From the NCBI GenBank assembly GCA_050741975.1, contig JBOGET010000088.1, forward strand, positions 1,465-65,464: 64,000 bases of DNA, read 5' to 3'. A model generated the notes under the pieces. The model worked only from the letters and a program-made list of their open reading frames with translations, did no database searches and had not been told where the DNA came from. The position numbers and the translations under genes are program-made. Origin of the DNA: Acidimicrobiia bacterium (GTDB taxonomy: Bacteria; Actinomycetota; Acidimicrobiia; Spongiisociales; ZC4RG35). Below are positions 1-64,000 of the stretch, piece by piece (positions within the stretch are counted from its first letter, which is position 1; the number at the start of each line of letters is the position of its first letter).

Positions 1-262
1 CGAGGACAACGCCGAGCTGGTCTCCGCCGCCCGTGAGGCCGCCTGGAACGACGCATTGGCCAAGGCGACCCATCTCGCCGAGCTCTCCGGGCAGACGCTG
101 GGCAGTGCCACCTCGATCACCGAGACGGTGAGCACTCCCCCGGTCCCCATCCCCTATGCGACCGATGCCGCCGGCGCCGAGCTGGCCACACCCATCGAGC
201 CGGGCACCTCGGCGGTGACGATCACCCTCCAGGTGGAGTTCGGCTTCGAAGGCCGGGGTTAG
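1..262 (+). CDS. SIMPL (DUF541) family protein, C-terminal fragment; 5' end lies outside the window
   Basis: Frame from nt 2 reads EDNAELVSAAREAAWNDALAKATHLAELSGQTLGSATSITE...TITLQVEFGFE. This is colinear with, and clearly paralogous to, the C-terminal half of the next ORF. Confidence 0.7.
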   Translation, partial: EDNAELVSAAREAAWNDALAKATHLAELSGQTLGSATSITETVSTPPVPIPYATDAAGAELATPIEPGTSAVTITLQVEFGFEGRG

Positions 263-291
263 GCTCCGGCCGCTCCGGTACGGAGGTGACC

Positions 292-915
292 ATGGGCATC
301 ACGGTGTCGAGCGTGGGGACGGCGACCGGCATCCCGAACACGCTGGAGATCGACGTCGGGGTCTCGGTGCTAGCCGACAACGTTGCCGAGGCGTCCGCGG
401 CCGCGGCCAAGGGGGGACAGGCGGTGATAGCCGCCCTGACCTCGGGAGGCGTAGCCGAGACCGACATGACCACGACCGAATACACCATCCAGCAGGAGTA
501 CGACTACTCCGGAAATCAGCAGCGTCTCATCGGCTACCACGTTGGCAACACAGTGCGAGCAAAGGTTCGCGAGGTGGGTCGGGCCGGGGAGATCGTCGAT
601 GCGGTCTCGGCCGCGGGCGGTGATCATTCGAGGATCAGGGGGCTTCGATTCGGTGTCGAAGACGAAACCGCCCTCGAGGCCGCCGCCCGGGAAGATGCCT
701 GGAACGAGGCTCTGGCCAAGGCGACACAGCTCGCCGAGCTCTCCGGTCAGACGCTGGGCAAGGCGACGGCGATCCGTGAGACGGTGAGAAGCCCGGTGGT
801 CCCGGTGAGGATGCTGGCCGACACCGCCATGGCGGAGGGAGCCCCCACTCCGATCCAACCCGGCACCTCGACGGTGACCGTTGACCTCGAGGTCGAGTTC
901 GCCTTCGAGCGCTGA
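292..915 (+). CDS. SIMPL (DUF541) family protein
   Basis: GGAGG lies 5 nt upstream of ATG 292 (the track ORF starts at GTG 286). ITVSSVGTATGIPNTLEIDVGV ... TVDLEVEFAFE matches the SIMPL / 26-kDa immunogenic protein layout. No signal peptide is visible. Confidence 0.8.
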   Translation: MGITVSSVGTATGIPNTLEIDVGVSVLADNVAEASAAAAKGGQAVIAALTSGGVAETDMTTTEYTIQQEYDYSGNQQRLIGYHVGNTVRAKVREVGRAGEIVDAVSAAGGDHSRIRGLRFGVEDETALEAAAREDAWNEALAKATQLAELSGQTLGKATAIRETVRSPVVPVRMLADTAMAEGAPTPIQPGTSTVTVDLEVEFAFER

Positions 916-1002
916 GCCGGAGATCCCATCGGCGGGAGAAAGGACGCGGCGGGGAATAGCCGGCGCGCCGATATCCTTGAGAATGGCAACAGGCGAGCGC
1001 AA

Positions 1003-2340
1003 TTGAACGACCACACACTCCGCATCTATGACTCGATGCTCGGGTTGCTCTCCAATGTCGACAACCCGACTCCTCTGGTGCGTCTCAACCATGTGGTGGG
1101 GTTCGAGCACACCGAGGTCTACGCCAAGCTGGAGTGGTACAACCCCTTCGGATCGGTCAAGGACCGGATCGCCTCCAACATGATCTCCCAGGCCCGGGAG
1201 CAAGGCGATCTCACCGACGAGGACCTGGTCGAGCCGACGTCGGGCAACACCGGTCTCGGTCTGGTCATGATGGGAAACGCCCTCGGCTATTCCCTGACCA
1301 CGCCCCTTTCCAGCGCCATCCCCGTGGAGAAGCGAACCATGCTTCGATTCTTCGGAGCATCGGTGGAGGAGTTGGAAGACGACCTGTGCCCGGCTCCCTG
1401 GGCTCCCGAAGGCGCCATCGCCCGGGCCATGGAGATCGCCGAGAAGCCCGACTTCTACATGCTCAACCAGTACAAGAACCCTTCCAATCCCGACGCCCAC
1501 TACCGGACGACGGGCCCTGAGATCTGGCGTCAGACCCAAGGCACGATCACCCATTTCGTGGCCGGGATGGGCACCTGCGGCACCATCACCGGCACCGGGC
1601 GCTTCCTCAAGGAGCAGAGGCCCGACGTCCAGGTGATCGGGGTACACCCCGGCGAGGGCCACGACATCCCCGGGGTGCGCAGCATCCGCCAATTGAAACA
1701 GACCGAGTTCTTCCTCCCCGACGAGTACGATGGGATGGTCGAGGTCGACAGTGACGACGCATATGCGCTCACCCTCCGTCTCAACCGGGAGGAGAGCATC
1801 CCCGCCGGGCCCAGCTCGGGAATGGCCCTGGCCGGCGCCCTGAGGATGGTCCCCGACCAGCCGGGGAACACGGTGGTGGTGATGTTCCCCGACAATGCCT
1901 TCAAGTACGCCTCCTCGATGGTCAGGCACATCGAGGGCCTTGCCCCGACCGCCATGCCCCGGGTCAAGAGCCGTCGTGAGGAGCTGTTCGACGCGATCAT
2001 CGAGCACACCCGTCACAACCCCCACCTCACCGTCGACGTGGAGACCGCCCACGATCGGATGGGTGCGGAGAGGCCGTTCGTGGTCGATGTCCGCCAGCCC
2101 GAGGAGTTCGCCCGGGGCCACATCCCGGGTGCGGTCAACATCCCCCTGCTGGAGCTGCCCGACAACCAGGACCTGCTGCCCACCGGCCACGACATCCCGG
2201 TGCTCACGGTGTGCGGTCGAGGCAACATCTCATTGCCGGGGGTGCTCTATCTCAACTCACTCGGTTACCGGGACGCCCACAGCATCACCGGCGGCATGGC
2301 CGCCTGGGTCGAGCAGGGCTTCGGGACCGAGACCGCGTAA
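1003..2340 (+). CDS. PLP-dependent cysteine synthase (CysK/CysM family) fused to a C-terminal rhodanese domain
   Basis: The N-terminal ~300 aa carry NPFGSVKDRIA (PLP lysine), TSGNTGLGL and GMGTCGTITGTG. The C-terminal ~110 aa carry FVVDVRQPEEFARGHIPGAVNIP and the Cys loop VCGRGNIS. The TTG start at 1003 is uncertain. Confidence 0.8.
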   Translation: MNDHTLRIYDSMLGLLSNVDNPTPLVRLNHVVGFEHTEVYAKLEWYNPFGSVKDRIASNMISQAREQGDLTDEDLVEPTSGNTGLGLVMMGNALGYSLTTPLSSAIPVEKRTMLRFFGASVEELEDDLCPAPWAPEGAIARAMEIAEKPDFYMLNQYKNPSNPDAHYRTTGPEIWRQTQGTITHFVAGMGTCGTITGTGRFLKEQRPDVQVIGVHPGEGHDIPGVRSIRQLKQTEFFLPDEYDGMVEVDSDDAYALTLRLNREESIPAGPSSGMALAGALRMVPDQPGNTVVVMFPDNAFKYASSMVRHIEGLAPTAMPRVKSRREELFDAIIEHTRHNPHLTVDVETAHDRMGAERPFVVDVRQPEEFARGHIPGAVNIPLLELPDNQDLLPTGHDIPVLTVCGRGNISLPGVLYLNSLGYRDAHSITGGMAAWVEQGFGTETA

Positions 2341-2381
2341 CCCCCTTTGGATTTGGCGCCCTGCCCAATCAAACTGCTGCC

Positions 2382-3380
2382 ATGCGGCACTTTCTGAACA
2401 CCTTCGAGTGGACCACGCCGGAGCTCCAGTCGATGGTCGACGACGCCCGCCGCTTCAAGGCCTCGCCGTACGGGGACGCCCTCCAAGGCAAGACCATTGC
2501 CCTTCTCTTCCTCAACAACTCACTGCGGACCCGCACCTCATTCGATGTCGGAGCCCGTCATCTCGGTGGGCACGCCGTGGTCCTCTCCCCCTCCGGCGGG
2601 ATATGGCCTCTCGAGTTCGAGGAGGGTGCGGTCATGCTCGACGACGCCGAGGAGCATGTGAAGGAAGCAGCCAAAGTCCTCTCCCGCTACTGCGACCTGA
2701 TCGGGATCCGTGCCTTCCCCGAGTTCGAGAGCTGGGAAGAGGATCGGAAGGACAAGATCCTCCAGGGTTTCGCCACCCATTCCGAGGTCCCCGTGATCAA
2801 CATGGAGACGATCACCCACCCCTGTCAGGAGATGGCCCACATCATGGCTCTCCAGGAGCGGCTGGGCTCCCTCGAGGGAAAGCGCTATCTCCTCACCTGG
2901 AGCTATCACCCCAAACCACTCAACACCGCCGTGGCGAACTCCGCCGTCGTCATCGCCGCCAAGTTCGGCATGGACGTCACCCTGCTCTGCCCCACCGAGG
3001 ATTACATCCTCGACGAGCGCTACGTCAACATCGCCACCCGCGACGCGGGGGCCAACGGTCGCAGCCTCACCATCACCCACGACATCGAGACCGCCTACGA
3101 CAGCGCCGACGTCGTCTACGTCAAGAGCTGGGGTGCGCTCGCCTACTTCGGACGCTGGGACGAGGAGAAGCCGATCCGCGACAAGTACCAGGACTTCATC
3201 GTCGACTCGCAGAAGATGGCGCTGACCAACGACGCCCTGGTCAGTCACTGCCTGCCGATGCGGCGCAACGTGATCATGACCGATGAGGTGTTCGACGGCC
3301 CGAGCTGCATCGCCTATGACGAAGCGGAGAACCGGCTCCACGTGCAGAAGGCGATCATGACCAGGCTGGTTGGGCAATGA
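2382..3380 (+). CDS. argF': N-acetylornithine (or N-succinylornithine) carbamoyltransferase-type transcarbamylase
   Basis: Motifs NNSLRTRTSF (instead of the OTCase STRTR), HPCQEMAHIMAL, VYVKSWGA (instead of the OTCase SMG motif) and SHCLPMRRN. ATG at 2382 lies inside the longer track ORF 2211..3380. Confidence 0.75.
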   Translation: MRHFLNTFEWTTPELQSMVDDARRFKASPYGDALQGKTIALLFLNNSLRTRTSFDVGARHLGGHAVVLSPSGGIWPLEFEEGAVMLDDAEEHVKEAAKVLSRYCDLIGIRAFPEFESWEEDRKDKILQGFATHSEVPVINMETITHPCQEMAHIMALQERLGSLEGKRYLLTWSYHPKPLNTAVANSAVVIAAKFGMDVTLLCPTEDYILDERYVNIATRDAGANGRSLTITHDIETAYDSADVVYVKSWGALAYFGRWDEEKPIRDKYQDFIVDSQKMALTNDALVSHCLPMRRNVIMTDEVFDGPSCIAYDEAENRLHVQKAIMTRLVGQ

Positions 3381-4726
3381 ACCAGGGCAGGGTGCCGCCC
3401 ACCCCCAACCGGGACGTCCGTCAGACCATCGTCCATCTCCTCTCCAACATGAGTGACGGCAAGGAGATCCGGTCCTATCTGCAGAGGTTCTCGGAGGTCG
3501 ACCATTCCCGGTTCGCCGTCATCAAGATCGGCGGCGCCATCCTTCGTGATCATCTCGACGAGACCGCTGCCGCCCTCGCCTTCCTCCATACCGTCGGTCT
3601 GACCCCGATCGTGATCCACGGCGGAGGGCCACAACTCGACAGGCTCCTGGCCGAGCGCCGGATCGAGACGCAGAGAGTCGACGGGCTGCGTGTGACCCAT
3701 CCCGATGTCCTCGATGCGGCACGGGACACCTTCATCGAGCAGAACATCCTCCTCGTCGAGGCGATCCGGGAGCAGGGGGTCTCCGCCCACGGGCTCACCG
3801 CCGGTGCGTTCGAGGCCGACTATGTGGATCGGGGCAAGTACGGGCTGGTCGGGGAGCCGACCGAGGTGCACCTCGCCCTGATCCGGTCCATCGTCGCCTC
3901 CGGGGCGATCCCCATCCTCACCTGTCTCGGCGTGGCCCCCGGCGGGCAGATCGTCAACATGAACGCCGACTCGGCCACCAGGGCCCTGGTCCGTGCGGTG
4001 CAGCCGATGAAGATCATCTTCCTCGTCGACGTCGGAGGTCTGCTCGGCGAGGATGGGAAGCCGATCGAGTCGATCAACCTCGCCTCCGACTACGAGGAAC
4101 TGATGGCCCAGGACTGGGTCCACTCCGGGATGCGGCTCAAACTCGCCGAGATCAAGCGTCTCCTCGACGACACGCCCCTCTCCACGTCGGTCTCGATCAC
4201 CACCCCCTCGGGTCTGGTCAAGGAGCTCTTCACCCATGGTGGCTCCGGCACCCTGGTGCGGAGGGGGGAGCTGATCAACCGGGAGACGGACAAAGGCGCT
4301 CTCGACGAGGGACAGGTGGTCAAGCTGGTCGAGGAGGCGTTCGGCATGACCCTGAAGGACGGGTGGTGGCAGCTGCTCAGCCTGGAGAGCGCCTATCTCT
4401 CCGAGAGTCTCCGTGCCGGTGCCGTGATGGCGAAGGTCGACGACTTCGCCTACCTGGACAAGTTCGCCATCCTCGAAGATGCCCGGGGCGAAGGCCTGGC
4501 CCGGACGGTGTGGGCCCGTCTCGTCGCCGACCATCCCGTCCTCTACTGGCGCTCCCGGACCGAGAACGGCTTCAACGCCTTCTACGTGGAAGAGGCCGAC
4601 GGGTCGGTGAAGCGAGGGCCATGGACCATCTTCTGGAAGGGCGAGACCGATTTCGCCCGTATCGCCCCAAGGGTGGAGATCATCGCCGCTATCCCACCCT
4701 CGTTCGTCGGAGACGACGATGAGTGA
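3377..4726 (+). CDS. argAB: Bifunctional N-acetylglutamate synthase/kinase (amino-acid kinase domain plus vertebrate-like NAT domain)
   Basis: The N-terminal AAK fold has FAVIKIGGAIL ... PIVIHGGGPQLD. The C-terminal ~150 aa (AYLDKFAILEDARGEGLARTVWARL ... LYWRSRTENGFNAFY) resemble the NAGS-type acetyltransferase domain. ATGA overlap with the upstream gene. Confidence 0.75.
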   Translation: MNQGRVPPTPNRDVRQTIVHLLSNMSDGKEIRSYLQRFSEVDHSRFAVIKIGGAILRDHLDETAAALAFLHTVGLTPIVIHGGGPQLDRLLAERRIETQRVDGLRVTHPDVLDAARDTFIEQNILLVEAIREQGVSAHGLTAGAFEADYVDRGKYGLVGEPTEVHLALIRSIVASGAIPILTCLGVAPGGQIVNMNADSATRALVRAVQPMKIIFLVDVGGLLGEDGKPIESINLASDYEELMAQDWVHSGMRLKLAEIKRLLDDTPLSTSVSITTPSGLVKELFTHGGSGTLVRRGELINRETDKGALDEGQVVKLVEEAFGMTLKDGWWQLLSLESAYLSESLRAGAVMAKVDDFAYLDKFAILEDARGEGLARTVWARLVADHPVLYWRSRTENGFNAFYVEEADGSVKRGPWTIFWKGETDFARIAPRVEIIAAIPPSFVGDDDE

Positions 4727-5645
4727 GCGTTCAACGATCGGGGTGATCGGCGCCCGGGGCCACGCCGGGGCGGAGCTGGTGCGTCTGATCCGGGATCACC
4801 CGTCGCTCGACCTGGTCTTCGCCGGCTCGCGGGAGCTGGCCGGCAAGCCCGTGCCCGGGCAGGTCGACGTCGTGTTCGAGTCCATCGGGCCCGAAGACCT
4901 GGCGGCCCGGGATATGGACGCGGTGCTTCTCGCCCTCCCCGACGATGCCGGCGACCCATATCTGGCCGCCATCGGCGAGGAGACCGTCATCGTCGACATC
5001 TCGGCCGATCACCGCTTCGACGACTCCTGGCAATACGGGTTGCCCGAGCTCTTCCGGGAAAAGCTGAAGGGGGCCACCCGGATCGCCAACCCCGGCTGTT
5101 ACGCCACCACCATCCTGATCGCCCTCGCCCCGCTTCTCGACGTCGTCTCCGGGGTGCCCGCCGTCTTCGGGGTCTCCGGCTATTCCGGGGCCGGGTCGGC
5201 TCCCGGTCCCCGCAACGACCCGGACCGACTCGCCGACAACCTCATGCCCTACAAGCTGGTCGGGCACAACCACGAACGGGAGGCGACCCGTCATCTCGGG
5301 CTCCCGGTCCGCTTCATCCCGCATGTCCACCCTGCCTTTCGCGGTCTCATGGTCACCGCCCACGTCCCATTGGGCAGTGCGTTGAGCCCCGACGAGATCA
5401 AGGCTCGATTCGCGGGGCACTACGACGACGAGCCGCTCATCGAGATCAGAGACGGGATCCCGGAGTTGAAGGACGGCGCCAATCACCCCGGGGTGATCGT
5501 GGGCGGGTTCGAGACCAGCGCCGACGGGCTCAATGCGGTGGTGATCGCCGCCGAGGACAACCTGCTCAAGGGTGCCGCGGTGCAGGCGATCCAGAACGTC
5601 AACCTGGCACTCGGTCTCCCCGAGTTCCAGGGGCTGATCGACTGA
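4719..5645 (+). CDS. argC: N-acetyl-gamma-glutamyl-phosphate reductase
   Basis: IGVIGARGHAGAELVRLI Rossmann start and the NPGCYATT active-site Cys motif. 8-nt overlap with the upstream gene. Confidence 0.9.
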   Translation: MSERSTIGVIGARGHAGAELVRLIRDHPSLDLVFAGSRELAGKPVPGQVDVVFESIGPEDLAARDMDAVLLALPDDAGDPYLAAIGEETVIVDISADHRFDDSWQYGLPELFREKLKGATRIANPGCYATTILIALAPLLDVVSGVPAVFGVSGYSGAGSAPGPRNDPDRLADNLMPYKLVGHNHEREATRHLGLPVRFIPHVHPAFRGLMVTAHVPLGSALSPDEIKARFAGHYDDEPLIEIRDGIPELKDGANHPGVIVGGFETSADGLNAVVIAAEDNLLKGAAVQAIQNVNLALGLPEFQGLID

Positions 5646-5658
5646 AAGGGCGCTCATC

Positions 5659-5683
5659 GTGGTCGGCTTCTTCGGCTGACCAC
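5659..5683 (+). terminator. Hairpin 14 nt after the argC stop (possible terminator; no U-tract)
   Basis: GTGGTCGGC-ttcttcg-GCTGACCAC forms a 9-bp stem including one G-U pair. Confidence 0.45.
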
Positions 5684-5684
5684 A

Positions 5685-5713
5685 TTGACTTCCCGCTGCC
5701 CGGTGCATATCTT
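5685..5713 (+). promoter_or_regulatory. Sigma-70-like promoter candidate for the rhodanese gene
   Basis: TTGACT (5685-5690), a 17-nt spacer, then TATCTT (5708-5713), in a locally AT-richer patch. Confidence 0.35.
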
Positions 5714-5753
5714 TCCGATGTGTCACTAATGATGTGCGTGTGTATCTGTGAGA

Positions 5754-5826
5754 GCTCTCGGGCGGGCAGCCCGGGTGCCGACGCCGCACATCGTCAGCGC
5801 TCCTAACGACGCCACCGCCCGAGAGC
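5754..5826 (+). promoter_or_regulatory. Structured 5' leader element (12-bp perfect long-range helix)
   Basis: GCTCTCGGGCGG (5754-5765) is the exact reverse complement of CCGCCCGAGAGC (5815-5826). It lies between the candidate promoter and the SD/ATG at 5886. Confidence 0.35.
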
Positions 5827-5885
5827 GAGACCGTTCCCGGCGTCACGAGAACTCGTTTTCTGATCTTCAAAGGAGCAAAGAGCAC

Positions 5886-6722
5886 ATGGCATATGCCAAT
5901 CCCGACGCACTCGTCACCACCGAATGGCTCCAGGAGAACCTGAGCAACCCCGGCATCCGGGTCATCGAGGTCGACGAGGACGCCACCGTATACGAAAAGG
6001 ACCACATCCCCGGTGCCATCGCCTGGAGCTGGTCCGACGACCTCCACCACCCCATCCGACGCGACTACCTGGACCAGGAGGGCTTCTCCAAGCTGCTCTC
6101 CACCGCCGGTGTCGGGCCCGAAACCACCGTGGTCCTATACGGTGGGAACAACAACTGGTTCGCCGCCTACGCCTACTGGCTGCTCAAGTACCGGGGCTTC
6201 GACAACGTCAAGCTGCTCGACGGGGGACGGAAGAAGTGGAATGCCGACGCGCTGCAACTCGAGTCGGAGAAACCAAGCATCACCCCGACCGAGTACAGCA
6301 TCAGCGGGCCGGAGCGCCCCGAGGTCCGGGCCTTCCGCGACCACGTTCTCGAGACCCTGGGCAGCGCCACCCTGGTCGATGTCCGCTCCCCCGAGGAGTT
6401 CAGCGGGGAGAAGATAGCCCCCGATCATCTACCTCAGGAGCAGCCCTACGTAGCCGGGCACGTGCCGGGGGCGAAGAACATCCCATGGGGGAAGGCGGCC
6501 AACGAGGACGGGACCTTCAAGTCGGCCGAGGAGTTGAGAGAGCTCTACGAGGGTGCCGGTGTCACCGGTGGCGAGATCATCGCCTACTGCCGCATCGGCG
6601 AGCGCTCCTCCCACACCTGGTTCGCCCTCACCGAGCTACTCGGTCACAGCGACGTCAAGAACTACGACGGGTCGTGGACCGAGTACGGGTCGCTGGTCAA
6701 CGTGCCGGTGGAGCGGGGCTGA
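5886..6722 (+). CDS. Thiosulfate/3-mercaptopyruvate sulfurtransferase (tandem rhodanese domains)
   Basis: AAAGGAG SD sits upstream of ATG 5886. LVTTEWLQENL...IRVIEVD in the first domain; catalytic loop YCRIGERSSHTW in the second. Confidence 0.85.
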   Translation: MAYANPDALVTTEWLQENLSNPGIRVIEVDEDATVYEKDHIPGAIAWSWSDDLHHPIRRDYLDQEGFSKLLSTAGVGPETTVVLYGGNNNWFAAYAYWLLKYRGFDNVKLLDGGRKKWNADALQLESEKPSITPTEYSISGPERPEVRAFRDHVLETLGSATLVDVRSPEEFSGEKIAPDHLPQEQPYVAGHVPGAKNIPWGKAANEDGTFKSAEELRELYEGAGVTGGEIIAYCRIGERSSHTWFALTELLGHSDVKNYDGSWTEYGSLVNVPVERG

Positions 6723-6750
6723 GGGCCGGGCGGCGGGACGGGGCGTCACC

Positions 6751-7743
6751 TCAGGTGAGAGGGAACGGCGACTGAAACCACCACGGGACGGGCGACGGCT
6801 CCACCCGGGTCACCCACTTCACCCACCAGAAGCCCCGTCGCACCGGGGCCACGATCCGGGCCGGAAATCCGTGCCCCGGGCTCAGTGGCTCGCCGCCGAG
6901 CCGGGTCACCAGCCAGGTGCTCTCCAGGTCGGACACCGGGAACCTTCGGGCGTACCCGGTCGCCGACCAGGCGACGAAGCTGCGATGGCCGGTGGGATCG
7001 ATGAGCCGGTCCAGTCTGACCCCGGACCACTCCTGGGTCGAGTACCAGCCACCGGTGCAGTCGAGGATGGCGGGAAAGGTGTCCTGGCGCATGGCCTCAA
7101 GGTCGGTCAGGCTAAGACGTCTGCCCGCCACCTCCACCGTCCAGCCCTCAGGGTCTATCCCGGGCACCTGGTCGTCCAACCACGAGGTGACCGGCAGACG
7201 AGCCGGGTCATGTGAGCCCCGCTCGTGCATCCCGGTGAAACGACGCTCGCTCCCCGGCGTCTGCAGCGCCTGGAGGGTGCCCTCCCACGTCAGCCACAGC
7301 CCGGCCGCGGCCGCAGAGAGAGCCGAGGTGCGAAGAAACGCCCTGCGGTCCAGGTCGAAGTGGCGTGGCTTGACCGGATGCCTGCGGAAATGGTCGACGG
7401 CCAGACCCAGGGCGAGGACCGCCCCGCCGACATGGACCTGCATGACCGTCAGCGGCCCGATCCGCGAGATGTCCCCAAAGGAGTGGAGCAGACCCGAGAC
7501 CAGAGTGATCAGGACCAGGGCGAGCAGGATCAGGGAGAAGACACGGGTCGGGCGCCTCTTGCGCAGGCCACGACGCACCACGATGCTCTTCCAGGGAGCG
7601 AGGAGAAGGATCCCGAGAGCTGCGGCGCCGTGGACGACGGCGGTGTCAAGAAGCCAGTCGACCCCGATCGCCTGACTGGCCAGACCGGTGACGACCGCTA
7701 TGACCAGCAGCACCGCCAATGCCAGGTTGGTCCGTCGTCCCAT
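6751..7743 (-). CDS. Membrane-anchored molybdopterin-dependent oxidoreductase (sulfite-oxidase fold)
   Basis: N-terminal ~140 aa with 4-5 hydrophobic helices. These are followed by FTGMHERGSHDP...WTVEVAGRRLSLTDLEAM...ILDCTGGWYSTQEWSGVRL, typical of the SUOX/YedY-like Moco domain. Confidence 0.7.
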   Translation of the reverse strand: MGRRTNLALAVLLVIAVVTGLASQAIGVDWLLDTAVVHGAAALGILLLAPWKSIVVRRGLRKRRPTRVFSLILLALVLITLVSGLLHSFGDISRIGPLTVMQVHVGGAVLALGLAVDHFRRHPVKPRHFDLDRRAFLRTSALSAAAAGLWLTWEGTLQALQTPGSERRFTGMHERGSHDPARLPVTSWLDDQVPGIDPEGWTVEVAGRRLSLTDLEAMRQDTFPAILDCTGGWYSTQEWSGVRLDRLIDPTGHRSFVAWSATGYARRFPVSDLESTWLVTRLGGEPLSPGHGFPARIVAPVRRGFWWVKWVTRVEPSPVPWWFQSPFPLT

Positions 7744-7871
7744 GCACTCCTGTGATTTCTACTCTTCTGCGTGTCTAGAGGATGTTCCGCCAGGTGAAAG
7801 AGACGGCGCTGCGCGGAATGGCACCTGTCCGAACCCCGGTCCGTGAGCACCGAGCGGATATCGTCCGGTGG

Positions 7872-9179
7872 ATGGCGTTCACCGCGGTCGAGTTGATCGA
7901 GACGAAGAGAGATGGCGGAGTCCTATCTCCCGATGCCATCGAGTGGCTGATCCAGGCCTACACCGAGGGTGAGGTCACCGACTACCAGATGGCGGCCATG
8001 GCCATGGCCATCTTCCACAATGGCCTGGGAAGCGACGAGCTGGCTGCCTGGACCACGGCCATGCTCCATTCCGGGGAGATGCTCGACTTCTCGGACATCG
8101 CCGCCGCCAAGGTCGACAAGCACTCCACCGGCGGGGTGGGGGACAAGATCTCCATACCCCTCGCCCCCCTGGTGGCGTCGGTCGGCGTCGTGCTGCCGAT
8201 GATGTCGGGCCGGGGTCTGGGCCACACCGGCGGCACCCTGGACAAGCTGGAGACCATCCCCGGCTTCACCACCGAGCTGGAACCCGACCGGTTCCGCCAT
8301 GTCCTCGGCTCTCATGGCCTGGTCCTCGCCGGCCAGACCGAGACTCTGGTCCCGGCCGACCGGAAGCTCTACGCCCTGCGCGATGCCACCGGGACCGTGC
8401 CCTCGCTGCCCCTCATCGCCTCCTCGATCATGTCCAAGAAGCTTGCCGAGGGGCTCGACGGATTGGTTCTCGACGTCAAGACCGGATCTGGCGCCTTCAT
8501 GAAGGACCTCGACGGATCGCGCCGGCTGGCCCGAACCATGGTCGACATCGGAACCCGGCATGGGGTGAGAACCGTGGCCCTGATCACCTGGATGGGCCAG
8601 CCATTGGGTCGTGAGGTGGGCAACGCCAACGAGATGAGGGAGTCGATCGAAGTCCTGCGCGGTGAGGGGCCCGGAGATGTGGTCGAGCTGACGTTGGCCC
8701 TCGGCGAGGTGATGTTGGAGCTGGCCGGGATCGGGGGAGGGCGTGAAACCCTCACCGATGCCATCGACTCGGGCAAGGCTCTGCAGAAGCTGATCGATGT
8801 GGCCGTGGCCCAGGGTGGCGACCCGTCGGTGATCGAGAACCCCGACCTGTTCCCCGTCTGTCGTGAGGAGGCGGTGATCACCGCTCTCCGGGACGGGTTC
8901 GTGACCCGCTGTGATGCGCTGACCATCGGTGTGGTCGCCACCCGGCTCGGGGCCGGCCGCGAGCGCAAGGATGACACCATCGACCCTGGTGTCGGCATCA
9001 CACTCGAGGCCAAGGTGGGCGACCGGGTGGAGACGGGCCAACCCCTGGCCCGAGTCCGCTATAACGACTCCTCCCGCTGGCAGGCCCAGGAGAAGTCCCT
9101 GGCCTCTGCCTGGACAATCGACGACACCGCCCCCCAGCCCCCGGACCTGATCATCGAGCGGGTCGAACCGCCTTCCTAA
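7872..9179 (+). CDS. deoA: Thymidine (pyrimidine-nucleoside) phosphorylase
   Basis: KHSTGGVGDKISIPLAPL and MMSGRGLGHTGGTLDKLE motifs. The track ORF starts at 7782; ATG 7872 (MAFTAVELIETKRDG) gives the usual length. Confidence 0.85.
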   Translation: MAFTAVELIETKRDGGVLSPDAIEWLIQAYTEGEVTDYQMAAMAMAIFHNGLGSDELAAWTTAMLHSGEMLDFSDIAAAKVDKHSTGGVGDKISIPLAPLVASVGVVLPMMSGRGLGHTGGTLDKLETIPGFTTELEPDRFRHVLGSHGLVLAGQTETLVPADRKLYALRDATGTVPSLPLIASSIMSKKLAEGLDGLVLDVKTGSGAFMKDLDGSRRLARTMVDIGTRHGVRTVALITWMGQPLGREVGNANEMRESIEVLRGEGPGDVVELTLALGEVMLELAGIGGGRETLTDAIDSGKALQKLIDVAVAQGGDPSVIENPDLFPVCREEAVITALRDGFVTRCDALTIGVVATRLGAGRERKDDTIDPGVGITLEAKVGDRVETGQPLARVRYNDSSRWQAQEKSLASAWTIDDTAPQPPDLIIERVEPPS

Positions 9180-9185
9180 TGCAGG

Positions 9186-9205
9186 GCGTCACGGATATGT
9201 GACGC
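9186..9205. promoter_or_regulatory. Perfect inverted repeat GCGTCAC-N6-GTGACGC between deoA and etfB
   Basis: Seen directly, 7 nt after the deoA stop and ~100 nt upstream of etfB. It could be a terminator hairpin or an operator. Confidence 0.3.
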
Positions 9206-9302
9206 GGTGCATAACGTTCAGGGCCGAATTTGAGCGTTTACTCAAGAGGGCACCGGCTCGTTACCATCGCCCGACACCGATCCACCAAGGAGTGACAAAC
9301 GA

Positions 9303-10061
9303 ATGAAGGTCGTCGTCTGCGTCAAGCAGATCCCCGACCCGGCCACCCCCTACCGTCTCGAGGAAGGCAGCAACTGGTTGATCCGTCCCGAAGAGCAGAT
9401 CCTGGACGACACCGACCGGTATGGGGTGGAGATGGGTCTGCAACTCGCCCAGGCCAACGAGGGCACCGTCACCCTGGTGAGCATGGGCCCATCCGGCAAC
9501 GGCCAGGGGATCAGACAGGCGCTGGCGATGGGCGCCGACAAGGCGATCCTGATCGAAGACGCCTCGCTTCGGGGATCCGACGCCCTGACCACGGCCAGGG
9601 TGCTGGCGGCAGCGATCCAGAGAGAGGGGTTCGACCTGGTCATCGCCGGGACCGAGTCGACCGACGGGTACTCGGGTGTGGTGCCCCAGATGATCGCCGA
9701 GCTCCTCACTGTTCCGGCCCTCACCTATGCCACCCGGGTGGAGACGGGTGACGGCTCGGTCACCATCCACCGTCAGACGGTGGCGGGCTACGACGTCATC
9801 ACCTCGGATCTGCCGGCGGTGGTCACGGTGACCGCCGGTGTGGTCGAGCCCCGGTACCCCACCTTCAAGGGGATCATGGACGCCAAGAAGAAGCCGGTCG
9901 AGACTCTGTCGATGGGCGAGACCGGCGCCGAGCGCGGCCCCGAACAGCTCGTGCTCTCGATTGTCGACGCCCCGGAGCGCAGCGGCGGTCAGAAGATCGA
10001 GGACGAGGGTGAGGCCCATCTGGCCATCGTCTCCCTGCTCGAAGAGAGAAAGGTGATCTGA
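9303..10061 (+). CDS. etfB: Electron transfer flavoprotein beta subunit
   Basis: MKVVVCVKQIPD start and AAGGAG SD. Directly abuts etfA. Confidence 0.9.
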   Translation: MKVVVCVKQIPDPATPYRLEEGSNWLIRPEEQILDDTDRYGVEMGLQLAQANEGTVTLVSMGPSGNGQGIRQALAMGADKAILIEDASLRGSDALTTARVLAAAIQREGFDLVIAGTESTDGYSGVVPQMIAELLTVPALTYATRVETGDGSVTIHRQTVAGYDVITSDLPAVVTVTAGVVEPRYPTFKGIMDAKKKPVETLSMGETGAERGPEQLVLSIVDAPERSGGQKIEDEGEAHLAIVSLLEERKVI

Positions 10062-11009
10062 ATGGCCTCGGTGTGGGTCTTCATCGAGCAGGAAGGGGAC
10101 GAACCGACCGCCCTGGGCCTGGAGTTGCTGGCCAAGGCCCGGCAACTGGGCGAGGCGACCGCCATCCTCCTCGGCCCTGGTTCCGAGACGGTGTTCGCCA
10201 CGCTGGGTGATCACGGGGCGAAGTCCGTTCTCCATCTCGACAGCGCCGATCGGCTTCCCTCCGCTCCGGCTGCGGCCGCCATGGCGGAGCGGGCGGCTTC
10301 CGACTCCCCGGACCTGATCCTGTTGGGTCAGGCCTACAACGATCGGGACATCGCCGGTCGGATGGCCGCTCGACTCGGGGTGGGTGTGCTCTCCAACGCC
10401 AGTGACGTCCGGCTCACCCCCGGTGGGGTCGAGACCGATCATGAGATACTCGGTGGGACCCAGATCGCCACCGCCAGCGCGTCCACCGGCCCGTTCATCG
10501 TCCTGGCCCGGCCCAAGTCGTTCGTGGCCGAAGCGATCGGTGGTGGGGCGCCCACCGTGGAGAAGCTGGACCTGCCCGATGCCGGAGCCGCTGAGGCCAG
10601 GATCTCGGAGTCACATGTCGAGGAGCGGGAAGGCCCCCAGCTCGGGGACGCCTCCATCGTGGTGTCCGGCGGTCGTGGTCTCGGCTCGGCCGAGGCCTAC
10701 GAGCTGGTCGAGACACTGGGCAAGCAGTTGAAGGCGGCCACCGGCGCCACCCGGGCCATCGTCGACGCCGGTTGGGTGCCGTATGCCAAACAGGTCGGTC
10801 AAACCGGGAAGACGGTCAAACCCGACGTCTACATCGCCTGTGGCATCTCCGGCGCCATGCAGCATCTGGTGGGGATGAAGGACTCGAAGACCATCATCGC
10901 CATCAACAAGGACCCCGACGCACCCATCTTCTCCATCGCCGATCTCGGCGTGGTCGGCGACGTGCACAAGGTACTCCCCAACTTGATCGAGGCATTGCAG
11001 GGCCGGTAG
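10062..11009 (+). CDS. etfA: Electron transfer flavoprotein alpha subunit
   Basis: C-terminal FAD-binding region [10 protein letters not shown] ... RAIVDAGW ... [29 protein letters not shown]. Confidence 0.9.
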
Positions 11010-11011
11010 GT

Positions 11012-11134
11012 TCTCCGCTGCTCGACATTGCCGACCGGCAGCAGGTGCCGTGCTATCTGGAGACCTCGAATCCATCTGCGGTGCCCTTCTACCTCCAGGC
11101 GGGGTTCGAGATCGAGGAGGACGGAGTCGCGCTC
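11012..11134 (+). pseudogene. C-terminal remnant of a GNAT acetyltransferase (no N-terminal part present)
   Basis: In the frame of ORF 10772..12235 the peptide [40 protein letters not shown] is a typical GNAT C-terminus. It starts right after the etfA stop, so motifs A/B upstream are missing. Confidence 0.4.
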
Positions 11135-12235
11135 ATGTCCCGGCGGCCCCACCTACTGGCTGATGACTCGACCGCCGTCGTAGCATGCGCCCCAGGAAGC
11201 AAGGAGAACCTCATCCCTACACACCCTGTGCTCGAATCGGTCGAACTGGGCTTTCCCTGGCACGGTCTCGACCCCTTTATCTTCACCGTCCACCACATCG
11301 ACGACTACCCGTCCGGGAACTACGATCTGGGCCCTGCCGCCTCTCTGGCCGGGCGTCAGATCGGGGTCGACTTCTCCTATCGCGACGGTTGGAGCATGTA
11401 CCACGGCGACGTCGTGCCTGGGTTTCCCCAGCATCCCCACCGTGGGTTCGAGACGGTGACCGTGGTGCGACGTGGCTACGTCGACCACTCCGATTCGCTC
11501 GGCGCGACCGCCCGTTACGGCGAGGGCGACGTGCAATGGCTCACGACGGGCACCGGGATCATGCACGCCGAGATGTTCCCTCTCCTCGATCCGGCCGGCC
11601 CCAACCCGATGGAGCTGTTCCAGATCTGGCTCAACCTGCCGCCGGAGTCGAAGCTGGTCCCGGCCTATTTCGGGATGCTGTGGGGTGAGGACATCCCCAC
11701 CATCACACCGGCGGTCGGGGTGAGTGTCGATGTCATCGCCGGCACCATCGACGGTCATCGCCCGCCATCTCCCCCACCCGACTCATGGGCGTCGCGAGCC
11801 GACTCTCACCTCGCCATATGGCTGATCCGGCTGGCATCCGACGCCAGATGGCGGCTCCCCGCCGCCCCATCCGATGTCAACCGGATGCTGCATTGCTTCC
11901 AGGGGGACGACGTTCGCATCGACGGAAGCCGGTTCGAGGCTCGCATCGGGGCGCGGCTCAGGCCGGAAGTCGAGACGGTCGTGGAGAACCATGGCGAGCC
12001 GGCCGAGTTCCTCCTCCTCCAGGGCCGGCCGATCGGCGCCCCTGTGTTCCAGTTGGGGCCGTTCGTGATGAACTCCGCCGACGAGCTGCGCCAGGCCGTC
12101 GAGGACTATCACCGCACCCAGTTCGGCGGATGGCCCTGGTCGAGACGCGATCCGGTCCACGATCGCACCGAAGGTCGGTTCGCCATCCATGCCGACGGCA
12201 GGGTGGAGCATCGGGACATGATCCCGACCGGGTGA
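11135..12235 (+). CDS. Pirin family protein (bicupin)
   Basis: [16 protein letters not shown] and [18 protein letters not shown] cupin motifs. The start is uncertain: ATG 11135, GTG 11228, or a non-canonical codon 6 nt after the strong AAGGAG at 11201-11206. Confidence 0.75.
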
Positions 12236-12657
12236 TGGCGGGGTACAGCGGCACGCCGCTGGCTCAGAAGCTGGGGATCAAGGAGGGGAAGACGGTCGGG
12301 ATCCTCAACATGCCCAACTACTACCAGTTCGACCTCGGCGAGCTCCCGCCGGACGTGGAGGTGCATCGGACCGAGCTGCCCGCCGACATCTTCATCGTCT
12401 TCGCCGACCGGTCCGATGAGGCGGAGCGAGGATTTCAACGAGCCATCACCTACGTGCCGGTCGACGGGGCGATCTGGGTGTTCTGGCCCAAGAAGGGCTC
12501 AGGCGTGGAGACCGACCTGACCGAGCAGACCCTCAGAGACCTCTTCCTGCCCACGGGAATGGTGGACAACAAGGTGATCGCCGTCGACGAGACCTGGTCC
12601 GGGCTCCGTTTCGTGGTGCGCAAGGAGAACCGGGAGAATTGGGCGGCCGGGAGCTGA
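12235..12657 (+). CDS. DUF3052-like conserved actinobacterial protein
   Basis: [18 protein letters not shown]...WVFWPKKGSG...LRFVVRKENR. TGATG overlap with the pirin stop. Confidence 0.65.
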   Translation: MAGYSGTPLAQKLGIKEGKTVGILNMPNYYQFDLGELPPDVEVHRTELPADIFIVFADRSDEAERGFQRAITYVPVDGAIWVFWPKKGSGVETDLTEQTLRDLFLPTGMVDNKVIAVDETWSGLRFVVRKENRENWAAGS

Positions 12658-12662
12658 GCCCC

Positions 12663-13052
12663 TCAGAAGGTGAATCGATGGGGCAACAGCTCGTCGAGGG
12701 TGTGCTCCCTGATCTCGGAGCCCTCACCGGCGGCCACGATGATGGTGTCGACGCCGAACTCGGACATGATCTGCCGGCAGCGCCCACAGGGATAGGCCCC
12801 TTGCACGTCGGTGGCGTCGATGCAGGCCACGGCCAGGGTGTCGATCTTCCTCACTCCCGCCGCCACTGCGGCGTGGATGGCGGTCGCCTCGCCGCAATTC
12901 GACGACGGGTAGGCGGCGTTCTCGACATTGGCCCCGGTGAACACCTCACCGCCCTCCCCGACCACCACCGCGCCAACCCGAAACCCCGAGTAGGGCGAAT
13001 AGGAGTTCTCGGCGGCGGCCCGGGCCGCGGCAACCAGTTCATCTCGATTCAC
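12663..13052 (-). CDS. cdd: Cytidine deaminase
   Basis: Zinc motifs CGEATAIHAAVAAG and PCGRCRQ. About 129 aa, the homotetrameric type. Confidence 0.85.
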   Translation of the reverse strand: MNRDELVAAARAAAENSYSPYSGFRVGAVVVGEGGEVFTGANVENAAYPSSNCGEATAIHAAVAAGVRKIDTLAVACIDATDVQGAYPCGRCRQIMSEFGVDTIIVAAGEGSEIREHTLDELLPHRFTF

Positions 13053-14047
13053 GATTTCTCCAGGAGCTCGGCGACGAATGAGTCCGGGTCGAAAGGCACC
13101 AGATCGTCGATCCCCTCACCCAGCCCGACGAACTTTACGGGGACGCCGAGCTGACGCTCCACGGCGATCACGATCCCGCCCTTGGCCGTCCCGTCCAGCT
13201 TGGTGAGCACGATGCCGCTGATCGGCACCGCTGCGGCGAACTCACGCACCTGAGCAACGCCGTTCTGGCCCCCGGTGGCGTCCAGGACCAGGAGGACCTC
13301 GTCCACTCCCCCGCGATCACCGGAGGCAACACGGTGGATCTTCCCCAGCTCGGCCATGAGGTTCTTCTTGGCATGGAGCCGGCCGGCGGTGTCGATGATC
13401 ACCACGTCGGCGCCCTTGGACCGGGCGGCGCCGATCGCATCGAATGCGACCGACGCCGGGTCGCCCCGCTCCTGCCCGGCGACCACAGTCACCCCGAGAC
13501 GGTCGCCCCAGGTCTCGAGCTGGGCGCCGGCAGCGGCGCGAAAGGTGTCACCCGCGGCCAGAACCACCTCCCTACCCTCGCTCTTGAGCCGAGCAGCCAG
13601 TTTGGCGATGGTCGTCGTCTTCCCGGTCCCGTTGACCCCGACAACGACGACCACCGCCGGCGCACCGTCGACATGCATCTCACGGTCCCTGTGCCCGAGC
13701 TCGGCCCGGAGCTGGCGGGCCAGCGCCTGCCGGGCCTGGTCGGGGGTCTCCGGGGCCGATCTCCTGACTCCGGCGACCACCGAGGTCGTGGCTTCCAGGC
13801 CGACGTCGGCGCCGAGCAGGGCCTCCTCCAACTCACTCCAGGTGCTCTCGTCCAGACCCGAGCCCCAGGCTCGACGCAGGGAGGCGCCCAAGGCGGAGGC
13901 ACTGCGCCCGATGCGGGAAGGTCCCGCCGCGGTCTCGGCCGGCGGAGCGGTGTCGTCGAGGAGCCGTCGCCGACCGACCACGATGACGACGGTCAGCAGC
14001 ACGATGACCAGGGCGACGAGGATCAGGACGAGATCGATCACATCCAT
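13049..14047 (-). CDS. ftsY: Signal recognition particle receptor
   Basis: N-terminal TM helix. NG domain with VVGVNGTGKTTTIAKLA, DTAGRL and LTKLDGTAKGG. Confidence 0.9.
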   Translation of the reverse strand: MDVIDLVLILVALVIVLLTVVIVVGRRRLLDDTAPPAETAAGPSRIGRSASALGASLRRAWGSGLDESTWSELEEALLGADVGLEATTSVVAGVRRSAPETPDQARQALARQLRAELGHRDREMHVDGAPAVVVVVGVNGTGKTTTIAKLAARLKSEGREVVLAAGDTFRAAAGAQLETWGDRLGVTVVAGQERGDPASVAFDAIGAARSKGADVVIIDTAGRLHAKKNLMAELGKIHRVASGDRGGVDEVLLVLDATGGQNGVAQVREFAAAVPISGIVLTKLDGTAKGGIVIAVERQLGVPVKFVGLGEGIDDLVPFDPDSFVAELLEKS

Positions 14048-14129
14048 GAGCCTTCAAACCTAACTAGCAGCCGTCTTATCCTGCGGTGGGCTCAACTCAG
14101 CCGAGGATCCGATCGAGAGGAAACAAGAG

Positions 14130-14741
14130 ATGAGAAAGCTGGTCGTGAGCACCTTCCTGACCCTCGACGGGGTCATGCAGGCCCCGGGCGGCCCTGGAGA
14201 GGACGACAGCGGCGGCTTCGCGCATGGTGGCTGGTCGGTGAACTATTGGGACGAGCAGATGGGTCAGGTCATGGATGAGGCGACGAGCGCGCCGTTCGCC
14301 ATGGTTCTCGGACGCAAGACCTACGACATCATGGCCGCGCACTGGCCGCACGCCAGCGAGGAGGAAGGCGCCAAGACGTTCAACGACGCCACCAAGTACG
14401 TCGCGTCGCAGAGACATCCCACGCTGGAGTGGAGCAACTCGGTCCTGATCGAGGGAGACGCGGCCGAAGGCATCGCGGCGCTCAAGAAGGAAGATGGGCC
14501 AGAGCTGCAGGTGCATGGCAGCGGAAACCTGATCCAGACGCTGTTGCGCCACAACCTCGTCGACCAGTACCGCCTGTGGGTCTTCCCCCTCGTCATCGGG
14601 TCGGGCAAGCGCCTGTTCTCGGAAGGCACGATCCCCTCCGCGCTGAAGCTCGTCGACAGCAAGGTCTCCACCACTGGAGTCGTTATCGGTACCTACGAGC
14701 CGGCAGGCGAGATCGTCACAGGATCGTTCGCACTGGAATGA
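14130..14741 (+). CDS. Dihydrofolate reductase-like (RibD C-terminal domain) family protein
   Basis: MRKLVVSTFLTLDGVMQAPGGP ... LQVHGSGNLIQTLL ... DQYRLWVFPLVIGSGKRLF. Confidence 0.8.
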   Translation: MRKLVVSTFLTLDGVMQAPGGPGEDDSGGFAHGGWSVNYWDEQMGQVMDEATSAPFAMVLGRKTYDIMAAHWPHASEEEGAKTFNDATKYVASQRHPTLEWSNSVLIEGDAAEGIAALKKEDGPELQVHGSGNLIQTLLRHNLVDQYRLWVFPLVIGSGKRLFSEGTIPSALKLVDSKVSTTGVVIGTYEPAGEIVTGSFALE

Positions 14742-14772
14742 CCGCGCTCGGAATCACTCCCCGAACACACCA

Positions 14773-17700
14773 CTAGACGCCGAGATCGGACCCGACCGAG
14801 GTCATGTCCTTGCGGACGACCTGGGACGACCCGCCCGGCTCCATGGTGACCCCGTAGAGGACGTCGGCCGCCCCCATCGTCTGCTGCTGATGGGTCACGA
14901 TGAGCACCTGGGCCCGCTGCCGGAACTCGTCGACGATGCGAAGAAAGCGGCGCAGGTTGGCGTCGTCGAGGGCGGCCTCGACCTCGTCCAGCACGTAGAA
15001 GGGGCTGGGTCGGGCCTCGAATATGGAGAAGAGAAAGGCCAGGGCGGCCAGACTGCGCTCCCCACCGGAGAGCAGTGTGAGCTGGCTGACCTTCTTCCCC
15101 AGCGGCTGGGCGTTGATCACCAGCCCGGAATGGGGATCGTCGGGGTCGGTGAGACGTATCCGGCCTCGACCCCCGGGGAAGAGGATGGCGAAGTAGCGCT
15201 GATACGCCTCCGCCACCTCGGCGAACGCCTCCTGGAAACGTTGCTCGATCTCCTCCTCCAGCGCCCGGATCACCTTCCGCAGCTCGGATCGCGACGACTC
15301 CACGTCGGCGAGCTGGTCGGCGAGGAAGGTGTGACGCTCATCCAGCTCGGCGTACTCGGAGGCGGCCAGAGGATTGATCGGCCCCAGACGGCGGAGTTGT
15401 GCCGACTTCTCTTCGAGAATGGCCGCCAGATCCGCATCGTCGGGGTAGTCGGGACGGGGGACGCCTCGAGCATCCTCCGCCTCGGCGTCGGCATCCCGCC
15501 GTACGCCCTCGATCACGTTCTCCCGCATCAGCCTGAGCTCGGTGAGACGGACCTGGAGCTCGCCGAGCGTCTCCCGACGCTTGGCCAGCCCGTCGCGGCG
15601 CTCCTCCAATCCGGCGCGGGCGCGGGACAGCTCCGCCCATGTCGCCTCACTGTCGGCGCGCAGACCGGTCTGACGCTCACGGAGCCGGGAAAGTCTGGTC
15701 TGGAGGATGTCGACGGCACGACGGGCAAATTGCTCGACCAGGTCCAGTTTCTCTGTGGCAACCGGTTCGACCCGGGCGCCGTCAACGCGGGACAGCTCCG
15801 CTTCGATCCGGGTCTTGCGCTCTTCCAGGAGGCGACGACGCTCAGTGATCCCACCCTTGACCGAGGCTGCCTCCTGCCACTCGGCCCGGGCCAGCTCGCG
15901 CTCGGCCGCGATCTGGATCCGCCGGGCCTCGAGCTCCTCCCAGACCGTCATCCTCTCCGCTTCCTCACCTTCGAGCGACTCGAGTCGGTGGCTCAGGTCC
16001 GCAATCTGGCGATCTCTCGCCAAAGCGTCCTCCTGCAACGAGGCCAGTCTCTGTCTGAGCCGATCACGCTCGCCTCCCAAGGCATCGACCGACTTCTGGA
16101 GACGACCCATCGCCTCGGCCCGGCCGGCGAGACCGACCTCGGCCGACTCCAGCTGCTCCAGTGCGGCCCGCTCCAGGTCTCGGCTCTTCTCGAAGTCCCG
16201 TTTGGCAGCGGTGTGGATCGACGTGGCCCGGGACAAGGCGGTCCTGGCCTGCTCCGCCCCCAACTCGGCTCCTTCCAGCATGGCGGGCCCGGCGCCGTCC
16301 GGATGGGCGATCTGGACCCCGTCGACAGAGATCAGGTCACCCTCCGGGGTGACGGCCCGCAGCGCCGGATGACGGGCGATCAAGGTCCACGCCGTGGTCC
16401 ACCCCTCCACCAGCAGCACGTCGCCCAGGAGATGGCGGGCCAGACCGCGGTCGGCGCGGGGGCCGAGACGGTCGACCAGGGCCTGGACGCCGGCTGCCGC
16501 AGCCACTTCCGAGGCCGGGGGCGTGGAGGCGCTCACCGCCGAGACAACGGGCACTCCGCCGCCGCCGGAGGCCTTGACCGACTCCACCGCCCCCATGAGC
16601 CGGTCGACACTCTGGAAAGCCACGGCATCGACCCAACGCCCCAAGGCCGCATCGACCGCCTTCTCCAGGCCGGCGGGGATGTCGAGCAACGAGACCAGGG
16701 CGCCCAGGGCGCCTTCGGCAGCTTCCACCGTGCGACGGGCATCGAGATCGAAACGACCGGCGAGGGCAGCCTCCACCGCCTCGACCCTGGCCTCGGCAGC
16801 TGCGACGGCGAGTCGGGCCGTGGTGAGGGCCTCCTCGGCGTCAGCCCACTTCTTCTGGTCGCTCTCACGCTGGCGGCTCGTCTTCTGATAGCCGGTCTGG
16901 AGAGCGGACACCTCCTGGTCCAGGACCCGAACCTCGTCGTTGATCCTCGAGATCTCGCCCGACTCGTCCCTGAGCTGTGAGTCGAGGACGTCGATGCGGT
17001 GCTCGATCGCCTCCACTTCCCTGGCATCCCGCATGCTCGCCGCTTGGAGGACGGACAGCTCGCCACGCACCGCGGCCAGCGCCCCTTCAGGCGAAAGGGC
17101 ATTCTGGGTGGCGATGACCCGTTCCTCGTCCTCGAGACGCCGGAATCGGGCCTCGCTCGCTTCGGCAGTAGCGCTGGCTTCTGCCTCGGCCGAGGAGACC
17201 ACTCCCATCTCCACGTCTATCCGGGAAGACTCCATCTCGAGATCGGCCCGGCGCTCGATGCCGGCCTGTCTGCGCCCGGAGACGGCACGGCTCCTCTCCT
17301 TGGCCACCGCACCCAGCCGGCGAAGCCGTTCGACCGTGGTCTCCAGTGTTGCCGCCGCCCCGGTGTCCCGATCGAGATCGGCACCGACCAACGTGGCGCG
17401 GGCGGTCAGCTCCTCCACCCTCGCCGACAACGAGCCCAGGGCCGTCTCATCGGCGGCGATCTCTGCGGTGAGCGTCTCCAGCCGGGCACCGGCGGTGGTC
17501 ATCTCGGTCTCGTACGCCTCGAGAGCGACACCGGCCAGATGAAGACGCAGGTCACGGACCTCCGACTTCAACCCGTCGTAACGCTCGGCGGCACGGGCCT
17601 GTCGCCGCAGCGGCCTGAGTTGCCGCTCGATCTCCCCGAGGAGGTCCTGAAGTCGGAGCACATCTTCATCGGTTCGCTCCAGCCGCCGCTCGGCTTTCTC

Positions 17701-18222
17701 CTTGCGCCGCCGGTGCTTGAGGATTCCGGCAGCCTCCTCTACCACGGCCCGATGATCCTCGGGCGATGCGTTGAGCACATTGTCCACCTGGCCCTGCCCG
17801 ATGATCACATGCTGATGCCGTCCCACCCCCGAGTCGCTGAGGAGCTCCTGGACGTCGAGCAGCCGACACCCGACCCCATTGATCTCATAGTCGGAAGAGC
17901 CGTCCCGATAGAGGCGTCGGGTAAGTGCCACCTCGTCGAGGTCGAGGGGGATCATGCGTTCGGCGTTGTCGATGAGGAGGGTGGCCTCGGCCCGGTTCAG
18001 GGAGGGACGGGTGGCGGTCCCCGCGAAGACGACATCCTCCATCTTCCCGGTTCGCAGCGCCCTGGTCGACTGGGTCCCCATCACCCACGACAGGGCGTCG
18101 ACCAGGTTGGACTTGCCCGATCCGTTGGGGCCGACGATGACCGTCACCCCCGGCCGGAACTCGAGCCGGGTCCGGTCGGCGAACGACTTGAACCCGACGA
18201 GCTTCAGTGACTTCAAATACAC
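14773..18222 (-). CDS. smc: Chromosome partition protein SMC
   Basis: Walker A GPNGSGKSNLVDA, long coiled coils, a hinge, LSGGERSLAALAFLFSIF and Walker B FYVLDEVEAALD. Confidence 0.95.
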   Translation of the reverse strand: MYLKSLKLVGFKSFADRTRLEFRPGVTVIVGPNGSGKSNLVDALSWVMGTQSTRALRTGKMEDVVFAGTATRPSLNRAEATLLIDNAERMIPLDLDEVALTRRLYRDGSSDYEINGVGCRLLDVQELLSDSGVGRHQHVIIGQGQVDNVLNASPEDHRAVVEEAAGILKHRRRKEKAERRLERTDEDVLRLQDLLGEIERQLRPLRRQARAAERYDGLKSEVRDLRLHLAGVALEAYETEMTTAGARLETLTAEIAADETALGSLSARVEELTARATLVGADLDRDTGAAATLETTVERLRRLGAVAKERSRAVSGRRQAGIERRADLEMESSRIDVEMGVVSSAEAEASATAEASEARFRRLEDEERVIATQNALSPEGALAAVRGELSVLQAASMRDAREVEAIEHRIDVLDSQLRDESGEISRINDEVRVLDQEVSALQTGYQKTSRQRESDQKKWADAEEALTTARLAVAAAEARVEAVEAALAGRFDLDARRTVEAAEGALGALVSLLDIPAGLEKAVDAALGRWVDAVAFQSVDRLMGAVESVKASGGGGVPVVSAVSASTPPASEVAAAAGVQALVDRLGPRADRGLARHLLGDVLLVEGWTTAWTLIARHPALRAVTPEGDLISVDGVQIAHPDGAGPAMLEGAELGAEQARTALSRATSIHTAAKRDFEKSRDLERAALEQLESAEVGLAGRAEAMGRLQKSVDALGGERDRLRQRLASLQEDALARDRQIADLSHRLESLEGEEAERMTVWEELEARRIQIAAERELARAEWQEAASVKGGITERRRLLEERKTRIEAELSRVDGARVEPVATEKLDLVEQFARRAVDILQTRLSRLRERQTGLRADSEATWAELSRARAGLEERRDGLAKRRETLGELQVRLTELRLMRENVIEGVRRDADAEAEDARGVPRPDYPDDADLAAILEEKSAQLRRLGPINPLAASEYAELDERHTFLADQLADVESSRSELRKVIRALEEEIEQRFQEAFAEVAEAYQRYFAILFPGGRGRIRLTDPDDPHSGLVINAQPLGKKVSQLTLLSGGERSLAALAFLFSIFEARPSPFYVLDEVEAALDDANLRRFLRIVDEFRQRAQVLIVTHQQQTMGAADVLYGVTMEPGGSSQVVRKDMTSVGSDLGV

Positions 18223-18288
18223 AGCTATTCCCTGGCAAATGACACGACTGTGATTATGACGAGCAGGCTAACAGCCACCCAGGGCTCA

Positions 18289-18582
18289 TCAGCTCTTCAT
18301 CGGATTGGGTTGGATGAAGAAGTCGCGCAAGGTGTTGTCCGGTGCCACCGCATCGGACTCCACCCCGGTGACCAGGGCCATGGCAGGGCCACCCCACAGC
18401 CAGTCGACAAGACGGTCGACCTCATCCGGCCCGCCCTGGGCGAACACCTCGACCCGGCCGTCGACGGTGTTCCTCACCCAGCCGACGAGACCGAGAGAGC
18501 GGGCCACCTGACGACAGCTCTGCCGATAGCCGACCTGCTGGACACGCCCGGTGACGATTGCATGGACCGCCTTGGTGCTCAC
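18289..18582 (-). CDS. acyP: Acylphosphatase
   Basis: VHAIVTGRVQQVGYRQSCRQVA..GLVGWVRNTVDGRVEVFAQG. GTG 18582 overlaps the mutM stop (GTGA). Confidence 0.8.
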   Translation of the reverse strand: MSTKAVHAIVTGRVQQVGYRQSCRQVARSLGLVGWVRNTVDGRVEVFAQGGPDEVDRLVDWLWGGPAMALVTGVESDAVAPDNTLRDFFIQPNPMKS

Positions 18583-19421
18583 AGCCCTGCGGCTTGGCAG
18601 TTGGGGCAGAAGTGGCTGGACCGGCCCCTGATCACGGTGCGCTCGATCGGGGCCCCGCATTTGGGACAGGGAAGGTCGGTTCGGCCGTATACCAGGAGAC
18701 GGTCGAGGTTCTCCCCGGCCCGGCCGTCGGGCAGCAGATAGGTGAGATCGCCAAGACTGGTCCCCCCGTTGTCGATGGCGGTTCCGAGCACGGTGCGAAT
18801 GGCGTCGAGGAGACGCTCCAACTCCACCTCGGTGATCTCCACACCGGGCCGCAAGGGGTGGATGCCGGCAATGTGGAGAGCCTCGTCGGCGTATATGTTG
18901 CCCAGACCGGATACCACGACCTGGTCGAGGAGAAGTGCCTTGATCGGCGCCGTCCGCCTGCCGAGCACGGCGCCGAGGTTTTCCACCGTCGGCGTGGTGT
19001 CCCAGGCGTCGGGCCCGATTCGGGCCAACCCCGAGACGGCGAGCTCATCATCGCCGAACACGGCCACGAAACCGAAGGTACGGGGATCGATGAAACGGAT
19101 CTCTCTGTCGTCGTCCAACCTCGCCCGAAAATGGGTGTGGGCGGGCTCATCCTCCGAGGGATCCCCGACGGTGAACCGACCCGACATCCCGAGGTGGGCG
19201 ACGAGTGTCTGACCGTCGTCCAAAGGGGCGGCGAGGAACTTGCCCTTCCGTTCGACCCCGAGGACCATCCGCCCCTCGAGACGGGCGTCGAGCTCGGCCG
19301 GTCCGCCGACGTTGTGACGTGCGGTCCTGGCGTGACTGGTCCTCACCCCCCTCAGCGACCGGCCGGCCATGGCCTCGTCGAGGTGACGCCGCGTTATCTC
19401 GACTTCAGGCAGTTCGGGCAC
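18579..19421 (-). CDS. mutM: Formamidopyrimidine-DNA glycosylase
   Basis: MPELPEVE N-terminus and C-terminal zinc finger CPKCGAPIERTVIRGRSSHFCPNCQ. Confidence 0.9.
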   Translation of the reverse strand: MPELPEVEITRRHLDEAMAGRSLRGVRTSHARTARHNVGGPAELDARLEGRMVLGVERKGKFLAAPLDDGQTLVAHLGMSGRFTVGDPSEDEPAHTHFRARLDDDREIRFIDPRTFGFVAVFGDDELAVSGLARIGPDAWDTTPTVENLGAVLGRRTAPIKALLLDQVVVSGLGNIYADEALHIAGIHPLRPGVEITEVELERLLDAIRTVLGTAIDNGGTSLGDLTYLLPDGRAGENLDRLLVYGRTDLPCPKCGAPIERTVIRGRSSHFCPNCQAAGL

Positions 19422-19462
19422 TCGGGTCTCCAGCTCGAGGGTGGGTTACCGTACCCCGGCCC

Positions 19463-20269
19463 ATGGAGATAATTCCCCGACCCTTCGGTGAGATCCTCGG
19501 TGAGGGCATGACTATGCTGGGCCGGGTCTGGCGACGGTTCTTCGCCCCGGCGTTCTGGTCATTCGTGCTCCTCGGCGGCTTGACCATCGCCACCTTCGTC
19601 CTCACCGGAGCCGACGACTTTCTTCTGCTCATCCTCAGCGATCCACAAGCCCTGGACCAGATGAGCGATGCCGAGTTGGTGGAGCCGACCCTCCGTCTCC
19701 TTCAGGCCGTCCTCATCGCGGTCATCCTTCAGCTCCTCGCCACCGGTTTCGTCAACCTGACCGTGCATCGAATCGTCGCATCGGAGATCGCCGGGGAGCC
19801 GATCGGAGCAGGCGGGGCGGCCTCGACCGCCTTCGCCAGGCTTCTGATCCTGATCGTGGCCGGTTGTCTCATCTTCGTCGTGGTCCTGGCGGGGATGGTC
19901 GCCCTAATCCTCCCCGGGTTGTGGCTGGCGGGTTGTTTCACCATGGTCTCGGCGGTGGTCGCCCTGGAGGATGCAGGGCCGGTCGAGGCGCTTCGCCGCA
20001 GCTTCTCCCTGGTGCGGGGCCGGTGGTGGCCCACCGTCGGCTTCCTCTTGCTGGTCGGGCTTCTCGGCTCGATCGCCGCCCAGTTGGTGCAATTGGTCGC
20101 TCTGCCGGCGATCAGTGCCGGTGGCTTCGGGATCGGAGTGGGTCTCGGCTTCGTCTTTCTGGTGGTCGTCCAGGGCCTGGTCGTCGCCGCCATCGCAGTG
20201 ATGACCACTCTCTGGTATGTCGATCTCAGGGCCCGCAAGGAGCCTCTGCTCAGGTCGAGCCTGCTCTGA
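19463..20269 (+). CDS. Polytopic membrane protein of unknown function
   Basis: ATG 19463 lies inside track ORF 19205..20269. There are 5-6 hydrophobic helices. The 3' end overlaps convergent rnc by 20 nt. Confidence 0.55.
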   Translation: MEIIPRPFGEILGEGMTMLGRVWRRFFAPAFWSFVLLGGLTIATFVLTGADDFLLLILSDPQALDQMSDAELVEPTLRLLQAVLIAVILQLLATGFVNLTVHRIVASEIAGEPIGAGGAASTAFARLLILIVAGCLIFVVVLAGMVALILPGLWLAGCFTMVSAVVALEDAGPVEALRRSFSLVRGRWWPTVGFLLLVGLLGSIAAQLVQLVALPAISAGGFGIGVGLGFVFLVVVQGLVVAAIAVMTTLWYVDLRARKEPLLRSSLL

Positions 20270-20924
20270 GAGTCTCCAGCGCCTGCTGGGCCGCGCCCTG
20301 CTCGGCCTCCTTCTTCGAGCGACCCGAGCCCACGCCGAGAAGGATGCCCTCGACCTCGACCCGGGCGACGAAGCTCGGCTCGTGATCGGGGCCTGAGCCC
20401 TCGGTGAGGTAGTCGGGACGGCGTCCATCCTTGGCCAGGACCTCCTGGAGCCGCGTCTTGTAATCCCTGAGGCCGGGCCGCCTGGCCCGGTCATCGATGC
20501 GATCGCCCCAGAGCCGCAGCACGAGTTTGGCGGCGGCCTCGAGCCCGGCATCGAGGTACACCGCACCGATGATCGCCTCCAAGGCGTCGGCCATTATCGA
20601 GTCCTTGTCCCGGCCGCCGGTGCGTTCCTCGGCGAGGGTCAGCGCGATGTGACTGCCCAGATCGATGCTGCGCGCCACGTCGGCCAGGGTGGGCCGGCTG
20701 ACCACACCTGCCCTCACCTTGGCCATCTTCCCCTCGGCGAGATCGGGGAAGGTGGCGTACAGGTAGTCGGTCACCGCCAGTTGCAGGACCGCGTCGCCCA
20801 GGAACTCCAGACGCTCGTTGTCGGACCGGGAGCCGTCCTCGCTGCTCACGGAACGGTGGGTGAGGGCCACGGCGAGCAGACCCGGGTCGTCGAAGGTATA
20901 GCCGAGATCCTGCTCCAAGGTCAT
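20250..20924 (-). CDS. rnc: Ribonuclease III
   Basis: Signature NERLEFLGDAVL and a C-terminal dsRBD (GPDHEPSFVARVEVEG...GSGRSKKEAEQGAAQ). Confidence 0.9.
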   Translation of the reverse strand: MTLEQDLGYTFDDPGLLAVALTHRSVSSEDGSRSDNERLEFLGDAVLQLAVTDYLYATFPDLAEGKMAKVRAGVVSRPTLADVARSIDLGSHIALTLAEERTGGRDKDSIMADALEAIIGAVYLDAGLEAAAKLVLRLWGDRIDDRARRPGLRDYKTRLQEVLAKDGRRPDYLTEGSGPDHEPSFVARVEVEGILLGVGSGRSKKEAEQGAAQQALETLRAGST

Positions 20925-21895
20925 CAGGAGGCGAGTCTGCTCGCAAGACGACCGGGAAGATCGTGTTTCGCCCCTTCGGCCGCCATGACCAGCGCATTGG
21001 CGATCGCCACCCGGCTCGAGCTCCCGTGAGCGATGACCACCACACCTTTGACCCCGAGCAGCTGGGCTCCCCCGTAGGTCTCGTAGTCGAGACGGCGTCT
21101 CACCTCGTCCAGCGCGGGGAGCACTGATTCCTGAAGCCCGGCGTCGAGCCCGGCGAGCGCCTCCATTGCGTAACGCATCATCACCTGGGCTGCCCCTTCC
21201 ATCGTCTTGAGGAAGATGTTCCCGGTGAACCCGTCGGTGACGATGACATCCGACTTGTCCGCTGCCACATCACGCCCCTCGACATTGCCCACGAACCGGA
21301 TCGGCGCCTGTTCCAGCAGCTCGTAGGCGGCGCGCTCCAGGTCACGACCCTTGCCCTTCTCCTCTCCGATCGAGAGCAGCCCGACCCGGGGGTCCTCGAC
21401 GCCGAGCAGGACCTCGGCGGCGACGGCCCCCATGATGGCGAACTGAACCAGCTGATCGGGCTTGACGTCCGGGTTTGCCCCGGAGTCGAGCACGATCGTG
21501 GCACTGCCCGGCGTGGGGAAGATCGATGCGATCGAGGGTCGGGTGACCCCTTTGATCCTCCCGATGATGATGGCCGAGGCGGCCATGGCGGCGCCTGTGG
21601 AACCGGCAGAGACCATGCCCTCGGCCGATTTCTCGGCTACCAGCTTGGCAGCCACGCTTATCGACGATCCGGGCTTCTCGCGCAGGGCCCGACCCGGGTC
21701 CTCTCCCATGGCGATCACTTCGAGCGCGTCGACGATGGGAAGACGGGTGCGCTGTTTGGCCAGTTCGGCTTCCAGGACCTCGGGATGACCGACGAGGACC
21801 ACTTCCACCCCGCGCTCGGCCGCCTCAACCGCTCCGGCGACGGTCTCGGTCGGGGCGTTGTCGCCCCCCATAGCGTCGAGGGCGATCCGTGCCAA
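20924..21895 (-). CDS. plsX: Phosphate:acyl-ACP acyltransferase
   Basis: MARIALDAMGGDNAP N-terminus and conserved rpmF-plsX order. Confidence 0.9.
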   Translation of the reverse strand: MARIALDAMGGDNAPTETVAGAVEAAERGVEVVLVGHPEVLEAELAKQRTRLPIVDALEVIAMGEDPGRALREKPGSSISVAAKLVAEKSAEGMVSAGSTGAAMAASAIIIGRIKGVTRPSIASIFPTPGSATIVLDSGANPDVKPDQLVQFAIMGAVAAEVLLGVEDPRVGLLSIGEEKGKGRDLERAAYELLEQAPIRFVGNVEGRDVAADKSDVIVTDGFTGNIFLKTMEGAAQVMMRYAMEALAGLDAGLQESVLPALDEVRRRLDYETYGGAQLLGVKGVVVIAHGSSSRVAIANALVMAAEGAKHDLPGRLASRLAS

Positions 21896-21898
21896 GTC

Positions 21899-22075
21899 TC
21901 AGCCGGCCTCGATCACCTCGCGGCCGCCGTAGGTGCCGCACTCACGACAGGCGCGGTGGGGCAGCTTCGGCTTGCCGCACTGCTCGCAGGCCACGGTGCT
22001 CGGGCGGGAGACCTTCCACGCCGCCTTGCGCTGTCTGGTCCGCGAGCGCGACATTTTCTTCTTCGGCACCGCCAT
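21899..22075 (-). CDS. rpmF: 50S ribosomal protein L32 (58 aa, below the ORF-track cutoff)
   Basis: My own translation of the minus strand gives MAVPKKKMSRSRTRQRKAAWKVSRPSTVACEQCGKPKLPHRACRECGTYGGREVIEAG. Confidence 0.85.
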   Translation of the reverse strand: MAVPKKKMSRSRTRQRKAAWKVSRPSTVACEQCGKPKLPHRACRECGTYGGREVIEAG

Positions 22076-22090
22076 TGGTGCTCTCCTTGG

Positions 22091-22582
22091 TCAGGAATCG
22101 AATAGATCCTTCAGGGCGGCGAAAGGTGAGTCCGAATCCTCCCCATGGCCGCCGCAGGGGTCACTATTCAAGTCGGTTCCACAGGTTGGGCAAAGTCCCA
22201 TGCAGTCCTCCCTGCACAATGGAGCGGCGGGGAGCGCCAACGCCAACTCGTCCCGGGCGGGGCCCGACACGTCGACTTGCTTGTCCACGATGCCATATCC
22301 GTCTTCGTCGGGTGTCGACCGGAAGTACTGCTCCGCCTCCACGCTGACCTGCGCATCCCACTCGGTCAGACAGCGGGTGCAGACGAATTCCGCGGTCGCC
22401 GATGCGGTGTACTCGGCCTTGACCGCATCGATCAGACCGACGACACGACCGGAGACGGTCATCGGCCCTTCGACCTTGGTGTCCCCCACCCGCAACCTCA
22501 CCAATCGAGTGCCCGCAAAGGGTCGCTCCTTCCCCGGCGATCCGATCAGGTCACCAACCGGGACCACCAGATCATCCGGCAT
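22091..22582 (-). CDS. yceD: DUF177 / YceD-family protein (large-subunit rRNA accumulation)
   Basis: C-terminal CREDCMGLCPTCGTDLN motif. Sits immediately upstream of rpmF, as usual. Confidence 0.85.
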   Translation of the reverse strand: MPDDLVVPVGDLIGSPGKERPFAGTRLVRLRVGDTKVEGPMTVSGRVVGLIDAVKAEYTASATAEFVCTRCLTEWDAQVSVEAEQYFRSTPDEDGYGIVDKQVDVSGPARDELALALPAAPLCREDCMGLCPTCGTDLNSDPCGGHGEDSDSPFAALKDLFDS

Positions 22583-22584
22583 GG

Positions 22585-23145
22585 TCAGATCGGAACGTCG
22601 GGTGGCTTGGGACGCGCCTCATGGAGCTCGTCGCGAGCATCCTGGATCTGGTCCAAGACCTGGTTGAGAATCAGCTCCACCCGCTGCAACTTTCGCTCGA
22701 TCTCGTCCTCGGTCTCGAGACGAAGACGCCGGGCCTCCCCCTCGGCCCGTCGCACCAGGATGTTGGCCTCCTCAACCGCCTCTGCCATGATGTTGGACTC
22801 GGAGACCAGCGTGTCCGCCTCCTTGCGGGCGCGATCCACGATCTCCCGTGCCTTCTCATTGGTCCGGGAGATGAAGGCCTCACGTTCCCGGACCATCCAT
22901 CTCGCCGCCCGGAGTTCATCAGGGAGATCCGCCCGGATCTTCTCGAGCATGCCGAGGAACTGTTCCCGGTCGACCATGGCGTTGCCGGAGAGGGGGACGT
23001 TCTTGGCCTCGTGGAGATGGACGATGAGGTCGTCGACCATGTCTTGGAGGTCACTCAACTCGGCCCGCTGCTCCTGCTCGAGCTGATTCGCCTGCTCGAC
23101 CACCTCGGCCGTGTCCGGGGCCGACACTTCGTGTTCGTCGGTCAT
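22585..23145 (-). CDS. Coiled-coil protein (ATP-synthase-b/DivIVA-like heptads), function unknown
   Basis: MTDEHEVS... is highly charged and helical (RAELSDLQDMVDDL ... RKEADTLVSESNIMAEAVEEANILVRRAEGEARRLR). ATGA overlap with the coaD stop. The long 22585..23709 track ORF is an artefactual extension across coaD. Confidence 0.6.
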   Translation of the reverse strand: MTDEHEVSAPDTAEVVEQANQLEQEQRAELSDLQDMVDDLIVHLHEAKNVPLSGNAMVDREQFLGMLEKIRADLPDELRAARWMVREREAFISRTNEKAREIVDRARKEADTLVSESNIMAEAVEEANILVRRAEGEARRLRLETEDEIERKLQRVELILNQVLDQIQDARDELHEARPKPPDVPI

Positions 23146-23609
23146 GACAACCGCTCCTGGAGGGCCTTCTCGACGACACTTGGTACCAGACCCTCGATCG
23201 ATCCGCCCAGTTTGGCCACCTCTTTGACCAGAGAGGAGGAGATGAAGCTCCAATCCGACTTGGTGGCCATGAACACGGTCTCCATGCCGGTGAGATGCCG
23301 GTTCATCTGCGCCATCTGCATCTCGTACTCGTAGTCGTCCACGGTGCGGAGCCCTTTCACCACCACGTCGGCCCCGACCTCGGCGGCGTAGTCGACGAGG
23401 AGACCGGGGAAGGACCCGATCCGGGCCCGGCCACCGAACAGCTGCTCGAGCAGGGAGACCCGCTCCGCGGTCGAGAACAGCGAATCCTTGGAGGGGTTGT
23501 CGACGATGGCGATGACAACCTGGTCGAACACGCCGATGGCTCGCTCGATCACGTCGACATGGCCGTTGGTAGGGGGATCGAAGCTCCCGGGGCAGAGTGC
23601 GGTGGTCAT
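23142..23609 (-). CDS. coaD: Phosphopantetheine adenylyltransferase
   Basis: ALCPGSFDPPTNGHVDVIERA (the T/HxGH motif). Confidence 0.9.
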   Translation of the reverse strand: MTTALCPGSFDPPTNGHVDVIERAIGVFDQVVIAIVDNPSKDSLFSTAERVSLLEQLFGGRARIGSFPGLLVDYAAEVGADVVVKGLRTVDDYEYEMQMAQMNRHLTGMETVFMATKSDWSFISSSLVKEVAKLGGSIEGLVPSVVEKALQERLS

Positions 23610-24175
23610 TCGGCGTTCGCTTCTTTCTGGTACCTGACGATTCTGGTATCCCCATATCGCCTATCGGTGGCAACCCGCCAGCCCGGGGGCGTTGGCGGGA
23701 TCGCGTCATCGTGACGTCGGGAGACGATCACTTCGGCGTCGCCGGACAACAGCCGGTCGAGCCGGGCCAGATCCCGACCCAGATCCGAAGAGGGCATCTC
23801 CCAGGGAGGGTCGATGAAAACCAGGTCGAAACCACTGCGGGAGCGTTGCAGGAAATCCTGGACCGATGAGCTCACCATCGTGCCCCCCAGGGCGGTCGCC
23901 GCGATGTTGGCCCGCAATGCTTTCAGGGCGCGGCGCCCGCTCTCGACGAAGGTGGCGGCACTCGCCCCACGGGAGAGGGCCTCGAGCCCGAATGAGCCGG
24001 ACCCGGCGTACAGATCGAGCACCGAGGCACCTTCAACCGAGGTCCCGACGATGGAGAAAACCGCCTCCCGTACCCGATCGGTGACCGGCCGCGTGTCTCG
24101 GGTGTCCGGGGCGACCAGACGTCGGCCCTTGGCCTCGCCGCTGATGATCCTCACGGTCAGCTCTTGAACAACCAC
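23606..24175 (-). CDS. rsmD: 16S rRNA (guanine966-N2)-methyltransferase
   Basis: RIISGEAKGRRL, VLDLYAGSGSFGLEALSRGA and FIDPPW motifs. Confidence 0.85.
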   Translation of the reverse strand: MVVQELTVRIISGEAKGRRLVAPDTRDTRPVTDRVREAVFSIVGTSVEGASVLDLYAGSGSFGLEALSRGASAATFVESGRRALKALRANIAATALGGTMVSSSVQDFLQRSRSGFDLVFIDPPWEMPSSDLGRDLARLDRLLSGDAEVIVSRRHDDAIPPTPPGWRVATDRRYGDTRIVRYQKEANAE

Positions 24176-26322
24176 TCGACCGAGTCGCCGAGCAGGGCCC
24201 GCACCTCTTCGGCCAGGTCGGGATGCCGGCTCAAATCGGGATCGTGGTCGACAATGGTGAAGGCGTCTTTGCGGGCGTGGGTGAGAACCCCGAGATCCCT
24301 GAAGATGTTGGCCACCTTGAGATCTCCCATCCCCGACTGACGGACACCGAACACCGTGCCCTGACCTCTGAGCATCAGGTCGACCTGGGCCAACTCGTAC
24401 CCATCGGTGGTGGCCGCCATTGCCGTCAGACGCTCCCGGGCGTCCTCGTTGGCCGGGTCGGAGATCAGGAGGCAGATACCGGGGTCCCGGCCCCGACCGA
24501 CACGGCCTCGAAGCTGATGGAGCTGACTGAGACCGAAGCGATCGGCGTCCTCGATCACCATCACCGTGGCGTTGGGGACATCGATACCCACCTCGATGAC
24601 GGTCGTCGAGACCAGGACATCCAACTCCCGGGAACGGAAGGCGGACATCACCGCTTCCTTGTCGGCCGGCCGAAGCTGGCCGTGGATCAGACCCACCCGC
24701 AGACCGGGCATGAGAGCGGAGAGACGCTGATGCTCGGCCGTGGCCGACGCCGCCTCGACCTTGGGGCTCTCCTCCACCAGTGGGCAGACGACGAATGCCT
24801 GCCGGCCGGCAGCCACCTCCTCCTCGATCTTCTTCCAGGCTCGGCTCTCGTCGGCACGGCGGAGCACCTTCGTCTTCACCGGGGTGCGACCCGGCGGCAT
24901 CTCGTCGAGATCGGACACGTCGAGGTCTCCGTAGAGCGTCATCGACAGGGTCCTTGGGATCGGGGTTGCGGTCATTATCAGGATGTCGGGCTCGACCGAG
25001 TCCGCCTTCTCCTTCATGAGGACACGCTGGGCGACGCCGAAACGATGCTGCTCGTCGATCACGGCCACACCGAGCTTGTTGAAGTGGACCCCCTCCTGGA
25101 TCAGGGCGTGGGTCCCGACCAGGATGTCCACCTGACCCGAGGCGGCGTCGTCGAGTAGGGCTTGTCGGCTGATCTCGGGCCGGTAGTTGGCGGCGGCAGT
25201 CGATCCGGTGAGGATCCCGATATGGACCGCCGGGCCCTCCGAGCCGAACAGGCTGTCCATTCCCAGCTCACTGCTCACCGCGAACGGCTCCGGGGAGAGC
25301 CCGGCCTCGGCCAGGAGCCCGGTGAATCCCAGATAGTGCTGCTCGGCCAGGACCTCGGTCGGCGCCATGATCGCCCCCTGCCAGCCGCCCTCCACTCCGT
25401 AGAGCAAGGCCATGACGGCCACGACCGTCTTCCCCGATCCGACCTCCCCATGGAGAAGACGGTGCATCGGGTGGGCCTCTCCCAGGTCGGCCACGATCTC
25501 TCCGATGACCCGTCTCTGCGCCCCGGTGAGCTCGTAGGGCAGCCCGGCCACGAAGCGTTCGGCCAGCTCGCCGGTCGGCTGGTGGGCGAATCCGGTGGCA
25601 TCTTCTCTCTGACGACGCTTGCGCAGGGCCAGGGCCAGCTCGAGACGGAGGAACTCGTCGTATACCAGCCGGGTTCGGGCCGGCTCGACCCTGTCCTCGG
25701 AGTCGGGGAAATGGATCACGGCATAGGCCTGGTCTCGTGACATGAGACCACGCTCGGCGAGCAGCATGTCGGGAAGGGGGTCGGCGATGGGGCGGGCCCG
25801 GATCAGGGCGTTGTGTATCGAGGAGCGGAACTGGCCAGTCTTGACCTCGCCCACCTGGGGATAGATGGGAACGATGCGACCCGTCCGGAGCTGCTCCCCG
25901 TCGTGGTCGAGGACGTCGACGTCGGGATGGGTCATCTGGAGATTGCCCCGATAGGACTCGACGGTCCCGGAGAAGGCGACCTCGGTCCCGGGTGGGAGCT
26001 GCTTCTCACGAAACCTCTGGTTGAACCAGACCACCTTGATCGAGGCCGTCTCGTCTGAGATTCGGGCTTCGGTGATGACCAGCTTCGGCTTGGGCCTCCT
26101 GCTGCCGATCGACTGGACCTCGCCGATCACGGTGATCTCGGTCCCGAGCGGGACACGGGACAGAGGAGGTGTCTCCGTGCGATCGACATAGGTCCGGGGG
26201 ACGTGATGGAGCAGGTCGGCCACGGTCTCAATCCCGGCTTTGGCGACGATCGGGGCATTCTTGCCGCCCATGCCTTTGACCTGGGAGACGGGCAACCCGG
26301 CCAGATGGCTCAGCGAGGCCAC
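24157..26322 (-). CDS. recG: ATP-dependent DNA helicase RecG
   Basis: Wedge domain plus helicase motifs GEVGSGKTVVA, DEQHRFGV, TATPIPRTL and QLHQLRGRVGRG. Start uncertain: GTG 26322, while the track ORF runs to 26505. Confidence 0.9.
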   Translation of the reverse strand: MASLSHLAGLPVSQVKGMGGKNAPIVAKAGIETVADLLHHVPRTYVDRTETPPLSRVPLGTEITVIGEVQSIGSRRPKPKLVITEARISDETASIKVVWFNQRFREKQLPPGTEVAFSGTVESYRGNLQMTHPDVDVLDHDGEQLRTGRIVPIYPQVGEVKTGQFRSSIHNALIRARPIADPLPDMLLAERGLMSRDQAYAVIHFPDSEDRVEPARTRLVYDEFLRLELALALRKRRQREDATGFAHQPTGELAERFVAGLPYELTGAQRRVIGEIVADLGEAHPMHRLLHGEVGSGKTVVAVMALLYGVEGGWQGAIMAPTEVLAEQHYLGFTGLLAEAGLSPEPFAVSSELGMDSLFGSEGPAVHIGILTGSTAAANYRPEISRQALLDDAASGQVDILVGTHALIQEGVHFNKLGVAVIDEQHRFGVAQRVLMKEKADSVEPDILIMTATPIPRTLSMTLYGDLDVSDLDEMPPGRTPVKTKVLRRADESRAWKKIEEEVAAGRQAFVVCPLVEESPKVEAASATAEHQRLSALMPGLRVGLIHGQLRPADKEAVMSAFRSRELDVLVSTTVIEVGIDVPNATVMVIEDADRFGLSQLHQLRGRVGRGRDPGICLLISDPANEDARERLTAMAATTDGYELAQVDLMLRGQGTVFGVRQSGMGDLKVANIFRDLGVLTHARKDAFTIVDHDPDLSRHPDLAEEVRALLGDSVEWLFKS

Positions 26323-26566
26323 GACTGCGCTCCGCGGTGCAAGATTCCCACGTCGCCACGGTACATCCGGACCGGGGCTTGGGCCCTCCTCTACTCCCAG
26401 CGGAAGAAGAGCACGGCGGCCGTCGCCGAGACCAGGGTCACCCCGGCCACGATGGGCCACGACAAGCCCGAGCTGGGACTTGGCCGGGGGCACGGCTATC
26501 CTCACTGTCGGTCGAACCGGGCCGCAGGCCCGTCTACCCTTCCAGACCGTCCCAGGAGTCTTCGAG

Positions 26567-26755
26567 ATGTCTTATCGCTGTGAGATCTGCGGCAAAGAGC
26601 CAAGCTACGGCAAGACCGTCAGCTTCTCCCACAAACGCAACAACCGCCGCTGGTTGCCCAACATCCAGAAGGTGCGGGTCCGCCACGGATCCAATACCCG
26701 TCGGGCCCGGGTATGCACCTCCTGCATACGTGCGGGCAAGATCGAGAAGGCCTGA
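26567..26755 (+). CDS. rpmB: 50S ribosomal protein L28
   Basis: MSYRCEICGKEPSYGKTVSFSHKRNNRRWLPNIQKVRV. Confidence 0.9.
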   Translation: MSYRCEICGKEPSYGKTVSFSHKRNNRRWLPNIQKVRVRHGSNTRRARVCTSCIRAGKIEKA

Positions 26756-26759
26756 GCGG

Positions 26760-26975
26760 ATGCCCCAGGGCGTGGTCAAGACCTACGACCCGGTCACCGG
26801 GGCCGGGATCGTCGTCCGCGACGACGACCGGGCCGAGGTCTTTCTTCGCCCCGGGTCACTCAAGGGATCCATCTTCCGCACCCTCCGGCAGGGACAGCGT
26901 CTCGTCTTCGAGACCGTCGAGGAGGACGGCACCCACTTCGTGACCTCCGTCAGGGTGGGCCAAGAGGGTTACTGA
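26760..26975 (+). CDS. Small OB-fold / cold-shock-domain-like protein
   Basis: MPQGVVKTYDPVTGAGIVVRDDDRAEVFL... has a CSD-like beta-strand pattern. Starts 4 nt after the rpmB stop. Confidence 0.55.
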   Translation: MPQGVVKTYDPVTGAGIVVRDDDRAEVFLRPGSLKGSIFRTLRQGQRLVFETVEEDGTHFVTSVRVGQEGY

Positions 26976-27076
26976 GCTCCCCCGCCGTGCCACCAGCCAC
27001 CTCCACGGTGGGCGCTGCACACGGGAGGACCGCTCAACTAGGGTCCGGCCCACCCCGAGACCCTAAGGAGGCTCAG

Positions 27077-27310
27077 TTGGTCCAGGCTTATGTCCTGATC
27101 CAGACCGAGGTCGGCAAGGCCGCCCTGGTGGCAGAGGAAGTGCGGGAAATCCCCGGTGTCGACTCGGCCGACGACGTGACCGGCCCCTATGACGTGATCG
27201 TGAAGGCCACCAGCGAGGACGTCGACTCCCTGGGCAAACTGGTCGTGGCCAAGATCCAGGCCATCGACGGCATCACCCGCACCCTCACCTGCCCAGTGGT
27301 GCATCTCTGA
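27077..27310 (+). CDS. Stand-alone Lrp/AsnC-type ligand-binding (RAM) domain protein
   Basis: TTG start lies 6 nt after AGGAGG. VQAYVLIQTEVGKAALVAEEVREIPGVDSADDVTGPYDVIVKA. Confidence 0.6.
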   Translation: MVQAYVLIQTEVGKAALVAEEVREIPGVDSADDVTGPYDVIVKATSEDVDSLGKLVVAKIQAIDGITRTLTCPVVHL

Positions 27311-27330
27311 TCCTGGTTCGAGCCGACTGA

Positions 27331-27357
27331 GAAAGGACCGGCCTGGCCGGTCCTTTC
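27331..27357. terminator. Bidirectional terminator hairpin between convergent genes
   Basis: GAAAGGACCGG-cctgg-CCGGTCCTTTC forms a perfect 11-bp stem, flanked by A/T-rich ends on both strands. Confidence 0.7.
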
Positions 27358-27360
27358 TGG

Positions 27361-28437
27361 TTAGCCCAGTTTGGAGGCGATGGTCCCGGCGCTTCGCAGC
27401 GCCGTCCCGTCGCTGCCGGCCACCGAGAACACTCTCACCGGCCCGTCCCGGGCCTCGTCCAGCATGTCACGGAACAGCTGCGCCCGGCTGATCGGGGGGT
27501 CGATCCACAGATAGGCGCCCATTGAGCCGGGGATGGTGTTCACCTCGTTGACGACGATCTCCCCGTCACGCTCCAGGTAGTCGATGCGGGCGATGCCCCT
27601 CAGCCCGGCCACCTCGGTCACCCGGGTCGACAGTCGCCGGACCTCCTCCTCGAGACCGGGGTCGAGCGTGGCCGGCAGCTCGCGCCCCGCACTCACCTCA
27701 CCCCCCCAGGCCAGGTACTTCTGATCGTAGGAGTAGATCCCCTCCACCGCCCGCGCCGGCGCCTCGATCGCCGAGAGCTCCCATTTGGGATGGGTGCGGA
27801 CCGCCACCTGGAGGTCCCGACTCCCGGTCAGGAAGGGCTCGACCACCGCCCCTTGGTCGAAGAACGAGGACCCTCTCTTGAGGGCGAGCACGGTGGGCCA
27901 GTCATCGGCGATCTCGATGCCGATCGAGGACCCGCCGAACCGAGGCTTGACGATGTAGGGCCCGGCGAACGAAGGTGGCTGCTCCTCCCCGGTTGCGACC
28001 AGAGTGCGGGGCAGGGTGGGAAGACCGGCCGCGGCCATGGCCGCACCGAAGGCCAGCTTGTCGATGCCCAGGGCGGAAGCGGCCTGACCCGGACCGCTGT
28101 ACCTGAGCCCGACCAGATCGAGGAGCCCTTGGAGCGTCCCGTCCTCTCCGGGGCCTCCGTGACATGCGATGATGACGGCGTCCACGTCGAGGGGTTTCTT
28201 CTTCGCCACCAAGCCCCGGCCCGGCGCGGCGACGAAGGTCAGCTCACGTGCCTTGCGAGGGACACCGTCGGCATAGTCTGCCGCCTCGAGATCGACGTCG
28301 ACCTCGAACCAGTCGCCCGACTTCGACCAGTACACGGCGTGGACGTCGCCAAGAGCGCGGGTGACTTGGAGACCGGTCAGTATCGAGATGTCATGCTCAT
28401 CCGAGGGACCGCCGAAGATCACCACCGGCTTCGCCAT
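27361..28437 (-). CDS. ddl: D-alanine--D-alanine ligase (ATP-grasp)
   Basis: MAKPVVIFGGPSDEHDISILTG, HGGPGEDGTLQGLLDLVGLRYSG, IVKPRFGGSSIGI and NEVNTIPG. The track ORF extends to 28608. Confidence 0.85.
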   Translation of the reverse strand: MAKPVVIFGGPSDEHDISILTGLQVTRALGDVHAVYWSKSGDWFEVDVDLEAADYADGVPRKARELTFVAAPGRGLVAKKKPLDVDAVIIACHGGPGEDGTLQGLLDLVGLRYSGPGQAASALGIDKLAFGAAMAAAGLPTLPRTLVATGEEQPPSFAGPYIVKPRFGGSSIGIEIADDWPTVLALKRGSSFFDQGAVVEPFLTGSRDLQVAVRTHPKWELSAIEAPARAVEGIYSYDQKYLAWGGEVSAGRELPATLDPGLEEEVRRLSTRVTEVAGLRGIARIDYLERDGEIVVNEVNTIPGSMGAYLWIDPPISRAQLFRDMLDEARDGPVRVFSVAGSDGTALRSAGTIASKLG

Positions 28438-28447
28438 TTCCAACTCC

Positions 28448-29941
28448 TCAGGGATAGTGGTCCGGAAGATCGTTCTCGTAGAGCACTGCGTCCCCCGGGC
28501 CCAGGTTCCCCCGGACCCATTCGACCGCCTCCTCCCGAGAAGAGACGACGGTAACCGACGCCCTGCCCTTCCCGGAACCTTCGAGCAGGGCTCGGCGATT
28601 GGTCCCACCCACTATCACCAAGTGGTCGACCACGGCCGCCGCCTCGGCGGCGAAAGCGCGGTTCTCCTCGAACTGACCCCACCCCAACTCGACCATCCCC
28701 GGGGTCACCACCACAGTGCGCCCCTCCCCGCCCGACGCGGAGAGGGCACGCAGACCCGATCTGGCCCCGACCGGGTTGGAGTTGAAGGTGTCGTCGACGA
28801 CGGTGAAGCCCCGTTCCGACATTGACACGGTCTGACGGTGCTCGGGACGGGGCAGATCGTCGAGACGGGAAGTCAGGTCATCGATGTCGAGACCGAGGGC
28901 GAGACCGATCCCGAGGGCGACCACCAGGTTCACCACGAACACGTCGGGCGGGGTCTTGGCCACCTCGACCCCGTCGGCGTGGATCGAGCCGTTCCTGATC
29001 GTGACCCGGGCCTCCGCCCCCTCCGCCGAGACCGTGATCACGTCGATCCCCTGCCTCCGCTCCTCGGCCAGGGCGGCAAGGAGGGGATGGTCGACGGCGA
29101 CGACCGCCACCCCGGCACGGTCGAGGATCTCCGATTTTGCCGCCACGATCCGTGCCTCGGTCTTGAAACGTTCGAGATGGACCGGCCCGATGGCCACGAT
29201 CGCCGCCACGTCGGGTGGGATCCATGTCGTCAACTCCGCTATCTCACCGGGACCGTAGGCGCCCATCTCGGCGACGAACACCTCCGTTCCCGGGACAAGA
29301 TGCTCGTTCACGGCCCGGGCCAGACCCATCCGGTTGTTGAACGAGGCGGGGCTGGCCACGGTGCGATACGAGCCTGCGAGCAGATGGGCGACATACTGTT
29401 TGGTGGTGGTCTTCCCGTAGGACCCGGTGATCGCCACCACCTTTGCCCCCGACGTCTTCAGTCTCGCCGCCGCCCGCTCGACCCAGCGATCCCCCAGCCT
29501 GTGCTCGATCGGGCCGAGGGCCAGCAAGGCGAGATCGACGAGTGCCGGGAGGAGGAAGAGACCGAGTCCGACGAAGAACGCCGATCCGATGACGCCCCCT
29601 GCCCAGTAGAGGGCCATCACCATCACACCGGCCAGGACGGCGGCACGGCGCAAGCGCGCGGTCCAGGCCAGGGACGACGTCCTGCCCTTGATCGTCAGCC
29701 CGATGGGGCCGATCTGGGCGGCGGGCACGAGAAAGGCCCACCACGTGTCCCACCACGACCCGACGAGCCCCAACAGCATGACGATGAGGAGACCGAGGTT
29801 CACCGGACCGCTCGTCCACCAGCGACCGGCGAATGTGGCCACCGAAGACGGCAGATAGTGCTCACGCTGCGCCACCCGAAGCCAGCGCAACCCGGCGGGG
29901 ACCGTGGCCAGGGCGCAGGCAGCGACGAGGGCCCAGATCAC
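28448..29941 (-). CDS. MurF-like Mur ligase with an N-terminal ~155-aa multi-helix membrane domain
   Basis: Mur ligase motifs ITGSYGKTTTK, FNNRMG, AEMGAYGPGEI, HLERF, DDTFNSNP and PGMVELG. The first ~155 aa are 4-5 hydrophobic helices instead of the usual MurF N-domain. Confidence 0.8.
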   Translation of the reverse strand: MIWALVAACALATVPAGLRWLRVAQREHYLPSSVATFAGRWWTSGPVNLGLLIVMLLGLVGSWWDTWWAFLVPAAQIGPIGLTIKGRTSSLAWTARLRRAAVLAGVMVMALYWAGGVIGSAFFVGLGLFLLPALVDLALLALGPIEHRLGDRWVERAAARLKTSGAKVVAITGSYGKTTTKQYVAHLLAGSYRTVASPASFNNRMGLARAVNEHLVPGTEVFVAEMGAYGPGEIAELTTWIPPDVAAIVAIGPVHLERFKTEARIVAAKSEILDRAGVAVVAVDHPLLAALAEERRQGIDVITVSAEGAEARVTIRNGSIHADGVEVAKTPPDVFVVNLVVALGIGLALGLDIDDLTSRLDDLPRPEHRQTVSMSERGFTVVDDTFNSNPVGARSGLRALSASGGEGRTVVVTPGMVELGWGQFEENRAFAAEAAAVVDHLVIVGGTNRRALLEGSGKGRASVTVVSSREEAVEWVRGNLGPGDAVLYENDLPDHYP

Positions 29942-30738
29942 GACCGCAACGCCTCCTCGACCAGCCTGCCGATCGCAACGGGAGCCTCGACTGGCACCAG
30001 ATGACCGACCCCGGCCAGCACCTCCAACTCGGCCGTCCCCCCAGCTTGTCGGATGACGCGCAACGCCCTCTCTGCCACCTCCAACGGGACCTCCCGGTCC
30101 TCCTCCCCCCAGAGGAGGATCACCCGAGACCCGAGCTCACGCAGCTGTTGCTCGTAGTCCTCGTTGATCACTTTCACCAAGACGTCGCGCATCACCCCCC
30201 TCGCCGCCCGGTAGTCGGCCGACCCCCGGCTCCTGCGGACCCGTTCCATCCGATCATCCGAGATGAGCCCAATCCGATTGAGGAAACGGAGCATCCGGTA
30301 GCCAGGTGACGGCTTCCGCCCCGGAGCCAGTCGCAGCAGCGGAGAACCGGTGATGACCAGCGGGCCGACCCGGTCCCGGTTGGCGGCTGCCAAACAGACA
30401 GCCACCCGGCCCCCGAAAGAGTGCCCGATGACGACCGGGGGCATCTCGAACTCATCTAGGACCGGGGTTAGCAGCGCCGCGTATCCTTCCGCCCCGAGAA
30501 CTTCCGATGGAGGCGGGGAGGCGCCGAATCCGGGCAAATCTACGGCCAGGGCGTCGAAATCTGAGAGAGATTGCCGAAAATCGCTGCCCCGACGCCCCCA
30601 ACCGTGGAGGGCCAACACCCGGGGCGAGCCCTCTCCAAATGTCTCTGCGAAAAGTGCGCCGTCGGCGATGGCGCGCAAAGCCACGTATCTAGTCCTCGTT
30701 CGGAGATGCCGAGAATACAGTCGAAAGGCTTCCATCAA
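29938..30738 (-). CDS. Alpha/beta-fold hydrolase
   Basis: LALHGWGRRGSDF and nucleophile elbow GHSFGG. The stop overlaps the Mur-ligase start (ATGA). Confidence 0.75.
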   Translation of the reverse strand: MMEAFRLYSRHLRTRTRYVALRAIADGALFAETFGEGSPRVLALHGWGRRGSDFRQSLSDFDALAVDLPGFGASPPPSEVLGAEGYAALLTPVLDEFEMPPVVIGHSFGGRVAVCLAAANRDRVGPLVITGSPLLRLAPGRKPSPGYRMLRFLNRIGLISDDRMERVRRSRGSADYRAARGVMRDVLVKVINEDYEQQLRELGSRVILLWGEEDREVPLEVAERALRVIRQAGGTAELEVLAGVGHLVPVEAPVAIGRLVEEALRS

Positions 30739-30743
30739 GGGTT

Positions 30744-32531
30744 ATGGACGGGATCACGCTCACAACGCATCAGGCGATGGCCCGGTTCCGGGCCTCGCTG
30801 CTGCGTCGCGCCTCGGCCGTGGCCTGGGTGGTGCTGATCATCATCGCCGCCCAGGCGGTCCGGGAGCAGGTGTTCGCCCAACCCGAGTTCTGGATCCCGA
30901 TGGCAGGTCTTGCCGCGATGCTCGTCGTTTCCACCGCTACCCGATGGGACAAGCCGATGGCGACCCGGTACGCGCCCTCGATAGCCGTGGCCTGGCTGAC
31001 CGGTCTGATACTCGGCATCACCGCCTTCGCGCTCATCGATGAGCTGGAGGCCACCGCCACCCCCATCCTCTATGGGATCGCCGCCGTGTCCGGGCTGCTC
31101 CTCACCTGGTGGGCGCATGCGTTCATGACCGTCCTCATCGGCTTGGCGATCTCCTTCATCGCCTTCAGCGTTCTCGAAGCAGATGCGATCGCAGACGTCG
31201 TCGCCCCGGTCTTGACCGTCACCGTCGTGTCGGCGGCCACCGCCCTGGTGGGGATGGAGTTCGAGCGCGAGGCCGTCCGGTCCGCCTCCCGCGAACAGCA
31301 GATCGACCAGCAGCGCCTCGACTTCGAGCGGTTGTACGCGGTCAGCGCCACTCTCGCCCGCGCCGAGTCGCTTGCCGAGATCGTGCCCCATCTCGTGGGG
31401 ACGATCTGCAAATACCTCGATGCCCAGGTCGGAGTGGTCCTCCTCTACAACCCGGAGCGCCATCGGCTCGAGGTGATGAGCCCGATCTGGGTGAACGGTT
31501 ACCCCCTCGACACCGACCCCATCGTGCTCGACGTCGCCTCCCCGGCCATCGTGGCACAGGTCTATCGCTCAGGACGGCCGTTCTTCGTCCGGGAGATCGA
31601 CCAGGACACCGATGCCCACGTCCTCCTCAAGGAGCTTGGGCTCCGTCAGGCGCTCGTGGCCCCGTTGAAGGTCGAGAACCTACGGGTCGGCGCAATCATC
31701 GTCGGCGATCCCTACGTGGGGAGCTTCAACGAGGGCCAGCTCGATCAGCTCGGCTCGCTGGCGGCCCCGGCCGGGCTGGTCCTCTCCCAGATCGGGCGGT
31801 ACGAGGCGCAGGCCGAGATGACCAAGCGGCTCGAAGAGGTGGCCCAGATGAAGACCGACTTCGTCTCGACCGTCAGCCACGAGCTGCGCACCCCGCTCAC
31901 CTCGATCATCGGGTCGCTGGACACGGTCAACCGGCCCGAGCTGGCGCCGAGCCAGCCCACGGCTCAACAGCTTCTCTCCACCGCCCGGCGTCAGGCCGGT
32001 CGTCTCCAGCGTCTCATCGACGACCTGCTGGTGGTCTCCCGGATCGACCGGGGGGCGATCCCGGTCCATCTGGAGCCGGTGACGCTGAAACAAGCCTTCG
32101 AGGAGGTGAATCGGGTGGTCTCCATCGAGCCGACATTCACCATCGAGCCGGACGACCTCACCGTCGAAGCCGACCGGGACCATCTCAGCCGGATCCTCAT
32201 CAATCTCGTGGAGAATGCCGCCAAGTACGCCGTGGGGAGCCCGGTGGAGCTCTATGCCTGGCAGCGTCCAAACAAGGCGGTGATCGCAGTGGTCGACCAT
32301 GGCCCCGGCATCCCCGAGGACGAGAAGGAGCGGGTCTTCGAGCGCTTCACCCAGATCGATCAGTCCGACACCAGGTCCAAGGGAGGGACCGGGCTCGGTC
32401 TCTCCATCGTCAAGAGTCTGGCCGAGGTGATGCGGGGGGCGGTCCGGGTGGAGGCCACCGAGGGTGGCGGAGCCACCTTCGTCGTCGAGCTGCCCCTGGC
32501 CCCGGCCCTGCAGGGGGCCGGAGGCCGCTAG
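30744..32531 (+). CDS. Sensor histidine kinase (5-6 TM, GAF, HisKA, HATPase_c); no cognate response regulator nearby
   Basis: H-box STVSHELRTPLTSI, N-box LVENAAKY and G-boxes DHGPGIP, GGTGLGLSIV. Alternative start ATG 30777. Confidence 0.85.
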   Translation: MDGITLTTHQAMARFRASLLRRASAVAWVVLIIIAAQAVREQVFAQPEFWIPMAGLAAMLVVSTATRWDKPMATRYAPSIAVAWLTGLILGITAFALIDELEATATPILYGIAAVSGLLLTWWAHAFMTVLIGLAISFIAFSVLEADAIADVVAPVLTVTVVSAATALVGMEFEREAVRSASREQQIDQQRLDFERLYAVSATLARAESLAEIVPHLVGTICKYLDAQVGVVLLYNPERHRLEVMSPIWVNGYPLDTDPIVLDVASPAIVAQVYRSGRPFFVREIDQDTDAHVLLKELGLRQALVAPLKVENLRVGAIIVGDPYVGSFNEGQLDQLGSLAAPAGLVLSQIGRYEAQAEMTKRLEEVAQMKTDFVSTVSHELRTPLTSIIGSLDTVNRPELAPSQPTAQQLLSTARRQAGRLQRLIDDLLVVSRIDRGAIPVHLEPVTLKQAFEEVNRVVSIEPTFTIEPDDLTVEADRDHLSRILINLVENAAKYAVGSPVELYAWQRPNKAVIAVVDHGPGIPEDEKERVFERFTQIDQSDTRSKGGTGLGLSIVKSLAEVMRGAVRVEATEGGGATFVVELPLAPALQGAGGR

Positions 32532-33322
32532 CCCTGCCCTTCGGTCCCGGCGGCGATGGCGTGGAAGCCACCGTCCACATGTACGACCTCACCCGTCGTC
32601 ATCGGGGCCCAATCGCTGAGCAGGACGCACACCATCCTGGCCACCGGCTCGGGGTTGGTGCCATCCCAGGGCAGCGGCGCCCGGTCCTTCCACACCCGGT
32701 CGAAGGCATCGAAGCCGGGGATGGACTTGGCCGCGACCGTGCTCAGCGGCCCTGCCGACACCGCGTTGACCCGGATCCCGTGAGATCCCAGATCCCGGGC
32801 CAGGTACCGGGTCACGCTCTGCAGAGCCGACTTGGCGACGCCCATCCAGTCGTAGGCTGGCCAGGCCTGGGAGTTGTCGAAGTCCAAGGTCACCAACGCC
32901 CCACCGCCCGCGGTCTGCATCAACGGAAGGAGGGACACGGCCAGCGTCTTGTAGGAGAAGGCGGAGGTCATGAACGCCGTCTGAGCCGATTCGGGCGGAG
33001 TGTTGAGGAAGTTGCCCCCAAGAGCGTCCTCGGGGGCAAAGGCAATGGCATGAAGCGCCCCGTCGATCCTGCCCCACCGATCGCTCAGATCACTCACCAA
33101 CGAAGCGACCTGCTTTGGGTCGTTGATGTCGAGCTCCAGCACCGGGCACGGCCGGGGAAGGCGCTGGACCGACCTCTCGGTGAGGCGAAGACCGCGTCCG
33201 AACCCGGTGGCCACGATGTCGGCGCCCTCCTCTTGGGCGATCCTCGCCACATGCCAGGCGATGGAGTCATCGGTGAGGACCCCGGTTATCAGCAGTGTTT
33301 TGTCCTCGAGCAGCATCTCCAC
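32528..33322 (-). CDS. fabI: NADH-dependent enoyl-ACP reductase (InhA-like FabI)
   Basis: KTLLITGVLTDDSIAWHVARIAQEEGADIV ... YDWMGVAKSALQSVTRYLA (the Y-x6-K type). Confidence 0.9.
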   Translation of the reverse strand: MEMLLEDKTLLITGVLTDDSIAWHVARIAQEEGADIVATGFGRGLRLTERSVQRLPRPCPVLELDINDPKQVASLVSDLSDRWGRIDGALHAIAFAPEDALGGNFLNTPPESAQTAFMTSAFSYKTLAVSLLPLMQTAGGGALVTLDFDNSQAWPAYDWMGVAKSALQSVTRYLARDLGSHGIRVNAVSAGPLSTVAAKSIPGFDAFDRVWKDRAPLPWDGTNPEPVARMVCVLLSDWAPMTTGEVVHVDGGFHAIAAGTEGQG

Positions 33323-33325
33323 CTC

Positions 33326-33685
33326 CTAGAAGTTGCCACCAAATGTCAGTATTCCCCGGATGGAAAGCCCCATGGTGAACAAGAGGAGCAGCCCGTAGTA
33401 GAGGGTGGGGCGTTTTCGGAGCTGGGCGCGATAGACGTAGGCAAAGGTGAAGGTCACCGCGATCAGGACACCGTAGAACACATGCTGGTTACCCGGGTCG
33501 ACCCCGCCGCTCGCCACGATGACCCCGACCAGGATCTGAATGAGTAGAGCGACGATCGCCACCCCCACCCCGTAATAGAAGGCCTTGGGGGGGACTTGTC
33601 GGTTCTTGACGAGCACGCCCCAGAGCCCGACGACACCGCTGATGGTGGCGGCGATGTAGCCCCAGGTCGTGTGGAAGTCGCTCAA
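33326..33685 (-). CDS. Small 4-TM membrane protein, unknown function
   Basis: Four hydrophobic segments and good GC3 bias. Confidence 0.5.
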   Translation of the reverse strand: MSDFHTTWGYIAATISGVVGLWGVLVKNRQVPPKAFYYGVGVAIVALLIQILVGVIVASGGVDPGNQHVFYGVLIAVTFTFAYVYRAQLRKRPTLYYGLLLLFTMGLSIRGILTFGGNF

Positions 33686-33777
33686 CGGTGGACGTGGCGG
33701 GGCACAGAAATGAGCTTAGGGACCGAGGTTCGTTTCCCCGCAGTCTTCGATACAATCGTCCCTGAGGAGGCTGGTAA

Positions 33778-34038
33778 ATGTTCGAGGCGGTGGAGTTCAC
33801 GGAGATACGTGGCCGCGACGAGCCCGATCAGAGGGTAGTCGGCACGTATCCGGACGAGGTTGGGGCGGTGGAGGCGGCCCGGGCGGCCAAGGCGGAGTTC
33901 GTTGAGTCGGGCTCGGAGGATTTCGCCTGGTGGGTGGTCCGTCAACCGGGCGCCCGTCTGGCACAGTTCATCTCGGATTCGAGGAGCGACAAGGAGTTCG
34001 TGCTCGACCTGACAACCGGGCAATTGATCGAGGTTTGA
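33778..34038 (+). CDS. Hypothetical acidic 86-aa protein
   Basis: Clean ORF with protein-like composition. No family recognised. Confidence 0.4.
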   Translation: MFEAVEFTEIRGRDEPDQRVVGTYPDEVGAVEAARAAKAEFVESGSEDFAWWVVRQPGARLAQFISDSRSDKEFVLDLTTGQLIEV

Positions 34039-34050
34039 GAAGCTCCACCG

Positions 34051-34553
34051 GTGCGACGACGCCGGTGGATAGCGTTGTCACATGGTCGACGGCGGTCCTC
34101 GACTTGGGGCGGACCACAACCCGGCGCGATGGCTGGTCGAGAGGATCGGCCGTCGAGGTTGGTCGCCTGCTCGCTTCACATCACGACGCCCGACCGGGTC
34201 TGGTTCTGCGTATGGGAAGGCTTCGGGTCCCGGACAATCCGACTGCTGGCGGCGGCACTGTCCGGCTTTCCAACCGGGGAATACCACCTTTTCCTGGGCC
34301 GATTGGAGGACCTCGGCGAATCGTTCGCAGTCCCACCTTTATGGCAGTCGGCCAACCCGTGGTGGCCCGACGACCAGGCCTGGTGAGTGGCCACCGAGAT
34401 CGACCTCGCATCGACCTACCTCGGCGGCAGCGAGGAGTGCATCCGATCCGTCGCGGGGCCTCCCCAGCTCGGACGCTGCCCATCCTGATCACCGACGGGA
34501 TCATCCACGACAGCGACCAAACGAATCCGGCCCCACCGGGTCCCCCCCACTGA
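34051..34553 (+). pseudogene. Disrupted conserved hypothetical gene (in-frame TGA plus probable frameshifts)
   Basis: The protein-like text ...TTPDRVWFCVWEGFG...GEYHLFLGRLEDLGE...PLWQSANPWWPDDQAW is cut by TGA 34384-34386. It continues in the same frame as VATEIDLASTYLGGSEECI. N- and C-terminal parts appear to continue in other frames. Confidence 0.4.
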
Positions 34554-34626
34554 GGAATGAGAACGCTCGCGTGCACAACCGATGGGTCTGCCTATGGTGG
34601 AAGAGAAGCCCACCAAGGAGCCGGCA

Positions 34627-34917
34627 ATGCTCGAAGTTTCCGAGAAAGCCGCGGCGGCGCTGGAGGATGTCCGTCGCAATGAGGGGATCCCCGACTCCCA
34701 TGGCACCCGATTGACCGTCGGCCAGCAGCCCGGAGGCGACCTCGTCGTTCGACTCGAGTTCGTGGAGACTCCGGACGAGGCGGACCAGGTCACCGAGCAG
34801 TCAGGGACCGAGGTCTATATCGACCCCGAGTTGGCAGAGCCGCTGTCCTCGGCGGTCATGGACGTCACCAGAGGCGACGAGGGTGTGTCATTCGTCTTTC
34901 GTCCCCAGGACAACTAG
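34627..34917 (+). CDS. HesB/IscA-fold-like small protein lacking the cysteine ligands
   Basis: AAGGAG lies 6 nt upstream of ATG 34627. MLEVSEKAAAALEDV...GTRLTV...VYIDPELAEPL pattern with no Cys present. Confidence 0.5.
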   Translation: MLEVSEKAAAALEDVRRNEGIPDSHGTRLTVGQQPGGDLVVRLEFVETPDEADQVTEQSGTEVYIDPELAEPLSSAVMDVTRGDEGVSFVFRPQDN

Positions 34918-34935
34918 CCGCCAGCAAACCGCCGT

Positions 34936-36552
34936 TCAGCCTTCGTCCATCAGCAGATCGGCGTACTGGTTCCTGACCATCTTCTTGTCGAACTTGCCGG
35001 TGCCGGTCTTCGGGATCTGCTCGACGAACAGGATCCGGTCGGGGAGCCACCACTTGGCGACACGCCCCTCGAGAAAGGCAAGCAGATCGGTGTCGGTGAC
35101 CTCAGACCTCTCCCGGGGGACGACGAAAGCCACCGGGCGCTCCTGCCACTTGACGTGCTTGAGACCGACCACAGTGGCCTCGGCCACGTCAGGATGGGCC
35201 ATCAGGGCGTTCTCGAGCTCGATCGACGAGATCCACTCACCACCCGACTTGATGACGTCCTTGGCCCGGTCGGTGATCTTGATGTATCCCTCGGGGGTGA
35301 TCTTGCACACGTCACCCGTGCGCAACCACCCTTCCTCGAAGGACTGCGCGGAACGGCTGTCCTTGTAGTACTCGGCGGCGATCCACGGCCCGCGGATGAG
35401 CAGCTCTCCGAACGCCTCGCCGTCGTGGGGCAGCTCCTCCCCGATCTCGTCGACGATCTTGATCTGCAGGCCGGCGACCGGCAACCCTGCCGTCTCCATG
35501 AAGTCGAGCTGGCGCTGCAGGTCCCAATTCTCCATCTCCGGCTTGAGCAGGCTGGTCGAGGCCACCGGGTTGGTCTCGGTCATCCCCCAGCCTTGGACGA
35601 CCCTGATCCCCCTGGCCGTCCAGTACCACTCGATCATGGTCCTGGGCACCGCCGACCCGCCGCAGAGGAAGGCGCGAATCGAGGACAGATCGACCTCGGG
35701 ATGGGCCTCGAGGTACTGCTTGATCCCCAGCCACACGGTGGGGACCCCGGCGCTGAAGGTCACCCTCTCGCTCTCGAGGAGCGGTACCAGCGCCTGGGGG
35801 GTGAGGTACGGGCCGGGATAGGTCAGCTTGGCCCCCTGGGTCACCGCCATGAACGGATATCCCCAGGCTGCGGCATGGAACATGGGGACCACAGGGAGGA
35901 CGTTGTCGGTGGGGAGCATGGCGTAGTTGGCCAGGTTGGAGATGGTGTGCAGGTAGGTCGACCTCTGGGTATAGGCCACCCCCTTGGGATTCCCGGTCGT
36001 CCCCGACGAGTAGCAGAACATCATCGGGGACCGCTCGTCGAGCCGGGGCCAGGCTCCATGTCTTTCGGCGCCGCCGATCAGATCCTCGTAGGCAACGGAA
36101 CCCGCGATGGCGTCCGACGCCGAGTCTCCCATCACCACATAGGTCTCCACCGTTTCCAATCGGGTGGTGATCGGCGCCAGGTGCGGGACGAGGTCGGGGT
36201 CGACGAACATGATCCTGTCCCCGGCGTGATTGACGACGTAGGCGACCTGGTCGGCGAAAAGCCGGATGTTGACCGTATGGCAGACCAGCCCGGTGTTGGC
36301 CGTGGCCCAGTAGAGCTCGTGGTGACGGCGGTTGTTCCAGGCGAACGTCCCCACCGGATCGCCCTGGGAGACCCCGAGACCCAGGAGAGCCGTGGCCAGC
36401 CGGCGCACCCGGTCATCGGTCTCGCCGTAGGTGGTGCGTACCAGCGACCTGTCCGATTCGACCGAGACGATCTCCTGGTCCGGGTGGAGCCAGACAGCCC
36501 GGTCGTAGAGGGTGGAGAGATTGAGTGGGAAGTCGTCCTGCATGTGGGGCAT
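34936..36552 (-). CDS. fadD: Long/medium-chain fatty-acid--CoA ligase (AMP-forming)
   Basis: AMP-binding motifs YSSGTTGNPKGV, GWGMTETN, TGDV and KTGTGKFDKK. Confidence 0.9.
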   Translation of the reverse strand: MPHMQDDFPLNLSTLYDRAVWLHPDQEIVSVESDRSLVRTTYGETDDRVRRLATALLGLGVSQGDPVGTFAWNNRRHHELYWATANTGLVCHTVNIRLFADQVAYVVNHAGDRIMFVDPDLVPHLAPITTRLETVETYVVMGDSASDAIAGSVAYEDLIGGAERHGAWPRLDERSPMMFCYSSGTTGNPKGVAYTQRSTYLHTISNLANYAMLPTDNVLPVVPMFHAAAWGYPFMAVTQGAKLTYPGPYLTPQALVPLLESERVTFSAGVPTVWLGIKQYLEAHPEVDLSSIRAFLCGGSAVPRTMIEWYWTARGIRVVQGWGMTETNPVASTSLLKPEMENWDLQRQLDFMETAGLPVAGLQIKIVDEIGEELPHDGEAFGELLIRGPWIAAEYYKDSRSAQSFEEGWLRTGDVCKITPEGYIKITDRAKDVIKSGGEWISSIELENALMAHPDVAEATVVGLKHVKWQERPVAFVVPRERSEVTDTDLLAFLEGRVAKWWLPDRILFVEQIPKTGTGKFDKKMVRNQYADLLMDEG

Positions 36553-37163
36553 CAGGCACCCCCGAGCAGCTTCCGCTTCTCCGCTTCGAACTCGCTGTCG
36601 GTGAGCTTTCCCTCGTCGTGGAGCCGGGACAGGGTGGCCAGCTGCGAGGCCGCGCTCTCGGATGCGACCGACCCGCCGCCCGACTCCAGTTTCATCTGAC
36701 GCTCTTCTCTCACCTCATAGATCAATGACTGCACCGTCTCCGGATCCGGGATGTCGCTGTAGAGCGATTGACCGTGAGTTCCGGCCGACTCGATGACGAG
36801 GTCACCTGTGCCGAGGATCCGCTCGATGGCAGTCTGCTTGAAGGCGACGTCGTTGATCACCTCGAGCGGGATCTCCTTGCCCTGCTTCGAGATCAGCCCG
36901 GCCCTGTAAATCAGCCTCTCGGAGGTGATCACGTGCAACGAGGTCCACCAACGGATGAACTGTGCGATCACGACGATGAACCAGGCAACGATCAATCCCA
37001 GGATCACCCAACCTCCCCAGCTGAGCCCCTGGATGGCGATCAGGATGATGAGCACCAGAACGAGGATGGACAGCACCCCTTCCTTGGCGATCCGCGACCA
37101 GTGGGGTCGAAACTGGCTTCTGATCACCTCGCCGGGGCTGAGCAATTTCTCTGGGTAGCGCAT
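36552..37163 (-). CDS. Membrane bPH (YdbS/YdbT-like) domain protein with C-terminal SHOCT motif
   Basis: Two TM helices followed by HVITSERLIYRAGLISKQGKEIPL...GDLVIESAG. The C-terminus is LATLSRLHDEGKLTDSEFEAEKRKLL. The stop overlaps the fadD start. Confidence 0.7.
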   Translation of the reverse strand: MRYPEKLLSPGEVIRSQFRPHWSRIAKEGVLSILVLVLIILIAIQGLSWGGWVILGLIVAWFIVVIAQFIRWWTSLHVITSERLIYRAGLISKQGKEIPLEVINDVAFKQTAIERILGTGDLVIESAGTHGQSLYSDIPDPETVQSLIYEVREERQMKLESGGGSVASESAASQLATLSRLHDEGKLTDSEFEAEKRKLLGGA

Positions 37164-37360
37164 GACCCCAGGCTACCGATCGGGTTTCTCCCCTGGCTGG
37201 ACGAGACACCAGATCCTCGACACCAACCGGCGTCGGCCCAACCCGCGGCGCAACCCCCCGGCCGACCGGCGTCTGGTTGCCCGAGGCGGTGAAAGCAGGA
37301 AGAACCGTTCTCGTGTCCACGACTGAGGGTGGGCCTCGGGCAAAGTCGCCCGGCAGAGAA

Positions 37361-37415
37361 GCGAGAAAGTCCCGAGGGAGCCTTGGCCGAAGCCTCAACC
37401 CTCTCGGGACTCTCG
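37361..37415. repeat. 55-nt imperfect palindromic repeat, copy 1
   Basis: GCGAGAAAGTCCCGAGGGAGCCTTGGCCGAAGCCTCAACCCTCTCGGGACTCTCG is ~80% identical by eye to copy 2 at 38928-38983. Confidence 0.7.
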
Positions 37416-37769
37416 TCCATTCGGTGTCGGGCCGGGGACCCAACTCCGAGTGGAGTTTCCTGCCAGTGGCCGAAGCCTCTGGCTGGGTGCGATCCAAAGA
37501 TCGCGTCTCCTCGTCTCCGAGAAGATCTTGCGAGTCGTGAGACCCGCCGCCCGGAGACCGCTCGACGATCCCGAAGGATCCCCGTCCGGCCTTCCGACCG
37601 CCCCTAAAGCCCTCGGTTTCCCAGTGGCTCCGGGTAACCCGCACCGTGGCCTCGGCGTGGCTCTCACCACTCCGCACCTCTCGGTTCAGGCCCGCCGCCG
37701 GGTTTCCCCTGCGGCGTGCCGGAAACGTAGACCGCCGCCCTGATGCAGGCAACTCCACGGCTCGATTGT

Positions 37770-37798
37770 TTTTCGCGATTCGTGATTCCGTTTTCGCG
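37770..37798. promoter_or_regulatory. Pair of TTTTCGCG direct repeats (21-nt period), ~65 nt upstream of the methyltransferase pseudogene
   Basis: TTTTCGCG at 37770-37777 and 37791-37798. The same arrangement recurs at 39129-39156. Confidence 0.35.
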
Positions 37799-37862
37799 AG
37801 CTGGTCGCGGCCGGTTCCCTGATGAGTTCTGGCACCTCACCCGTGACCGAAAAGGGGGTCGC

Positions 37863-38911
37863 ATGTCGGGCACAGCCGAGGAGTTCGCCGATCGAATGCT
37901 TGCATCCGCGTTGGGCACCGTGGAGATCTACTCGATCCACATAGGCGACAGGCTGGGGTTCTATCGAGCCCTGGCCGCCGGAGGCAAGACGAGCAGGAGC
38001 CTCGCCGCAGAGACCGGTGTGGACGAGCGATAAGTCCGGGAGTGGCTGGAGCAGCAGGCCACCTACGGGATCCTCGACGTGGACCTGACCGCCGATGACC
38101 CCGTGTTCACACTCCCCCGACGCCCACCGTGAGGTCCTGACCGACGAGCTGAACGGGTCCTATCTCGCCCCACTCGCCCGGATGTTCACCACCGCAGGCG
38201 AGAACATGGCCCCTTCTCCTCGATGCTTATCGATCGGGCGGTGGGGTGTCCTGGGATGTCTTCGGCCAGGACATGAGAGAGAACCAGGCGGACATGAACC
38301 GTCCCTTCTTCCAGAACGACCTCGCCGACGTCTTCACAGGTCTCGGGCCGGTGAACGATCACCTCTCTCGACCCGGCGCCCGGGTGGCCGACGTGGGCTG
38401 TGGCGCCGGCTGGTCGACACTGGCCTTGGCCCGGGCCTATCCCCAGGCGACGTTCCGCGGCTTCGACATCGACGTTCCGTCGATCGACATGGCTCTTCAG
38501 AACACGATCGATGCCGGGTTTGGTGATCGGGTGACCTTCAGCACCGACGACGTCGTCACCCGCTCGGGTGGCGACCAATAAGACGTGCTGTTGGCCTTGG
38601 AGTGCATCCACGACATGGCGCAGCCGGTCCAGGTGTTGGCGGCGATGCGGAGAATGGTCAAGGACGACGGGGTCGTCATGATCATGGACGAGGCCGTCGG
38701 TGACGCGTTTACCGGCACGGGCGACGACATCGAGAAGCTGATGTATGGGTTCAGCATCCTGATCTGTCTCCCCGACGGTCTCTCCTCCCAGCCCTCGGTG
38801 GGGACGGGGACCGTGATGCGCCCCTCCACCCTCCGCTCCTACGCCGAGGAGGCCGGGTTCACCGGGTTCCGCTCGGTCGGGGAGGCCGGTTTCTTCAGGT
38901 CTACGAGCTGA
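37863..38911 (+). pseudogene. Class I SAM-dependent methyltransferase, inactivated (2 nonsense codons, 2 frameshifts)
   Basis: Pieces in three frames assemble into one MTase: ...TGVDER*VREWLEQQ..., ...DAHREVLTDELNGSYLAPLARMF..., ...VADVGCGAGWSTLALA...GGDQ*DVLLALECIHDM...MIMDE... TAA at 38031 and 38579; extra C in the C-runs 38114-38118 and 38210-38213. Confidence 0.8.
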
Positions 38912-38927
38912 GGCCCTAGCGCCAAAC

Positions 38928-38983
38928 GCGAGAGACCCCGAGAAAGCTTTGGCCGAAGCCGCAGCCCTCTCGGGGCTCTCAGT
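38928..38983. repeat. 55-nt imperfect palindromic repeat, copy 2
   Basis: GCGAGAGACCCCGAGAAAGCTTTGGCCGAAGCCGCAGCCCTCTCGGGGCTCTCAG, 17 nt after the pseudogene stop. Confidence 0.7.
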
Positions 38984-39128
38984 GCCACTCGACCGGGAAA
39001 GCGGGCCCCCAGTCAGGTGGCGATCCGGAGGGACCGAAGTCACTCCTTCCCCGACCCGGGCGAACCCGTGCCGGTAAGGGAAAGGTACGAGAGAACCGCT
39101 TGGAGCGTCAAGCCAAACCGGCGCCTAG

Positions 39129-39156
39129 TTTTCGCGGATTAGCTGATCTTTTCGCG
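39129..39156. promoter_or_regulatory. Pair of TTTTCGCG direct repeats (20-nt period) upstream of the nuclease gene
   Basis: TTTTCGCG at 39129-39136 and 39149-39156. Confidence 0.35.
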
Positions 39157-39268
39157 TTTACTCCCGCACCCCATGCAAGCCGCCGCCGCCGAGTGTGGCT
39201 CCGGCGTCGACCGACCTCACCGGGCGATCTCCCCATTCCTGTCACACCCCCGTCTTACACTCGGCTCG

Positions 39269-40063
39269 GTGACCGTCGAATTGGAACTGGCCCCACTCGA
39301 GACCCTGTCTCCCAGCCGGGCAGGGGACTTCAAGACCTGCCCCCAGTTGTTCAAGTTCAGGGCGATCGACCGTCTCAGCGAGCCGCCCTCGGTGTACCAG
39401 GCCCGGGGCACCACCGCCCATTTGGCACTGCAGCGGCTCTTCGACCACCCCTCCGGCGCTCGTTCGCCGGAGCTTCTCTACGACCTGTTCCGTGAGGCGT
39501 GGACCGAGCTTCGCGGCAGTGAGGAGTTCGAGGACCTGTTCGGGGACACCGACGAGGAGCGCCAATGGGGGGTGGAGTCGCTCGAGCTGCTCTCCAACTA
39601 CTTCAGCATCGAGGATCCCACCGGTTTCGACCCGGTCGACCGGGAGCTCGACATGGTGGAGGATCTCGACGGGATCATCGTCCGTGGCATCCTCGACCGG
39701 ATCGACCGCGACGGCGACGGTCGGCTGATCATCACCGACTACAAGACCGGCAAGGCACCACCGGAGCGATTCGCCCTCCCCGCCTTCTTCGCCTTGAAGA
39801 TCTATGCGCTCCTCATCCGCCGTCGCACCGGTGAGACCCCCAAGGAGCTTCGTCTCCTCTATCTGAGCGGACCGACCCTCTACCGTCTCGACATCGACGA
39901 CCGTCAGCTCGACGCCATGGACACCCAGCTGCGCGCCCTGTGGAATGCGATAGATCGCGCCCTGGCCACCCAGACCTTCCCCACCCGACCGGGCACCCTG
40001 TGCAACTGGTGCTCCTTCCAGGAGATCTGCCCCGCTTTCGTCCAAGACGACAGGGACGATTAA
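39269..40063 (+). CDS. PD-(D/E)XK nuclease, RecB/Cas4-like with C-terminal Cys cluster
   Basis: N-terminal Cys (FKTCPQLFKF), nuclease core GILDRID...LIITDYKTGK and C-terminal CNWCSFQEICP. GTG start at 39269 is uncertain (the track ORF begins at 39173). Confidence 0.75.
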   Translation: MTVELELAPLETLSPSRAGDFKTCPQLFKFRAIDRLSEPPSVYQARGTTAHLALQRLFDHPSGARSPELLYDLFREAWTELRGSEEFEDLFGDTDEERQWGVESLELLSNYFSIEDPTGFDPVDRELDMVEDLDGIIVRGILDRIDRDGDGRLIITDYKTGKAPPERFALPAFFALKIYALLIRRRTGETPKELRLLYLSGPTLYRLDIDDRQLDAMDTQLRALWNAIDRALATQTFPTRPGTLCNWCSFQEICPAFVQDDRDD

Positions 40064-41331
40064 GGGAAGATACCTCGCACCAGCTTGGCGTCGGCCACCT
40101 TGCGGATGCCCTTGATCAGAGCGGCTGTCCTCAGGTCCACGTTCTCGTTGATGGCGATGTTGTGAACATCGCTGAAGGCACGGGTCATGATCTCCCTGAG
40201 CCGGGCCACCACCTCGTTCTCGGTCCAGAAATACTTCTGGACGTCCTGCACCCACTCGAAATAGGAGACGGTCACTCCGCCGGCGTTGGCCAGGACGTCG
40301 GGGATCACAAGCACGCCTTTCTCCCGCAGGATGTCGTCGGCCTCGAGCGTGGTCGGCCCGTTGGCCCCCTCGATGATGATCTGGGCCTGGATCTCGCCGG
40401 CGTTGTCTCCCCTGATCACGTTCTGCACCGCAGCCGGGACCACGACGTCGACGGGGAGCCCGAAGACCTTGTCCCCGTCGATGAAGTCGGCGTCGGGGTA
40501 ACCCTCGAGGAACCTGTTCTCGTCGACCCATTTGCAGACGGCGTCGACCTCGAGACCTTCCGGGTCGTAGAGAGCGCCCGATATGTCGGAGACGGCGACG
40601 ACCTTGACCCCCATCTGGTGTGCGGCGATGGCGGCGTACCTGCCCACGTTGCCGAACCCGTGGATGGCGACGGTGAGGTTGTTCGGGTCCATCTCACGGA
40701 CCCCGGCAGCCTGGGGCAGGAGGAACATCAGCCCGCGGCCGGTTGCCTCCCGCCGGGCCACACTGCCCCCCAGGGCAGGTGGCTTTCCGGTGACGACCGC
40801 CGGGACCGAGTGCCCGACGTGCTGGGAGTAGGTGTCCATCAGCCATGCCATCACCTGCTCGTTGGTACCCAGGTCCGGGGCGGGGATGTCGGTCTCCGGG
40901 CCGATCACGTTGATGATCTCCATCGTGAAGCGGCGGGTCACCCTTTGCAGCTCCGCCCTGGAGAGCTCCATCGGGTCCACCCGCACTCCACCCTTGGCCC
41001 CACCGAAGGGAACACCGACGATGGAGCACTTCCAGGTCATCAGCATGGCAAGGGCGGCCACCTCGCCCAGGTCGACGTCGGGGGCGAAGCGGATCCCGCC
41101 TTTGGTCGGTCCCATCGTGGTCAGATGCTGGACCCGGTAGCCGAAGAGGGTCTCGACCTCGGAATAGGTGTCGCGACGGAAGGGGAAGCTGACCATCGTC
41201 GACTTCTGAGGGACACGGAGCCGGTCGGCGATGTTGTCGTCGAGACCCATCAGCCTGGCCACCCGGTCGAACTGACCGGCGGCCTCCTTGTACATCGGTG
41301 AATCGAACTCGTTGCCGACCGCCGTGGTCAC
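40060..41331 (-). CDS. gdhA: Glutamate dehydrogenase
   Basis: GPTKGGIRF, PFGGAKGG and GFGNVG nucleotide-binding motifs. Confidence 0.9.
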   Translation of the reverse strand: MTTAVGNEFDSPMYKEAAGQFDRVARLMGLDDNIADRLRVPQKSTMVSFPFRRDTYSEVETLFGYRVQHLTTMGPTKGGIRFAPDVDLGEVAALAMLMTWKCSIVGVPFGGAKGGVRVDPMELSRAELQRVTRRFTMEIINVIGPETDIPAPDLGTNEQVMAWLMDTYSQHVGHSVPAVVTGKPPALGGSVARREATGRGLMFLLPQAAGVREMDPNNLTVAIHGFGNVGRYAAIAAHQMGVKVVAVSDISGALYDPEGLEVDAVCKWVDENRFLEGYPDADFIDGDKVFGLPVDVVVPAAVQNVIRGDNAGEIQAQIIIEGANGPTTLEADDILREKGVLVIPDVLANAGGVTVSYFEWVQDVQKYFWTENEVVARLREIMTRAFSDVHNIAINENVDLRTAALIKGIRKVADAKLVRGIFP

Positions 41332-41567
41332 CGAGACCTCCGTTCAACTAGACGCACGCACGCTCATCCTATGCGCCGGGGGGCATGAAGAGATATTTGT
41401 CCCACCCGCCAAATAGGTTCTCCCTCATGAGCTACTTCAACAGTTCCGAGCCCACCCTCGACCCATATGCCGATCCCGTCGCCTATCTCGCCGCCAACGG
41501 CATCGAAGCCGTTTTGGTAGAGGTCATCGCCCCTCTTCCCGATGCGGCCTGACCCTACGATCGCGCC

Positions 41568-44525
41568 GTGGCTATGAACGAGATCCGGCTCGAGCCGGAG
41601 GATTGGGGCCCCGTTCTTGCCGAAACCGACGGGGCGCAGATCGTGGTGGCCGGACCGGGCACCGGGAAGACCGAGTTCCTGGTGCGACGAGTCTGCGTGC
41701 TGATCGAGACGGCCAAGGCACGCAGAGATCAGATCGCGGTGCTCACCTTCTCCCGTCGGGCTGCAGCCGACATCAGACGCCGGGTGGATGCCTCGCTCCC
41801 AGGCTCGGGAATGCCCATCGGTGCCTCGACCTTCCATTCCCTGGCCCTCCGTCTCCTCGAGGCCGGCTCCGGATCCGAGCGGCCGATCCCCCTGACCACC
41901 CCTGAACAGATCGGTCTGGTGGCCGAGCTGCTGGCGACGGAGGATCCCGACGAATGGCCGGTGATGTACCGGGGAATCCTGGCAACGCCGGCGTTCGCCG
42001 CCGAAGTGGCCGACTTCCTGATGCGGTGCTCGGAGCGGTTGCTCTCACCCGAGGCGCTGGAGGAGCGGGCCACGGCCCGGGCCGACTGGCGGGGGATTCC
42101 CGGTCTGTTCCGGCGCTACCGCCGCACACTGGAGGAATCGGGGCGGACCGACTACGCCACCCTCCTGGTCTCGGCGGTGAGGCTCCTCGGCGAGCCGGAG
42201 GGCCAGGACCTGGCCGATCAGTACCGATACGTCGTGGTCGACGAGTACCAGGACACCTCTCCGGTCCAGGCCGAGATCGCCCGGCTCCTGTCGCGCCCCC
42301 ACGGCAATCTCACCGTGGCCGGCGACCCCTATCAGTCGATCTACTCCTTCCGCGGGGCCGAGCTGAGGAACATCGCCGCCTTCAGCGAGCAGCATCCCGG
42401 GGCGCGCCGGATCGTGCTGGGAAGGAGTCTGAGGGTCCCGGCCCAGATCCTGGACTCGGCATTGCGCATCGTGTCCACCGGCGAGCTGCCGGGCTCGGCC
42501 GGCCCGGTGAGCCCGGCGGCCCACACCGGGCGGGTCGAGACCTTCGTCTTCGATCAGGAGACGGCCCAGGCGGAGTGGATCGCTCGTGACATCGAGCACC
42601 AGATCAGGGTCGAAGGTCGCAAGCCGGACACCATCGCGGTCCTGGTCCGGTCGAAGCGGGAGATGCTCAACGAGCTGAGCCGTGCTCTCACCCGGAAGGG
42701 TGTCCCCCACGACTCACCCCAATCGCGGCTGGTCGAGCATCCAGCAGTGAGGATGATCCAGGACCTGGTCACGGTGGCCAAGCTCGGTGGGCCCCTGCCA
42801 CTCGTCACCCCGGGGGAGGCGGCCGAGGCGGACCGGGCGATGCGACGGCTGCTGCTCGGGCCTCTGCTCGGCGTCGGTCTGGGCAAGGAGCGTGAGATAG
42901 TCCGCTCCCGGCGCCGGAGCTGGGACGCCTGGCCCGCGGTCTTGAAGCGCGAGCTCCCCGGTCATCCCGGCCTGGTCGCCCTCCTCGACGGCCCGGCTTG
43001 GTCCTCGTCGCTGCCCGCCGTCGACGGTTTCTGGGAGCTGTGGTCCCGGATCGACGAGCTGGAGCGGGTGGTCCTCGACCCCGACCGCCAGGGGTGGCGT
43101 CTCGCCTTCACCTCATTCTCCCAGGTGCTGGAGCGACAGGCAGAGCGTGACCCGAGGGTGACCCTGGACCGCGTCTTCGCCCTCACCGACGAGGAGGGGA
43201 TCGAGTCGACCCCCCTACTCCCCTACCGGCCCACGGAGCAGCAAGTCACCCTCACGACGCTGCACCAGGCCAAGGGTCTCGAGTTCGACGTCGTCTACAT
43301 CGCCAACGCGGTGGAGGGGGTGTTCCCCGACCTGCGTCGGGGGCGGAGGATGTTGCGCCCCGAGTTGCTCTCCCCGGAGCGGACCACCGACCCCGAGGCC
43401 CAACATCTCTTCCAGGTCCAGGAGGAGATGAGACTCGCCTACACCGCAATGACCCGGGCCCGGTTCAAAGTGGTTTGGACCGCGACCTCGGCCGGAGTCG
43501 ACCAGGGGGAGCACCGTCCCTCCCGATTCCTCATGGCTGCAGCCGAGCCCGGTCTGGACGGACGTCTGGGGCCACCGGAGGAGGTCGTCGGGCCGCCGGT
43601 TTCCCTCAGCGAGGCCGAGGCAGGTCTGAGGAGGGCCCTGCTCGACCCCGGCGCCTCCGCCGTCGAGCGTCTCGCCGCCGCCCGCCTCCTGGCCCATCCA
43701 CCACGCCCGTGGTGGAACCCGATGACCTTCGCCGGGGTGTCCGAGCCCGGCCCCGACCGACCCATCCTGGGGCCGTCCCTTCGACTGTCGCCGAGCCAGG
43801 CCGATTCCTATGCCACCTGTCCCCGCAGGTACGCATTGGAGCGACGTCTCCGTCTGAGCGACTCCTTCTCCCCCTACGCCGAGCTCGGAACCCTGGTCCA
43901 CGCCGCGTTGGAGGCGGCGGAGAAGGAGAACATCGGGTCGGGTCGGGCTCATGCGGATCTGGAGGATGCGCTGAGACATCTGGAGAAGGTGTGGGCCGGG
44001 GCCGATTTCGGGACCCCCCAGCTCAACGAGGCCTGGCTCGGACATGCCCGGGAGGCCTTGACCAAGCTGTACGGCGCCTGGCCCGGCGACGGGGTGCCGG
44101 TCGAGTTGGAGAAGAAGGTCCAGACAGAGATCGAGGGTGTGGAGTGGACCGGCTACATCGACCGCTTGGAGCGGAACGACGCAGGGTTACGGGTGATCGA
44201 TTACAAGACGTCGAAGTCGCCGCCGCTCATCGAAGAAGCCAAGCGATCGCTTCAGCTCGGGTTCTACGTGGCGGCCGTAGCGGAGGAGACCGGAGAATCG
44301 GTGGTCGCCGCCGAGATGTGGTTCCCCCGGGCCGGCACCAAGTCGGTCACCACCAGGTCCTTCGATCTGGGCCTGCTCCCCGAGGTGCGCGAGACCATGG
44401 AGGAGGTCACCAGGTCGATCCGGGACGAGCGTTGGGAGCCACGGGTCAGCGACCGCTGCAAGAACTGTGAGTTCCGTCTGTCATGCCCCGCCTGGGCCGG
44501 GGGAGAGGGCGCCTACCTGCCATGA
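41568..44525 (+). CDS. adnA: UvrD-like helicase / PD-(D/E)XK nuclease subunit, AdnA-like
   Basis: N-terminal AGPGTGKT, VVDEYQDTS and TLHQAKGLEFD. C-terminal nuclease GYIDRLE...VIDYKTSK with CKNCEFRLSCP. Confidence 0.8.
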   Translation: MAMNEIRLEPEDWGPVLAETDGAQIVVAGPGTGKTEFLVRRVCVLIETAKARRDQIAVLTFSRRAAADIRRRVDASLPGSGMPIGASTFHSLALRLLEAGSGSERPIPLTTPEQIGLVAELLATEDPDEWPVMYRGILATPAFAAEVADFLMRCSERLLSPEALEERATARADWRGIPGLFRRYRRTLEESGRTDYATLLVSAVRLLGEPEGQDLADQYRYVVVDEYQDTSPVQAEIARLLSRPHGNLTVAGDPYQSIYSFRGAELRNIAAFSEQHPGARRIVLGRSLRVPAQILDSALRIVSTGELPGSAGPVSPAAHTGRVETFVFDQETAQAEWIARDIEHQIRVEGRKPDTIAVLVRSKREMLNELSRALTRKGVPHDSPQSRLVEHPAVRMIQDLVTVAKLGGPLPLVTPGEAAEADRAMRRLLLGPLLGVGLGKEREIVRSRRRSWDAWPAVLKRELPGHPGLVALLDGPAWSSSLPAVDGFWELWSRIDELERVVLDPDRQGWRLAFTSFSQVLERQAERDPRVTLDRVFALTDEEGIESTPLLPYRPTEQQVTLTTLHQAKGLEFDVVYIANAVEGVFPDLRRGRRMLRPELLSPERTTDPEAQHLFQVQEEMRLAYTAMTRARFKVVWTATSAGVDQGEHRPSRFLMAAAEPGLDGRLGPPEEVVGPPVSLSEAEAGLRRALLDPGASAVERLAAARLLAHPPRPWWNPMTFAGVSEPGPDRPILGPSLRLSPSQADSYATCPRRYALERRLRLSDSFSPYAELGTLVHAALEAAEKENIGSGRAHADLEDALRHLEKVWAGADFGTPQLNEAWLGHAREALTKLYGAWPGDGVPVELEKKVQTEIEGVEWTGYIDRLERNDAGLRVIDYKTSKSPPLIEEAKRSLQLGFYVAAVAEETGESVVAAEMWFPRAGTKSVTTRSFDLGLLPEVRETMEEVTRSIRDERWEPRVSDRCKNCEFRLSCPAWAGGEGAYLP

Positions 44526-47500
44526 ACGGGTTCGAGCCGTCGCCCGAGCAGCAGGTGATCCTCGACCTGGGGCTGGACACGGTCCGGATCCGGGCCGGCG
44601 CCGGCACCGGCAAGACCACCACCATCGCCCTGGTCATCGCCAACCTGGTCGAGAACCACGGTGTCGACCCGGAGCGGATCCTGGGCATCACCTTCACCAA
44701 CAAGGCCGCCTCGGAGCTCGCAGAGCGAGTCAAGTCGTTCCTGGGGCCGACGGTCGACGAGGGACGTCAGGCCGAGGTCCACACCTACCACGGCTTTGCC
44801 GCCCAGATCCTGGCCGAGTTCGGCGCATTGGTGGGAGTCGACAGCAGGGTGCGGGTCATCACCCCCACCTTCTCGCGACAGCTCCTCACCGAGACCTATC
44901 ACCACACCTCGTACAACCATCTCGACATCACGAATGTGCGCGGTCTGGACAGGATCCGCATCCTGGGAGACCGGATGGGCGATCACCTGCTCACCGCGGC
45001 CGATGTCCTCCCCCACGCCGATCCCTCCCAGGAGGTCTGGGCCACCCGGATCGAGATGCTGGAGACCCTCCGCCGCTATGAGGCGGACAAGAGACGTCTC
45101 GGCGTCGTCGACTACTCGGACCTGGTCACGCTCTCGACCCACCTCCTGACCCGTCATTCCGAGCTGGCCCGGGAGATCAGGGACCGCTACCAGGCAGTGG
45201 TCCTCGACGAGTACCAGGACACCAACCCTGCGCAGAGAGTGCTGCTCAGCACGATCTTCGGCGAAGGATTCCCGGTGATCGCCGTGGGGGACGAGGACCA
45301 GACCATCTACGAGTGGCGGGGTGCATCCGCCGAGAACTTCGAGTTGTTCCCGACGCACTTCACACGTCCGGGCGGAGGAGTGGCTCATCAACGCGCCCTC
45401 ACTCTCAATCGGCGCTCGGCTCCGCCGATCCTGGAGGTGGCCAACGAGATACGTCGCCGGGCCAACCCGGAGTCGGAGGCTCTCGTCTCCCATGACCCGG
45501 CACGTCCGGGCCAGGTCGTCACCCACTGGGCTACCGACGCCGTCGCCGAGGCCGACTGGATCTCCCGCCGGTTCGAAGCCCTGCACCAGGCGGGCACCCC
45601 GTGGTCGCAGATGGCCGTGCTCTTCAGGAAGAACAAGGACTTCGCCGTGGTGGTCGACTCCATGGCCCGTCACGACATCCCGGTCGAGGTGGCCAACCTC
45701 GGGGGTCTGCTCTCGGTGCCCGAGGTGGCCGACCTGAGGGCATGGCTCACCGTGGTCGATCGCCCCGAGCACTCGGCGGCCCTGGTCCAGATCCTCTTCG
45801 GGAGCCGATACCGACTCGGCTATGCCGATATCGCCCCTCTCACCCGGTGGCTCACCGGGGCGACGGCCGAGGATCTCGATGCCGACGACGTCCCCGGTCT
45901 CACCCTTCTCGAGGCAATCGAGAAGGTCGACGTCATCGAAGACCTGCGACCGGAGGCGAGAGCCGGACTCGAGCACTTCCTCGACATCTACCGGGAAGTC
46001 CTGACCGAGAGCCAGGGGGCGAGTCTCGTCGAGGTCTGCCGACTCATACTCGACAGGACTCGTGCCTGGCAGGACGTCGAAGCGCTGCCCGCCAACCAGC
46101 GGACCACCGCCCGGCTCAATCTGTACCGTCTGCTCGACCTCGCCGAGGAGTGGAGCCCGCTCCGGGGGCGCCCCTCGCTCGGCGCATTCATCGACTACCT
46201 CGACGCCATGGAGGGCGAGCCGGCCGAAGAGCTCGACTCCGCCCATCTGTCAGGGGAGGAGGCGGTGACCCTGGTCACGGTGCACCGCTCCAAGGGTCTG
46301 GAGTGGGACGTGGTGGCCATCCCCGCCGTGACCGAGGGCAGCTTCCCGGGCAGGGCCCAGCAGTTCCCCGACCCGACCCGGTTCGCCGAGTACCTGCCGC
46401 CGGACCATCGCATCGACGACGCCCTGGCCGACATGCCCGCGGACGACAAGCAGCGGATGGACTACTTCCGAAGCCAGAACACCCTCCAGGAATGGAGGGT
46501 GGCCTACGTCGCGGCGACCAGGGCCCGTTCGAGGCTGATCGTCACCGGCGCCTACTGGTACGGTCTGCCCGAGCCTTCTGTCAATGCGAAAAAGCCCTCG
46601 GAGCTCTTCGAGTTGGTGGAACAGCACCCCGTGACCCGGGACGAAGGGCGTGCCGAGGAACCGCCGCGACCGATCATGTTGCGCCCCGGCCCTGGCGGGG
46701 CCGCGCCGGACCCGTTGTTCGAGACCGGATGGGACGGTGTCTTGAGGGAGGCGGTGCGAGACGAGCACTCCCTCCTCGAGAGAGCACGTGCGCTGGGCGT
46801 CGCCGAGGAGTGCGAGGAGAGGGTGGAGACAATTCGCCAGACCCTGTTCGAGCTCGACAGTGTCGGCGGCATCGAAGAAGAGTCGGAAAAGGGCCGAACC
46901 GTCTCGGTGACCGGTCTGGTGACCTATGCCCAGTGTCCCAAACGTTTCTACTGGTCCGAGATCGACCCCTTGCCCCGTCGTCGCAGCGTCGCCGCCATCG
47001 CCGGCACCGAGTTGCACCGCCGTATCGAGCTCCATCAACTGGGTCAGGCCCCGTTCGAGGTGTTGGAGCCCGGTCTCTACGACGCGGTCGACGAGGCGGT
47101 TGGCGAGGGTGGCTTCAAGGCATTCCTCGAGTCCCGATACGGGACCGAGCGGGCCGCCCTGGTCGAAGCGCCGTTCGTGATCGAGATGGAGAGCGGTTAT
47201 CAGGTCCGGGGCCGCATCGACGCGGTGTATGCCCAGGGCGGGAGGTGGGAGATCGTCGACTTCAAGAGCGGAAGACGCAAGGACGATCCGTCGCGAATGG
47301 TGCAGCTCCAGGCCTATGCGCTGGCAGCCGCCCAGGTCGACTTCGGCCTCGACAAACCCGAGCAGATCGACGTCTCCTTTGCCTATCTCGGTGGCCGGCT
47401 CGACGTCCACACCGAGCGGGCGGATGAGCAATGGCGTGAGGAGGCCCGGAGAAACCTGGAGCAACTCACGGGTGCCATCGGCGACGACCGGTACGAGGCG

Positions 47501-47578
47501 GTCCCCGGAGATTGGTGCCACAGCTGTGACTTCCTGCGGTTCTGCGAACCGGGGAAACAGGAGGTCGGGCACTCGTGA
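44522..47578 (+). CDS. adnB: UvrD-like helicase / PD-(D/E)XK nuclease subunit, AdnB-like
   Basis: AGAGTGKTTT, VLDEYQDTNPAQ and TVHRSKGLEWD. C-terminal GRIDAVY...IVDFKSGR and CHSCDFLRFC. ATGA overlap with adnA. Confidence 0.8.
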   Translation: MNGFEPSPEQQVILDLGLDTVRIRAGAGTGKTTTIALVIANLVENHGVDPERILGITFTNKAASELAERVKSFLGPTVDEGRQAEVHTYHGFAAQILAEFGALVGVDSRVRVITPTFSRQLLTETYHHTSYNHLDITNVRGLDRIRILGDRMGDHLLTAADVLPHADPSQEVWATRIEMLETLRRYEADKRRLGVVDYSDLVTLSTHLLTRHSELAREIRDRYQAVVLDEYQDTNPAQRVLLSTIFGEGFPVIAVGDEDQTIYEWRGASAENFELFPTHFTRPGGGVAHQRALTLNRRSAPPILEVANEIRRRANPESEALVSHDPARPGQVVTHWATDAVAEADWISRRFEALHQAGTPWSQMAVLFRKNKDFAVVVDSMARHDIPVEVANLGGLLSVPEVADLRAWLTVVDRPEHSAALVQILFGSRYRLGYADIAPLTRWLTGATAEDLDADDVPGLTLLEAIEKVDVIEDLRPEARAGLEHFLDIYREVLTESQGASLVEVCRLILDRTRAWQDVEALPANQRTTARLNLYRLLDLAEEWSPLRGRPSLGAFIDYLDAMEGEPAEELDSAHLSGEEAVTLVTVHRSKGLEWDVVAIPAVTEGSFPGRAQQFPDPTRFAEYLPPDHRIDDALADMPADDKQRMDYFRSQNTLQEWRVAYVAATRARSRLIVTGAYWYGLPEPSVNAKKPSELFELVEQHPVTRDEGRAEEPPRPIMLRPGPGGAAPDPLFETGWDGVLREAVRDEHSLLERARALGVAEECEERVETIRQTLFELDSVGGIEEESEKGRTVSVTGLVTYAQCPKRFYWSEIDPLPRRRSVAAIAGTELHRRIELHQLGQAPFEVLEPGLYDAVDEAVGEGGFKAFLESRYGTERAALVEAPFVIEMESGYQVRGRIDAVYAQGGRWEIVDFKSGRRKDDPSRMVQLQAYALAAAQVDFGLDKPEQIDVSFAYLGGRLDVHTERADEQWREEARRNLEQLTGAIGDDRYEAVPGDWCHSCDFLRFCEPGKQEVGHS

Positions 47579-48174
47579 TCGGTCTGGCGCCAGTCACCGG
47601 CTATCTCATCGGCGCCGTTCCCTCCGCGGCCTGGTTGGGACGGCTCTGGGGGGTCGACCTGAGAAGGGACGGATCGGGGAATCCCGGGGCCAACAACGCC
47701 CGACGTCTCGGGGGCCCCACGCTGGCCGTGCTCGTCTTGCTGGTCGAGATCACCAAGGGCCTGGCCGCGGTGGTCGTCGGGCTCGTCATCGCCGAGGAAA
47801 CCGGGGCGGTGTTGTCAGGTCTCGGAGCCGTGACCGGCAACGTCTACAACATCTGGTATCGCTTTCGTGGCGGCAAGGGGTTGGGCATAACCGGTGGCGT
47901 GCTCCTCGGGCTCTGGCCGGCGGCTTTCCCCCTGGTCGTGGTCAGCATCGCCCTGAGCTCCGCACTGACCCGGTCAACAGGGATCGGGGCGCTGGTCACA
48001 CTGGTGTCTCTCGTCGTCGGCGCCCTGGTCTGGAACCGCTCCGGGCTGGAGAACCCGTGGGGCGTGAGCGATCCCACCGTGCTCCTCCTCATCGCCGCCG
48101 GCCTATGCCTGGTCATCGCCCCCAAACACTGGCGAGACGCCCGGCGCCGGCTCAGCGCACCTGCCCGTCCCTGA
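47575..48174 (+). CDS. plsY: Glycerol-3-phosphate acyltransferase PlsY
   Basis: GYLIGAVPSAAWLGRLWGVDLRRDGSGNPGANNA and GGKGLG. GTGA overlap with the adnB stop. Confidence 0.85.
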   Translation: MIGLAPVTGYLIGAVPSAAWLGRLWGVDLRRDGSGNPGANNARRLGGPTLAVLVLLVEITKGLAAVVVGLVIAEETGAVLSGLGAVTGNVYNIWYRFRGGKGLGITGGVLLGLWPAAFPLVVVSIALSSALTRSTGIGALVTLVSLVVGALVWNRSGLENPWGVSDPTVLLLIAAGLCLVIAPKHWRDARRRLSAPARP

Positions 48175-48607
48175 CCTCCAGCACGATGGTCACCGGGCCG
48201 GCGTTGACCAGCTCCAGCTCCATCGGGGCGCCGAAGACACCGGTCTCGGTATGAACTCCGGCCTGACGCAGTGCGTCCACGAAGCCGTCCACCATGGGCC
48301 GGGCCATCTCCGGCGGGGCGGCACCGATGAACGACGGTCGACGACCCTTTCGGACGTCGGCGAGAAGGGTGAATTGACTCACGACGAGGGCGGAGCCGCC
48401 GACCTCGAGAAGCGACCGGTTCAGATGCCCGTCGGTGTCGGCAAACACCCGCATGTTGGCCACCTTCTCGACGGCCCGGTCGATGTCTCGTCGTGTGTCG
48501 CCCGGCTCTATCCCGATCAGGATCACCAGCCCTTCCTCGATCGAGCCGACGACCGAGCCGTCGACCCTGACCGAAGATCCGGTGACACGCTGGAGGACAA
48601 TGCGCAC
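48152..48607 (-). CDS. dtd: D-aminoacyl-tRNA deacylase
   Basis: MRIVLQRV... and SQFTLLADVRKGRRPSF. Confidence 0.9.
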   Translation of the reverse strand: MRIVLQRVTGSSVRVDGSVVGSIEEGLVILIGIEPGDTRRDIDRAVEKVANMRVFADTDGHLNRSLLEVGGSALVVSQFTLLADVRKGRRPSFIGAAPPEMARPMVDGFVDALRQAGVHTETGVFGAPMELELVNAGPVTIVLEVRDGQVR

Positions 48608-48642
48608 GAAGGGCGATTGTGGCAGCCCAATAGAGTGGTGCC

Positions 48643-50916
48643 GTGGCCAGAAAACCGGCTGATCCCCCAGAGCTGCTCACCGGCCAACCGGGCTCGCCCG
48701 TCGTCTACCTGCTCGACGCGGCATCCGACTTCGAAGCGTCAATGCTCGAGAAATGGGTGACACGTGAGGTCCGGGGCGAGGTGAAGACGGTCAGGATCAT
48801 CTCGTCCCGCCGGGGCAAGGGCGGCGACAAGGAAGGTTTGGAGCAGGCGCTTGCTTCCGCCGACGACCCGTTCCTGATCCCGCTGCGCGTCGTCTGGCTG
48901 GCACCGGTCAAGAAGGGCCGCCGGATAGTCAGCTGGTGGGATGTGGTCCGGCCCGGCGACGCCCGCGACCCCCGTGGGCTGCGGGCGCGATGGATCCGAA
49001 CGGCGAGGCCGGGCCGGGTCCGTCTCATCGCCGCCGCCGGTGAGCATGCGTCAGCCCTGGCCGAGGACTACGCGGTTTCGGGACAGGTCGACCCCCTGAC
49101 CAACTATGTGACACGGCGAGCGTGGCTGGTGCTCGATCGGGCCGAGCGGAAGCTGGTCGGTAACCGCTACAAGGTCCCCCGTTTCGTGCCCGAGGCGATC
49201 CTTTCCCGGCGCGAGTTCCTCGAAGCGGTGGATGCGGTGGCGGCCGAGACCGGTGTTGCACCGACGGTGGCCCGGGAGAAGGCGGAGCAGTACCTGCGTG
49301 AGATCGCAGCAACCCACTCCCCGTATGTGATCGATCTGATCGCCAATGCGATCCACAAGCTGTACAGCCAGGGATACGGCGAGATCAAGTACTCGGAGGA
49401 CGACGTCAAGCGACTGGCCTCCCTGGAGGAGGGCGACCCGATCGTCTTCCTCCCCTCCCATCGGTCGAACCTCGACCGGCTCAGTCTCCAGTTCATGCTC
49501 TGGGAGAACGACTTTCCCCCCAACCACACCGCCGGCGGGATCAATCTCAACTTCTTCCCGGTCGGGCCCCTGGTCCGTCGCACCGGGGTGTTCTTCATCC
49601 GGCGCTCGTTCAAGGACAACCTGCTCTACAAGACCGTGCTGCGCTCGTATCTCGATTACCTCGTCGAGAAACGGTTCCCACTGGAGTGGTACCTGGAAGG
49701 GGGAAGGTCGCGTTCGGGCAAGCTGCTGGCCCCCCGTCTCGGTCTCCTCCACTACGTGGTCGACTCGATGCGAAGGGGCAAGGCCGAGGATCTCCAGCTC
49801 ATCCCGGTCTCGATCGCCTACGACCAGATCCAGGACGTCCCCGACTATGCGCTCGAGGCACAGGGCAGGGACAAGCAGAAGGAGTCGTTGGGTTGGATGC
49901 TGAGGGCCGTCCGCTCCCTACGGCGTCGCTATGGCGACATCCACATCAGGTTCGGCGAGGTGGTCTCGGCCCGAAGCATGCTCGGTTCGACGGACACCGG
50001 TGACGAGACTTCGGTCGTATTGCAGAAGCTGGCCTTCGAGGTCATGTACCGGATCGGGCAGGTCACCCCGATCACCCCCACCGCCCTGGTCAGCGTCGCA
50101 CTCCTCGCCGTCCACGGCACTGTGACGTCGGCCGAGCAATTGGGCGAGGAGGCGTCCCGCATGACCGAGTTCATCCGGGCCCGAGGCCTGCCCACGACCG
50201 AGAAGCCCGAGCTGCGCCACCCGACCCTGGTAGGCGCCATCCTCGACTGGCTGGCCGAGCATGACAACGTGAGCAGTCATCAGGCGCTGGGGCGAAAGGT
50301 GTTCTGGCTCGACGATGAGCAGATGATCCGCATCTCTTACTACCGCAACATGATCGTCCACTTCTTCGTCAACCGGGCGCTGGCCGAGATGGCGATCGGA
50401 TCGGTGGTCGAGACCGGTCAGGATCAGCCGGCGCAGGTCAGGGAGAACCTGCTCGCCTTTCGGGACCTGCTCAAATTCGAGTTCTTCTTCCCCGAGAAGG
50501 AGGAGTTCATCTCGAACGTCGAAGTCGACATCGCCATCGACGTCCCGGGTTGGGAACGTGTCCTCACCAGCACCGGGGCCGGTGAGGTCCAGGCCAAGCT
50601 GGGGCCCCCGGTCGCCCACTGGGCGGTGCTCCCCTTCCTCGATGCCTATCAGGTCGTGGGCGACGAGTTGGAGACGATGAAGGGCAGGTTCGAGGAGAAG
50701 GCCTTTCTCAAGGCTTGTCTGGCCCGGGCCCGCATGTACCGGATCGAGCAGCGGCTCGTCTCCGGCGAGAGCGCCAGCCAGGCACTCTTCAAGTCGGCTC
50801 TCGCCCTGGCCTCGAACCGGGACCTGATCGAAGTCTCAGAAGGGGTGGGGGAGCGTCGGGCGGTATTCGCCGCCGAGGTGCGCCATGCCCGGGCCCTGGC
50901 CGCTGCCGGGCTCTAA
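48643..50916 (+). CDS. plsB: PlsB-type glycerol-3-phosphate acyltransferase
   Basis: HX4D acyltransferase motif VFLPSHRSNLD, FFIRRSF and YLEGGRSRSGKLL. Confidence 0.8.
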   Translation: MARKPADPPELLTGQPGSPVVYLLDAASDFEASMLEKWVTREVRGEVKTVRIISSRRGKGGDKEGLEQALASADDPFLIPLRVVWLAPVKKGRRIVSWWDVVRPGDARDPRGLRARWIRTARPGRVRLIAAAGEHASALAEDYAVSGQVDPLTNYVTRRAWLVLDRAERKLVGNRYKVPRFVPEAILSRREFLEAVDAVAAETGVAPTVAREKAEQYLREIAATHSPYVIDLIANAIHKLYSQGYGEIKYSEDDVKRLASLEEGDPIVFLPSHRSNLDRLSLQFMLWENDFPPNHTAGGINLNFFPVGPLVRRTGVFFIRRSFKDNLLYKTVLRSYLDYLVEKRFPLEWYLEGGRSRSGKLLAPRLGLLHYVVDSMRRGKAEDLQLIPVSIAYDQIQDVPDYALEAQGRDKQKESLGWMLRAVRSLRRRYGDIHIRFGEVVSARSMLGSTDTGDETSVVLQKLAFEVMYRIGQVTPITPTALVSVALLAVHGTVTSAEQLGEEASRMTEFIRARGLPTTEKPELRHPTLVGAILDWLAEHDNVSSHQALGRKVFWLDDEQMIRISYYRNMIVHFFVNRALAEMAIGSVVETGQDQPAQVRENLLAFRDLLKFEFFFPEKEEFISNVEVDIAIDVPGWERVLTSTGAGEVQAKLGPPVAHWAVLPFLDAYQVVGDELETMKGRFEEKAFLKACLARARMYRIEQRLVSGESASQALFKSALALASNRDLIEVSEGVGERRAVFAAEVRHARALAAAGL

Positions 50917-50922
50917 CGTCGA

Positions 50923-51492
50923 CTAGCCCTTTCGACCCCATTTCTTGCGGGCTTCCTCCACCAGCTCCTGAGAGGTCTTTGGTCGGGCCGGTGCGGGCTC
51001 CTCCTGCGGCGGGGTGGCCTGTGGATCGGCGGGCCCGGGTTTCTCCTCGGGGGGTGGGATCACCTCCTCGAGACTCCGGGCAGGTGGAGGAGACGGCCGC
51101 GGTGCGCCCGGTTCGACCGGCCGGGGGGTAGTCCCGGGAGGAGTCGACGTCGTCGATGCCTCGGGGATACGAGGCGGGGTGAGGATGGGCCTCGGTTGTC
51201 CGGGCCGGCTGGTGGCGACTCTGCGCGGCGTCGTCGTCGGGGTGGGAGAGGTCGGAATCGGGGCCGATCGCTCGTCGATGGTCCGGGCCCGGCGGCGAAG
51301 GGCGCGGCCGGCGACCAACAGAAGGAGGGCCGGGATGATGGTCCCGGAGATCCAGGCCAGTATGCCGCCGCTCAGGCCGAACTCGGCCAGCAATCCGATG
51401 CTGCCCAGCACCACGACGCCGATCCAGACAACACCCAAGAAAGTGAGCAAGCGGCCCAGGCAGCCTACGGGGTTGATGCTCTGCTCGGCCAT
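50923..51492 (-). CDS. Membrane-anchored proline-rich protein, unknown function
   Basis: Three N-terminal hydrophobic helices, then a ~110-aa Pro/Thr-rich low-complexity tail. Sits 17 nt downstream of the ABC permease. Confidence 0.5.
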   Translation of the reverse strand: MAEQSINPVGCLGRLLTFLGVVWIGVVVLGSIGLLAEFGLSGGILAWISGTIIPALLLLVAGRALRRRARTIDERSAPIPTSPTPTTTPRRVATSRPGQPRPILTPPRIPEASTTSTPPGTTPRPVEPGAPRPSPPPARSLEEVIPPPEEKPGPADPQATPPQEEPAPARPKTSQELVEEARKKWGRKG

Positions 51493-51509
51493 CGACGGTC
51501 ATTCAAACA

Positions 51510-52673
51510 TCAAGGTCTGGTGAGGACGACCCTGAGTCGCCACGCCGCCAGCAGGAGAAGCAGGGCGGCATAGGCCGTGAGCACGCCGAGCTCTGGGAGG
51601 ATGTCGATTACCGTCCCGTCGCGCCGCACCAGCTCGGCGAATCCGTCGAGTGCCCAGGCGTGCGGCGTGAGGTGCGCCACCCGGTTCATCGTCGGCGAGA
51701 ACAGCTCGATCGGCAGCATGCAACCCCCGACTGCGGCCAGCCCGAGACTGACCACGATCCCCACGCCTCCGGCCTGCTGCTCGTTGCGGAACGTGGCCCC
51801 CATCAGCATCCCGGCTCCGGCGCCGACCGCGGAGAAGGTGACCAGGATGAACAGGGCCCCCCACGGGTCTCCCCAATCCACCTGGAACATGATGAGGGTG
51901 ACCATCACGATGTACAAACCCTGCACCATGGCCACCGACCATCGCCCTGCTCCCTCGCCGATCACAATGGTCCCCGTCGAGGTCGGGGTGGAGAGCATCC
52001 GACGGGACAGACCCAGCTGACGGCTGAGGATCAGTGCAGCGGAGCCAGCGAGGGCGGTGAGGAAAGTGAACAGGACGAGCTGCTGTGCCGCGCCGAGGTC
52101 GAATCGACCCAGGGTGGGAGGGAAGAGCGCCTCCCCCACCGCCGTGGTCTCCACGTCGAGACCGGGGGCCGAGTCGGCTTGGGCCATGGCCACGTCCAAG
52201 GATTGGTCGAAGGTGGCGCCGGTCTTCTCCGCACCAAACTGTGCCGCCCCGACCACGGTGGTGACCCGGGCCACGTCGGCGGCCACCACCGATTGGAGCT
52301 GCGGGCCGGCGCTGTCGGGCCTGGCGACGAACCCGATCTCGATTTGGTCGCCGTTCGCCGCCTGGTCGCTCATCCCCGAGGGGAGGAACAACCCGGCCTG
52401 GACCGAGCCCCGCTCCACGGCAGTGGTCAGATCGTCCCGGGTCTCGAACAGCGTCACCGCAAGTGAGTCGTCGGACCTGATCTCCTCGATGACTGCTGTG
52501 GCCAGCGGGTCGTCATCCTCGTGATGGATCCCGACAGCCGGGTCGAAGTCGCCCCCGAACTGAGCCCCGATGAGCAGGATCAGGGCTATCGGGAATATGA
52601 AGACGAAGAAGATGTTCGAGCGCTCCCGGAGCATCCGGCGCACGTTGGACCAAGCGATGGCGAGGGCCTTCAT
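51510..52673 (-). CDS. ABC-2 type transporter permease
   Basis: ATG 52673 (MKALAIAWSNVRRMLRERSNIFFVFIFP). One TM, a large extracytoplasmic loop, then 5 TM. ATGA overlap with the upstream permease. The track ORF is over-extended to 53030. Confidence 0.8.
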   Translation of the reverse strand: MKALAIAWSNVRRMLRERSNIFFVFIFPIALILLIGAQFGGDFDPAVGIHHEDDDPLATAVIEEIRSDDSLAVTLFETRDDLTTAVERGSVQAGLFLPSGMSDQAANGDQIEIGFVARPDSAGPQLQSVVAADVARVTTVVGAAQFGAEKTGATFDQSLDVAMAQADSAPGLDVETTAVGEALFPPTLGRFDLGAAQQLVLFTFLTALAGSAALILSRQLGLSRRMLSTPTSTGTIVIGEGAGRWSVAMVQGLYIVMVTLIMFQVDWGDPWGALFILVTFSAVGAGAGMLMGATFRNEQQAGGVGIVVSLGLAAVGGCMLPIELFSPTMNRVAHLTPHAWALDGFAELVRRDGTVIDILPELGVLTAYAALLLLLAAWRLRVVLTRP

Positions 52674-53851
52674 CGGGCCAGTCGCCGTTGCATCAGCACC
52701 CAGGCCACGGTGCCGAAGACGATCGAGAAGAGGAGCAGCGCACCCACCGCGGGGAGCGCCGCTGTCCAATCCGCCCCACCCGAGATGTCGGACAGGCCAC
52801 GCATGAACCAGGCATGAGGAGTCAGATAGCTGACTCTGCTCAGGAACTCGTTGCCCTGTCCGACCGGGAAGAACGTCCCGCCGAGCATCCCCAGGACCAC
52901 GGCAATGATGGCTCCCAGGTTGCCCGCCCCCTCGGGGCTTTTGGCGATTGCGGAGACGAGCCCCATGATGGCGGTGGCGGAGAAGACTCCGGTGACCACC
53001 AGCAAGGCCACGCCCAGGATCGGGCCCCAATGCGCCTCCATGAGGAATCGGGTGGCGACGATCAGCACCGTCATCGAGATGAGGCCGAGGGCGAATGAGA
53101 GGATGGCCTTGCCCGCTACCACGCTGGCATGGCCGATGGGTGCGGCCATGAGACGGGCGAGGGTCCCCTCCCGCTCCTCTTCGAGCAGGCCGAGGACGCC
53201 GAACTGAACCGTGAAGAAGAGGAAGAACACCGCCATCCCGGCGGCGAAGAAGGTCGAGGCGTCGAGCTGGCGGGTTTGCGCGGAGCTGTCGACGAAGCTG
53301 AAGGCCGGCGGTCGCTGGGCAGCCTCCTGACCCCAGGCGACGGCCTCGTCCGGGGGCGGGCCATCACCCAGGGCGATGGCCGTGGCCACCGAGAGCTGGG
53401 CCTGCCCGATCCCGGACCCGAACTCCGAGCCGATGGAGCCGGCCACCTGGGTCGTGGTCGGGCTGTCGACGTCGCCCACCACCTGGATGGTGAAGGGGCT
53501 CCCGGTGAGGGCGGCCTCGCCCAGTCCCGGGCCGAGCACGATGAAGGCGCCTATCTCTCCCCCGTCCATCGCAGCCTCGCCCGAGCCGACGTCCTCGTAG
53601 TCGGTGACGACGAGGATCCCTTCGGACTCGATCTCCCCGAGCACCTGGCCCAGTGATTGCGAGATCTGTGTGTCGTCGAGATCGACGAGCCCGATCTGGA
53701 GGTCCAGTGTCTCGGACACGAAGGCGTTGCCGAATATGAGGTGGAAGATATAGGCCAGCGCCAGAGGGGCAACGATCCCGATGACGAACGCCGAGCGGTC
53801 CCGAAGACGCAGTTTGAGGTCTTTTCCCGCGATCCGGGTCGCAGCGCTCAT
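52670..53851 (-). CDS. ABC-2 type transporter permease (paralog)
   Basis: Same architecture: MSAATRIAGKDLKLRLRDRSAFVIGIVAP..., a large loop, then 5 TM. Confidence 0.8.
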   Translation of the reverse strand: MSAATRIAGKDLKLRLRDRSAFVIGIVAPLALAYIFHLIFGNAFVSETLDLQIGLVDLDDTQISQSLGQVLGEIESEGILVVTDYEDVGSGEAAMDGGEIGAFIVLGPGLGEAALTGSPFTIQVVGDVDSPTTTQVAGSIGSEFGSGIGQAQLSVATAIALGDGPPPDEAVAWGQEAAQRPPAFSFVDSSAQTRQLDASTFFAAGMAVFFLFFTVQFGVLGLLEEEREGTLARLMAAPIGHASVVAGKAILSFALGLISMTVLIVATRFLMEAHWGPILGVALLVVTGVFSATAIMGLVSAIAKSPEGAGNLGAIIAVVLGMLGGTFFPVGQGNEFLSRVSYLTPHAWFMRGLSDISGGADWTAALPAVGALLLFSIVFGTVAWVLMQRRLAR

Positions 53852-53864
53852 CGTCGGCCCACCA

Positions 53865-54803
53865 CTAGTCGCGCAAAGCCTTGCCGGTGAGGTGCAGGAA
53901 CACCGCCTCGAGATTCGGCTCGAAGATCTCCACTCCGGTGATGGTGGCCCCGCTCGAGGCGAAGCAGGCCATCAGATCCGGGAGGAGCGAAGAAGCATTC
54001 GCAGCCAGCACCTCGACACCATGATCCGATGTGCTGGCACCGAACACGCCAGCGAGACCGGAGGCGATCCTGGCGACTTCGGCAAGGTCACCCGTGCCGG
54101 TCACACTGATCCGGTCCTTCTCGCCGACCAGCGATACCAGCTCGCGCCGGGTGCCCTCGGCCTGGACCACCCCTTCGTCGATGATGGCCACCCGATCACA
54201 CAGGCGCTCCGCCTCCTCCATGTAGTGGGTGGTGTAGAGCACGGCGATGCCCTCGCCGGAGAGATCCTCGACCGACTCGAGTATCGCGTTCCGTGATTGG
54301 GGGTCGACGCCGACGGTCGGCTCGTCGAGAATCAGCAGACGCGGGCGATGGAGGAGACCGATGCCGATGTTGAGCCTCCGCTTCATCCCTCCGGAGAACT
54401 CTTTGGTCAGGTCGTCCCGGCGATCGGTGAGACCGATGACCTCCAGGACCTCCTCGACCCTGCGGAACAGCCCGTCCCCGGACATGTCGTAGAGCCTGCC
54501 GAAGAAGCGCAGGTTCTCGGCTGCGGTGAGGTCGGGATAGATGGCCAGCTCCTGGGGGACGAGCCCGATATCGGCTCTTCCCGCGGTGGAATTGCTGCGG
54601 ATCGAGGTCCCGGCCACCTGGACCGAGCCGCTGTTCGGCTCGAGCAGCCCGGCGACCATCGAGATCGTAGTGGTCTTGCCCGCCCCGTTGGGGCCGAGCA
54701 GCCCGAAGGTCTCACCCTCCGCGATCTCGAAGCTGACCCCGTTGACCGCGACCAGGTCGCCGAAGCTCTTGCTCAGGCCGTTGGCCACCAACACGGTCGG
54801 CAT
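53865..54803 (-). CDS. ABC transporter ATP-binding protein
   Basis: Walker A GPNGAGKTT, signature FSGGMKRRL and Walker B LLILDEPT. Confidence 0.9.
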   Translation of the reverse strand: MPTVLVANGLSKSFGDLVAVNGVSFEIAEGETFGLLGPNGAGKTTTISMVAGLLEPNSGSVQVAGTSIRSNSTAGRADIGLVPQELAIYPDLTAAENLRFFGRLYDMSGDGLFRRVEEVLEVIGLTDRRDDLTKEFSGGMKRRLNIGIGLLHRPRLLILDEPTVGVDPQSRNAILESVEDLSGEGIAVLYTTHYMEEAERLCDRVAIIDEGVVQAEGTRRELVSLVGEKDRISVTGTGDLAEVARIASGLAGVFGASTSDHGVEVLAANASSLLPDLMACFASSGATITGVEIFEPNLEAVFLHLTGKALRD

Positions 54804-54812
54804 GACGCTCCT

Positions 54813-56219
54813 CTACGTAGATGCGAGCGGCACCCTACCGATGCTCAGTCCGACCACGGCCGCCTGTGCCCCGGTCGGCTCGGCGCAGCAGAACCAGCTC
54901 TCGGTGAGGCGGGGAGTCGGCGGGGAGTCGGGCATGACCTGAAGCCCCACCCCGGTCATGGCCCCGATCCGGTCCCGCATGAGGGCCAAGGTGTCCCAGG
55001 CCTCCGCCCCGCAGTCCGAGCCTTCGGCGGCGATCGAGTCGAGCTCGTCGTGCAATCGCCCTGTCAGGGCGTCTTCGAACTGCCAGGACCAGGTGAGTGA
55101 TTCCGGCTCGTATCTCGTGAGATGGGGCATCACCGCCGGATGGGTCTCGAGGAGCGATCCTGGTGGGATCAGGAGCTTGATGGCGAGCTGCACCGGGTCT
55201 GTCGCCGACCACAACAGATGGTGGTCGAGAAACGCAACCAGGTCCACCAGGTGCGCGGGCGTGGTCCAGGGGAAAAAGGGAAGCCAGGTCGGTCTGACGT
55301 GGATGCCTGCCGACCGGAGCACCGACACCGCCTCGGACATTCCGGTGGCGGTGTGATTCTTGTCGAGTACCCCCAGCGTGCGGTCGTCGGTGCTCTCGAA
55401 GGCGCTGACGACGAAGAGGACGCCGAGGGCAGCCATCTCCGGCAACAGCGAGGCGTGCGCCAGGACATGCTCCACCTTCGCCGTCACGTCGAACGTCAGC
55501 GAGGGATGGGCGGCATGAGCCTCCCTCAACAAGTCGAGGGAATAGCGGGGGGCGTTGAGGAAGTCCGGGTCGCCGAAGGTGATGTGTTGAATGCCGTCGG
55601 CGGCGAGCTGGTCGATGTCGGCCAGGACCGGACCGGCTCCGACCACCCGCATCCTGCCGTCGTAGAGCACGGGGATGGGGCAGTGACGGCAACGGTGCCG
55701 GCACCCGTGTGACGCCTCTACCGCCGCGGCGAGACGAGCCTCCCCCAGCCACTCGAGCCGGGCGTAGCTGTCGTGTGAGGGCAGACCGGACCGGTCGGGC
55801 CGGAGGAAGCGGGATGGGCCCGTGTGGCGTCTGACCCCGGCGGGGGCGGCTCCGTTCCCGATCTCCCGGGCCCAGGCGACGAGACCCGGCTCGTATTCGC
55901 CGACGATTAGGGCGTCCACAATCTCGCCGAGGGTGCGCTCCTCTCCCACGGAGGCATACAGACCATAGAAGGCGATGGGGAGGTGCGGCCGCTCCCGACG
56001 CACGTTACGGGCCACCGAGACGGCCAGACGCATCGCGGTGTGCATCGGGACCGAGAAGGCGACGGCGTCGACCCCATCGAGTGAGGAGACATCCCAGTCC
56101 TCAACCGCCAGATCGACGGTGCTCACCTCGATGCCGTCCAGCCGGAGGGCCGCGGCCGGGGAGGCGAGATGGACCGGCTGGCGTCCTAGTTCGTAGGTGG
56201 AGACGAGAAGCAGTCGCAC
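54813..56219 (-). CDS. B12-binding-domain radical SAM protein with C-terminal CCAEP tail
   Basis: The N-terminal RLLLVSTYELGRQP... is B12-binding-like. Radical SAM cluster motif HGCRHRCRHCP (CxxxCxxC). C-terminal ...SWFCCAEPTGAQ... is encoded at 54875-54889. Start is GTG 56219 or ATG 56267. Confidence 0.8.
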   Translation of the reverse strand: MRLLLVSTYELGRQPVHLASPAAALRLDGIEVSTVDLAVEDWDVSSLDGVDAVAFSVPMHTAMRLAVSVARNVRRERPHLPIAFYGLYASVGEERTLGEIVDALIVGEYEPGLVAWAREIGNGAAPAGVRRHTGPSRFLRPDRSGLPSHDSYARLEWLGEARLAAAVEASHGCRHRCRHCPIPVLYDGRMRVVGAGPVLADIDQLAADGIQHITFGDPDFLNAPRYSLDLLREAHAAHPSLTFDVTAKVEHVLAHASLLPEMAALGVLFVVSAFESTDDRTLGVLDKNHTATGMSEAVSVLRSAGIHVRPTWLPFFPWTTPAHLVDLVAFLDHHLLWSATDPVQLAIKLLIPPGSLLETHPAVMPHLTRYEPESLTWSWQFEDALTGRLHDELDSIAAEGSDCGAEAWDTLALMRDRIGAMTGVGLQVMPDSPPTPRLTESWFCCAEPTGAQAAVVGLSIGRVPLAST

Positions 56220-56257
56220 TCGTTCAGTGTAAGACAGGCCTCGGGTAGCCTCCGGCC

Positions 56258-57142
56258 GTGGGCTCATACGTCGAGACTCCTCAGGGACTGGTCCACGAAG
56301 TCGACTTCGGTGGCTCCGGCCCCAACCTGGTCCTGATCCACGGGCTTGGCGGGTCCACCCTCAATTGGAACGCCGTCGCCCCCTCGCTGGCCGAAACCGG
56401 ACGGGTCAGGGCCATCGATCTCCCCGGTTTCGGGCTGACACCGCCGCGCCCCGACTTCCGCCTCGTCACACACCGCGATTCTGTGGTCGGTTATCTCGAG
56501 ACCATGAATGGCCCTTTCACCTTGATCGGCAACTCGACGGGCGGGCTCCTCTCGGAGATGATCGCCGCCCATCGCCCCGATCTGGTCGAGCGACTGATGC
56601 TGGTCTCGCCCGCCACGCCGCCGTTGCTACCAGACCCGCGGCTCGACTGGCCGACAGTGATCCGTCTCGCCATCCAGGCGACCCCACTGCTCGGAGAGAT
56701 CTACGGACGCCACTTCATCCGCAGCAACAGTCCCGAGGAACTGGTGCGAAAGACCCTGGCCATGGTCACCCACAAGCCGGGTCGGGTGCCGATGGAGCTG
56801 ATCGAGGACTCTCGGGAGATGGCCCGGGTCCGCAAGCTCCTGCCCTGGGCGGAATATGCCACGGCGAGGACCGCTACCTCGATCGCCGCCCTCTATGCCC
56901 GGCGCTCCGTATTCTGCGCGATGATCGAGGCGATCCGGGCACCGACCCTGGTCGTCCAGGGGTTGTCCGATCACATCGTCTCCCCGACCGCAGTCGAATG
57001 GCTCTGCTCACTCCGACCCGAATGGGACCTGGTCCAGATGAGCGACACGGGCCACACCCCGCAGATGGACGCCCCACTTCGCTTCGTCGAAGTGGCCAGG
57101 AACTGGCTGGTGCCGGCCGAACGCCCCGCAGTCGGGGTCTGA
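56258..57142 (+). CDS. Alpha/beta-fold hydrolase
   Basis: VLIHGLGGS and nucleophile elbow GNSTGG, with C-terminal DTGHTPQMD. Confidence 0.75.
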   Translation: MGSYVETPQGLVHEVDFGGSGPNLVLIHGLGGSTLNWNAVAPSLAETGRVRAIDLPGFGLTPPRPDFRLVTHRDSVVGYLETMNGPFTLIGNSTGGLLSEMIAAHRPDLVERLMLVSPATPPLLPDPRLDWPTVIRLAIQATPLLGEIYGRHFIRSNSPEELVRKTLAMVTHKPGRVPMELIEDSREMARVRKLLPWAEYATARTATSIAALYARRSVFCAMIEAIRAPTLVVQGLSDHIVSPTAVEWLCSLRPEWDLVQMSDTGHTPQMDAPLRFVEVARNWLVPAERPAVGV

Positions 57143-57245
57143 TGGCCCTGGCCGGCAAAGACCCCCTCCAGCCCTTCGGGCCACCTCCCCCAACATCGCT
57201 TCGCTCCTGGGTGGAGAAACACGGGCACTAACTAGGATTGGCCTC

Positions 57246-59969
57246 ATGGCAGGCGATTTGAGCCGGACTCTCGGAGACGAATACGTCCATCAGATGGCGG
57301 ACTCCGACCCGGTCGAGACCCAGGAGTGGCTCGACTCCCTCGATGCGGTGGTCACCGAGCAGGGACCGGACCGGGCCAAATATCTCGTGGCCAAGCTGCT
57401 GGAACGGGCTCATGAGAACAATGTCGGGATCGCCGGTGCGCTGACCACGCCCTACATCAACACCATCCCTCCCGAGGAAGAGCCCGAGTTCCCCGGTGAC
57501 CCCGACATCGAGCGTCGCATCAGGCGCTTCGTCCGATGGAACGCGGCGGTCATGGTGATCAAGGCCAACCACCGGTCCAAGGGGATCGGCGGGCATCTCT
57601 CCACCTTCGCCTCGTCGGCCACACTCTACGAGGTCGGTTTCAACCACTTCTTCCGGGGAAAGGGCGCCCCGGGAGGGGGCGACCACGTCTACATGCAGGG
57701 CCACGCTGCCCCAGGGATCTATGCCCGAGCCTTTCTCGAGGGCAGGTTCGACGAGAAGCACCTCGACAATTTCCGGTTCGAGATCGATGGCGATGGCCTC
57801 TCCTCCTATCCCCATCCCCGGCTCATGCCCGATTTCTGGGAGTTCCCGACGGTCTCGATGGGACTGGGCGCGATCAACTCGATCTATCAGGCGCGGTTCA
57901 ACAAGTACCTCCACAACCGCGAGATGGACGACACCTCGCAGTCGAGGGTGTGGTCGTTCATCGGCGACGGCGAGGTCGACGAACCGGAGACCCTGGGTGC
58001 GATCTCGCTCGCCGCACGAGAAGGGCTGGACAACCTGACCTGGGTCGTCAATTGCAACCTGCAGCGTCTCGACGGCCCGGTGCGGGGCAACGGCCAGATC
58101 ATCACCGAGCTCGAATCGGTGTTCCGCGGCGCGGGGTGGAACGTCATCAAGGTGATCTGGGGCTCGGGTTGGGACGCCCTGCTCGCACGTGACGACGAGG
58201 GTGCGCTGATCAACGTGATGAACACCACCGTGGACGGCGAGTACCAGCGATACAAGGCAGAGAATGGGGCCTATGTGCGGGAGCACTTCTTCGGCAAGGA
58301 CCCCCGCACCAAGGAGATGGTCGCCGAGATGAGCGACGACGAGATCTGGGCCCTGCGCCGGGGCGGTCTCGACTACGAGAAGATCTACGCCGCCTACAAG
58401 GTCGCCACCGAGCTCGACAACGGCAGACCGACCGTGATCCTGGCCAAGACGATCAAGGGGTGGACCCTCGGGCCCGACGTCGAGGGGCGCAACGCCACCC
58501 ATCAGATAAAGGAGATGACCAACCAACAGCTCATGGGTCTCCGGACCAGGTTGAGCCTGGAGAACGAGATCCCCGAGGAGGCTCTGGAAGGTGACAAGGT
58601 CCCGCCCTACTTCCGTCCCGGGCCGGGCACCCCCGAGCACGAGTATCTCCATGCCCGACGTGAGGAGCTGGGTGGGTTCCTCCCCAATCGGGTAGTCCGG
58701 CCCAACACCCTGACCCTGCCTGCTGCAGAGACCTTCCATGAGGTCTATGCCGGCTCGGGGAAGGTCGCGGCCTCGACCACGACCGCCTTCACCCGGTTGC
58801 TGCGCGGTCTGGCCCGCTCCGAGGGCTTTGGTAAGCACGTGGTCCCTATCGTGCCCGACGAGGCGAGGACCTTCGGCATGGACTCGCTGTTCAGGGAGTT
58901 GAAGATCTATGCCTCCAAGGGCCAGCTCTACGAGCCGGTGGACGCTTCGATGCTCCTCTCTTACGCGGAGAGCCAAAGCGGGCAGATCCTCGAGGAGGGG
59001 ATAACCGAAGCCGGGTCCATGGCATCCTGGATCGCCGCCGGCACCTCATACGCCATCCGCGGGGTTCCGATGGTGCCTTTCTTCATCTTCTACTCGATGT
59101 TCGGCTTTCAGCGGGTGGGCGACCTGATCTGGTCGGCGGCCGACTCCCGGGTCCGAGGCTTCCTCTTGGGAGCGACCGCGGGGCGCACCACGCTCGAGGG
59201 GGAGGGTCTCCAGCATCAGGACGGTCACAGCCTCGTGCTTGCCACTTCGGTCCCGGTCTGTGAGGCCTACGACCCCGCCTTTGCCTACGAGGTGGGCACC
59301 ATCGTCGAAGCCGGGTTGAAGCGGATGTACGGGAAGAGCCCGGAGGACGTCTTCTATTACTTGACCCTGTACAACGAGAACTACCCCCAGCCACCACGAC
59401 CCGACGGCGTGGAGCAGGGCATCGTCGACGGTCTCTACAAATGGGCCGACGGCGCCGACGTGACCGGGCCCAAGGTCGCCATCCTCTTCTCCGGCTCGGC
59501 CAACCTCGCCGCCCGCCAGGCGGCAGAAGACCTGGCGGAGCACTATGACGTGAGCGCCGAGCTGTGGTCGGCCACCTCCTACAAGAGACTCCGGGAGGAG
59601 GCGCTGGGTGTGGAACGCTGGAACCGGTTCCATCCGAACGAGACACCCCGGGTCCCGCAGATCACCGGTCTCCTCTCCGATGCGGAGAAGCCCGTGATCG
59701 CAGTGACCGACTTCATGAAGCTCGTGCCCGATCAGATATCACGCTGGGTCCCTGGTCGTTTCGTGCCCCTGGGCACAGATGGGTTCGGGCGATCCGATGC
59801 CCGCAGGGCGCTCCGCCGGTTCTTTGAGGTCGATACCGGGCACATCGTGGCCGCCACCCTGTCCACGTTGGCGGGCGAGGGGCTCATGCCCAAGACAGTC
59901 GTCCCGGACGCCTTCGAGAGATACGAGATCGACTCCGAGGCCCCGGACCCGGCCCACGCCCACCGATGA
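57246..59969 (+). CDS. aceE: Pyruvate dehydrogenase E1 component (homodimeric type)
   Basis: 907 aa. SDPVETQEWLDSL N-terminus and ThDP motif GDGEVDEPE...NCNLQRLDGPV. Confidence 0.9.
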   Translation: MAGDLSRTLGDEYVHQMADSDPVETQEWLDSLDAVVTEQGPDRAKYLVAKLLERAHENNVGIAGALTTPYINTIPPEEEPEFPGDPDIERRIRRFVRWNAAVMVIKANHRSKGIGGHLSTFASSATLYEVGFNHFFRGKGAPGGGDHVYMQGHAAPGIYARAFLEGRFDEKHLDNFRFEIDGDGLSSYPHPRLMPDFWEFPTVSMGLGAINSIYQARFNKYLHNREMDDTSQSRVWSFIGDGEVDEPETLGAISLAAREGLDNLTWVVNCNLQRLDGPVRGNGQIITELESVFRGAGWNVIKVIWGSGWDALLARDDEGALINVMNTTVDGEYQRYKAENGAYVREHFFGKDPRTKEMVAEMSDDEIWALRRGGLDYEKIYAAYKVATELDNGRPTVILAKTIKGWTLGPDVEGRNATHQIKEMTNQQLMGLRTRLSLENEIPEEALEGDKVPPYFRPGPGTPEHEYLHARREELGGFLPNRVVRPNTLTLPAAETFHEVYAGSGKVAASTTTAFTRLLRGLARSEGFGKHVVPIVPDEARTFGMDSLFRELKIYASKGQLYEPVDASMLLSYAESQSGQILEEGITEAGSMASWIAAGTSYAIRGVPMVPFFIFYSMFGFQRVGDLIWSAADSRVRGFLLGATAGRTTLEGEGLQHQDGHSLVLATSVPVCEAYDPAFAYEVGTIVEAGLKRMYGKSPEDVFYYLTLYNENYPQPPRPDGVEQGIVDGLYKWADGADVTGPKVAILFSGSANLAARQAAEDLAEHYDVSAELWSATSYKRLREEALGVERWNRFHPNETPRVPQITGLLSDAEKPVIAVTDFMKLVPDQISRWVPGRFVPLGTDGFGRSDARRALRRFFEVDTGHIVAATLSTLAGEGLMPKTVVPDAFERYEIDSEAPDPAHAHR

Positions 59970-61141
59970 CCTCCTATCGCGACCTCGTCAAGCGGGCCAA
60001 GAGGCAGATCGAGGAGATCCTGCCCGAGCATCTGGAGCCGAGGCTGGCCGAAGTGGTGGTCATCGACGTGCGCGAGACCGGGGAGCACGAGCAAGGTGCC
60101 ATCCTCGGGGCGCGGCTCGTGCCCCGTGGTCTGCTGGAGCGTGAGATCGCACGTGTCGTCCCCGACACCTCGCAGGCCGTGGTCGTCTATTGCGCCGGGG
60201 GCGGGCGCTCCGCTCTGGCCGCGGTCAGCCTCAGGGAGATGGGTTATGAGAACGTCTCCTCGTTGGCCGGCGGGTTCGATCGCTGGAAGACCGAAGGCCG
60301 TCCCTGGGCCACGGGCCAAGGGCTGAGCGCCGAGCAGAGGGACCGCTACTCGAGACATGTCCTCCTCGCCGAGGTCGGTGAGGAGGGACAGACCCGTCTC
60401 CTCGAATCGAAGGTGTTGCTCATCGGTGCCGGGGGTCTCGGCTCGCCGGCCGCCCTCTACCTCGCCGCCTCCGGTGTCGGCACGATCGGAATCGTCGACG
60501 ACGACGTCGTCGACAGCACCAACCTGCAGAGACAGGTGTTGCACAACCTCGATCGGATCGGGATGCCCAAGACGGAGTCCGCCCGGGAGACTCTCTCTGC
60601 ACTCAATCCGGACGTCAAGGTGGTCACCCACAACGAGCGGCTCACAGCCGACAACGCCCTGAGGATCATGGCTGGTTACGACGTCGTGCTCGACGGCGGC
60701 GACAACTTCGCCACCCGCTACCTGGTCAACGACGCCTCACTGCATCTGCGAGTGCCCGTGGTCCATGGCTCCATCTTCAGATTCGAAGGTCAGGTCTCGG
60801 TTTTCGACCCCTACCAGGGACCTTGTTATCGATGTCTATTCCCCGAGCCACCGCCCCCGGAGCTGGCCCCCTCCTGTGCCGAGGCCGGGGTGCTCGGCGT
60901 GCTTCCGGGGATCATCGGATCGATCGAGGCGATGGAGACGATCAAGCTGCTGCTCGGTCTGGGTGAGCCACTCACGGGGAGACTTCTGATCTACGATGCC
61001 CTCGAAGAGGAGTTCAACACCGTGAGCATCGGCCGGGACCCGGGGTGCCCCGCCTGCGCCGAGCCCGACAAACCGCCGATGCTCGTCGACTACGACCTCT
61101 TCTGCCGCCCGGCGGGGAACGTCGACCGTCCTCCCTCGTAA
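59966..61141 (+). CDS. Rhodanese-MoeB/ThiF adenylyltransferase fusion (rhodanese at the N-terminus)
   Basis: aa ~20-115: VIDVRETGEHEQGAILGA..., Cys loop YCAGGGRS. aa ~125-391: RYSRHVLL..., GAGGLGSPAALYLAASGVG, CYRCLFP and CPAC zinc motifs. ATGA overlap with the aceE stop. Confidence 0.8.
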   Translation: MTSYRDLVKRAKRQIEEILPEHLEPRLAEVVVIDVRETGEHEQGAILGARLVPRGLLEREIARVVPDTSQAVVVYCAGGGRSALAAVSLREMGYENVSSLAGGFDRWKTEGRPWATGQGLSAEQRDRYSRHVLLAEVGEEGQTRLLESKVLLIGAGGLGSPAALYLAASGVGTIGIVDDDVVDSTNLQRQVLHNLDRIGMPKTESARETLSALNPDVKVVTHNERLTADNALRIMAGYDVVLDGGDNFATRYLVNDASLHLRVPVVHGSIFRFEGQVSVFDPYQGPCYRCLFPEPPPPELAPSCAEAGVLGVLPGIIGSIEAMETIKLLLGLGEPLTGRLLIYDALEEEFNTVSIGRDPGCPACAEPDKPPMLVDYDLFCRPAGNVDRPPS

Positions 61142-61158
61142 TTGGCAGAGGTCCGCAT

Positions 61159-61578
61159 ATGACGCCTGTGGCTCCCAATTACGACGGGGGTGGCGAGCGG
61201 GTCCGGCTCCCTGACCAGATCCGGCGGGCGATTCTGGTCCATGCCGACAACTGCGCCCCCAACGAGTGCTGCGGGCTGCTCGCCGCCGACGAGAAGGGCC
61301 GAATCACCTTTGCCTACCCCCTTTCCAATGTCGCCCCCTCGCCGGTCGGCTACACGGTGGACCCCGACGAGCACTTCCACGCTCTGGCCCACGCCGAGTC
61401 CATGGGCTGGGAGATCGCCGGTGTCTTTCACTCCCACCCCGCGGGGCCGGCAGTGCCCTCCGTGACCGACGTCCGGACCGCGCTCGAGCCAGGCTGGATG
61501 TACCTGATCGCCGCCCCCGGCGAGCTGCGCGGGTTTTGGATCAGGGCCGGCGTGATCGAGGAGCTGAGCCTCGATTGA
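61159..61578 (+). CDS. JAMM/MPN+ metalloprotease (Mec-like)
   Basis: ECCGLL and HSHPAGPAVPSVTD (the JAMM H-x-H-x7-S-x2-D motif). ATG 61159 lies inside track ORF 61045..61578. Confidence 0.8.
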   Translation: MTPVAPNYDGGGERVRLPDQIRRAILVHADNCAPNECCGLLAADEKGRITFAYPLSNVAPSPVGYTVDPDEHFHALAHAESMGWEIAGVFHSHPAGPAVPSVTDVRTALEPGWMYLIAAPGELRGFWIRAGVIEELSLD

Positions 61579-61590
61579 AGCGACCGGGGC

Positions 61591-62010
61591 TCAGACCCAG
61601 ACGGTGACGATGACGGCCGCGATGACGTAGGCGATGATGGCGTTCACCCCGTTGATCAGCCAGTAGGAACCACCCTTCTGCTCGTAGAGCTGGTTGACCA
61701 GGGCGCTGACCACGCCGAATCCGACTCCGAGAACCAGGCCCAGCACCACGCCGTCCACTACCTCCGTGGCGCCGATGCCACGGGCGATCAACGCGATCAC
61801 GATGGTGGTCACGAAGTACCCGATGAGGGTCGGGATGAACAGCGCGGCCAACGAGGGGCCGCCCTCGGCGGTCATGTCCACCCTCGCCGCCTTCTGCCAT
61901 GCCTTGCTCAGGGGCGGCACCGAATACCAGATGGCGCTGAACACGAACCAGGCGGCCGTCGCCACCACGACGGCGAGCCAGTTCAGGTCACTGAAGAAGT
62001 CGAAGATCAT
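61591..62010 (-). CDS. DUF1761-like 4-TM membrane protein
   Basis: NWLAVVVATAAWFVFSAIWYS...LSKAW pattern and four hydrophobic helices. Confidence 0.55.
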   Translation of the reverse strand: MIFDFFSDLNWLAVVVATAAWFVFSAIWYSVPPLSKAWQKAARVDMTAEGGPSLAALFIPTLIGYFVTTIVIALIARGIGATEVVDGVVLGLVLGVGFGVVSALVNQLYEQKGGSYWLINGVNAIIAYVIAAVIVTVWV

Positions 62011-62077
62011 CCGGTCCTCCTTGCGGCCGATCGCCGGGAATCGTAGAGATCGCGGGACATGTCATGCGACCACACGA

Positions 62078-62533
62078 TCAGGATGGTCGATCGCCGCGAA
62101 CGGTTTGGCGTGCGCCGACACGGGCCCAGACGGCCACTGCGGCCGCCACTCCGAGCACTACCCCGGCGATCACACCCGCTGTGCTGCTCGGGTCGAAGCC
62201 GTCGGCACCGCTGTACTCGATCCCGGTCAGGCTCCGGCACACGATCGGAGCTGCCTCAGCCAGTCCGGTCACCGGGTCGAAAGTCTCCGACTGGGAGCAT
62301 CCCCAGGGGGCGATGGCGGCATGCCCGATCAGGTATCCGGCCACCAGCGCCATACCCGACCACCACACTCGTGGCCTGGACCGGAAGGGGCTGAGAACGA
62401 TCATCGCCACTGCCACCAGCCAGAAGGCACGACCGATGGTGAAGAGCGAGACGAACCCGAGGACGAGCAGGGACACGACGATGACCCAGTAGGCAACCCC
62501 CCGGGTCAAGTCCGAAGGTGACGATCTCGACAT
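62078..62533 (-). CDS. Membrane protein, unknown function
   Basis: Three to four hydrophobic helices and two Cys in the predicted loop. Confidence 0.45.
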   Translation of the reverse strand: MSRSSPSDLTRGVAYWVIVVSLLVLGFVSLFTIGRAFWLVAVAMIVLSPFRSRPRVWWSGMALVAGYLIGHAAIAPWGCSQSETFDPVTGLAEAAPIVCRSLTGIEYSGADGFDPSSTAGVIAGVVLGVAAAVAVWARVGARQTVRGDRPS

Positions 62534-62578
62534 ACCGGCCAGGAGGAAGCTACCGAACCAAGGAACCGGCCCCGTCTA

Positions 62579-63433
62579 TCAGCCGGAGTCCCCGACCAAC
62601 CCGAGCCGGCGACCAAACAGGTAACGATCGGCCATGAAGTTGAGGATGCGACGGGCCTCGCCGAACCGCTCGGCCACGACCCGGAGGAACGTCGACCCGT
62701 TGCCGACCTCGACCTCCGCCTCCTCGGCAGCCCTGTGGTACCACCCGGCCCCTGCCGCATCGAGGAATCTCAAGCCCCCGTACTCGGCAATCGCGTCGAT
62801 GGGCCGGATGGCGGCAGACCGGGCCAACCGCTCCCGTTGGGCTGCCGGCAGCGGATGGCTCGCCGCATGGTCGGGGAAGACACCGCTCAGGAAAAGGGCC
62901 ACGTCGCCCAGACGCCGATAGCCACCAGGGCGTTCGGCAGGTGGCAGAAGGTCCACCATCTCGGCGAGCCGAGTCAGGTCCAACTCACTGAAACGACGAC
63001 GCCGGTACCCGTGTCTGGTCCGCACCAGGTAGCTGCCGCTCGCCACGGTGGTGAATGAATTGAGGAACTCGATGAGGAAGTAGCGACGGAGCCCGTCATC
63101 CAGGAACCCACGCAACGGCTCGACGTCGAATACCGGCAGACGTTTGCCCGGCGCCGACCACTCGGACACGTGACTGGTGCTCTGCAGGTCGCTCGCCGAC
63201 CGGTTGACCAGGACCCCGAAGGCGAGGAACGTCGAAGCCCCGGGGTCGAGCAGGTCATGAGACGGGTCGAAGACCGTATCGAAGAGACTACGGGAAGCCA
63301 GCAGCTGATCGATGACCTCGGGTCGCTCCAACATCAGCCGTTTCAGCTCGGGGGCGTCGAGCCCGGCGGTTCGGGCCAGCAACTCGACGTCCCGAGGGCT
63401 GAGATGTTCCAGATAGAGCAGCGGATAGTTCAT
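62579..63433 (-). CDS. Hypothetical 284-aa soluble protein, no family recognised
   Basis: Clean ORF with ATG start and balanced composition. No motif I can name. Confidence 0.55.
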   Translation of the reverse strand: MNYPLLYLEHLSPRDVELLARTAGLDAPELKRLMLERPEVIDQLLASRSLFDTVFDPSHDLLDPGASTFLAFGVLVNRSASDLQSTSHVSEWSAPGKRLPVFDVEPLRGFLDDGLRRYFLIEFLNSFTTVASGSYLVRTRHGYRRRRFSELDLTRLAEMVDLLPPAERPGGYRRLGDVALFLSGVFPDHAASHPLPAAQRERLARSAAIRPIDAIAEYGGLRFLDAAGAGWYHRAAEEAEVEVGNGSTFLRVVAERFGEARRILNFMADRYLFGRRLGLVGDSG

Positions 63434-63455
63434 GTCACACCCTGCCGATCATCCG

Positions 63456-63475
63456 GGTCAGGGCATTCCCTGACC
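63456..63475. terminator. Perfect 8-bp hairpin GGTCAGGG-catt-CCCTGACC between two minus-strand genes
   Basis: Seen directly, 22 nt upstream of the 62579..63433 start and 130 nt downstream of the PLDc_N gene stop. Confidence 0.4.
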
Positions 63476-63604
63476 CTCCGGTTTCTTGTCATCTTATGAA
63501 TCGGCCGCATTTTGGTGTGTGATCACAGGTCGATAGCCCTATCCGGGTCACACGACGACGAGCTCGGTCATGGGCCCACGTCGGCACAGACCGTCGGTCA
63601 TCGA

Positions 63605-63916
63605 TCAGACGATCCCACCGACGACCATCCCCAGACCGAGGAACAGGACATAGACCAGCATTCCCCCGGCCATGAATACCCAGCGCTGCCAGACCGGTAT
63701 CGAGCTCCTCCCCATGATGTAGTACGCGATCACGCCCAGAAAGGGGACGATCAACACTGCGGCCATCCACGCCACCACCTTCCACCGACTCAGGTCTTCC
63801 CGCCGTGACAGATCCCAGAGGGCGAGCACCACCCATGAGGTGTAGAGGACCAGGGGGAGCACGTAGGCGTAGAGACCGAAGAACACCCCGGCCGCCGAGG
63901 CGAAGCTGACTCCCAT
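63605..63916 (-). CDS. PLDc_N-domain small membrane protein
   Basis: WVVLALWDLSRREDLSRWKVVAWMAAVLIVPFLGVIAYYIMGR matches the cardiolipin-synthase-N-like membrane motif. Confidence 0.65.
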   Translation of the reverse strand: MGVSFASAAGVFFGLYAYVLPLVLYTSWVVLALWDLSRREDLSRWKVVAWMAAVLIVPFLGVIAYYIMGRSSIPVWQRWVFMAGGMLVYVLFLGLGMVVGGIV

Positions 63917-64000
63917 GAGGTTGATTCCTTTCTGCTGGGTGACCTCCAGGCCGGCGGCATCGCCGGGGTGGTGATGCCGTCGAGGTCGGGACTGGAAGAG

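Follow-up and report, generated by a model that had tools for sequence, protein, structure and literature searches.

A probable pair of genes for structured noncoding RNAs upstream of a PH/SHOCT gene in uncultured soil Acidimicrobiia

A 64,000-nucleotide stretch of DNA from an Acidimicrobiia bacterium, referred to here as the window, very probably carries two autonomous minus-strand genes for structured noncoding RNAs, namely RNA-1 of about 365 nt with its own promoter and RNA-2, a paralogue of 154 nt located 1.2 kb upstream of RNA-1. This gene family of structured RNAs from uncultured soil Acidimicrobiia is real and has apparently not been described before. An earlier note on this DNA had proposed a leftward-transcribed structured RNA in positions 37164-37862, which would be either an independent noncoding RNA or else a very long leader for PH/SHOCT-fadD as an operon; RNA-2 at 38922-39075 had been overlooked. 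The coordinates of all features are given in Table 1.

Table 1. Features of the RNA-1 and RNA-2 genes and of the adjoining spacer in the window; transcript ends, promoters and terminators are predicted.
Feature	Position	Strand	Details
RNA-1 upstream boxes	37770-37798	minus	two CGCGAAAA boxes, about -60/-53 and -81/-74 relative to the predicted start
RNA-1 promoter	37724-37752	minus	-35 TTGCCT 37752-37747, 17-nt spacer, -10 TACGTT 37729-37724
RNA-1 predicted transcript	about 37717 to about 37355	minus	about 365 nt; ends predicted from promoter geometry and terminator
RNA-1 P1	37716-37693	minus	GAAA loop
RNA-1 P2	37690-37638	minus	GAGA loop
RNA-1 P3	37634-37603	minus	GAAA loop
RNA-1 P4	37600-37548	minus	UUCG loop
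RNA-1 P5	37547-37530	minus	
RNA-1 P6	37524-37507	minus	GAGA loop
RNA-1 P7	37504-37489	minus	UUUG loop here, UUCG in relatives
RNA-1 P8	37483-37462	minus	UUCG loop
RNA-1 P9	37454-37416	minus	invariant; CCC loop
RNA-1 P10	37415-37362	minus	putative terminator; UUCG loop
RNA-1 3′ domain (P8-P9-P10)	37357-37487	minus	module common to RNA-1 and RNA-2
RNA-1 terminal hairpin	37362-37415	minus	long, GC-rich, conserved; followed by a short interrupted U tract
Spacer and PH/SHOCT promoter	37164-37354	minus	-10 TAGCCT 37175-37170; the ATG (37163) follows after 6 nt
RNA-2 promoter module	39082-39156	minus	-35 TTGACG 39111-39106, -10 TACCTT 39087-39082
RNA-2 upstream boxes	39156-39149 and 39136-39129	minus	two CGCGAAAA boxes
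RNA-2 predicted transcript	about 39075 to about 38922	minus	about 154 nt; ends predicted
RNA-2 5′ hairpin	39074-39051	minus	UUCG loop
RNA-2 second hairpin	39050-39022	minus	UUCG loop
RNA-2 third hairpin	39021-38984	minus	C-rich loop
RNA-2 terminator hairpin (putative)	38983-38926	minus	UUCG loop

Conserved structure, strand and paralogy

Folding of the alignments with RNAalifold resolved RNA-1 into ten consecutive hairpins with GNRA or UUCG loops, the last being a long conserved 3′ hairpin, and RNA-2 into four hairpins. The six hairpins singled out in the earlier note (37385-37394, 37468-37477, 37567-37580, 37489-37504, 37694-37715 and 37442-37457) all fall in helices that are conserved in relatives. 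Its description of the entire 699-nt stretch as structured holds for 37355-37717, with a folding z-score of −8.0 on the minus strand for 37357-37717 alone, but not for the 188-nt spacer at 37164-37351, which is not unusually structured (z = −0.24) and in which conservation is limited to the motif GATCGGTAGCCT-N6-ATG. For 37164-37862 as a whole the z-score was −6.9 on the minus strand versus −3.3 on the plus strand, and for RNA-2 it was −4.3. The reported strand asymmetry of the tetraloops was likewise borne out. On the minus strand of RNA-1 and RNA-2 together (523 nt) 6 stems are UUCG-capped and 9 are GNRA-capped, where the rest of the window would lead one to expect 0.12 (P~3e-9) and 0.96 (P~8e-7), respectively, and the plus strand of the same intervals has no UUCG-capped and a single GNRA-capped stem.

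Searching the regions upstream of PH orthologues by BLASTN with the minus strand gave two conserved blocks, window positions 37778-37359 and 39160-38925, between which the methyltransferase pseudogene is not generally conserved. RNA-1 is 69-90% identical in 18 relatives and RNA-2 75-96% identical in 17, compared with a nucleotide identity of 65-82% for the PH gene of those relatives, and RNA-1 is better conserved than the adjacent PH gene in 16 of the 18. Between lineages the hairpins of RNA-1 are gained or lost whole while adjacent hairpins are undisturbed, and lineage-specific insertions in the alignment consist of entire additional hairpins. Both RNAs close with a long GC-rich hairpin of almost unchanging sequence, in RNA-1 across 24 sequences, and a short U-rich tail comes after it.

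The check for conservation and covariation in relatives that the earlier note had called for came out positive. The 116 predicted pairs of RNA-1 are paired in 96.3% of the alignment cells and the 56 pairs of RNA-2 in 98.3%. Compensatory changes were found at 23 of the 116 pairs of RNA-1, against 2-8 in controls with the partners slid by 1-3 columns, and at 8 of the 56 pairs of RNA-2, against 1-5 in the slid controls, which is evidence at the level of helices, the alignments holding about 20 sequences in two main clades and phylogeny confounding single-pair statistics. None of 500 shuffles reached the observed covariation values. An all-against-all comparison of columns for long-range or pseudoknotted pairs was uninformative, as hundreds of unrelated column pairs co-vary because of the two-clade phylogeny. 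In the partition function of the alignments, pairs with p>0.5 span at most 59 nt in RNA-1 and 55 nt in RNA-2, and the 5′ and 3′ ends of each RNA are not paired with each other; multi-stem junctions and long-range helices were not detected, only local hairpins.

The minus strand is fixed for both RNAs by the excess of G·U over A·C cells at paired positions (218:14 in RNA-1 and 161:1 in RNA-2), in agreement with the leftward direction first suggested from the loops. The claim that no protein is encoded also held: no six-frame ORF of 37164-37862 has a Pfam match, substitutions show no codon periodicity in either RNA (p=0.91 and 0.96, versus p=3e-18 in the PH gene as control), and indels are mostly not multiples of three. 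Both genes thus have a covarying structure on one strand and are non-coding, as a stand-alone structured small RNA gene should be.

RNA-2 is a paralogue of the 3′ domain of RNA-1. A covariance model of this domain (R1; P8-P10, 129 positions) scores 146.5 bits on RNA-1 and, over all 129 positions, 68.1 bits on RNA-2 in the window, versus 26-27 bits on the opposite strand. Across the loci the model gives 91-148 bits for RNA-1 and 15-30 bits for the reverse strand, and at full model length 54-75 bits for RNA-2 in the window and the 19 loci in which RNA-2 lies fully inside the fetched contig. Since the match to RNA-2 runs over the full length of the model, RNA-2 consists of one 5′ hairpin and a copy of the RNA-1 3′ domain. 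The 64-kb window, like every locus with both genes, has exactly two copies of this 3′ module, in syntenic positions.

That there is no RNA gene here at all, the stretch being decayed coding sequence or a cluster of REP- or MITE-like repeats beside a pseudogene, has next to no probability. It is true that the methyltransferase pseudogene abuts RNA-1, that the core of the RNA-1 terminal hairpin (37371-37414) recurs at 38937-38980 (repeat D16), and that a public 230-aa hypothetical ORF lies over the orthologous region. Neither codon periodicity nor a Pfam match was found, however, conservation exceeds that of the neighbouring genes and comes with compensatory changes, and plasmids, phages and viral contigs gave no match. 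Dispersed REP/MITE repeats were rejected because the 3′ module occurs in exactly two syntenic copies per locus and not in many scattered ones.

The 230-aa protein is called opposite both RNA genes (L050 3731-4423 and L051 3381-4073, both minus), has no Pfam match, and can almost certainly be put down to a spurious reading frame in non-coding DNA of high GC content. That public gene calls place such a hypothetical protein on the strand opposite RNA-1 and RNA-2 is a point for annotation. Three independent metagenome contigs (L026, L028 and L031) start at most 7 nt apart within RNA-1, at window positions 37477-37483. These positions are the 5′ edge of the domain common to RNA-1 and RNA-2, a paralogous repeat that probably interrupted the assemblies.

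Promoters, transcript ends and neighbouring genes

The promoters, transcript ends and termination of RNA-1 and RNA-2 are predicted from conservation. In both genes two CGCGAAAA boxes 20-21 nt apart are followed by a -35 hexamer, a spacer of 17-18 nt with variable sequence, a -10 hexamer, about 7 nt and then the first hairpin. In the RNA-1 promoter region (37718-37800) the two hexamers are invariant or nearly so among 19 sequences while the spacer varies, and the RNA-2 promoter module, with the same geometry, is conserved in 18 sequences. Invariant hexamers around a variable spacer suggest a promoter, with starts near 37717 for RNA-1 and 39075 for RNA-2. The CGCGAAAA sequence occurs 4 times in 64 kb, always at the promoters of RNA-1 and RNA-2, and the double box was found in the 53 fetched loci at these promoters only. 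A simple scan for consensus promoters and terminators called no minus-strand sites at RNA-1 or RNA-2, so that promoter and terminator are argued from the conservation pattern only; the RNA-1 terminal hairpin went uncalled because its U tract is short. This hairpin is a putative intrinsic terminator and 3′ protective stem.

With this layout RNA-1 would be transcribed from its own sigma-A-type promoter, open with the 5′-end hairpin and end with the very stable conserved 3′ hairpin, which probably terminates transcription. The two in-phase CGCGAAAA boxes may act like an UP element or be bound by a regulator of their own. Protection of the 5′ and 3′ ends by hairpins and termination at the conserved hairpin, together with sigma-A promoters bearing A-tract or regulator boxes, would amount to the design of a stable RNA.

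The other option of the earlier note, in which RNA-1 would serve PH/SHOCT-fadD as a long structured 5′ leader, a riboswitch or attenuator with the 3′ hairpin as conditional terminator, is highly unlikely. RNA-1 is co-oriented with PH/SHOCT and in many relatives ends 39-117 nt upstream of its start codon. Against a leader, the PH/SHOCT ATG is preceded at 6 nt by the -10-like TAGCCT, and the motif GATCGGTAGCCT-N6-ATG is present in 8 of the 15 spacers compared (window included), with close variants in 5 of the other 7. This distance is typical of leaderless actinobacterial mRNAs and points to a leaderless-type promoter of PH/SHOCT's own, which the conserved motif fits; a Shine-Dalgarno sequence, which a read-through mRNA would need, is absent before the ATG. 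RNA-1 and PH are separated by another gene or by 0.7-1.7 kb of sequence in at least 8 loci, and the genes inserted after the RNAs differ by genome (methyltransferase, DUF222, DUF218, alpha/beta-hydrolase-cyclase and M24 peptidase). RNA-2, with the same 3′ module, is followed on its 3′ side by a convergent gene in the window and by the RNA-1 promoter elsewhere, or is inverted (L052). Finally, the sequence of the terminator stem hardly varies, and the folds of the alignments predicted no conserved alternative pairing. A position in a 5′ UTR with fixed orientation and no intervening promoter, as in riboswitches and leaders, is thus not what is seen for RNA-1 and RNA-2. The PH promoter, the variable inserted genes and the inverted RNA-2 argue against a long leader of the PH/SHOCT operon and for two autonomous genes. 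Of the two options left by the earlier note, it is the independent noncoding RNA that agrees with the conserved promoter of RNA-1 and with modules that are independent of the neighbouring genes.

The methyltransferase pseudogene (window 37863-38911, plus strand) is split into at least 3 ORF pieces: a stop interrupts it at 38031, and it is broken again near 38582. L052 and L053 have intact orthologues of 351 aa, with WHD_Rv2258c and methyltransferase domains, in the same place and orientation. In these two loci DUF218 and methyltransferase genes separate RNA-1 from RNA-2, and RNA-2 with its complete promoter module (about 3291-3523, minus) is inverted relative to RNA-1. The stop of the pseudogene and the terminal hairpin of RNA-2, a possible bidirectional terminator, are 11 nt apart.

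Further repeats and rearrangements were observed around the two genes. Just downstream of the RNA-1 3′ end the spacer of the window contains an 11-nt perfect inverted repeat (TTGCCCGAGGC at 37277-37287 and GCCTCGGGCAA at 37333-37343) that is missing from relatives. Two GGGGGGCGACCCCCCTGCACCCCCC-type elements between RNA-1 and the PH gene of L052 (about 5755-5790 and 5855-5885) look like a local REP-like repeat. PH/SHOCT is tandemly duplicated downstream of RNA-1 in one lineage (L048 5360-6621 and L049 628-1889). Elsewhere in the window, a 34-nt inverted repeat with 79% complementarity (33336-33369 and 34264-34297) brackets about 900 nt, within which 34039-34581 (about 540 nt) has no convincing ORF; 34100-34900 is not conserved in relatives, and the bracketed stretch may be a small insertion. 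At the window start there is a 147-nt direct repeat of 77% identity (1-147 and 657-803, spacing 656 nt).

Distribution among related loci

The PH/SHOCT protein of the window is 100% identical to a protein from an Acidimicrobiia metagenome-assembled genome, and soil metagenomes contain hundreds of its homologues. Altogether 53 loci were compared, 47 fetched via this protein and 6 via three homologues; every locus was obtained through the neighbouring PH/SHOCT gene, and the range and copy number given here apply to these loci. In five distant loci with a PH homologue of 37-39% identity (L012, L013 and L038-L040) the covariance model gave only chance-level matches within coding sequence, and in these the place directly before PH is taken by a protein gene. 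Neither plasmids and phages, searched with RNA-1 by BLASTN, nor viral contigs, scanned for exact copies of the invariant P9 core, gave a match. The range of RNA-1 and RNA-2, judged from loci fetched via PH/SHOCT, is narrow and confined to one clade of uncultured soil Acidimicrobiia.

Possible function and comparison with known RNA families

None of the 4227 models of Rfam 15 reached its gathering score anywhere in the window, and at E<=10 the region 36900-39300 gave only chance-level miRNA and sRNA matches of 17-20 bits, against cut-offs of 41-100. Rfam searches of 7 relatives returned nothing on RNA-1 or RNA-2, and ARAGORN called no tRNA or tmRNA gene in the window. The earlier failure to match the stretch to RNase P, tmRNA, SRP RNA, 6S RNA or a riboswitch is consistent with these results. 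A literature search on noncoding RNAs of Acidimicrobiia found nothing relevant, and to our knowledge essentially nothing is known of the RNA biology of the uncultured soil members.

Long-range pairing folds both 6S RNA, which binds the RNA polymerase holoenzyme and templates pRNA, and Ms1, the RNA polymerase-binding small RNA of actinobacteria, into rods with a central bubble, Ms1 being about 300 nt long with short terminal hairpins. As neither sequence nor Rfam searches detect homologues of Ms1 beyond close relatives of mycobacteria (PMC9130861), this architecture was tested directly on RNA-1 and RNA-2. Neither a 5′/3′ closing stem with a large central bubble, as in 6S, nor a rod of about 300 nt with central bubble and short terminal hairpins, as in Ms1, was found, and with no pair of p>0.5 spanning more than 59 nt a rod with a central bubble is not formed. 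Ms1 is flanked by genes for a HAD-IB hydrolase/phosphoserine phosphatase and an oxidoreductase (PMC9130861); these are absent from the flanks of RNA-1 and RNA-2, where genes for a PD-(D/E)XK nuclease, glutamate dehydrogenase, PH/SHOCT and FadD are found. That the two RNAs are Acidimicrobiia counterparts of 6S/Ms1 which bind RNA polymerase with an unorthodox architecture is therefore improbable in view of the missing rod, the unpaired 5′ and 3′ ends, the different flanks and the lack of an Rfam match to 6S or Ms1 even at E<=10. It would nevertheless suit the reported absence of classical 6S from Actinobacteria and the elusiveness of Ms1 homologues (PMC9130861), and an abundant RNA of the housekeeping type would agree with the lengths of 154 and 365 nt, with genes that stand alone, with promoters that have A-tract boxes upstream and with the strong conservation. 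RNA-1 and RNA-2 resemble Ms1 and 6S in being stand-alone, well-conserved, structured RNAs of 150-370 nt from the same phylum, with their own promoter and terminator (predicted for RNA-1 and RNA-2) and with paralogous pairs in some bacteria. They differ from them in consisting of local hairpins only (maximum span 59 nt), in having no Rfam match and in their synteny.

A role as base-pairing small RNAs of the 6C or RsaE type, whose invariant C-rich tips would pair with the G-rich ribosome-binding sites of target mRNAs, is unlikely, if less so than a 6S/Ms1 counterpart. Candidates for such pairing are UCCCC (P9 of RNA-1) and CCCGCUUUCCC (RNA-2), and the most invariant segments of both RNAs are indeed C-rich and located at hairpin tips. 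However, 365 nt of tightly conserved stems with purely structural tetraloops are atypical of a seed-pairing small RNA, and the 6C family gave no match. RNA-1 and RNA-2 share with 6C their origin in Actinomycetota and conserved C-rich hairpin loops, but 6C RNAs are 60-90 nt long with two C-rich loops, whereas here there is one C-rich tip per RNA in a much larger structure.

Returning to two autonomous structured RNAs, we tentatively favour, at somewhat less than an even chance, that they act in trans as stable, abundant, protein-bound RNAs with the shared 3′ domain as the platform to which the protein binds in both. A second function or a tertiary fold could come from the GNRA-rich extension at the 5′ end of RNA-1. 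A more far-reaching proposal, rather doubtful as a whole, is that they form a new class of abundant housekeeping-type ribonucleoprotein RNAs restricted to one clade of soil Acidimicrobiia. Their 3′ domain would bind a common protein, either RNA polymerase, in the niche of 6S/Ms1 but with an entirely different architecture, or the adjacent bPH_2/SHOCT membrane protein, by analogy with OLE and OapA; the GNRA-rich 5′ part of RNA-1 would adopt a compact tertiary fold, and both genes would be under a dedicated regulator recognising the CGCGAAAA direct repeats. Large, highly conserved structured RNAs without known function are rare in bacteria, and those that have been studied repeatedly gave new biology. 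The present family offers boundaries, a structure model backed by covariation, a paralogue that delimits a functional 3′ domain and a specific promoter motif, and it comes from a phylum reported to be without classical 6S RNA.

In overall layout the two RNAs are similar to CsrB, RsmY and RsmZ, which are linear arrays of hairpins and have paralogues of unequal length with a common upstream promoter box and terminator. Their loops are GAAA, GAGA, UUCG, UCAC and CCC, in contrast to the many A/GGGA loops of CsrB and RsmZ; a repeated GGA-type loop motif is lacking, and the individual hairpins do not repeat one another. With raiA, OLE, ROOL, GOLLD and HEARO, RNA-1 has in common its length, high conservation, many helices with GNRA loops and discovery by comparative genomics. 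The covariance models of those families do not match, and RNA-1 differs from them in its narrow range and in having neither multi-stem junctions nor long-range helices; like OLE, however, it adjoins the gene of a small membrane protein.

Follow-up and report, generated by a model that had tools for sequence, protein, structure and literature searches.

By its sequence, the radical SAM enzyme at the head of a five-gene operon in an Acidimicrobiia bacterium (GCA_050741975.1) is an outlying Cys-Cys member of the CUAEP/CCAEP-tail family, itself the sister family of ArsL, the enzyme that forms the C-As bond in arsinothricin biosynthesis. The ABC-2 exporter genes that follow it are linked to the enzyme in one Acidimicrobiia lineage only, such that the linkage is a peculiarity of that lineage and not a feature of the family. 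We analyzed a 64,000-nt stretch of this genome (the window), a housekeeping region of uniform GC, in which five tightly packed minus-strand ORFs occur at the coordinates given in a preliminary description of the sequence (54813-56267, 53865-54803, 52670-53851, 51510-52673 and 50923-51492). Between them lie 9, 13, -4 and 17 nt, again as described there, and the packing is operon-like. The features are as follows.

54813-56219, minus strand: radical SAM enzyme, CCAEP-tail, ArsL-like by sequence; 468 aa from GTG 56219 (NF040546, 477 bits)
55881-56195, minus strand: N-terminal Rossmann-type B12-binding-like domain (PF02310, 33.9 bits, cut-off 32.1)
55680-55703, minus strand: CRHRCRHC, predicted [4Fe-4S] cluster-binding CxxxCxxC motif (direct translation)
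54873-54902, minus strand: tail motif ESWFCCAEPT (direct translation), with the Cys-Cys dyad at 54885-54890
53865-54803, minus strand: ABC transporter ATPase, DrrA/NodI type (PF00005; TIGR01188, 291.6 bits)
52670-53851, minus strand: ABC-2 permease 1, ABC2_membrane_3 (PF12698, 6.6e-35)
51510-52673, minus strand: ABC-2 permease 2, ABC2_membrane_3 (PF12698, 8.4e-31)
50923-51492, minus strand: small Pro-rich membrane protein (no Pfam or NCBIfam family)
56220-56257, no strand: 38-nt divergent spacer between the radical SAM and alpha/beta hydrolase genes
56258-57142, plus strand: alpha/beta hydrolase, divergent, context only (PF00561)
48643-50916, plus strand: PlsB-like glycerol-3-phosphate acyltransferase, convergent, context (NF002886, 669 bits, cut-off 721)

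Read from its junctions, the operon is translationally coupled, with the radical SAM gene first, then the DrrA-type ATPase, the two ABC-2 permeases and the small membrane protein. The 9-nt gap between the radical SAM stop codon and the ATPase gene holds a Shine-Dalgarno sequence (AGGAG), which argues for co-transcription of the enzyme and the ABC genes, and the permease 2 start overlaps the permease 1 stop as ATGA (-4 nt). At the far end, the stop codon of the plsB-like gene lies 6 nt from that of the Pro-rich protein gene, while no sigma-70-like consensus was found in the 38-nt divergent spacer. The longest radical SAM ORF extends to ATG 56267 (484 aa), which would give a 10-nt overlap with the hydrolase gene (start 56258); the spacer arises only with GTG 56219. 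The latter is most likely the real start, as suggested by its fit to the family N-terminus MxxLLxSTYELG and by its being the start of an identical 468-aa database protein (NCBI record, P0001). Two details of the preliminary description shifted slightly: the TGC TGC pair is present but lies one base from the position given (54885-54890, not 54884-54889), and the tail that follows FCCAEPT comprises 19 residues instead of 20.

Family membership was assessed with NCBIfam and Pfam models. NF040546, the CUAEP/CCAEP-tail radical SAM (seleno)protein model, was the best NCBIfam match by a wide margin, just under its curated cut-off of 500 bits (477.5 bits with the 484-aa sequence, 477.2 with the 468-aa one). 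Relatives from the same lineage scored 474-506 bits and core members 565-620 bits. The score and the tail motif bear out the family assignment that the preliminary description had proposed. The ArsL model NF040542 came second at 244.8 bits, below its 450-bit threshold, and the CUAEP model gives 345 bits for ArsL. Pfam placed PF02310 (B12-binding) and PF04055 (Radical_SAM) above their gathering thresholds and found no further domains in the protein; with CRHRCRHC in place, the description of a radical SAM protein carrying a B12-binding domain stands. The three cysteines of CxxxCxxC are invariant in the family alignment (A1). In a crude neighbor-joining tree (33 sequences, ArsL as the root, no bootstrap values), the window protein was nested within the family, among both selenocysteine- and cysteine-containing members. 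With the family, which spans at least 586 species-level genomes in ten or more phyla, the window enzyme shares a three-part architecture, a GCxHxCxHCP cluster loop and an ExWFC[C/U]AEPT tail. It differs in having Cys where most relatives have Sec, and in lying in an ABC-2 operon instead of beside the usual family partners. Our literature search found no paper characterizing the family, in keeping with the earlier statement that no assigned substrate or pathway is known for it.

In the tail, ESWFCCAEPT was identical in the 120 closest homologues, except two with CCSEP, and ExW[FY]C[C/U]AEP showed little or no variation across the family. At 60 of the 80 loci that bear the motif, an in-frame TGA stood at the second position of the dyad, and the enzymes in 83 loci from outside the lineage carry selenocysteine there in about three cases out of four. 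The family dyad is thus C-U, with Sec as the second residue and not the first, as had been supposed. We also examined an AF2 model of the enzyme (pLDDT 93.5), in which the tail has a pLDDT of ~80, so that it is probably docked and not disordered. The N-terminal domain was most similar to AprD4 (6fd2, TM 0.65), a radical SAM 1,2-diol dehydratase, and the best fold matches, to AprD4 and to class B enzymes (OxsB, TsrM, TokK), ranged in TM from 0.53 to 0.67. AprD4, OxsB, TsrM and TokK share with the window enzyme a Rossmann-like N-terminal domain and a partial TIM barrel, but at only 13-21% identity and with no Cys-Cys or Cys-Sec tail in any of them; no membership is implied.

Judged by sequence, the closest characterized relative is ArsL, which forms the C-As bond of arsinothricin. 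Homology extends over the full length (about 30% identity, 245 bits) and takes in the N-terminal domain and the radical SAM core, and the tail dyad shares its alignment column with the CC of RCCLKC at the ArsL C-terminus. In ArsL, the cysteines of the tail hold the As(III) substrate; SAM cleavage can proceed without them, but formation of the product cannot (bioRxiv 10.1101/2024.02.01.577332; 10.64898/2026.04.29.721666). The tails differ, in that CCAEP offers two cysteines whereas CCxxC of ArsL offers three, all used for As(III), and the residue before the third cluster cysteine is His in the window enzyme and Tyr in ArsL. Both enzymes lie in an operon with an exporter. The ars operon context (arsM, arsQ, arsR) is not adjacent in the window, where the neighbors are the ABC-2 genes, the hydrolase, the plsB-like gene and aceE. 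The transporter genes encode one PF00005 ATPase and two PF12698/PF01061 permeases in a single operon, as in DrrAB/NodIJ-type ABC-2 exporters, but score below every curated cut-off; the ATPase comes just under the TIGR01188 (drrA) threshold (291.6 vs 312.45 bits).

Linkage between the enzyme and the transporter was assessed across the family. Among the 83 outside-lineage loci, drawn from at least ten other phyla, none had an ABC-2 transporter, Pro-rich protein or hydrolase adjoining the enzyme, and the ABC-2 linkage was likewise absent from seven sister Acidimicrobiales-type loci. The ABC-2 linkage is not conserved in this radical SAM family, an outcome that the preliminary description had named among those that would refute its reading. 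Outside the lineage, genes within 1.5 kb encoded instead ATP-grasp/LAL (L-amino-acid-ligase-like) proteins (31/83), Nfu (26/83), YggX (20/83) and DUF169 (11/83); Nfu and YggX are Fe-S carrier or repair proteins. None of these four had a tblastn match (E<1e-6) in the 64-kb window, nor a tblastn match in the related loci L001-L003. Across about 170 loci, the surroundings of the enzyme showed no recurrent ars, mer or other metal(loid) genes.

Within the lineage, dozens of related contigs show this gene order, so the arrangement is not due to chance. The ATPase gene came no more than 150 nt after the radical SAM gene at 47 of the 70 informative metagenome loci (49-79% identity), with adjacency kept down to 49% enzyme identity, and sampling by permease homologues recovered the same block. 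This block covers ten or more genes (JAB-aceE-hydrolase / rSAM-ABC-perm-perm-small / plsB-dtd-plsY-addAB), with the plsB-like gene marking its downstream edge at the same position in L001-L003, L167, L168 and many of L087-L161. At least five loci (L113-115, L118, L120) lack the ABC cassette but keep the enzyme, hydrolase, Pro-rich gene and PlsB, and three have an extra gene between the radical SAM and ABC genes. The Pro-rich protein gene is conserved across the lineage and still adjoins the radical SAM gene in loci without the ABC genes; its product has two helices at the N-terminus, a Pro-rich linker that varies, and PKTSxELVEEARxKWG as a conserved motif at the C-terminus. The hydrolase occurs in most lineage loci, L003 and L158 excepted, and in no other clade, with a divergent spacing from the radical SAM gene of 39-150 nt across lineage loci. 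Because the linkage reflects one evolutionary event inside a vertically inherited syntenic block, its recurrence does not amount to independent evidence.

We tentatively favor, at close to an even chance, an ArsL-like enzyme in which the tail dyad would present a thiophilic atom, with a co-transcribed ABC-2 pump that possibly exports the product. By analogy with ArsL, the [4Fe-4S]/SAM core would most likely cleave SAM reductively, perhaps at the C-gamma-S bond to give a 3-amino-3-carboxypropyl fragment. The vicinal Cys-Cys dyad of the docked tail (Cys-Sec in most relatives) would hold the thiophilic substrate atom, on which a carbon-heteroatom bond would be formed to yield an amino-acid-like small molecule. 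The pump and the small membrane protein may then carry the product out of the cell or shield the producing cell, the part that ArsQ plays for arsinothricin. Several observations weigh against this scheme: the dyad supplies two ligands where ArsL uses three cysteines for As(III), a Cys-Sec tail also fits a redox shuttle, the cluster-loop His replaces Tyr and metal(loid) genes do not recur nearby, and there are enzyme-bearing loci without the ABC cassette as well as a window without matches to the usual family partners.

There is a substantial chance, though short of even, that the enzyme is as described while the ABC-2 genes, Pro-rich protein and hydrolase are mere neighbors in a core-genome block, the pump serving unrelated housekeeping efflux. 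Absence of the linkage from all 83 outside and 7 sister loci, synteny over ten or more genes in a housekeeping region of uniform GC, and radical SAM loci with no cassette (at least five) or with an inserted gene (three) speak for this reading. They are countered by the 9-nt gap with its Shine-Dalgarno sequence, by adjacency that persists to 49% enzyme identity, and by the precedent of ArsL operons, in which exporters of varied families are also present (PMC8552651).

We consider it rather unlikely that the dyad serves as a redox shuttle or donates a hydrogen atom, in an enzyme that would use the canonical 5'-deoxyadenosyl radical, for instance to dehydrate or reduce a small molecule in the manner of AprD4. 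C-terminal chalcogen pairs of this kind occur in thioredoxin reductase (Gly-Cys-Sec-Gly) and ribonucleotide reductase (a Cys pair). Redox catalysis is suggested by the selenocysteine that most members carry at the dyad, the best structural neighbor is a diol dehydratase, and two conserved chalcogen ligands with no metal(loid) genes nearby are consistent with such a role. By sequence, however, ArsL is by far the nearer kin (245-345 bits, against 21.5 bits for AprD4), its substrate-binding CC is the alignment partner of the dyad, and CU dyads were found mainly in heavy-metal-handling proteins in Haft's survey (10.1101/2022.07.06.499078).

A cobalamin-dependent class B radical SAM methyltransferase is very unlikely: the Pfam B12-binding match and the fold matches to OxsB, TsrM, TokK, CysS and MgmA suggest one, but the B12 match is marginal (33.9 vs 32.1 bits), all class B methylase models scored below 32 bits and ArsL was active in assays without added cobalamin (bioRxiv 10.1101/2024.02.01.577332). 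Least probable of all, and barely credible, is a RiPP or peptide maturase whose modified peptide leaves through the adjacent transporter, a likeness raised in the preliminary description: a radical SAM gene beside an ABC-2 pump superficially resembles a RiPP cluster and the permeases weakly match the SagH family (82 and 61 bits vs a cut-off of 450), but Pfam found no SPASM, twitch or RRE domains, the gaps in and next to the operon (9, 13, -4, 17 and 38 nt) are too short for a precursor gene, no conserved precursor-like small ORF recurs beside the enzyme across the family, and ArsL acts on an inorganic ion. The absence of a candidate precursor noted earlier held in a small-ORF check of the gaps, including the only larger one (57143-57245, ~100 nt, after the hydrolase), and the sole recurrent small neighbor across the family was a YggX homologue of ~107 aa (PF04362).

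By analogy with arsQML, a small-molecule product plus exporter is an apter comparison for this operon than a RiPP system. Kinship with ArsL gives a mechanistic lead, namely a substrate-binding cysteine tail and possibly 3-amino-3-carboxypropyl transfer. Extending this to the whole CUAEP/CCAEP family is speculative and improbable: its members would be ArsL-type noncanonical enzymes that form a C-chalcogen or C-metalloid bond on a tail-carried atom, with a 2-amino-4-X-butanoate product passed to an ATP-grasp ligase in most phyla and to dedicated ABC-2 export in the Acidimicrobiia lineage. If true, the family would make a new organo-element metabolite that is environmentally widespread.

We recovered all five minus-strand genes of the putative operon with the ORFs and gaps of the preliminary description, together with the divergent hydrolase:

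50923-51492, minus strand, small Pro-rich membrane protein, no Pfam or NCBIfam family
51510-52673, minus strand, permease 2, ABC2_membrane_3/ABC2_membrane (Pfam)
52670-53851, minus strand, permease 1, ABC2_membrane_3/ABC2_membrane (Pfam)
53865-54803, minus strand, ABC ATPase, ABC_tran (Pfam)
54813-56267, minus strand, longest ORF of the radical SAM gene, B12-binding (33.9 bits, cut-off 32.1) and Radical_SAM (Pfam)
54873-54902, minus strand, tail motif ESWFCCAEPT of the radical SAM enzyme
55680-55703, minus strand, CxxxCxxC motif of the radical SAM enzyme, CRHRCRHC as previously read
56258-57142, alpha/beta hydrolase, divergent from the radical SAM gene

The genes are separated by 9 nt (with AGGAG inside), 13 nt, a 4-nt ATGA overlap and 17 nt, and co-transcription of the radical SAM and ABC genes is very likely because the gap between the enzyme and ATPase genes is only 9 nt. 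The FCCAEPT tail was also present, with its TGC TGC codons at 54885-54890 rather than 54884-54889 and 19 rather than 20 residues behind it. Translation most likely starts at the GTG at 56219, which gives 468 aa; an identical 468-aa NCBI database protein (P0001) begins there, and this start matches the family N-terminus and leaves a spacer of 38 nt to the hydrolase, in agreement with the ~40 nt first estimated. The window, from an Acidimicrobiia MAG, is an ordinary core-genome region of uniform GC with SMC, RecG, PlsX, AddAB-like, PlsY, Dtd and AceE genes. An Rfam scan of the whole window at gathering scores found no RNA element or riboswitch, a promoter consensus scan returned no promoters, and a terminator consensus scan returned four terminator-like sites, each inside a gene. 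Two different glycerol-3-phosphate acyltransferase systems, PlsY (47575-48174) and a PlsB-like protein (48643-50916), lie within 3.4 kb (47575-50916); between them, on the opposite strand, is a D-tyrosyl-tRNA deacylase gene that shares 23 nt with the plsY end, and this arrangement is kept across the lineage.

We assessed the family identity of the enzyme using NCBIfam models, and its assignment to the CUAEP/CCAEP-tail radical SAM (seleno)proteins proved right in substance. The model for that family, NF040546, ranked highest with 477 bits, slightly below its cut-off of 500, followed by the model for ArsL, the arsinothricin C-As bond-forming enzyme (NF040542, 245 bits), while methylase, BchE and HpnR-type models all scored below 32 bits. 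The window lineage straddles the NF040546 cut-off (474-506 bits), core members score 565-620 bits and ArsL itself 345 bits. A neighbor-joining tree rooted on ArsL, crude and lacking support values, placed the window protein inside the family, among Cys and Sec forms. The AlphaFold2 model was confident (pLDDT 93.5, pTM 0.92; tail ~80), and its closest PDB folds were AprD4, OxsB, TsrM and MiaB in a comparison set without an ArsL structure. A PDB search with the single protein sequence found no match, and a profile search found distant B12-radical SAM, MiaB and AprD4 entries only. Our literature search found no published characterization of the CUAEP/CCAEP family, nor of a Sec radical SAM enzyme with ACP transfer.

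We scanned one genome per species, which gave at least 586 relatives, of which 80 loci were kept, including Acidobacteriota, Chloroflexota, Gemmatimonadota, Planctomycetota, Nitrospirota, Methylomirabilota, Poribacteria, Myxococcota and others. In 60 of 80 motif-bearing loci the DNA carries an in-frame TGA at the second position of the tail dyad, the vicinal pair in C[C/U]AEP, and the frame goes on as AEPT..Q (e.g. L007:2637 and L061:11335, among L005-L086). The family is thus mainly a Cys-Sec selenoprotein, of which the window encodes a Cys-Cys form; Sec occupies the second dyad position, whereas the preliminary description had put it at the first. An exhaustive search of 50%-identity representatives gave 308 clusters at E ≤ 1e-30, and about 36 of the best 150 stop exactly at WFC or WYC (e.g. 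P0130, P0133, P0141), being proteins truncated at the in-frame UGA in public protein sets. With the TGA present in most members, gene callers therefore systematically remove the functionally critical tail. One match, P0228, was rejected as a relative, since this 7950-aa repetitive protein has 64 matched stretches and lacks CxxxCxxC, by appearance a low-complexity or repeat artefact. A WFCCAAP subgroup (P0209, P0217, P0221, P0227, P0240, P0176), with a shorter tail ending a few residues past the dyad and only ~341 bits on NF040546, may form a third tail class besides CUAEP/CCAEP and the RCCLKC of ArsL.

The strongest mechanistic lead is the alignment to ArsL, which extends over the full length and matches the ArsL CC with the family dyad. 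[quoted passage not shown] By analogy, the probable role of the tail is to present the active site with a thiophilic substrate atom. Caution is warranted because just two chalcogen ligands are conserved in the family compared with ArsL, because the residue preceding the third cluster Cys is His in the window enzyme and Tyr in ArsL, and because a Cys-Sec tail is also compatible with the main rival, in which the tail is a redox shuttle and the chemistry canonical. An ArsL-like enzyme whose Cys-Cys tail would present a soft substrate atom is the best mechanistic reading, preferred over the redox-shuttle tail and over a second main rival, in which the ABC-2 genes are functionally unrelated neighbors of the enzyme.

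Whether neighbors recur across the family was assessed within 1.5 kb in 83 loci (the 80 kept and three further ones), with genes called by tblastn and a GC3-filtered ORF caller. Homologues of the window ATPase, permeases, Pro-rich protein, hydrolase or PlsB-like gene occurred beside the enzyme in 0 of 83 loci, which rules out a family-wide ABC-2, hydrolase or Pro-rich linkage and, at the family level, contradicts the coupling to an exporter that the preliminary description had suggested. Recurrent neighbors were instead an ATP-grasp protein resembling L-amino-acid ligases (31 of 83; PF13535 and LAL_C2, closest named models DdaF and BacD), an Nfu-type Fe-S carrier (26), YggX (20, directly upstream in every case), DUF169 (11) and Formyltransferase (11). 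None of these five had a tblastn match across the 64-kb window, and ATP-grasp orthologues were absent from window-lineage long contigs among the best 120 of 7328 matches. DUF169 (PF02596) is a recurrent direct neighbor in Nitrospirota and Planctomycetota (L015, L020, L027-L029, L078, L080, L082); in a Tara Oceans preprint (10.1101/648329), hgcA-like genes of Nitrospina are drawn next to a DUF169 gene, together with merR and a YHS protein, which hints weakly at a link to heavy metals. Blastocatellia loci (L007, L014, L019, L022, L024) show ATP-grasp, radical SAM and Nfu genes, then a convergent Atg22-like MFS transporter (PF11700), so that a transporter of another, unrelated type also lies close to the enzyme in this family. 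Exporters from unrelated families also accompany ArsL genes (PMC8552651).

Scanning metagenomes with the window protein yielded 80 loci, 70 of them with sufficient downstream sequence. The ABC ATPase lies within 150 nt of the enzyme gene in 47 of the 70 (enzyme 49-79% identical to the window) and after one extra gene in three (53-58%). Seven have an ATP-grasp gene directly upstream, with a divergent Nfu in at least four, and no ABC genes (45-48%), and 13 have neither context (48-63%). For the ATP-grasp gene of L165, one of these seven loci, close homologues (60-87% identical) are labelled Acidimicrobiales where the source is named. Five of the 13 (L113-115, L118, L120) retain the hydrolase, the enzyme with the small membrane protein, and PlsB, without the ABC cassette between. 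The extra gene (~190-200 aa) occurs in one sublineage (L122:5540-6109, L126:1382-1990, L144 ~1380-2370, and L152:1598-2200, where it directly follows the enzyme gene); its product begins MSTIDQQEARG or MPSDDQTQFDP and is a membrane protein by appearance. The hydrolase is present at most lineage loci, missing from L003 and L158, and absent from other clades. The Pro-rich protein, which still adjoins the enzyme gene where ABC genes are absent, aligns with its homologues over a two-helix N-terminus with a GCLGR anchor and a juxtamembrane segment rich in Arg; the Pro-rich linker that follows varies, while the C-terminal motif PKTSxE(L/M)(V/I)(E/D)EARxKWG is invariant.

Sampling from permease homologues (~61% identity) returned the same block of at least 10 genes. 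As locus contexts and permease-side sampling thus agree, the adjacency of radical SAM and ABC genes is one inherited arrangement in one lineage, and the enzyme is kept where the cassette is absent, such that the cassette is dispensable for enzyme retention; its recurrence is therefore not independent evidence of function. We give functional coupling to the exporter and the unrelated-neighbor alternative a roughly even chance, and a lineage-specific module of metabolite plus exporter is plausible. The earlier RiPP-like analogy is not supported, since the locus has no room for a precursor gene, consistent with the initial failure to find a candidate peptide, and Pfam found no SPASM or RRE domain in the operon.

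These results correct the impression of a general link between the family and exporters; the true conserved partners to which they point are an ATP-grasp ligase and proteins that carry or repair Fe-S clusters. CUAEP/CCAEP proteins form a much larger sister family of ArsL, mostly selenoproteins, and the comparison with ArsL provides a testable handle in the tail dyad as a substrate-presenting element. The window enzyme is a natural all-cysteine version whose expression in E. coli requires no selenocysteine machinery, and if the exporter is truly coupled to it, this lineage would point to a secreted product.
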